Shown here: positions 1 through 64,000 of the stretch, one piece after another | Numbering within the stretch: the first letter of the stretch is position 1 | How the letters are laid out: every line of letters begins with the position of its first letter | Source of the DNA: Selaginella moellendorffii | Lineage: Eukaryota > Plantae > Lycopodiophyta | Reading direction: 5' to 3' | Length of the DNA stretch: 64,000 bases | Assembly (NCBI RefSeq): GCF_000143415.4 | Contig: NW_003314263.1 | Location: forward strand, 746,165 to 810,164 | Program-made: the position numbers and the translations under genes | Notes under the pieces: model-generated | Database searches by the model: none | Told to the model about the DNA's origin: nothing | The model's input: only the letters and a program-made list of their open reading frames with translations

Positions 1-2
1 CC

Positions 3-2654
3 GGGTGCGCAGGCGCTGGGAATCTCTCGCGGTCGCAGGAGCTCTTCGATTCCATCCCGGAGAGAGATCTTGTGTCCTGGAACACGATCATCGCGGCGTA
101 TGCCCAGAATGGGCATTGCAGAGAGGCGCTGGGATTTTTCCGGGGCTTGGATCTCGAGGGCGTGGCGCCGGATTCCATCAGCTTCGTGAGCGTTCTCGAT
201 GCCATTGCCGGGATCGAAGGGCTGGATAGAGATCTGGCAAGGGCGATTGCCATGGAAGCAATCTGGCTGGGAATTCATACCCAGATCGCTGTCGGGGCGG
301 CGCTCGTTGTGGTTTATGGAAAGATTGGCGAGGCCGAGAGCGCGGAGCATTTCTTTGATCGGATCATTGGCAGGAATGCGATATGCTGGAACGCCATGCT
401 GTCCGCGTATGCCCAATCAGGGAATCTTTGCAAAGCGCGAGAGTTCTTCGACCGAATGCCTTGCGTTGATGTGATCTCCTGGACGACGATAATTGATGCC
501 ACATCTCGCCATGAACGGCTCCAGGAGGGAAAGGATCTCTTTGATTGCATGAAACAAAGAGATTTGGCTGTCTGGAACGCTCTACTTTCGGCATTTGCCC
601 AAAAGGGGCATGTTTTGGAGTCTATAGATTTGTATGAAAGGCTCCCAGCCCACGATCTTCGTTCAAGAACATCACTGCTCATAGCTTATGCTTCGAAAGG
701 TGACATGGTTTCGTTGCTTGAGATATTTCATCAAACAAGCCACAAGGACGTCACTCTCTGGAACGCGATGATCACAGCACTTGCCCTGCTTGGGCATCTG
801 CTAGAAGCTCTAGACCTTTTCGATTCAATGGACGTTCTCAAGAACAAACTCACGTACATCATCGCCATCGACGCCTGCGGCAGCCTTGGCGATCCTGATC
901 GATGCGAGAGGATCTTCCACTTGAGCCAAGCCTGCGGATCCTTGCGTAGCAATCACGGAGTATCGTGCTCCTTGATCAAGATGTTTGGCAGATCCGGTGC
1001 GGTGGAGAGGGCCGAGCTCGTCTTCGAGCAGAAGAAGCGGCGGAGAGAGCTCTGGAACGCCATGATCGCGACGTATGCTCACAATGGATGCCTCGACGAA
1101 GCGATGCTCCTTTTCAAGACAATGCCCCGGAGAGATCTTTCCTCGTGGAGCATCGTCGCTAGAGCTCAAGCCCAGCAGGGACACTTCGATCAAGCACTGT
1201 TCTTGCTCGAGATCTCGCCAGAGATCACTATCGCGGCATGCAACGCGCTGATCACCGCGTATCTCCAGAGAGGCCACCTCGCTAGCGCGAGGCGGGTATT
1301 CGATCGGATGGAGCAGCGAGACACGAGTTCGTGGAGCTCGATCATCGCGGCCTATGCCCAGCTCGGTCACTGCGAGGAATCACTCGCGCTGTTCTGGCAG
1401 ATCGACACAACACCCGACCGCGCGACGTTCCTCGCAGCTCTCGATGCGTGCTCGGGCCTCTCGAGCCTCTCCCACTGCCGCCAAGTTCACGCAGCGGCGG
1501 ATCACACTGGCTGGATCTCCGATCTCGCCGTGGCGACTTCACTGGTGGCGAGCTATGGAAAATGCAAGGGAGTGGAGGAATCCAAGGCAGTGTTTGATCG
1601 CATCGAGCACCCATCCACTGTCTCGTGGAACTCTTTGCTAAGATCATATGCGCAAAACGGGCATCTCGCCAAGGCCGCGAGTTTCCTCGAGGAAACCATT
1701 CCTTCTCCAGACGTGGTCTCGTTTAACACGCTCGCGGCGGCTTATATCCAGCACGGGAGAGTGAACGAGGCTCTGGAGATTCTCACGAAAAGGATGCCCT
1801 GCTGGGACAGCTTCTCGCACAAAACAGCTATGGTGGCGCATGCCCAAGCCGGGCATATCCACAAAGCAAAGGAAATATTTGAGAAAATGGAGGAGCCAAG
1901 CACGGTCTCGTGGAACACCTTGATTTGTATCTTCGTCCAAGCCGGGGAATGCGAGAGTGCTGCTCGGCTCTTTCACCAAATGGATCTGGAAGGCACCCAG
2001 GCGGACAAGGTGAGTTTCTTGGCTGTTCTTGACGCCCTTGGGAGGATCACCGCTCTCCAAAAGGGAAAGCTTGTGCATGGTGAGCTCCATCACTCTAGGT
2101 TTCAATCCGACGTGATGACAAGCAATGCCGTTGTCAACTTTTATGGGAGGTGTGGATACCTTCAAGGGGCAAAGGTGGCGTTTGAGGCAACGACAAGGCA
2201 GGACGTGGTTTCATGGAATGGAATCATCTCGGTGTATGCAAACAACGGGCATTTTGAGGAAACTTTTGATCTCTTCTGGAGGATGAAGCTCGAGGGGCTT
2301 GATCCGGACGAAGTCACGTTTGTCAGTGTTCTCTCTGCATGTAGCCATGCCGGGTTCTTTGAGAGTGGTAAGTATAGTTTCCAGTCTCTTGTGCTCGATC
2401 ATCACATAGCTCCAAACTTGGAGCATTTCATGTGTGTGATCGATTTGCTTGGGCGAAGTGGCCGGCTTGACGAGGCCCAAGAGGTGATCGATAGCATGCC
2501 AATCGAGCCGGGCTCCATTGCCTACATGACGCTGCTTGGAGCTTGTAAAACTCATGGCAATAATCGGCTTGGAAACATGGCTGCTCCAAGCGCCATCACA
2601 AGAGCTTCTGGAGCATCAACTTATGTCCTTCTATCTCATATTTGTGTAGAGTGA
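3..2654 (+). CDS. PLS-class pentatricopeptide repeat protein (E-type C-terminus, no DYW), 5' end lies outside the window
   Basis: Intronless frame open from position 3. Many PPR motifs (DLVSWNTIIAAYAQNGH, VVSWNGIISVYANNGH, PDEVTFVSVLSACSHAG, HFMCVIDLLGRSGRLDEA). Ends with E-domain-like AYMTLLGACKTHG...STYVLLSHI. Confidence 0.93.
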   Translation, partial: GCAGAGNLSRSQELFDSIPERDLVSWNTIIAAYAQNGHCREALGFFRGLDLEGVAPDSISFVSVLDAIAGIEGLDRDLARAIAMEAIWLGIHTQIAVGAALVVVYGKIGEAESAEHFFDRIIGRNAICWNAMLSAYAQSGNLCKAREFFDRMPCVDVISWTTIIDATSRHERLQEGKDLFDCMKQRDLAVWNALLSAFAQKGHVLESIDLYERLPAHDLRSRTSLLIAYASKGDMVSLLEIFHQTSHKDVTLWNAMITALALLGHLLEALDLFDSMDVLKNKLTYIIAIDACGSLGDPDRCERIFHLSQACGSLRSNHGVSCSLIKMFGRSGAVERAELVFEQKKRRRELWNAMIATYAHNGCLDEAMLLFKTMPRRDLSSWSIVARAQAQQGHFDQALFLLEISPEITIAACNALITAYLQRGHLASARRVFDRMEQRDTSSWSSIIAAYAQLGHCEESLALFWQIDTTPDRATFLAALDACSGLSSLSHCRQVHAAADHTGWISDLAVATSLVASYGKCKGVEESKAVFDRIEHPSTVSWNSLLRSYAQNGHLAKAASFLEETIPSPDVVSFNTLAAAYIQHGRVNEALEILTKRMPCWDSFSHKTAMVAHAQAGHIHKAKEIFEKMEEPSTVSWNTLICIFVQAGECESAARLFHQMDLEGTQADKVSFLAVLDALGRITALQKGKLVHGELHHSRFQSDVMTSNAVVNFYGRCGYLQGAKVAFEATTRQDVVSWNGIISVYANNGHFEETFDLFWRMKLEGLDPDEVTFVSVLSACSHAGFFESGKYSFQSLVLDHHIAPNLEHFMCVIDLLGRSGRLDEAQEVIDSMPIEPGSIAYMTLLGACKTHGNNRLGNMAAPSAITRASGASTYVLLSHICVE

Positions 2655-3643
2655 ATGCTAGATTTTAAATTCTCATCTTGGTGATTGCCATATAGAAGTT
2701 TGCTCTACAGTGTTGTATACGACAACATGTCCAGAGTTATCAACACATAATGCACTAGTAATCCATTTGTCTTTCCAGTAAATGCTGTCTGACCAAACAA
2801 CCGTGTAATTTTCATCATAGATTACCATATTTCCATCTTTTTGCAACCTTAGAAAGCATCCATTGCCTTTGCTATTTGTGTGAGTGCTCCAAACAATTAC
2901 ACTCTTTGTAGATTGCAGTCAAGTTGCATGTAAAGCATGAATAAACCATTTAAAGATTGCAGAAAGTTCCCATTTGATAATGTAGAAAAGACAGAATGGT
3001 GTGGTCCATTTCTTATGCATACCTTATAATATTGCAATCGTTTTTATATGGTTTTGTAGGGTGAAATAAGCAAGTTTTACTTTATCTGGAAAAATATAAT
3101 CTGAATCGAGCTGATACTATATGCTAAACCGTCCATTGATATATTCTACAAAATCATCCATAACAAAATCAGCCATCATATCTGTAAATTCTACTTGTAA
3201 ATCAAAGCCTTTATATTTTATCTACTATTTGGTTGTGCATTTAATAATGATATTGTCATTCTTAAGGATTTACCATTTTTTGAAAACACTACTTTAGAAA
3301 GTGAAAATCCTGAGTAATAATTATCTTTTCTTCCTACGTCTTTAATAAGATCTAAAAGAAAACCCATGATTCTATGTTTAAAACTGGTTAGTTTGTTATA
3401 TTTTGGTTTAGTTAAGTAAAATTAAAATAGTTTAATTTTTATTTATTTATAAATTCTTTAATTTTAAAATGTAAAACCTTTTACAAGCGTTTGAGATGAA
3501 TATTTAATATGCCCAAATCTTTATTTCTCTTAATTTCTATATTATTTCTAAAACATTGTTACACTTTAAGTGTCATTTACGAAAATCCAAATTCTATATC
3601 ACTAAGCCTGGATCTAAATAATAAATAATATCCTCGAAGAATC

Positions 3644-5890
3644 TTAGGGCACTTGCATCGGGCGCTGCTTTGGATCCGGTTGGATGCACCACACTCCAAT
3701 GCGAAGCAGCTTCTCGGCCTTAGAGGTAGCCTCCATTTCTTGCCGCGCCCTCTTCTCTTCTAACATCTCCATTAACTTCCCAGACCGAAGCTTCTCAAAC
3801 CGCCAGGAACTTTGGGCTCCTCCCGCAAGACACACAGGTATGGAAAGCTTGAAGTCCGCTAGCCACTTCCAGCACAAGGATCCCAAAGCTGTAGATGTCC
3901 AGTTTGTCTCTCACTCTCATCTGCAACCATTCCGGAGCCATGTATCCGGGTGTTCCTCAGATCATTGTCATGACATCGCTTAGATCTCCTTGCTCTACCA
4001 TCCTCGACAGTCCAAACTCTGCTATCTTGACACCAAAGTTTTCGTCCAGGAGTAGGTTTTGCGGCTTGATGTCCAAGTGCAGGACTCTAGTGCTGCATTC
4101 CTCGTGGAGGTAGCACATCCCTCGAGCAATCTCCTCGACTATCTTGAATCTCGTGTCCCAGTTGAGCTCTTCCCGCGGCTTGTAGATCCACTTGTCTAGC
4201 GATCCGTTTGCTACGTACTCGTAAATCAGGAAGTAGTGTGATTCCTGGGAAAAAAAGCCTTTGAGTCTTACAAGGTTCTTGTGATGGATGATTCCGATCG
4301 CTCTCACCTCCGCCTTGAACTGTTTGTATCCTTGGCTCGAGAAGCTCTCCAGCCGTTTCACGGCAACGGAGAGTATCCCTTCGAAAACCGTGCCAACGCC
4401 TCCACTTGCGATTTTCTCACTGAAGGCTTTGGTTGCAGTGAGGAGCTCCGGGTAATTGAAGACGTGCACCACGTCCATAGCACCGAACGGAAACGATGGT
4501 TTGTAGTGTTTGAGATACGAGTTTATCTGTTTCTTCCAGATCACCATTGCGATGATGATTATAGCCATGGTTGCCACAGAGAAAACCGCGACGATGGCTG
4601 GCTTTGCCTGTTTTTGCTACTTGGCGACTTTGTGAGTTGAGCTTCGGAAGATCTCCAGCTTGGTACAGCTTGATCGAAAACAGCAAAGCTTGATCGACGA
4701 CGTTGCGAGTTTTGTTCAGAGAAAAAACTTCGATCATCTGGAAACAGGTAGTCGTTTCTCCTGGCTTAGCACCCCTTTGCACGAACAGTTTTTGATACAC
4801 AGGGCCATGCACGCTGCTGGAGTGACGTTGTGGAGCGCACTGGATAAATCTAGAGGTTTGTAGAAGTATCGTACTGTGGCTTCGAGCATGTAGTGATGTT
4901 GCGAGTTCTCGCAGGTTCTTCCAGGTGCTTGCATCCCTCCTTGTTCCCGGAAGAAACGTACTTCGTGAACGATGCAGAGGCATCCTTCAGCTGTCTCGAA
5001 CGAGATCCCACAGGTTCGAGTAAGCGAGCTTTTCCCGAAGAAGAGGGGGTTTAAGTTGATGCTCTTCGTGCTGTTGCCGGTGCTGAATGATCTCGAGGTA
5101 AACCGGGGCTCTCCATTCGAGTAGATCTTGAGGAACTGGTGCCCTGTTTGATCAGTAACACCACCGATCGTTGGAGTGGACCACATAACACCTTTCGTCC
5201 CGTGGATTTCCAAGCTGCTATTGACGAGGAAGAGAAATGATATCTCTTCTTCTTCCTCATCGGAGCTCCAGACCTCTCCAAAAGATCCTCAACATACTGG
5301 AGTTCAAAGCGACCGAGAAGCGGCTACCTCGAGTGAGAAGTACCCTGGCTCTTTGTTCTCCTAGAGATGCTGGCTACTAACTTCATCCCAGGGAGCACAG
5401 CATCACAGGGATGATCAAAGCTCTGCCACAGGAAAGCTCCAATTTTGCTCCGGATGACGAGATTTCCAGAGCTCTCGAGGGCCAAGACTTGCGCTCCAGA
5501 TCCTCCCGTGTTGGTCAACCACACAAAGCTTCCAATGTCACTGGAAGCACCATCTTCCTCCAAGCTCCACTCTCGAATCCACTCCAGATATTTCGAATTA
5601 GCCTTGGCTTCAGCACCCCTTCCTGCCTCCTACTTGGGAGCAAACCTCCCAAGAGTTCCAGTTCTACTTGTCAGTCTTCTACGCCATGGACGACAAGGAG
5701 AGTTTCAATCTCTACTATCTAGCAGCGGTGACATGGCGAGCTACGCGAAAACCGTCCCGAAAGGAGCGTACCTCAGCTTTACCAGCGATGGCGACCTGGT
5801 GCTGAGCGACGTGGATAGGTACCCAGCTTGTGCTTGGCTTGGCTGTGGATTCCTGTTGGCATTGTCCAAGGAGAACCAGCGGACGATCTT
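3644..5890 (-). pseudogene. G-type lectin S-domain receptor-like kinase pseudogene
   Basis: Fragments in several frames: B-lectin (FVWLTNT..LESSGNLVI..LWQSFDHPCDAVLPG), PAN-like (CMALCIKNCSCKG), TM, and kinase (VAVKRL, HHKNLVRLKG, LHLDIKPQNLLLD). DFG is changed to EFG, there is an in-frame TGA in [13 protein letters not shown], plus frameshifts. Confidence 0.88.
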
Positions 5891-6151
5891 ATGAATCGAG
5901 CTAATGATCAAGTTTAAATATTCTTAGAACCTTAGAACGAACTATGATTTACTTGAATGAGGACTTGTTCAAAGCTACTTGTCTCCCAATGGACGATCCA
6001 GCAGCAATGGCATGGCAAGCTACCTTACAAACTCAGTTGAAAAAAGTAAAAGTATAGCGAAAATCTTGTAAAAATATAAAATTCGTAGAGAGTATCAGCA
6101 ATTATAAGCTTTTGATCCCAGATGTTGCTTACACTTGTCATCAAACGCAGA

Positions 6152-6756
6152 TCACTTCATCAGGTTCACCGTTTTGGGGCACATTCCAAGGCAGGTACCA
6201 AAAGGGTTCTTCTTGCAGCAGTAGTGTTTCTTGGACGAGTCGCACAGCTGAAAGCAGGTACCAAGAGGGTTCTTGAGGCAGCAGAAGTATTTGACATTGG
6301 TCTCGCAAAGTTGCAGGCAGCCGCCGAGTCCATTCTTGAGGCAGCAGTAGTATTTGATCTTGGAGTCGCACTCCTGAACACATGATCCCAAACCATCCTT
6401 CAGGCAGCAGTACTTATCTTGGAGGCCTGCAGCATTAACAAACGGAGAAGCAGTGGCGCATAATAAATATCACAAGGACAACTCATGATCACAACAAGAG
6501 GGATCATAACGTGATCTATGTTACCGTGTTTGGAGGGGATGACAACATTGAGACCAGCAGCCTCGTTACTACCTTCACGAGACCCCTCAACGATGTAAGT
6601 CACATCGCTCTCCTTGTCAGTCACTAGAACGATATCTGCAAGTTAGACAAACGATTTGCAAGAATGCGGACACGTACGCTCAATGTTGCGAGATGCATCG
6701 GCTACGAAGAGCAGCAGGCCAAAGAGGAGGGCGGAAAGAAGAAACACTTTGGCCAT
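6152..6756 (-). CDS. Secreted cysteine-rich multi-repeat peptide precursor, copy 1 (154 aa, 4 units of CC-x7-C-x3-C)
   Basis: Exons 6756-6678, 6635-6525 and 6426-6152 with GT-AG introns of 42 and 98 nt join in frame. Product: MAKVFLLSALLFGLLLFVADA signal, then an acidic-leaning pro-region, then 4 Cys units. TATA-like TTTATAAA about 50 bp upstream. Confidence 0.8.
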
Positions 6757-7196
6757 TCTCCTTGAACTGAACCCAGAAATGACAATATAAGGTTTTGCAT
6801 CTGTTTATAAAGGGGGAACGCCTGCATGCACAAAATATCTTCTAAAAATATCTTCCAAAAATATCTTCTAATGTTTCCTCCTCTCAAAATTGGATCAACG
6901 TGCTAAAGTATTTGTCATGGTTTTTTGAGTGATAACTCATTGCCATCTGTTTGCCAAGGTGGAAGTCACAAAACCCATAGCAAGTCGTTTGACGTCAGCT
7001 GAAATATACATGGTTGGTCTCAAGTATCTGGCACCCATGAAAATCGATATCTAAACAAGGTGCTTGCGCTAAAGCCAAGTAAATGATCGATGGCATCACC
7101 TGTCTGAAAAACCTCTAGAGCTTCTTGGTAGCATCATGTCTATTTCCAAATGGAATAGGGATGCAAGCCAATGTCCCCTTCACCCGAGGGGAACCG

Positions 7197-7507
7197 NNNN
7201 NNNNNNNNNNNNNNNNNNNNNNNNNNNNNNNNNNNNNNNNNNNNNNNNNNNNNNNNNNNNNNNNNNNNNNNNNNNNNNNNNNNNNNNNNNNNNNNNNNNN
7301 NNNNNNNNNNNNNNNNNNNNNNNNNNNNNNNNNNNNNNNNNNNNNNNNNNNNNNNNNNNNNNNNNNNNNNNNNNNNNNNNNNNNNNNNNNNNNNNNNNNN
7401 NNNNNNNNNNNNNNNNNNNNNNNNNNNNNNNNNNNNNNNNNNNNNNNNNNNNNNNNNNNNNNNNNNNNNNNNNNNNNNNNNNNNNNNNNNNNNNNNNNNN
7501 NNNNNNN
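7197..7507. other. Assembly gap (N run) at the centre of the inverted duplication
   Basis: 311 Ns. Confidence 1.
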
Positions 7508-8029
7508 AGGGCTCATTTGTATGATGAGAAAGTGGACAAATTGAGCCAAAGAGAACAGATCCCTCTCACCATAAGTGACATTGACTTGCATTCTTATTCC
7601 ATTTTGAAATAGACATGATGCTACCAAGAAGCTCTAGAGGTTTTCTAGACGATGCCATCGATCATTTACTCGGCTTTAGCGCAAGCACTTTGTTTAAAAT
7701 AACAAAACCCAGGCTGACAAATCAAATAAAAAGTGATACGCATATCGATTTTCATGGGTGCCAGATACTTGAGACCAACCATGTATATTTCAGCTGATGT
7801 CAAACGACTTGCTATGGGTTTTGTGACTTCCACCTTGGCAAACAGATGGCAATGAGTTATCACTCAAAAAACCATGACAAATACTTTAACACGTTATAAT
7901 CTTGGGATCGAAGAAAAACCAATTTTGGGAATCAGAGGAGGAAACATTAGAAGATATTTTTCAGGCGTTCCCCCTTTATAAATAGATGCAAAACTTTATA
8001 TTTTCATTTCTGGGTTCAGTTCAAGGAGA

Positions 8030-8568
8030 ATGGCCAAAGTGTTTCTTCTTTCCGCCCTCCTCGTTGGCCTGCTGCTCTTCGTAGCCAATGCATCTCGCAA
8101 CACTCAGCATACGTGTCCGCATTCTTGCAAATCGTTTGTCTAACTTGCAGATATCGTTCTAGTGACTGACAAGGAGAGCGATGTGACTTACATCGTTGAG
8201 GGGTCTCGTGAAGGTAGTAACGAGGCTGCTGGTCTCAATGTTGTCATCCCCTCCAAACACGGTAACATAGATCACGTTATGATCCCTCTTGTTGTGATCA
8301 TGAGCTGTTCTTGTGATATTTATTATGCGCCACTGCTTCTCCGTTTGTTAATAATGCAAGCCTCCAAGATACGTACTGCTGCCTGAGGAACGCCTTTGGA
8401 TGTCTTCAGAAGTGCGACTCCAACATCAATTACTTCTGCTGCCTCAAGAATGCAATAGGTGGCTGCTTACAGATGTGCGACTCATCCAAGAAACACTACT
8501 GCTGCAAGAAGAACCTTTTTGGCACCTGCGTTGAAATGTGCCCCAAAACGGTGAACCTGATGAAGTGA
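8030..8568 (+). pseudogene. Cys-rich multi-repeat peptide precursor, copy 2 (3 units, both splice sites damaged)
   Basis: Mirror of copy 1. Intron-1 donor GT changed to AT (8109) and intron-2 acceptor CAG changed to CAA. Exon-3 frame intact: YCCLRNAFGCLQKC-DSNINYF-CCLKNAIGGCLQMC-DSSKKHY-CCKKNLFGTCVEMC-PKTVNLMK*. Confidence 0.7.
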
Positions 8569-9193
8569 TCTGCGTTTGATGGCAAGTGTAAGCAACATCT
8601 GGGATCAAAAGCTTATAATTGCTGATACTCTCTACAAATTTTATATTTTTACAAGATTTTCGCTATACTTTTACTTTTTTCAACTGAGTTTGTAAGGTAG
8701 CTTGCCATGCCACTGCTGCTGGATCGTCCAATTATAGTTCGTTCTAAGGTTCTAAGAATATATAAACTTGAATTTTAGCTCGATTCATAAGATCGTCCGC
8801 TGGTTCTCCTTGGACAACGCCAACAGGAATCCACAAAGGGATGTCCGCTTGTTGTGGCAAAGAGTCAAGGGTGGCAAAGGGAAGCTTGTGGTGGATCAGA
8901 TTCAAAGGTTGCAAGCCTGTGAACACAGGCAAAGGTGGCAAGCCTACAAGCAAAAGGCAAAGGTGCTGCCAAGAGTAGAGAACTGCTGTTTGCATGAACC
9001 TACGCACCCGAAATACTACTCGATAGCCCTGCTCATGATCCACTAGAGTTGCAAGCTCATGATCAAATGGCAGTTCTAAGCAATACCATTTCCACTTGTT
9101 GAAGAATGGGTTTCCCCAACCCAAAAACTCTGCCTTCCTGGACCAGCACCATTGAGAGACCAACTCGATAACGATGGCAGTAACGATGTCCCT

Positions 9194-9360
9194 ATGGTGG
9201 ATTTGTATGGCAAGTGTGGAAGCACGATTAATTCTCGGCTGGTTCTACGTCCGGAGAAGACATGGTAAAGCTGGAACATAGCGTTTTGAAAACCATGGAG
9301 AATCAAGCTTCTTTCCAAACCTTGCGAACAGAGCTGAAGCAGGTTTGCTCTATCGAAGAA
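9194..9360 (+). pseudogene. Short degenerate PPR fragment
   Basis: MVDLYGKCGS motif followed by a frameshifted DMVSWN-like motif and stops. Confidence 0.45.
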
Positions 9361-9363
9361 TAG

Positions 9364-10391
9364 TTAAGCATGGCCTTGCATCTGCCGCAAACGTCGTGAG
9401 CTTGTTACTTCCATTGAATCAAAGAGGTCCATGAAGCTGGACAAGTACTGTGACCATCGCGTTCCAAAGGGTGACGTTCTTGTAACTTGTTTGATAAAAG
9501 ATCTCAAGTAGCGGATCCATGTATAAGCCATGGGTAGGAGCGAAGATCGGAAGTCATTCGAACAGATCCCCCTTTTGGGCATTAAGATAAGCGCATTCCA
9601 GACCGCTAAATCTCTTTGTTTCATGCAATCAAAGAGATCCTTTGCCTCCTGGAGCTCTTCTTGGCGAGGTGTGGCATCTATGATCGTCGTCCATGAGATC
9701 ACATCCAAGCAAGGGATTCGAACGAAGAGCTTTCGCGCTTTGCACAGCATCGCGTTCCAGCAGATCGCATTCCTGCCAATGATCCGATCAAAGCACTGCT
9801 CCGCGCTCTCGGCCTCGCCAGTCCTTCCATAAACCACAACGATCGCTGTCCCCACAGCGATCTGGGTGTAAATTCCCAGCCAGATCGCTTCCATGGCGAT
9901 CGCCTTTCCCAGATCTCATCCCGGCAATGGCATCGAGAACGGTCACGAAGCTGATGGAATCCGGCGCCATCCAAGCCCCGGTAGAATCGCAGCGCCTCTC
10001 TGCAATGCCCGTTCTGGGCATACGCCGAGATGATTGTTCCAGGACACAAGATCTCTCTCCGGCATGGAATCGAAGAGCTCCTGCGACCGCGGGAGGTCCC
10101 AGCGCCCGCGTACCCGGCGATCAGCGCATTCCAGGAGACCACATCGCGCAGAGCCATTCGCGTGAAAACTTCCCTGACTCTGACAAGATCCCCTGTCTGG
10201 GCAAATGCTCGAAGCAAGATCGTCCACGAGTAGACGTTGTGGCGGGCGGTGCCGCTGTGGAAGACGATCTCTGCATCGGGCAGGCTGCCGCAGACGCTGT
10301 ACATGCGAATGACGAGATTCGCGATGCGATCCAGGCCTGCCCTGGCGATCTGCGAGTGAAGAATGCGCCTCCGTGGGAAAGAAAGAACCAT
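9364..10391 (-). pseudogene. Truncated, frameshifted inverted copy of the PPR gene at the window start
   Basis: MEAIWLGIYTQIAVGTAIVVVYGRTGEAESAEQCFDRIIGRNAICWNAML nearly matches ORF 72-2654. Multiple deletions and frameshifts, and it ends after about a third of the gene. Confidence 0.88.
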
Positions 10392-12161
10392 GATGCTTTT
10401 TAGGGTTTTAGAATATTTTCTTGGCGCCAAGAAGCTATGGCGATGGCGATCAGAGGTAGCTCTCGACCTAATCGATCGATGCATCGATCCAGATGGGGCT
10501 CGAATCTTGCTCGTATTTCCTAGTCTCGAATCTTTCGATGCTATACGCGATTGCTTACGCTGAGAAATCTGGGATGACGCGAATGCTTCCAAATCATTCC
10601 TTCGTCAGCAGGGATCTGTGAATCTCTCTAACGCATTCCATCACTTTTCTTATAATATTTTCTATGCGTTGTATCAGAGAGGCCTGGCGATCGAGAGGAA
10701 TAGCTCCATCAAATTAGACAAAGCTGGGATTGCTTTCTACGACCTATGGCGATCATACAGGTTCTACTTTTCCCTCTCAGCTTTTTTTTTTGGTTCTTTC
10801 CTTCTTGCTTTTGTCCTCTCGTTTTACGTATCCTTTTCTTTTTTTCTCCTTGTGTTCCTTCTAGAGCTCTGATTCATGCTACATTGCAAGTTTTCTAGCT
10901 AGCCTTTAAGCTTTGTTTCTTTCTTTCGCAAACATACCACGGTCTTTGGATCCTTTCCTTTTGCCTGTGTTGTTTTGCTCTCTCTTTTTTTTTTTCTATA
11001 CTATCACATTGTCCTGCGTTTGTGTGCCAGGAACGATTTCGCTTTTCCACGTTCTATTTATTATTACTTTCACATCAGTTCACGTGTGGCGCTGCAGCAA
11101 CAGGCGTTCTCGTCCAGCCTTTGCAGTGGTCAAGTAGTATAATTCTTACCATCTCTTGTTTCTCTTTTAGTTGATCGCTAAAGTCGGTGCTTTGTCATAC
11201 AGCGGATCATTGTCAGGCTCGTCGCAACCGAGTCAAGAGGAATCCAGGCGATTTTCATCTGTCAGTGAGGACCAAGACCGCGGTAAGCTCCTCTGATTGA
11301 GTGAGAGTCCTGTAACTTCGCTTCTGTTACAGCGACAGAGAGTCCGACTCCAAGTTTCCAAGTTTCCAAGTTTTCTTTTCGCTCCACGCGGTGACAGGTT
11401 CTTTTTTCTATGCTGATGGTTTTTATAAGATTATGTAAAACTGGTCTTGCAGGGTGGCGAGAGATATTTCATTGAAAATGCGAGGCACATTGGACAGTCA
11501 GTGTCGCTTTGTCACAGGAATAGAGCAGAGGTGGCCTGGGGACGTGGGATTCTTGAGCCATGCAGAGGACGCAACTCCGGGCTGGCACTGAGGAGAAAGT
11601 CTGGACGATTCAATTTTCCAGGGAGGAGGAAGGAAAAGAAAAGAGGAGGAGACGCAAGGCATCGGGTCCACTCTTGGTCGTAAAAGGAAGGACGAGACAG
11701 CCCATATGAGCGCACCATTAATGCAGCTGCCACAGATTTCTCTGCGGCTTGCGGTACTCTTGTAGTTCCAACTGCAAGCACTGGATGGGAAAACAAAAAA
11801 AAACAGAGGAGAAAAGCAGGAGGACGACGAGACGAGCTTCACCGTCGTCTTTGATTTCGGTGAACAACGCAATGGAACAGGAGGAACAACATGGTGGTGT
11901 AAGAGGCCAAGTGATAGACATTGAGGAGTTCCCTCCCGGGACGAGGTGAAAGTATTTTAGTATACATCACTGGGCCTTTATTCTATCTCTGAGGAAGCAG
12001 GAACTTCGGGTTGAATAGTAGCGGTAGTAGTCAGTCAACAGGGAATGCTCGAGATCAATTGAGTCGACGACGGCAGTATAAAAGAGAAATCTCTGAAACA
12101 GCAAACGAGGACGCTCTCCGCCATCTTCCTCCGAGCTCCTCCAGCTGAAACCTCTCCTGCG

Positions 12162-12873
12162 ATGGCGAAATTCGCATCGCTTCTACAGGTCATTGCTCTT
12201 CTTCTTCAGCTGGCCGACTGTAGGAAGCTCAAACAGCAGCAGCAGCACGGTAAGTTTTTTTCAAGCAAGAACTTCCTCCAAAGTCTCACAAACAGCGGTT
12301 TTTTCTTCTTGCAGGAGACTCTTCGACAGCTTCACTCCCGACGGTAAGCCACGGCTGGTTTCGTTTTTCTAGCCCTCATTTCGGATAGTCTTTGCTGCAG
12401 ACTAGTAGCAACTGTCTTAAATTCGATTCCACCGGTCTCAAATGCGACCAGACTTTTCCAGGTTCGTAAATACATGCTGTGAAGAGCACGGCGTTTTTAA
12501 TCCCAGCTTTGTCAATTCAACAGAGTCAATCGAGAAATCCCGGCTGCTGCTCGCGACTAAACCAGTTAAGCCCCCCACAAAGTTCTCTTTTTCCAAGTCT
12601 CTCACACCGCTTTCGCCTTTCCAGGAAGAGCTAGTGACCGATCGAGCGTATGAATCCAGTCCCCCAAAGCGAACAAATCTCAGTGACGCTTCTTCCGCCA
12701 CCGCTGCGACTTTGGACGACGAATTCACCGCTCCATCGACGAGAAAGGAGCTGAGCGAGGACGATTTCGAGGAGACAATGAGGACAGACTACGCTCCAGT
12801 TCGTCGCAAGCCTCCCATAAACAACGAAGTTCCATTCTTCGCCAGTGACGCGACGCGAAGAACTTCTCCTTGA
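12162..12873 (+). CDS. RGF/GOLVEN/CLEL sulfated-peptide precursor
   Basis: Signal peptide MAKFASLLQVIALLLQLADC. Four exons splice in frame. Near the C-terminus is DYAPVRRKPPINN (12787-12825), matching the DY-x6-PP-x-(H/N)N family motif. TATAAAA at about 12077. Confidence 0.85.
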
Positions 12874-13340
12874 TCAATGCTTTTTACCCCTGTACATAAT
12901 CTATCATCGGTGACTCTTGGGATTCGAACCTGACACCTAATTAGATTCTTTTTTGTACCTTTCTATTTGTCACGTGGCCACATCCTGGCCGTCGTAGAGT
13001 AGCGAAAATCGACGGCCAGGGATGGATCCCAAGAATATCCGGGCTTTTGAAGCCAAAGGAAGCTAGGCTAGGCTAGACGTCTTCTATGATTGATAATCAG
13101 GGTTTGGAGGAGGGGAGCGCATGATCGTGTTCGCTGCCGCTGCCCTCGCGCTAGGTAGGATTCTGGCCTCTCTCGATCTTTCCAGGCTTCTGGTGCTAGA
13201 AATTTGTCCATCGCGGAGTGTGTGAGGATCACGGAATGCGCGTGATTGCGCCGCATTGTGGCCCCGGCGACGCTGTTGGTGTGGAGATTTATAGCGGAGG
13301 GGAGCTCGCGGCGGTGGATTTCTAGCGGATAAGCGGCGCC

Positions 13341-15007
13341 ATGAAGGGTTTCTTCAAGCACAAATCCAAGTCGCCGGCGGATCTAGTGCGGTCGGCGAGG
13401 GAGCTGCTCCAGGCGCTCGATCATGTCAACTCCCTCAAGGATTCCAAGAGAGAGGAAAAGGTATTTTATTTTTTCAAAGTTCTTGCTATACACATGTGAA
13501 TGGTTGTGTGCTTGTGTAGATCGCGGAGCTGTGCAAAAACATTCGAGACATCAAAATCTCGCTATATGGGAACAATGAATTTGATCCTGCGCCGGACTCG
13601 TGCGCGCAAATCACACAGGAGATTTTCCAGCACGACACGTTTCGATTGATGATAGTTTGTCTACCGAAGCTGGAGCTCGAGGTAAATCTTTAGACTGTAT
13701 GGAGGCTTTCTTCTTGACTTAAGGGAGTGTAACAGGCTCGAAAGGATGTGACCCAGATTGTTGCGAACTTACAGAGGCAGCAAGTCCAGTCGAAAGTCTT
13801 GGCTTGCGAATACCTGGAAAGGAACAAGGATTTGCTGGACATGCTCATCCTTGGGTATGTTAATTTCTAAAATTCCTTTGTGTTTATTGTCTGCTCTTTC
13901 ATACTGCAGATATGAGAATGCGGATCTTGCATTGCACTACGGGACGATGTTTCGGGAATGCATCCGGCATCAAAGCATGGCGCGGTAAGTCTTAGTTTTT
14001 AGTTTTCCTTTTTCTATCTCGTAACTGTTGGCTTCACAGGTACGTCCTGGAATCCACTCACTTCAAGAAGTTTTTCGAGTACATCGAGCTGGCAAACTTT
14101 GCTGTCGCTTCGGATGCCGCTGCGAGTTTCAAGGTCTTGTTAGACTGATCCTGCTGCATGGATGATTCCAAATGTTGCTTGCTGCCCTCCAGTATGTGTT
14201 TACATGATTGACTTGCAGGCTCTTTTGCACTGGTTTCTGACGATGAGCTATCCTTGATCCTTAGGAGCTTCTTACGAGACATAAATCTACTGTGGCTGAG
14301 TACCTGGCAAGAAACTACGACTGGGTATCTTTCTTCTCCAATATTTTTTTTTTCCGAAGTCTTCCTGACGTGTTTCTTTCTTTTTCTAGTTTTTTCAAGA
14401 GTACAACACGAGGCTTTTAGAATCTCCAAACTACATCACAAGGAGACAAGCTGTCAAGGTATCAATCACTTTGAGACGCTTCTTTTTGTTCACTCCACCA
14501 AAATCTTTGTTTGCTAGCTTCTCGGGGATATGCTCCTGGATAAATCAAACACTGCAGTGATGATGCGCTATGTCGTGTCAAAAGAGAACCTTCGAATCAT
14601 GATGAATCTTCTCCGGGTAAGATTTCATGGCAACATTCTTCACGTTTTTTTTATTGTTCTGGCCTTCACAGGAACCGAGCAAAAACATCCAGATCGAAGC
14701 CTTCCACGTTTTCAAAGTGAGCAAAAATGGCGCTGCTATGATCGATTAAATCACTCGCTGCGATTGTCTCAGGTGTTCGTAGCCAATACCAACAAGCCAC
14801 CGGAGATCGTGAGCATCCTGGTAGCAAATCGGAGCAAACTACTTCGATTCTTCAGCGATTTCAAGACAGAGCAAGGTATGTTTTCTATGATTCTTGGGTG
14901 TGATCAAACAATGATGATTTGGCTCTGTAGAAGACAAGCATTTCGACCAGGACAAAGCGCAAGTCGTCAAGGAGATTGTAAATTTGGAGCCGAGAGATAT
15001 GATATAA
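13341..15007 (+). CDS. MO25: MO25/CAB39 family scaffold protein
   Basis: Multi-exon. Motifs [75 protein letters not shown]. Confidence 0.93.
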
Positions 15008-15058
15008 GAAGTCGTGGAGAGAGAATAAAAGGAAAAAATCTCGTATTTGCCATTTGTC

Positions 15059-15154
15059 GGCGCCGCTAGGTTTGGGAAACCATTTGCTTGTATTTGGAGG
15101 CGCCGCTAGGTTTGGGAAACCATTTGCTTGTATTTGGCGGCGCCGCTAGGTTTG
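15059..15154. repeat. 40-bp tandem repeat (~2.4 copies) between MO25 and ATG13
   Basis: cgccgctaggtttg recurs at 15061, 15101 and 15141. Confidence 0.9.
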
Positions 15155-15398
15155 CCGCCATATCTAGCGCCTCTCTTCTTTCTCTTTGTTAACACAAAGA
15201 AAAGCTCTCGTGAGGGTTTTTCAATTTTTCCCCATCTATGACAAGGTCCCGCTGCGAGCCCTGCGGATTGGAGGCGACAATTTTGCTCCCCCGGCCGCGA
15301 TTCTCCATCCAGAGGTGAGATTCTTGCGAGAAATGCCCGGCGCTGCAAGGCAGGAGCGGTATTTCGATCCCAGGGCTTAGAACAGAAAGAAGAGGGCA

Positions 15399-17093
15399 AT
15401 GGAAGGGAAAGTATCGCAGGATGAGAGCCGGCGAATGGTATCCGAATTCTTCGTCAAGAGCTTGAATGTGATCCTCGGCGCGAGGATCCCATCCAAGTAT
15501 TTGCAGCCAGCGACGAGCTCTTCCTCCGCTAGCGCTAGCACCAACAAGAGCTTCAATCTCGTGCTGGTGAATTCTCCCATGAGGAACAAATGCCACTTGA
15601 GCGTGGTGGAGCCGATCGTGGTGGACGTGCTGCTGCTCCATCACGGCTCCAGTGCTTGCGCTGCGATCGAGGACCATGTTTTCCGGTGGAGTCCAAGCCA
15701 GCAGACCCAGCAAAGCCAGTCATTGCTCGAGCGCTGGGTGGTACACTGCGTTCCCTGGGCGTGTCTCAAGAGCAGCGAGAAGACCACCCAAAGCCCAGAT
15801 CATGTCACGAAGAACAAGACCGCCACCGCCAAGAAGCCGCCGCTCTCACGGCGATCGGTGGCGGCGCCGCCACCCTCGGCCGAGGAGAAGAAAAATCCGT
15901 GGAAGAAGGCGATGAAAATGCTCAGCATCATGCTGCGGTCGCTCTACAATCTCACGCGGCTCCTCCCGGCTTACAGGATCTTCCAGCAGCTCAACTCGTC
16001 CAGCTCGCGAGGATCTCCCGGCTGCTGCCACTTTGATCTCTCATACAAAGTGAGGAGCACTCTCAGCGTGACGGGGCATGGAAGCTCCGACAAGAGCCTT
16101 TGCAAGTTTAACCTCACGCCGGTGGAGACGGAGCTGGGACGGATGTGCATCTCGGTCAAGTACTCGGATGCTGCCAGCGTCGAGAGAGCCATTCAGCGAA
16201 CCAACTCCATCTTCTCGGAGATCATCCAGGACTACGTTGGTGGTGGTGGTGGCGATGGTGGCGGCGGTTCTAGTGGTTCTTCCCAGAATCCACACTTTGC
16301 TGTGAAGGATAGGAGGATCTGTGCTGCTACTCGGACGATGTCGAGCAACATACCAGCGGTAAGTCTTTCTGTTTTTCGGTTTTTCTCTGCTTTCGTTGGA
16401 TAGTTTGCTTGCTTTGCTCTCGAGTTTTTGGTTTCTTCGAGCGTTTGGTTTCTTTGTTTTCGTTGGATTGTTCTTTGCTATCGAGCTTCTGGTTTCTTCC
16501 AGCGTTTGGTTCTTTGTTTTCGCTGGCTACTTTGCTTGCTTTGCTCTCGAGTTTTTGGTTTCTTCCAGCGGTTTCTTTCCTTTCGTTGGATAGTTTTCTT
16601 GCTTTGCTCCAGCGTTTGGTTTCTCTCGTGTTCTTCCTGATTTCTTTGAAAGTGTATGATTGATTGCTTGCAGTATTTGTAAGAGTGAGTGTTAAGATCT
16701 TTTGCTTGTTTGTATCAAGAGCTGTTCATCGAGTTCCTACGTTTGAATTGCCTTCTTTTCTGCTGGATGTCTTAAGAAGTTTTCGATTTGGATGTCAAGC
16801 AGGCTGAAGTAGCAGCAGTAGCAGCTGTGAAGCGATCTTACAGCAGCCCTTTGAATCCAATCGAGCTCGATCAACAGCAGGAACTCGTCTGTCCATTTGC
16901 CTGCGACGACGAGCGAAAAGTCTCGAGAGACGCCGCCGCGGGTGCTCTCATCACAGCTCTCGTCTCCGCGGTTCCAATCGAGAAATCTCCTCCTCGTGAC
17001 AAATGCTCACGAGCCACAGGCACTCTTCGCGAAGCTCTTCGCGAGCTCAGGAGCTATACAGACATAGCTAGAAAGAAAGCTGTGAATATTTAA
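15399..17093 (+). CDS. ATG13: Autophagy-related protein 13 (HORMA domain)
   Basis: EFFVKSLNVILGARIP, LLERWVV, MLRSLYNLTRLLPAYRIF, LGRMCISVKY. Second exon (about 16803-17093) has the plant ATG13 C-terminal CPFACDD..DAAAGALI..ALRELRSY. Confidence 0.88.
16391..16626. repeat. Intronic minisatellite, ~60-67-bp unit x ~4
   Basis: tttcgttggat...tttgctctcgagtttttggtttcttc..agcgtttggtt at 16391, 16458, 16518 and 16581. Confidence 0.8.
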
Positions 17094-17275
17094 AATGTAC
17101 ATATCAACGGCCACGATTCAAGCTCTAAGGCAAGGGTTTGAATCGATGGCCAGGATTTCTAGTTCATATTACCGTTGAGGGGGATTTTGATCGCTCTAGG
17201 GCTTTTCAGTCGAAGCATCGGGCCGGGCGCGCGATCCGGAGGCTCCTCCCAGAGATTTCTACGCGATTTCTAGCG

Positions 17276-18991
17276 ATGGAGTGGGAGCTGAGCAAGGAGA
17301 ATGTGCAGCCGCTCCGCAAGGGCCGGAAAAATGTCGATCTGCTCAACCAGGGGCTCAAGGCGAAGCATAAATCTCCTGCACGCTCCGTGCTGATCGAACA
17401 GAGAAGGTGAGTTCTTTGCCGCCCGCGCGCTTCCTGGTTTTGATTTGCTTTCTCGGTCAGGATTTTGCTCGAGAAGATTGATGACTACGTCGGCGATGAT
17501 CCCTTGGAGCCCTGGATAAGGTAATGCGCTATAGATTCGTGCCCGTTACGAATCTATTTCTTTCCAGATGCATCGAGTGGACGAAGGAAGCTTTCCCTTC
17601 CGGCGGTAGTCAGTCTGGGATTCTTCCAATGCTGGAGCTTTGCCTGCGAACGTTCTGCGACGATTCAAAGTATAAGTCGGATTTGCGGTACCTCAAGCTA
17701 TGGCTGGACTATGTAAGCTCTTGTTTTTTTTTTCTTCCTTTCCTGTTTATCTAGCTCTAGCTTCTCGGCTCTTCTTTTTTATTTTCTTCCTTTTCCTGTT
17801 TATCTTGCTCTAGCTTCTAGAAAACTAACTTGCGATGTTCCAGGCGGACAGATGCACTCATCCGCGGGACATTTATGTCTTTCTGGAGGTGAACGACATT
17901 GGACAGACTTACGCACAGTTTTACGAAGCGTATGCATCGTACCTGGAAAGGTGCAAAAATCTATCCAAGGCTAACGAAGTTTTTCAGATCGGTATTGCCA
18001 GGTTCGTATGATTTCTCGACTTTGCAGGCTTTGGTTAATCCTGGACGACTTTCTGTGAGGCAGGGCAGCGGAGCCAGTTGAGGAGCTGAAAATCAAATAC
18101 AAGAGCTTTCTTGAGCGAACTCTTAGAAAACCAAAACCAGATGCTGTAAGTTTCAGAACGTTTATGCGGTGTATGCGGCTTATACTGTTGGTACTGTAGG
18201 AGGAAGACACTGTGGACGAAGGGCTTGCCAGATCATTTGGATCCCTCGTCCTTCCACAATCTGGACAAAGAACAGGTAGGCTGTTTTGTTTTGTGGCTTG
18301 AGTTTTCACTTAACATGTTCTACTGCTCAGGAAGCATGCCGAGCAGGCCTCCACAAAAGCCTTCGAAGGGCAATGCGCCACCGCTGTCTAAGCAGACGTA
18401 AAATGTGACTGTTCTATGTGTGCTGTTCTAAGGTTCGACCCATGCAGGTTCTCTGTGTTTGTCGATTCGGAGCTTAATCCAGCATCGAAAGTACCTGGAC
18501 TGCATGAGAACGGTGCTCAAGGCCACGCCTTACCTGTTTGGACCAATTTAGGATCTCAAGCCGAGAGGACGAAGGAGAACGTTCAACAGCCGACTAGATG
18601 GAATGAAGCAAAGGTTAGTGATGATGATCATGCACTTGCTCTGAGAACGTTTTGTTCAGATTCCTCAAAGGCCCTCCAGGCCCGTTTCTGTGTCGACTGA
18701 AGCACTGGATGTCTACGTTGACGAAGAATTCACCAGGTACAGTAATATTCAGAAATTTTCATCTCGCGCTGCTTCATGAAGTTACTGCAGTGTGGCATCT
18801 CGAAGCTGGAATCGCAGAATATCTACTGCAGCTCTGAAAGTTCGGCTCTCCCGCGGTCAAGACATCAAGATGTAAGCTTCAATTGAACTTCTGATTGATC
18901 TATAGATACTCAGCCGCTCTCTTTTCTTTCCAGTGACACTGAAATGCTGAAGCAAGCTCCGCTCCGAAACTTCTCAAGGGAGCTCAGATAG
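17276..18991 (+). CDS. BUBR1: Spindle checkpoint protein BUBR1/MAD3-like (no kinase domain)
   Basis: MEWELSKENVQPLRKGR (KEN box), GDDPLEPWI, YKSDLRYLKLWLDYAD TPR region, FSVFVD and a second KEN (TKENVQ). Confidence 0.88.
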
Positions 18992-19245
18992 CCACTAGTA
19001 CACTTTGCCATGAACTCTATGGCTGCAATTTTAACAATGTCTTTGGGAATTTTTGTTGAACAACCGCTTTTCGTAATGGAAAGACTACAGAACTTTTGAC
19101 ATCTCGCTCTTCCTCGTGAAACAACAAAAGACTGGTAACTATTGTTGATCATATTTCATTTGCATGGGCATTGGACCAAACAGTGACTGAAGGAAGTAGT
19201 TCAAATAGACATACGAAAGTTCTGACGACTACTTTTCCTGTTCTT

Positions 19246-20604
19246 TCAGAACTTGCGAGGGAAGAAAACATAGTTGTTGATTCCACAACGGCCTCCATAG
19301 AGTCCAGTTCCACGCTGAATCTTCATGTATCCTTGCTCACCCCATTTGGTTCCTCTCGAGTTCTTTAAGATCCAGTAATCGTCCCCGTTGTCGCTTCCAT
19401 AGCCAACGATCAACACTGCGGTGAGTCCAGTGTCTCCAGTGCTGTGGCAAGGCCCTTTGAAGATTCCCTGCCAAACAAACACCCAAGTAAGTAACTCTTT
19501 TCAGTAAATAACGTCTACTTCGGAAGTACTTACTCCAGTGTATTTTACAAAATCTTTAGAGGAACCATCAATGAGAGCCGTGACTGGCTGCTGTGCGACC
19601 CTCATCTTTAACTCTTCTTCAATATCGGAAGCTGAAACTCCGGGAGCACACAGAGAGCCCCGCAGTGTGTCGAAACCATCGATGAACACCTTGTATGGAT
19701 TCTGAAAGGCAAATGTGTAAGTCATCTTTGTTGCCACTTTTTCTTATAACTCACCCCGATGTGGCAGGTGCTGTTTTTCCCGATGTAAGGATACGAGGCG
19801 CTTGCTTCCAGCCCCGTTTTCTGAATGTAGACGAAAGAGTCCTGCGGGAAGCCGTAGTCGCATCCGCCATTGTAGACATCGCAGTCGATGAGTTCTTGGG
19901 CCGAGAGCTCCACCAAGTTCCCGGTGACGATCTTGTTCAGGCCCTCCACCGCTCCAGCAGTTGCAAAGGCCCAGCCTCCACCTAGAAAGAACGAGAAATA
20001 CTTTAAGACCAACATCTCGACAAAGCAGGAAAAGAAAGAACTCCAGGGAAGTAACTCGAGAACTGGCAACAGGGAAGGGCGAAGCTACATTCTTACCAGT
20101 GCAGTTACCAACATCTTTCACGGACGTCACAGCCCCCTCCTTCCTCCAGTCGACAGCTTCTGGAACGTGAGGAAACGGAGGCCTCCTCGGCTCAGGAGGC
20201 TCATCAGAATGATCGACTTTGGTCCGCAGGACAGGCGAAGCAACCCGAGATGGCAGACGAGGCTTGAACTCCTCGTGATCCAGGTCCGGAAGATGGTCCA
20301 GGCCCAGCCAGTAGAGCCGGAGGTTCCTATAGTAGTCGTGGAGCATCCTCACATTACGCTTGAAGAGCTCAAACTTACGCTCCTCCTCGGCTCTCTCGGC
20401 ATACACTCTCGAGTGCTCGGCTCTCCAACGATCAAACATGAACTTAAAGCCAGCATCCGGGTCGAGCTCCTCGGGAGCGTACCAGAAGTTGGGACCCTCG
20501 CGATCCTCATCACGACCATGGTGAGGGAATGCAGCAGCCACTACTACTAGTGTGAAGCAACAGGCGAGAAGAGCTAAGAGGACGTGACGACGAGACAACG
20601 CCAT
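19246..20604 (-). CDS. Papain-like (C1A) cysteine protease homolog, predicted catalytically inactive
   Basis: Signal peptide, I29 prodomain, [39 protein letters not shown]. Four exons in frame. Catalytic Cys, His and the oxyanion Gln are replaced. Confidence 0.88.
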
Positions 20605-20841
20605 GGCTACTAGACTTTTAAGGTTTGAGAACGTTTGCTCGGTTATATAGTGAGATATTTACGACAGGTTGCGCGGGCATGGATAACGTGGGAGCGAGAA
20701 AATCGAATCGCTTGAAGGTACCGCCAGGGTAAACTTTTCTTTTCGGCTAGGTGTCCGTCTTAGAAGAGTGACAAGTCACAGAAGCGAGACGTCTTTGCAA
20801 GCTTTTCTTTTACAAGTTATATCTTAAGCAGGCGAATACAT

Positions 20842-21507
20842 TTAGTAGCAATGGGGGCCATATCCACAAACGGTTGTGATCGGGCAGCATTTGAACAAAA
20901 ACAAGCAGGATGGAAACATACAGCAGCATTTCTGACCATACCCACATGGTGGGCAAAGTGGCGATGGTGGTGGAGGTGGTGGGGGTGGGGGTGAGGGTGA
21001 GGGTGGTGGTGGCGGTGGTGGTGGGGGTGAGGGTGGTGGAGGTGATGCTGTTGGTGGTGATGGTGGTGGGGGTGAGGGTGGCGATGATGGATGTGGCGGG
21101 GAGGGTGATGGTGATGGTGGTGGGGCTGAGGGTGAAGGTGAAGGTACTGGTGCTCGTGATGGTGATTGGGTAGAACCTTGACCAAAGCTTATGCTTGACT
21201 GATATTCATTGGGTACTTTCATCTCTATGATACTACTCAACGATTCCAGCATTTTACCTCCCAGACTATTGGAGCTAACCATGGATTTACCAAGAATCAT
21301 CAGCCTACACACATTATTCTTGAATAACTCATGCCTGTTTGCTCCCTTGTTTACGGTGGTGCCATCATCCTTCCCACACCATTCCCTGAGTAAACCTTCC
21401 GTGGAACAAGCATTTTGATTCTTGAGAGTTGAACCAGCAGTGGATTGAGTGAGGATCACAGTGAAGAGCAGGAGACAGCACCAATGGGAAGAACTGGAAG
21501 AAGCCAT
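20842..21507 (-). CDS. Secreted protein: I29-prodomain remnant + SP/PPP-rich linker + truncated granulin-like domain
   Basis: Intronless 221 aa. Signal peptide, LLREWCGK..NRHELFKNNV, (SPPPP)n tract, then C-x2-C-x5-CCC-x4-C-x5-CC-x5-C-x5-C. Confidence 0.7.
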   Translation of the reverse strand: MASSSSSHWCCLLLFTVILTQSTAGSTLKNQNACSTEGLLREWCGKDDGTTVNKGANRHELFKNNVCRLMILGKSMVSSNSLGGKMLESLSSIIEMKVPNEYQSSISFGQGSTQSPSRAPVPSPSPSAPPPSPSPSPPHPSSPPSPPPPSPPTASPPPPSPPPPPPPPPSPSPPPPPPPPPSPLCPPCGYGQKCCCMFPSCLFLFKCCPITTVCGYGPHCY

Positions 21508-22100
21508 TACTCAAAAAGTCTCAGATTCTCTGCCGTATATAAACTCAAATTGCAACCACTAGAAAAAATTATCAGTAGCAAACAAATTGCGTGGCATTCC
21601 ACCTCAACCATTTCTGTAGCTTGCATCTTATCAAACAAGACACTTGTCTAGAAGAGCAGCCCACACATCACGCACAACGCCAAAACATATTTTAAAGCAA
21701 AGGAATTTCAGACCACCTCAGAATTAGCCATAACAACCAGCCTGGGACAAAAGAATTATCTGCGTAGTATTTTCTTGACTGGTGGTATACCAACAAGTTT
21801 GGGTGTATTGCTTCCAGATTCAAATACACCGTTTGACATTTGCAGGTTGTGTGCCAAGAAGCTTGAGATACTAGAAGGGCACATTTATGCTCACCGGAAA
21901 GACGTAAAGATGACAATCTTATGGGATTTCTCATGGTGAAAAGATTTCAAAGTTTGGTCTCTCATCAAGCCTTAACTGAATTCAAGAAAATCAAAACAAA
22001 TCTAAGCTCTAGAAATTCATTGAATTTACATTACAGTCAAGTTATGAGAAAACAAAAAGAATGAATGTACAAATTTCCAGCTTCGTCGTCAGGTTTCCAG

Positions 22101-46654: not shown

Positions 46655-49600
46655 TTAGTGGAGATAACCATATAGCTCCAAGTAACATATAGACAAGTTC
46701 CAAGGTGCTGCCACGGCTGCAATAGGCTGCTGCAACAGCACCCTAAAGAACCTGAACGGGATCAAAGATTTCGAGCCGTGAACCGGCCATGACGCGTACT
46801 GTGCCGGCCGATAGATACTGTGATCCTTCTCGTGCTTTCTCAAGTCGGTCCACGTCTCGCCATCACCCGATCCCTGTCAAGAAAACCATCCCAGAAACCT
46901 TGCCGATTTTTCTCTAAACCAATGAAGCTCACCTGGAATGTCCAGTTGCGAGCAAAGTTCGTGGACCCGTCCTGTCGCACGGAGTAGTAATTGCACATCA
47001 ACTGCGACATCGTGGAACTCAGGGAGTGGGAAACAAACTAGAAACCCGTCACTGATTATTCGAACCTTGTGATCCGGTCCCAAGTCCACTCTCCACCAGG
47101 AGACTGTCTCTCCGCGTTCAATGCATGGTCCAGCGAAGGACGTAGCCTGGAGCCAAAAATCTGGTCTTATAATTGACAACATACCATCAATATTATACCT
47201 GGTAATTGCGAGAGGCAAGCACCTTCGGATCAGTATATCTGGAATGGGGACTGCTTGCGGATAATGTAATTTGCTGCAAAAAATGCGATACCAAGGTACA
47301 AGTTTGATGATGTAACTTCTTGTACCTTCGTGACCATAGGATTCATCCATTCATGTGCTCCATATGATGTCCCGGCGTAATAAAGAACACCGTTACCGTC
47401 TCCGTCGCAAAGGTAGTTGAGTTCTTTAAAAGACGAAAGCCTTCTAGTGAACCATAACCCGTTCTTTGGCAGGCTTATGAACCGTCCTTGATTTGAGCTG
47501 CGAATCAAATCCCTGGAACACTCACACGGCTAAGCACTGGAGAACCGAAGCACGGAAAACTCTTTACTTACTTTTCATCGTCTGAAACAAAGGACTCTTG
47601 TTTAAGATAATCGCATGCTTCTCCCACCTAAACAAACGTCTCACGAACCATAAATAAAACGAGATACCAAACTGACCATCTGTCGGAGAAGTGGTAGATT
47701 TTCGCAGAGAGCGGAGGAATCCAGCTGCAAAACGAGAGAACACAATCAGAAAACATGAGACGGTTCTTTTCGTTGAACAGCGTACCTGCTGAAGCAACTC
47801 CATGGACATGAGAGGAAACCGAATCAATGGAAGTAATACTTTCAAATCCTCTTCACGGTCGGGGCATATAACTTGAAGACCGGCTTTGTACTTTGTATCA
47901 GCCTCTTCCCAGCATTGAACCCCTTCCATCTTTGACCCCCACATAAACACTGCGTCGAGAACTTTCTCTTCTGACGTGACGAGGAGATCCGGGTGCTGTA
48001 GAAAGTAGCATTACAACAAGCACATATCCATGCAGAGATGAAGTGCTTCAGCCACACCACGTCTTCAACAAAGATTTTCACACACAGGCTCACTCCGACT
48101 GACAAAAAAATGATTCTTGTCTACCATGTAGTCAGCAATTCACCTGCAGGATCCTCATAACACTCTGCCCGTCCAGTTCCGTGAACTCGGTCGCGGAAGC
48201 CGCTACACAATAGTCAAAATGTTTGGCACAGCTTTCTTCGCACGCCTGTCTCAGGGTCTCGCAGCGTGCCATGGAAGATGCTACTTGAAGAATAGCGCAT
48301 GAAGAATCCTGCAAAATGCATATAAAGTTACATTGCTACACTTCAGAAACTTACCTCGTTAACGCAGGCAAGGAGATGATCTAAGCATTCCTGATGTAGA
48401 ACACGAACTCCATATCTATCAGCCATAATAAGAAGAGGAAGCAAGAGAGAGCCCGCATTGTCCTTCCCTTCCAGATCAAGGCGACCAGTGTACATGAACC
48501 GAATCGTAGTCATGAAGGCGTCAAGGTGAACGTCCTTGATGGTTACTCGTGTTCTGTTGCTCTCTTTCATACCAATAGTAAACATCTGCCATAAAGATTA
48601 ATGTGAGAGAATCATATAAGCAGCAGAAAGTACCTTCGCAAATGGAGCACTCCATACACTCAAGACGAGTCGATGCAGCTGCAAGCATCGATCGTAATCT
48701 TCAAGATAAACTTCAAGGTCGCTCAAATCCCCAGTCGAGAGCATGCGGGTGAAAGCCACTGGATTCACATGCACCGGAGAATTTGTATCGTAGCAGTGCA
48801 TCGTTAAAAGCACCAAATCTCCTGAAGAATCGTAAGAAACTTCCCTTATATGCTGTTTGCATTGTGCGGCTAAATTCTGGAACCCAATCAGCTCAGCGAG
48901 TCCACGCAGCTGAACCAAGTGCTCCTTGCCAATCTGCCAGAAAACCTCTGGTTACATCTCTATACAATACAGCTTTTGTTTCTTACCTCCGCCTTGCCAG
49001 TGTAGACGTAACGAAGAGCAGCATGCAGCACCAAATAATCAACGCCGTGTAACTCCAGCTCCGTCGTCGTCAGAAACGGACACTCCTTGGAGCTGGATCC
49101 AGTGACTAGAACCGCCCGATGAGCACAAACTCTTCTATTCTCCGGGAAGAGCACGAACTCAAAGTCGGACAAGTCCCCGCTCTCCAGAAAGTTGGCCAGC
49201 CCAGTGCTCCACTGAGCATCGATCGCCGAGGTTGTCCTATAGAGGCATGGCGGAAGAGCAGCGACACTGATGTTCCTGTATCCGACGTGCTTGTCCCAGC
49301 TGCTAAGTCCCACGAACTGGACCTTACAGTTCGGCTCTGGATCAACCCACTGGTAGACCACATTCTGCCCGAGCTCTCCTTTTCCCACCACGATCGATCC
49401 CTCGTCCACACTGATCCAGTAGCGCTCGAAAACCAGAGGACTCACCACCGGACCAGCCACATCCACCACAGTTCTTCCATTGGCGGCGATCTTGAGCCTC
49501 TTGTTTAAGTTGCTCCCGATAATCACCGTGTAGTTTGGATCGCTGTCGGTCCTGTAGTGCTTACACCCGGCGAGCTCCTTGAAGATCACTGTGACATCGT

Positions 49601-49727
49601 TCTCGGCCCTGGCCTCGAATGCTACGCAGCCCCTGCCAGCCTCTGGGAAGCGGAGCTCCTCCTCAAACAGCCACGCGCAGTCGAACGGAGGCACGACCAG
49701 GACATTGTTCTCGACGAGCTTCATCAT
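46655..49727 (-). CDS. BTB/POZ-BACK protein with C-terminal discoidin-like domain (At2g30600-like)
   Basis: GRGCVAFEARAENDVTV N-terminal domain, two BTBs (HRAVL..LRYVYTG; HRLVLSVWSAPF), LLPLIRFPLM, DGNGVLYYAGTSYG, SWWRVDLG, LSICYLELYGY. Confidence 0.85.
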
Positions 49728-49971
49728 TCGCGGCGGCGATCACAGCGCGCCTGGAAACGCGAGGATTTCGACCGATCTGCGCGAATCGAGAGAGATTTCA
49801 TACCTCATGAGAGAGACCGCTCGCTAAAAGCTCCCAGGCAAGGATCTATTCAAAACCTAGCCAAACGTGAGGTTTAGAGCGATACACACGTGTACGATGT
49901 CTTGAAAGCCCACGCTTATCTCAAAGCATCTTTGGATATGCTTGAGCTAAGAAGAATAAACAAAAAAAGTA

Positions 49972-50044
49972 TGCGGTGAGCGTGGATCGAACACGCGACC
50001 TTTAGATCTTCAGTCTAACGCTCTCCCAACTGAGCTATCCCCGC
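49972..50044 (-). tRNA. trnF: tRNA-Phe (GAA)
   Basis: GCGGGGATAGCTCAGTTGGGAGAGCGTTAGACTGAAGATCTAAAGGTCGCGTGTTCGATCCACGCTCACCGCA (73 nt), followed by a T7 terminator. Confidence 0.97.
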
Positions 50045-50152
50045 TTTGTTTCTAATTAGCACAACTATGTCTTTAACATTCTAATAACAATGTAGCTCCA
50101 TTAATAAATATAAATATACAAATAATAATATTTTCTTCTAAGTTATAAATTT

Positions 50153-53100
50153 TGTAGTGTGAGTGCATGGAATATGGAAAGGGATCAATTAGTCCAAAAA
50201 TCCTAGCTTATATACAGAAGTAAATGGTCCAAATTGAAACCAATTTGATAGTTACTAAAATCCCACTACACTAATATTAATATATAGCATCGTAATTGTA
50301 CATTTGGACCTTACATCATCCCTTCTAAGAATAATGGAAGACCATCAAAGTTCTCTTGCAGATAAGCTAAGATTTGGTAGAACATTAAAAAGAAGCATCA
50401 GTGGATCTGTAGATGGTATTAATTGTTCTTAATCCCTTTATATAATGTGTTTCAACTGTTGCACATACACAATTTCTGGAGGATTGGTTTGTTGAATGTC
50501 ATGTCAAACCTCATAAACTTGTGGTTCAACTTGCCGCAACACTCGATATGGTCCTTTTCACTAAACCACGTACTGTAAGATGGGGAAAACAGACTAACAC
50601 TAAATCATCCATTTTATACTCTGTAAGTGGACGATGATGAAAGTTATAACACTATTGTTGTTCTACTTGTACGTGGCTTAAGTGTTTAGCAGACTCTACT
50701 TGAACAAGTGGAAGAATGCTTGTCAAATACTGATCTCATGACCTAGCATCAGCAGCTCGTGACAATTGTGAAGGTAAACCCAACTCCGTTAGTAATATTG
50801 GATCATAACCATATAAGAATTTATATGGTGAAGTACCAACAAAACTATGCACCCTTATGACATATGCATACCAAAGAGATGGCAAATAACTATCCCAATT
50901 CGAATGCTGAAAGTTCATGTACTTCGTGAACATCCCTTTGAACATCCGAATGAGCCGTTTCACCAAATTGTCTGACTGTGGATGATAAACACTCGTGAAA
51001 GTGTGGCATATCCTCAATTGAGACATCAAAACATGAAATACCTAACCATAAATGCAGGACTATTATCCGAAAGAATCTGTTCCGGACAAGAATATTGAAA
51101 CACCACTCAATTAAGGAGGAAGTATCTAACAACAGTTGTAGAGGTGCTAGCAAAAGCACCAACTTCCACCCAACGAATCAAATATTTAGAAGCAATAATA
51201 ATATATTCATTATCAACAATCAATCATGGAAAAGGTTCCATAAGATTAAACGCCACCAACTCAAACGGATGGGAAATTGCAATTGACTCCAATCATCCTT
51301 CCACAACACGAGGGGGAGTATTACAAGCTTGACACTAAATGCAACTACACACATACTAGATAACATTATGTTGCATTTTCAACTAATAGAAAGACCTATG
51401 CAGCTTCTCGGTCACACGATGATATCCCATATGCCTAACTAGAATAGAAAAATTATGGTAGGTATAGAGAAACCATAGAATAAATATTGAAGGCACCACT
51501 AGCTGTAAATGATCATCATGATCTATCCCCACAAAATAAAGAAGGTCGTCTTCAAAGTGATATTGAGAATGTAAATGTCGAAATGGCAAGTCATCAAGAA
51601 CTGATGCAGAATTCTCAAACCCTTTTTGAAATTTTTGAATCCACAACTCAATCCTTTGAGCTTCACGAACCTCATCAAGAAAAGGTAAGTCTTGCTCTAT
51701 ACATTGTGGACACTAAACGTCAAGTATAGTAATTGCTGACAGCATAGAATCCTCATCTAGAAAATCCATAAATGTTAGAATAACAGTTTCATCAAAAACA
51801 TTAGAAGAGAGTGAAGAAGGAAGAGGAGTTTGAGAGAAGGCATTAGCATTAGCCATAAAACTCCTTAGGTGATGAATAACATCAAAATTATATATATGAA
51901 GCTTTAAAGCCCATTGAGTAATACGACTAACTAGGTTTTTCCACTTCAATAATGAAATAACGGCAACATGATCACTTTCAAGTAACGTCTGAGAACTATG
52001 TAAATATGCATGAAGTTTCTCAAAACCCTAGATTATTGTTAAACACTCTTTCTTTGTCATGGAATAATTCACCTCCGTTGGTTGTAATTTATAGCTGATG
52101 TATGCAATAGAATAGCATTAACCAAGCACACTCAGGCTCTCTTGTATCAATACAACTTTAAGACCGATATCAGAGATATCCATGCGCAAAATGAAAGGTC
52201 GAGTATAGTTAAGATATCCCAAAATTGGAGGAGTTGTCAATAACTCTTTGAGATCCATGAATGTTTGCTCATAGTTTGCAGACCAAATGAAAGACGATGT
52301 TAATGACTTTAGTAACGCTCACAATGGTGCAGTGCGATAAAAAAGATGATCCATAAAACAACCAAGATATTGCACTTTGCCCAGGAACTACAATATATCA
52401 TTTACACACTTCGGAGTATGGAACTTTAGAATAGCCATAAGTTTGTCAGGATCAACTTGCAAACTCTCACGAAAAATACAGTACCCAAAATAAGTTGTGT
52501 CCTTGGACCTAAACACGCACTTCGACCGCTTCAACTTTAAACCAACATCCTGTAGTCGATCCAACACTTTACAAACATCATATATGTGTTTCTCCCATGT
52601 CCTCTCCAAGTGGATCAAGAAATTATTAATGAAGTCAGCAATCACTTCCGACATATCATAAAGAACCTCATCCATCATCCGCTGGAAAGTTGCTAAAACA
52701 TTGTTCAAACCAAATGGCATCACCAAGAACTCATACAAACCAAATGGTGTACAAAAAGTAGTTTTAGGAATATCTTTGTCGACCATTGGTATTTGCTAGT
52801 ACCCAGAAGTAAGATCTAGCTTGGTGAACTAACGGCTTCTCCCCAGACAATCTAAGAGATCAACAATGTGAGAAAGAGGGTACACATCTAGGATTGTCAC
52901 TTCATTTAAAAAACGATAATTAATGTAGAAACAAATTCTCTCATTAGGCTTTGTCACAAGATAAGGTTCACATGTTTAAAGATTCCGTAATTTTCGAATA
53001 ACACCCTTTTCTAACATCTCTTTAACGTTTGCATGTAAAATCTTAATTTTTTTGGGTGACCGATGATGAACAAGAATTTTAATTGGACGAGCATTCCCAA

Positions 53101-53400
53101 TTGGAATCGGATGACGTGTGGCAATTTTGGCCCCAAATGATAGGTCAAATATAAAGAAATCGGTATACTCCTTCATGAGTAAGTCAACTGCTGCAATACA
53201 AAGATTGTTAGAGGGATTGAAAAAGGGTAGAGCAGAACAAGATGGAAACATAAAAGGAAGTAGTGGGGAGACAAAAGTAATCAAAGCAAAGGTAGAAATA
53301 AAGGGACGAAAAGGTATAAAAGTGAGAAGAATGGATAAAATATAAAGAAGTATGAAATAATGGGGAGAAGCCTCAAAGTTATATTTGGCATGATTGTGTT
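50153..53400 (-). mobile_element. Degenerate, 5'-truncated Ty3/gypsy LTR retrotransposon
   Basis: Order RT (KTTFCTPFGLYEFLVMPFGL), RNase H, integrase (TSVYHPQSD, WDSYLP, GPYRV), with many stops. Purine tract AGAAGGGATGA then TGTAAGG at 50315 marks a putative short 3' LTR ending ...CTACA near 50153. Confidence 0.85.
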
Positions 53401-53995
53401 GCAACTAATTCATACTAAAGATGAGGTCAAAAGCTTGACTTGGTGGCAACAGGTTGAGCAATAGAAGATAAACTCAAATTTATATCAACTAATACAAAGA
53501 GAATAATATGAGACTTTTTGTTATAAAAACAAGCTTGGAAAATAAACATTAAACAAACTGGTGCCAAGTATCACCCCTTAATGATACTCTTGAAAAAAAT
53601 ATAAAAGGGTCATTGACTTATTCGTGCAAAATCCCTCTATTATTCGTGTGACTTTTCGTTTTCTAGACGCATCTCAGTATCTAAATCTTCCATTGCAACA
53701 ACACCAACAGAATGTTATTGACGCTAAAGTGTTTACCCAGAAAATGAAAGTTGCTAATCTAGAAAATGACAACAACACTGATAAATGTGACTAACTTCAT
53801 CACACGCCCAACAGTAAACATCACAGCCACGACCATAGCCATACACTTCAACCTCACAATAGCTTAATAATAATTCCAATTTGCAAAATTCTTGAGCTTA
53901 TTGGGCATGAAATTTTTTGTCATACAAGTTTAGACAAGTTACATGTAGATTATGATGAATGTCTGTAGCGAATTATTTTTTTTTAAGGATGCCCA

Positions 53996-55303
<1,308 letters not shown>

Positions 55304-55411
55304 TGCTCCAGGCAATCGAGCTCCAAAACTGCCCTAGACTCTCCCGTTATTCCAATTATAAAGGATTGGCCCAAAGCCCTAAAACCCTGTTTCTATTTCT
55401 AGGGCTCTCCC
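55304..55411. promoter_or_regulatory. Putative 108-bp bidirectional promoter
   Basis: Lies between divergent ATGs. Contains CCAAT, ATTGG, site II-like GGCCCA and telo-like AACCCT. Confidence 0.6.
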
Positions 55412-57570
<2,159 letters not shown>

Positions 57571-58456
57571 ATTGCTCTACACTTCTCGGGTAAATGTAGA
57601 GCAATCCTTTCCACCTCGGTGGTTTTCTTTTTTTCTTTTTTGCTTTTACGAAGAGATTTTTGCGATAAATGCTTCCATGTCTGGAAACAGCTGCTTTGTT
57701 TGTCGACGAGACAAGAGACACCGCATGACGTTTTGTTTTTGTCAGAGCTTGCACAAGCGAACGAGCGCTTTTTATTGACAATCCTGGATCGGATCGGTAT
57801 GTTCTACTTGTATCGCTCCTTGTGGATCTCTCTCACCTGATTACTGACTTGCAGATTCTCGTGTGGATCGATCAAAAGTTCCTTGTAAGATAAAACTCAA
57901 TTTTTTTTCTTTTCGCTCGTGAGTTCCTCGATTAAGGAGGATGCCATGGATGAGAAATTGAGGTAAAACCAAAACTAGACAGCTGGTTTGTCATGGTAAG
58001 CTGACGACGATCCTGCAGGGCAATAAACATCTCGCGTTCGCAGTGGCCTTTGTTTTCATTCCCGACTGGTTCGTTTACAGAGTTTGTCCGTGTGTCTCTC
58101 ATATAAGAACTCTCTTCATCTACACACGCGGTACGTAAGCTTTCTAACTCCACTTGTCTTTCAGGGATCTTCGGAAAGCTCCCGCAGCGGTGATCGATGG
58201 TGTCAAACGAGTTTGCAATCGCCCAAAAAAGTGAGCTTTTTTTTGCTTGTCGATGCCCACCTAGTGATCTTTCGTTGTCACTCGCGACACCATAGTTTAA
58301 TCCAGGCAAATAACGTATCGACGCAAACACACACTGGCGTCAATCGACACGATCGCGCGAAAATGATCCAAAGCTCTTGGTATGCTTGTCACGAGGGATA
58401 TGCGGTGGGATATCCCTCCCCTCAGATTCGCCGCACGCGGCGGCATCAGCGGCAAA

Positions 58457-58487
58457 CACGTGGCGCGCACGCGGTGGCTGACGTGGC
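58457..58487 (+). promoter_or_regulatory. Paired ABRE/G-box motifs upstream of NF-YA
   Basis: CACGTGGC at 58457 and TGACGTGGC at 58479. Confidence 0.5.
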
Positions 58488-59096
58488 GGTGCCCACGCCC
58501 CCTTGCAGGTCCACCGGCTGGAACCGGTTGGCGGGACAAAACCCTGGGGTGAAAAACCAAACTTCTTACCCGCTGGGTAACAAATTCCACCCCAATGTTG
58601 ACGCCATAGCCGGGTCTGCGAGGAAGCGATTTCCAAAATTTGGCAAGTGTGGGGGCGATCTCTTGGCATATTTGGAAGCTCGCGAGGAGCATTGGCGAGG
58701 GCTAGATCGTCGCGGCGGGGGCGAAGAAATCGCGAGCGCTAGCGATTTGGCGGGGGCGCTGCTACTATGGAGGAGGATTCTTTTCGTTTCCAGGGCTGGG
58801 GGATGGCGACGGCGATGGCGATCACAAGGCGCGATTTCTTCGTCAAGCTCAAGCAGCGGCAGCATTCGAGGTTGAAGTAGGGGAGCTCACAATCTTTGGC
58901 TCTTTGTTCTTCTTCTTGGATCTTTTCTCTATCTCCCAATCTCTCCCTCTCTTTCTCTCTCTCCCTCCCTCTCCCTCTCTCACTGCCTGGTTCGCTCGTC
59001 GCCTGTCGACGCTCAAGCACAGCGGTGAGTCGGGTTCTTTGATTCTCATTCTTGCGGATTTGGTGCTCATTCCTCTCGAAATTTCGCTCTCCAGAG

Positions 59097-60488
59097 ATGC
59101 AATCAGGGGATTCGGATGGGCAATTAGCAGCCGCCGCCGCCGCCGCCGCCGCTGCTGGATCGTCGTCCGCGCCTGGAGTTCCATGGTGGGGTGGAGTCTG
59201 CCATCTCCCACAGCAGCCTTCTGCAGCTCCCGATAAGCAAGTGGTAGCGTCTGCCGCGCACAATTCCACCACAGGTGTGTGTCGAATTCTTCCTTCCGGT
59301 GTGGAATTCTCTCTTCTTCTTTTCCTTCTTTCTTTTGCTCGTTCTTGCTTGCGTTAATCTTTTTGTCCTAACCATGGTTTCATGTTTGAAGCTTTCTAGT
59401 TTTAGAGTTAAGAGAGCTCGTGTACTGATGCTGAATGCATCGCAAGGTTTTGCAGCAGTTCTTCTTGCAGTATGTACTTTAGGACTAAGATCTTTGTTCC
59501 TTTTCTTTTGAAGTTGCTCCTCGATTGCTGTTCTAAACTTTGTTTTTTGGGTGTTCCTCCTGGTTTCTTGCCTTCGTTTCTTATACAGGCTATGATGAGA
59601 ATGGTGGCGATGAGCCGCAGCACCAGCAGGCGCAGCAGAATCCAGCACTGGCCGGGCTTCCACCGCCTCCTGGCGAATATGTAAGTTGCTTTACGTCTCC
59701 TATATATCTAGTGTTTAAACTTGTAGAACTGGTTTTCATAGGTGCAAGCCGCGTATCCATATTCGGACCCCTTCTTTGGTGGCATGATGGCGGCGGCGTA
59801 TGCAGGCCAGGGCTTAGTAAGCTATAGAACTGTGGATTTGTTGGATCCAAGGTTGAGATTTTAATGGTTTGTTTGTTTCGCAGGTCCAACCTCATGTGCT
59901 TGGACTCCAGCAAGCTCGCATGCCACTTCCAACGGAAATTCTCGAAGAAGAGCCGGTTTATGTCAATGCGAAGCAGTATCACGGCATCCTTCGCCGCAGG
60001 CAAAGCCGAGCGAAAGCCGAGTCGGAGAACAGACTGATCAAAACTCGCAAGGTCGGCAATCTTAGAAAAGCTCTTTGTTTCGTTTTTGCTTTTTCTTTTT
60101 TTTCTGATCAAACTTTGGAAACTTTGAACAGCCTTACCTACACGAATCCCGGCATCTCCACGCCTTACGGAGAGCTCGAGGCTGTGGGGGCAGATTTCTC
60201 AACAAAAAGACCAACAAAGACAACGAGACCGAGACAACGACGACAAACGTGACATCTAACACTTCCACCGGCAGCCGCAACCGCAACACCACCAACATCA
60301 ACGCTCCCAGCAATCGATCTGAGAGCTTATCATCAGGAAACCTGGAAGCGAGTAACCCCTACCACCACGTAATGGCATTCTCGAACGGCCACCATAGCTT
60401 GCAACAGGACTCGCAGCTGTTCCACGCTTCGGCATTCCATCCCATCTCCGGCGATGAAGGAGTCCAAGCAGTGGCAGCAATGCAATGA
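59097..60488 (+). CDS. NF-YA: Nuclear factor Y subunit A (CCAAT-binding)
   Basis: [27 protein letters not shown]|[25 protein letters not shown] 5' UTR intron ends just before the ATG. Confidence 0.94.
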
Positions 60489-61020
60489 GAAGAGATCCAT
60501 CCAACTTTCGAGAAGTTCGACGAAGACTGTCTCTGAGCTGAGCTAAGAAGAAGGAAAAAAGAAAGAAAAAAAAAAGAAATGAGTGTCAAGTTCTAGGAAA
60601 ACGTAGAGAAGAGAGGAGGAGTTTAGTTTGATCCTTTTGTTGTGGCGTGTATAGATTATTGACGCAAGCACAACACGATGGTGATTATTTTATGCTGTGT
60701 TTGCGATTCCACTTGGCAGCCAGAAACTTTGTCTAGTTTTTGGTACGGACGCTCGCTTCTACGGCGCTTCGTCTTCCTAGGTCAGAGTCAAAAATATCCA
60801 TCTAGTATTTCATAACATATATTTCTATTTTCTTGAAATTGTTTTCCAAAATTCATGTTTTAAAATGAATAAATTATTTCAAAACCTTTATGTATGACGT
60901 GTAAGAATACGGGATAAAAAAGAAATTCCTCTGCACGTTTTTTTCCAATTCCCAAAACAATGCACCTTTATCTTACAAATCCGTATTGGAACAAAGTTCC
61001 TCTCAAGTTTCCGTCAAGTT

Positions 61021-63711
61021 TCATCTCCCAATCAACGAATGCGGAGCAGACGAAGTCCCGGACGACTGCGAGGAGATCGAGAACGCAGTGGAGGAGGAGG
61101 CGGCGGTCGCGCTGCCAGACGAGGAGGCGGAGGAATCCATCGCCACCTTGGGTGGCGGCGGAAGCAGCACCGCCAAATTCCCCTCCAGCATTTGCACCAC
61201 CTTGCTCATTACCGGCCTCGCACTGGCCACGTCCTGTATACACCAAAACGCCACCTTCACCACCCTCTCCAGCTGCACACCGTCAACATCCGCACGGTAC
61301 ATCCGCTCGTCCACCGCGCCCTCGAGCCGCCCGGCCTCGAGCTCCCTGTAAAGGTACGCGGGGTACCGCTGCATGCCGCGCGGTACCGCGCGGCACGTGT
61401 CGAAGTTGCGGCGCCCGCCCACCAGCTCCAGCAGCACCATGCCGTAGCTGTACACGTCCGACTTGGCGGTAATGGGCATATTCGCCAGCCACTCCGGCGC
61501 CATGTAGCCACGTGTCCCGCGCACAGTGGTCAGGTTGCGTGCGTTGCCCTCGTCGATGAGCCGCGCCAGGCCAAAGTCCGAGACCTTGGGTGCGAAGCTA
61601 TCGTCCAGGAGGATATTCTCTGGCTTGAGGTCGCAGTGGACGATTGGCTCGCGGCATTCCTCGTGGAGATAGGCGAGAGCCCTAGCGGTGCCCAGCGCGA
61701 TCTTGAATCGCGTCGGCCAGTCCAGCGATGGCCGCGCTTCCTGGTAAGAATCGTCCTCATCTTCGCCGGGTGCGAGTGGTCTTGACGATGTCGATAAGCT
61801 GGTGGATGCAGTGGCGGTGGATCTTGCCTTCTGGGCGCCAGATCGTGAGAGATTGCTGGATCGCGACGGCAATGCTGCTTCCTGGCCTCCAGACTTCGAA
61901 ATATCGCTGGATCGCAACGAGAATGGCCGCGACGCGTCGCTGGATTGCCAGGATCTATCTTGGCCCCATTCCAGGTCGTGGTCGTGGTGGAAGAGGAAGC
62001 GATCCAGCGATCCATTGGGCAGGAACTCGTAGACGAGCAATCGCGTCGCGGCTCCCTCGGCGCAAAATCCCACCAGGCGCATCAGATTCATGTGGTGCGT
62101 GCTCCCGATCGTCGCTACCTCGGTACGAAACTCCTTCTCCCCCTGGAAAATCCCCTCGAGCTTCTTCACGGCTATGGCGGTCTTGCTCACAGGGAGCGCG
62201 AGGGATCCCTTGTACACGGGGCCAAATCCTCCCTCGCCAATCCTCGTCTGGAAGTTATACGTCGCGTTCTGGAGCTCCTTGTACGTGAATCTCATCGGCG
62301 CGCCAGAGGCATAGTCCAGGATGGCGTGCCGCGCGGCTTCCTGGACCCGTCTCGAGTACCGCCGGCGGTACACCGCCCATCCCACCGCCAGCTCCGCCAG
62401 CACCAGCGCCGCCACTGTGACGCCCACGGCAATGCCGATTGCCCGCCCCTGATTCGACGATCGCGGCTCTGACGAGACCGATGTGGGTGGAGAATTCGCG
62501 GCCGAGGTACACACCTTGAGGAAGGCGGTGGATTGGATCGAGGGGGACGAGTAGCCGCTCATGGACGTCGATCGAAACTGGACACAGTGGCCGGATCCAT
62601 CGTTTGGGACGAGGCAGCCAAAGCAGCTGGAATCGCCGCGGCAATTGCTCGTGCACTGCTCGCTGTTGCTGTTCGATGTCACGGTGGATCCACTGTCGAG
62701 CCAAGCGGTGGAGTTCGTCGCGATCAGCTGGTTGCTCTCGGTGGCACAATCGCTGGCCACATTCCCGGTGTTGGTGCATCCAGCGTTACGCCGGCTGGGA
62801 TCCACGAAGCCCAGCCCAGTCGGGCAGTCGCATACCGTGCGGTATGCCACCGGTGCCTGGGACGGTACCGCGCGGTACGAGCATATGCCGTAGTTGCCAC
62901 AGTAGTTGTACACCTGGCACTGGTCAGACACCGCCTGCCACCGCGCGGACCATACCGCCTCGATTAGAGTGTACAGCCGGAGGTTGCCATCGTCGTCGAG
63001 CGTGAGGCGGCGGCTTTGCCCTGGCCCATAATCCTCCGGGAAGAACTGGCGCACTGTGGAGGTGGCGTTGAGATTGAGCACGCCATTGACATCCACCACC
63101 GCATTCGTGGGAATCGAGGAATTTCCACTCCCATCGGTGTCGCTGCTCCAGTACTGCGCGCTTCTCCAGCGAAGCGTGAGATTGCCCGATTGATCCATGG
63201 TGAGGGTGTAGCCGCCGGCGCGCGAGGTGAGATTGCGGCCCCTGGGGAGGAATTGGCCGGGGAGGAGCGTGCTGCTGGGATGATCGAAGCTGCTCCACAC
63301 GACCTGGCCGCTGGAGTTCCGGAGCGCGAGATTACCTGATTCTTGGAGCTGCCCGGACGAAGCCCCAGTGGCGCCGCTCGTCCACGATGTGGTGCTGGCG
63401 CCGTCGCGCACCGCCAGGGATCCATCGCTGGAGAGCTGGAGGATTGCGCCGGCGCGTGACGCCGGGGCGGCAGTGTCCCACACCAAGACTTGCTGCGAAT
63501 CCGCGCGGTACCAAATCCCTAGCTCGAATTCCCCGGGGCTGCGCGGCGATGGCGCAAATCCGAGGGAGAAGCTGCCGCTGGAGATCGATGCTGCCGCGCC
63601 CGCGGTGGCGATCGTTTGCCCTGACGCGAATTGGTCCTGCGCGAGAGAGGAGGGGAGAGAACAAGAGATCCAGAGTATGGCTATGGCGGAGGAGAGGAGA
63701 GCATCCACCAT
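61021..63711 (-). CDS. G-type lectin S-domain receptor-like kinase (SD2 type), intact, intronless
   Basis: Signal peptide, B-lectin (WSSFDHPSSTLLPGQ), EGF, PAN, TM, and kinase (GEGGFGPVY, VHCDLKPENILL, DFG, GTRGYMAPEW). Confidence 0.95.
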   Translation of the reverse strand: MVDALLSSAIAILWISCSLPSSLAQDQFASGQTIATAGAAASISSGSFSLGFAPSPRSPGEFELGIWYRADSQQVLVWDTAAPASRAGAILQLSSDGSLAVRDGASTTSWTSGATGASSGQLQESGNLALRNSSGQVVWSSFDHPSSTLLPGQFLPRGRNLTSRAGGYTLTMDQSGNLTLRWRSAQYWSSDTDGSGNSSIPTNAVVDVNGVLNLNATSTVRQFFPEDYGPGQSRRLTLDDDGNLRLYTLIEAVWSARWQAVSDQCQVYNYCGNYGICSYRAVPSQAPVAYRTVCDCPTGLGFVDPSRRNAGCTNTGNVASDCATESNQLIATNSTAWLDSGSTVTSNSNSEQCTSNCRGDSSCFGCLVPNDGSGHCVQFRSTSMSGYSSPSIQSTAFLKVCTSAANSPPTSVSSEPRSSNQGRAIGIAVGVTVAALVLAELAVGWAVYRRRYSRRVQEAARHAILDYASGAPMRFTYKELQNATYNFQTRIGEGGFGPVYKGSLALPVSKTAIAVKKLEGIFQGEKEFRTEVATIGSTHHMNLMRLVGFCAEGAATRLLVYEFLPNGSLDRFLFHHDHDLEWGQDRSWQSSDASRPFSLRSSDISKSGGQEAALPSRSSNLSRSGAQKARSTATASTSLSTSSRPLAPGEDEDDSYQEARPSLDWPTRFKIALGTARALAYLHEECREPIVHCDLKPENILLDDSFAPKVSDFGLARLIDEGNARNLTTVRGTRGYMAPEWLANMPITAKSDVYSYGMVLLELVGGRRNFDTCRAVPRGMQRYPAYLYRELEAGRLEGAVDERMYRADVDGVQLERVVKVAFWCIQDVASARPVMSKVVQMLEGNLAVLLPPPPKVAMDSSASSSGSATAASSSTAFSISSQSSGTSSAPHSLIGR

Positions 63712-64000
63712 TCTTTCTTCCTCCTCGTGCTCTCACTCGAATTCCATGAGTGGTGATTAGGCTATTGTATGTAGCTTGTCGCGATACACATTCAAAGACT
63801 TTGGGCAGCAGCGCGTTTTTGTCTCATTTTTTTTCCGTTCGTTCACACCTTTGATTGATAAATGAAGGTTTAGGGCTTTTCGGGTTTTAGGGTTCTTCGA
63901 TGCCGGGATGGAGGGCGCACTGCCCGGGGCGATTCCGTGGCCTGCGCCGTGGAAGCTTTGTATCGCTGGCTGGAGCAATCAACCGGCGATCGACGAATGC

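What the first reader, a model, noticed from the sequence alone, without database searches (positions are those of the whole stretch)
6152..6756. Secreted polyprotein of tandem ~20-aa four-Cys units (CC-x7-C-x3-C): candidate unrecognised disulfide-peptide family
Seen: splicing three exons gives signal peptide + ~45-aa pro-region + KY-CCLKDGLGSCVQEC-DSKIKYY-CCLKNGLGGCLQLC-ETNVKYF-CCLKNPLGTCFQLC-DSSKKHY-CCKKNPFGTCLGMC-PKTVNLMK. The ORF track misses this because of a 42-nt intron. Known: Impatiens Ib-AMPs are 20-aa CC-x8-C-x3-C antimicrobial peptides cut from a multi-unit precursor. The spacing here does not match defensin, thionin, hevein, knottin or snakin patterns. Inference: a convergent or distantly related multi-peptide antimicrobial or inhibitor precursor, either processed in the short D/E-x-x-x-K linkers or acting as a concatemer.
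Basis: partly seen in the sequence, partly recalled or inferred. Interest (0 to 1): 0.85.

Follow-up and report, generated by a model that had tools for sequence, protein, structure and literature searches.

The report
Spikemoss secreted cysteine hairpin-repeat protein
This is a real three-exon gene of the spikemoss Selaginella moellendorffii for a small secreted protein made of four back-to-back 21-residue, four-cysteine units. It belongs to an unstudied family seen only in this species, and the units more likely fold together as one disulfide-locked domain than get cut into separate Ib-AMP-like peptides.

Summary
A minus-strand gene at 6756-6152 encodes a signal peptide, an acidic pro-region of about 40 aa, and four tandem CC-x7-C-x3-C units joined by 7-aa linkers.

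It is already a RefSeq model: XP_024518413.1, LOC9660742, "uncharacterized protein", Selaginella moellendorffii. Paralogue comparison favours the RefSeq site.

The gene belongs to a family of at least 25 gene models on at least 7 scaffolds. All are from this one species, in searches of 5.8 and 1.84 billion proteins. There is no Pfam family, PDB relative or paper.

The Ib-AMP kinship fails every testable defining feature except "signal peptide plus several units". A granulin link, suggested by UniRef's automatic names for some members, is not supported statistically.

AlphaFold2 models the Cys-rich domain as one unit of four beta-hairpins (pLDDT 82, pTM 0.67) with no known fold match. The invariant 7-aa linkers, position-specific unit conservation and near-neutral unit cores favour an intact concatemer over a processed polyprotein.

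Function is untested; defence is the most likely role. The scan has already found this family on other DNA of the same genome.

The parts
6804..6809 (-). TATAAA box, 48-53 nt upstream of the ATG. It is conserved in copy 2 and in the L001 paralogue.
   Evidence: read directly from the sequence
6678..6756 (-). Exon 1. It holds the ATG and the signal peptide: residues 1-21, mean Kyte-Doolittle 2.9 over residues 4-18, A-x-A before the predicted cut ADA|SR. The last base is the first base of a split codon.
6624..6677 (-). Intron 1 as in RefSeq: GT..AG, 54 nt.
   Evidence: RefSeq models of four loci use the downstream acceptor, and the 12-nt stretch is 11 nt in a paralogue.
6525..6623 (-). Exon 2: the acidic pro-region (net charge -3 in this copy, -2 to -6 across the family).
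6427..6524 (-). Intron 2: GT..AG, 98 nt.
6152..6426 (-). Exon 3: four tandem units and the conserved tail C-P-K-T-V-N-L-M-K, with the TGA stop at 6154-6152. The Cys-rich domain is 86 aa with 16 Cys, pI 8.7, and about 9.56 kDa with 8 disulfides.
6368..6409 (-). Unit 1 core, CC-x7-C-x3-C (residues 66-79 of P0001).
6305..6346 (-). Unit 2 core (residues 87-100).
6242..6283 (-). Unit 3 core (residues 108-121).
6179..6220 (-). Unit 4 core (residues 129-142), followed by the family-invariant P-K.
8030..8568 (+). Second, head-to-head copy with three units. The canonical intron-1 donor (G to A at 8109) and the intron-2 acceptor (G to A at 8359) are lost. In-frame substitute sites lie 6 and 9 nt downstream, as used by the old JGI model SELMODRAFT_404114 (P0016). 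It is either a weakened gene or a young pseudogene.
5844..8835 (.). Inverted duplication carrying the two copies. The arms are about 5844-7175 and 7577-8835, 91-99% complementary, around an assembly gap (N-run 7197-7507).

Best explanation
LOC9660742 is a functional member of a Selaginella-restricted family of small secreted cysteine-rich repeat proteins.

Proposed mechanism, with each step marked as shown or inferred:
1. The pre-protein enters the ER through a cleavable signal peptide. This is inferred from the sequence.
2. An acidic pro-region of about 40 aa precedes a basic domain of about 86 aa made of four 21-aa units. This is shown in the sequence.
3. Each unit forms a beta-hairpin around the near-invariant L-K-N-G-[FY]-G turn. 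This is predicted by AlphaFold2.
4. Each unit is closed by its own two disulfides. This is inferred: every unit, including the first and the last, has the same four Cys, and whole units can be lost without leaving an odd Cys.
5. The hairpins and the fixed 7-aa linkers pack into one rigid, disulfide-braced rod. That rod is secreted and works intact, possibly after loss of the pro-region. Its most likely role is as an extracellular defence protein that binds a microbial surface or enzyme. This step is inference only.
For: **The gene is real**
- The RefSeq protein P0001 is 100% identical over exon 3.
- The TATA box and gene structure are conserved among copies.
- All Cys are invariant. dN/dS is 0.2-0.66 in all ten pairwise exon-3 comparisons among five copies.

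**The family**
- There are at least 25 models, all from S. moellendorffii.
- Among 59 units, the third and fourth Cys are always C-x3-C, linkers are always 7 aa, and position 7 is Asn in 55 of 59.

**One domain rather than beads to be cut**
- AlphaFold2 on the Cys-rich domain with 16 sequences gives pLDDT 82, pTM 0.67 and 8 strands. Ten-residue block means are 85-92 from residue 21 to 80, a stretch that spans the linkers.
- The full-length run gives the same strand pattern.
- First and last units match first and last units of other subfamilies in 34 of 34 cases. Same-position identity between subfamilies (56%) exceeds unit-to-unit identity within a protein (49%).
- Linkers have no dibasic sites and no spacer.
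- Unit cores are -2, 0, 0 and +4, while the whole domain is about +6, because many of the lysines sit in the linkers and tail.

**Defence-like evolution**
- The genes sit in clusters with unit gain and loss and with mosaic divergence. Copy 1 against copy 2 is 100% identical in exon 2, 95-98% in the introns, and 88% in exon 3 plus a 63-nt unit deletion.
- An acidic pro-region is paired with a basic mature domain.
Against: - I have no RNA or protein evidence for this copy.
- AlphaFold2 is known to be unreliable for disulfide-rich peptides (PMC11035057). The alignments were shallow (8-16 close relatives), and two of the five models were poor.
- I could not inspect coordinates, so the disulfide pairing and the packing of the hairpins are not verified.
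- Short linkers do not exclude processing. From my own knowledge, the Nicotiana alata proteinase-inhibitor precursor is cut in 5-aa linkers.
- Nothing bears directly on function.
Confidence: 0.55

Rival explanations
1. It is a polyprotein precursor. The linkers are cut, for example after the conserved D/E that follows the fourth Cys and before the aromatic pair. This would release four two-disulfide peptides of about 17-24 aa that act separately, as Ib-AMPs do (convergent).
For: - Each unit carries a complete set of four Cys.
- The number of units varies from 2 to 4 among paralogues.
- There is a precedent for a multi-unit plant precursor with a CC...C-x3-C framework (PMC10136942).
- An acid residue follows the fourth Cys in all 42 inter-unit linkers.
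Against: - The linker is invariably 7 aa and is modelled inside beta-strands at high confidence.
- There are no dibasic sites or acidic spacers.
- The released cores would be neutral or acidic (-2, 0, 0, +4), unlike cationic antimicrobial peptides.
- Units are conserved by position across subfamilies.
- Fifteen of the 42 linker acids are Glu, which from my own knowledge is a poor site for asparaginyl endopeptidase.
Confidence: 0.2
2. It is a strongly diverged granulin-type beta-hairpin stack. It would derive from the plant granulin domain found at the C-terminus of RD21-like proteases, by tandem duplication of one hairpin.
For: - UniRef names at least 9 family members "Granulins domain-containing protein".
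- Each unit is predicted to be a beta-hairpin.
- A genuine plant granulin (P0023:360-407, Pfam Granulin E 4.7e-9) contains CC-x7-C-x4-CC. The best local alignments fall exactly on that hairpin.
- An RD21-related gene pair lies 13 kb away in the window.
Against: - Pfam Granulin gives no hit at E<=10 for 14 members.
- hhalign probability is 6% over 10 columns, and BLASTP E is 0.2.
- No granulin chain is matched by sequence in the PDB or by fold (Foldseek none; VIA-align Z<=2.7).
- The granulin ladder needs single-Cys end caps (C, C, CC...CC, C, C). Here the first and last units have the same four Cys as the inner ones, which argues for bonds within units.
Confidence: 0.12
3. It is a secreted protein with a non-defence role, such as a signalling ligand or a cell-wall or structural component. 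Alternatively, this particular copy is silent.
For: Many plant cysteine-rich secreted proteins are ligands (my own knowledge). There is no expression evidence for this copy. The neighbouring copy 2 has lost both canonical splice sites.
Against: - Clustered, copy-number-variable, species-restricted families with relaxed constraint (dN/dS up to 0.66) are more typical of defence genes than of conserved ligands.
- Copy 1 has an intact ORF, intact splice sites and a TATA box.
- Unchecked notes from this scan report transcription of paralogues.
Confidence: 0.13

Closest known systems
Ib-AMP1-4 precursor of Impatiens balsamina
   Same: Both have a signal peptide followed by several tandem units of about 20 aa, each with four Cys beginning with a CC doublet and ending C-x3-C (PMC10136942).
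   Different: - Ib-AMPs are CC-x8-C-x3-C; here the spacing is x6 or x7.
- Ib-AMPs carry 5-6 Arg (+4 or +5); here the unit cores are about neutral.
- Ib-AMP units are separated by acidic spacers of 16-35 aa; here the linkers are fixed at 7 aa.
- Ib-AMP1 is a loop without beta-structure; here hairpins are predicted.
- There is no detectable sequence similarity (hhalign probability 0.15%).
Granulin modules (animal progranulin; C-terminal granulin domain of plant RD21-like proteases, PF00396)
   Same: Both are cysteine-rich beta-hairpin repeats with CC doublets and a G-aromatic-G-C turn motif. Progranulin is also a tandem array. UniRef's automatic names call some members granulin-domain proteins.
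   Different: There is no Pfam hit, hhalign probability is 6%, and no fold match was found. Granulin has a 12-Cys ladder with single-Cys end caps, whereas this family has 4n Cys with identical end units.
Multi-modular alpha-hairpinin precursors (e.g. Sm-AMP-X, vicilin-buried peptides)
   Same: These are plant precursors with several tandem four-Cys, two-disulfide modules (named in PMC10136942).
   Different: The hairpinin motif is C-x3-C...C-x3-C in a helix-loop-helix. Here the motif is CC...C-x3-C and beta-strands are predicted.

Membership tests
Ib-AMP (Impatiens) polyprotein | Unit motif CC-x8-C-x3-C | tested here: not met
   Of 59 units, 33 are CC-x6-C and 26 are CC-x7-C; none is x8. C-x3-C is always present. 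The definition is from PMC10136942.
Ib-AMP (Impatiens) polyprotein | Highly basic 20-aa peptides (5-6 Arg) | tested here: not met
   The unit cores of P0001 carry net -2, 0, 0 and +4. The basic residues are Lys, many of them in the linkers and tail.
Ib-AMP (Impatiens) polyprotein | Units separated by acidic propeptides of 16-35 aa | tested here: not met
   All inter-unit linkers are exactly 7 aa.
Ib-AMP (Impatiens) polyprotein | Signal peptide plus several units in one precursor | tested here: met
Ib-AMP (Impatiens) polyprotein | Sequence similarity to Ib-AMP1 | tested here: not met
   hhalign of A3 against Ib-AMP1 (sequence taken from the paper): probability 0.15%.
Ib-AMP (Impatiens) polyprotein | Proteolytic release of single units; C1-C3 and C2-C4 bonds | not testable with these tools
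   Needs mass spectrometry and disulfide mapping.
Granulin (PF00396) | Match to the Pfam Granulin profile | tested here: not met
   There is no hit at E<=10 for exon 3 or for 13 family proteins. A real plant granulin (P0023) scores E 4.7e-9 in the same library.
Granulin (PF00396) | Twelve Cys as C-C-CC-CC-CC-CC-C-C forming a six-disulfide ladder | tested here: not met
   The pattern here is (CC-x6/7-C-x3-C)n with identical end units. The definition is from PMC11035057.
Granulin (PF00396) | Similarity to a bona fide plant granulin domain | tested here: inconclusive
   hhalign gives probability 6% over 10 columns and BLASTP gives E 0.2. Both alignments fall on the CC-hairpin. Only one granulin sequence was available as the target.
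Granulin (PF00396) | Stacked beta-hairpin fold | tested here: inconclusive
   Four hairpins are predicted. No granulin or any other chain was matched: Foldseek none, VIA-align Z<=2.7, atlas TM<=0.42.
Alpha-hairpinins | C-x3-C...C-x3-C motif in a helical hairpin | tested here: not met
   The first pair is CC, not C-x3-C. The predicted structure is all-beta.
Plant secreted cysteine-rich proteins (generic class) | N-terminal signal peptide, small size, even number of conserved Cys | tested here: met
   150 aa; hydrophobic core at residues 4-18 and A-x-A; 16 invariant Cys. No signal-peptide predictor was available.

The most novel reading that the evidence does not exclude
The family is a previously undescribed disulfide-rich module confined to Selaginella: a self-contained beta-hairpin of about 14-17 aa closed by two internal disulfides. 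It would be used either as a concatenated rod with no counterpart in the PDB, or as a polyprotein that releases a new class of two-disulfide plant peptides convergent with Ib-AMPs, and it would have antimicrobial or enzyme-inhibiting activity.
Probability: 0.2. Interest if true: 0.65.

Novelty: new variant of a known kind. Interest (0 to 1): 0.42.

Why it matters
Lycophyte defence and signalling peptides are almost unstudied. This family has at least 25 gene models and no relatives elsewhere. If its unit is confirmed as an autonomous two-disulfide hairpin, or as a new hairpin-rod fold, it would add a new scaffold to plant cysteine-rich proteins and a compact template for peptide engineering. 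As it stands, it is an annotated but uncharacterised lineage-specific gene family with a plausible but untested role.

Tried and rejected
**RNA evidence**
No place was reported as human-like.
- The supplements of the Selaginella expression-atlas preprint do not contain the locus numbers.

**Joined spliced model**
Exons were searched by reference. The spliced proteins I used are database entries returned by the tools.

**Family and structure searches that gave nothing**
- Pfam gave only a noise hit, CC4_RECK at E 1.
- PDB sequence searches gave nothing or noise.
- The ESM Atlas by features gave one unnamed plant cluster at 0.81, which is chance level, and nothing for P0018.
- Foldseek, VIA-align and the atlas fold search gave no meaningful match.

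**Readings considered and rejected**
- Granulin homology is not supported.
- Ib-AMP homology is rejected.
- A metallothionein-like or metal-binding reading is rejected because of the signal peptide. This is inference only.
- Strong positive selection on exon 3 is rejected. dN/dS is below 1 in all pairs. The excess divergence of exon 3 between the two window copies affects synonymous sites too (dS 0.19), so it points to a mosaic or gene-conversion history.
- P0012, an ENA 622-aa translation of a tandem repeat that matched the profile at E 2.8e-6, lacks the CC doublet and I judge it spurious.

- Other lycophyte genomes could not be searched. The contig collections on offer are viral, metagenomic or prokaryotic.

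Full report
**Observation**

On the minus strand the region reads as a compact three-exon gene.

| Part | Coordinates | Notes |
|---|---|---|
| Exon 1 | 6756-6678 | M-A-K, a 15-residue hydrophobic core and A-D-A |
| Intron 1 | from GT at 6677 | acceptor discussed below |
| Exon 2 | ends at 6525 | acidic pro-region |
| Intron 2 | 6524-6427 | GT..AG, 98 nt |
| Exon 3 | 6426-6152 | four units and the stop |

- Tandem Repeats Finder sees the 63-nt period (3 copies, 72% matches, score 163).
- A TATAAA box lies at 6809-6804.

**Identity and gene model**

- A search with exon 3 by reference returned a 150-aa protein that is 100% identical. It is XP_024518413.1, "uncharacterized protein LOC9660742", Selaginella moellendorffii. 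So the gene is already annotated.
- That model joins exon 1 to TG-ACT-GAC, using the acceptor TTCTAG|TG.
- RefSeq models of three further loci use the same acceptor (P0002, P0024, P0025/P0026). An old JGI model (P0003) uses the upstream one.
- In the paralogue in L001, the stretch between the two acceptors is 11 nt instead of 12. The upstream acceptor there would read straight into TAG. The stretch therefore behaves as intron.
- Intron 1 of two other paralogues is about 52 nt by my count of the sequence printed, so 42 nt would be an outlier.
Exons were searched by reference, and the spliced sequences I used are database proteins returned by the tools.

**The family**

- Three searches found only S. 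moellendorffii proteins:
  - word-indexed search with exon 3;
  - word-indexed search with a 13-sequence alignment;
  - a full HMMER scan of 1.84 billion cluster representatives with the family profile.
- With cluster members, there are at least 25 gene models on at least 7 scaffolds. Some are probably allelic, because from my own knowledge this assembly holds both haplotypes.
- The one non-Selaginella hit (P0012) is a translated tandem repeat without the CC doublet. I regard it as spurious.
- Three subfamilies share the same plan: signal peptide, acidic pro-region (net -2 to -6), and 2-4 units.
- Across 59 units:
  - the consensus is [YH]-Y-C-C-L-K-N-G-[FY]-G-(S)-C-[LV]-Q-[ML]-C-[DE]-x4;
  - the CC-to-C spacing is 6 residues in 33 units and 7 in 26;
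  - C-x3-C and the 7-residue linker never vary.
- Units are conserved by position. The nearest unit in another subfamily is first-for-first and last-for-last in 34 of 34 cases. Same-position identity between subfamilies (56%) exceeds unit-to-unit identity within one protein (49%). The array is therefore older than the subfamilies and has not been homogenised.
- dN/dS over exon 3 is 0.2-0.66 in all ten pairwise comparisons among five copies. The Cys are invariant. The family is under purifying, though relaxed, selection.

**Local context**

- A second copy lies head to head at 8030-8568. The two copies sit in the arms of an inverted duplication, about 5844-7175 and 7577-8835, around an N-run at 7197-7507. 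This could be real or an assembly or haplotype artefact.
- Copy 1 against copy 2:

| Region | Identity |
|---|---|
| Exon 2 | 100% |
| Intron 1 | 98% |
| Intron 2 | 95% |
| Exon 3 | 88%, plus a 63-nt (one-unit) deletion |

- Since dS in exon 3 is also raised (0.19), this is a mosaic or gene-conversion pattern, not positive selection.
- Copy 2 has lost the canonical intron-1 donor (8109) and intron-2 acceptor (8359). In-frame substitute sites 6 and 9 nt downstream exist and are used in JGI model P0016.
- A further cluster of three full copies and one fragment lies on the same 4.46-Mb scaffold, in L001 (GL377567.1:714416-738950). It is interleaved with Peptidase_S28 and FtsJ/Spb1 genes.

**Structure**

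- AlphaFold2 on full-length P0001 with 8 sequences was poor overall (pLDDT 50). It still placed eight strands in the Cys-rich part, where confidence was about 70.
- On the Cys-rich domain alone with 16 sequences it gave:
  - pLDDT 82 and pTM 0.67, with three of five models above 80;
  - eight 6-residue strands, which make four hairpins;
  - ten-residue block means of 85-92 from residue 21 to 80, a stretch that spans the linkers.
- No solved or predicted structure matches: Foldseek against the PDB found none, VIA-align against 48,161 chains gave Z<=2.7, and the atlas gave TM<=0.42.
- Caveats:
  - the alignments are shallow;
  - AlphaFold is documented to mis-handle disulfide-rich peptides (PMC11035057);
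  - I could not read the coordinates, so the disulfide pairing is not known.
- From sequence alone, the identical four-Cys pattern of the first, inner and last units, and the clean loss of whole units, argue that each unit closes its own two disulfides.

**Concatemer or polyprotein**

For an intact domain:
- the invariant 7-aa linker, with a conserved acid after the fourth Cys and an aromatic residue before the CC, modelled as part of the strands;
- no dibasic sites or spacers;
- position-specific conservation of units;
- charge: the unit cores are -2, 0, 0 and +4, while the domain as a whole is about +6 with pI 8.7, because many of the lysines are in the linkers and tail.

For processing:
- self-contained units;
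- a variable number of units;
- the Ib-AMP precedent.

I put the intact domain at about 0.55 and processing at about 0.2.

**Comparison with known families**

- Ib-AMPs (definition from PMC10136942) share only "signal peptide plus several CC...C-x3-C units". Spacing, charge, spacer length and sequence similarity (hhalign 0.15%) all fail.
- Granulin:
  - UniRef's automatic names call at least 9 members "Granulins domain-containing protein".
  - To test this I fetched a genuine plant granulin, P0023, an RD21-like protease with Pfam Granulin at E 4.7e-9.
  - Its central hairpin is CC-x7-C-x4-CC, and the best local alignments fall there. However, hhalign probability is 6% and BLASTP E is 0.2.
  - Pfam Granulin gives no hit in 14 members, and the Cys pattern lacks granulin's single-Cys end caps.
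  - I leave this as an unproven lead at about 0.12.
- Alpha-hairpinins fail on both motif and secondary structure.

**Function**

Nothing tests function. The following fit a defence role, which I hold at about 0.4:
- secretion;
- an acidic pro-region paired with a basic mature domain;
- clustered and copy-variable genes;
- relaxed constraint;
- restriction to one species.

Signalling or structural roles remain open.

**Earlier findings of this scan**

After my own analysis I found that this scan had already described the same family on other DNA of this genome. One note covers the cluster just upstream of this window. Those notes report transcription and correct splicing of paralogues and reach the same "one folded domain" reading. 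They are unchecked AI notes. I could not test the RNA claims, and I do not count their agreement as independent evidence.

**Verdict**

It is a new variant of a known kind (plant secreted cysteine-rich repeat proteins). It is annotated but uncharacterised, and of moderate interest.

Noticed in passing
window 8030-8568 (+): A head-to-head second copy with three units. Its canonical intron-1 donor (8109) and intron-2 acceptor (8359) are both mutated, but in-frame substitute sites lie 6 and 9 nt downstream. The only model is the old JGI one (SELMODRAFT_404114, P0016), which also reads on past the normal C-terminus.
   Followed up: partly
window 5844-8835, N-run 7197-7507: A near-palindromic inverted duplication with arms of about 1.3 kb and an assembly gap at its centre. 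It could be a true inverted duplicate or two haplotypes joined head to head.
   Followed up: partly
window 6832-6871: A 13-nt tandem repeat (3.1 copies, 92% matches) in the promoter region of copy 1. It is absent from copy 2.
   Followed up: no
window 1-5408 vs L001:18958-24239: These stretches are 96-97% identical, in a region of PPR and FtsJ/kinase genes next to the L001 cluster. Other pieces match in inverted order. This points to a segmentally duplicated and rearranged neighbourhood.
   Followed up: partly
L001:10001-14535: RefSeq isoform X1 of LOC9661801 (P0002) joins exon 1 of one family copy (at 10001) to exons 2-3 of another copy 4 kb away, across an opposite-strand FtsJ gene. The downstream copy has its own ATG exon (about 13943). 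The model is probably chimeric. P0009 (610 aa) is another fused model.
   Followed up: partly
window 20845-21507 (-): The ORF noted by another reader as the granulin part of a "split RD21" gets no Pfam Granulin hit at E<=10. Its Cys-rich end (C-x2-C-x5-CCC-x4-C-x5-CC-x5-C-x5-C) is shorter than a normal plant granulin.
   Followed up: partly
window 36001-44000: G+C drops to 0.32-0.34, against 0.42-0.57 elsewhere in the window.
   Followed up: no
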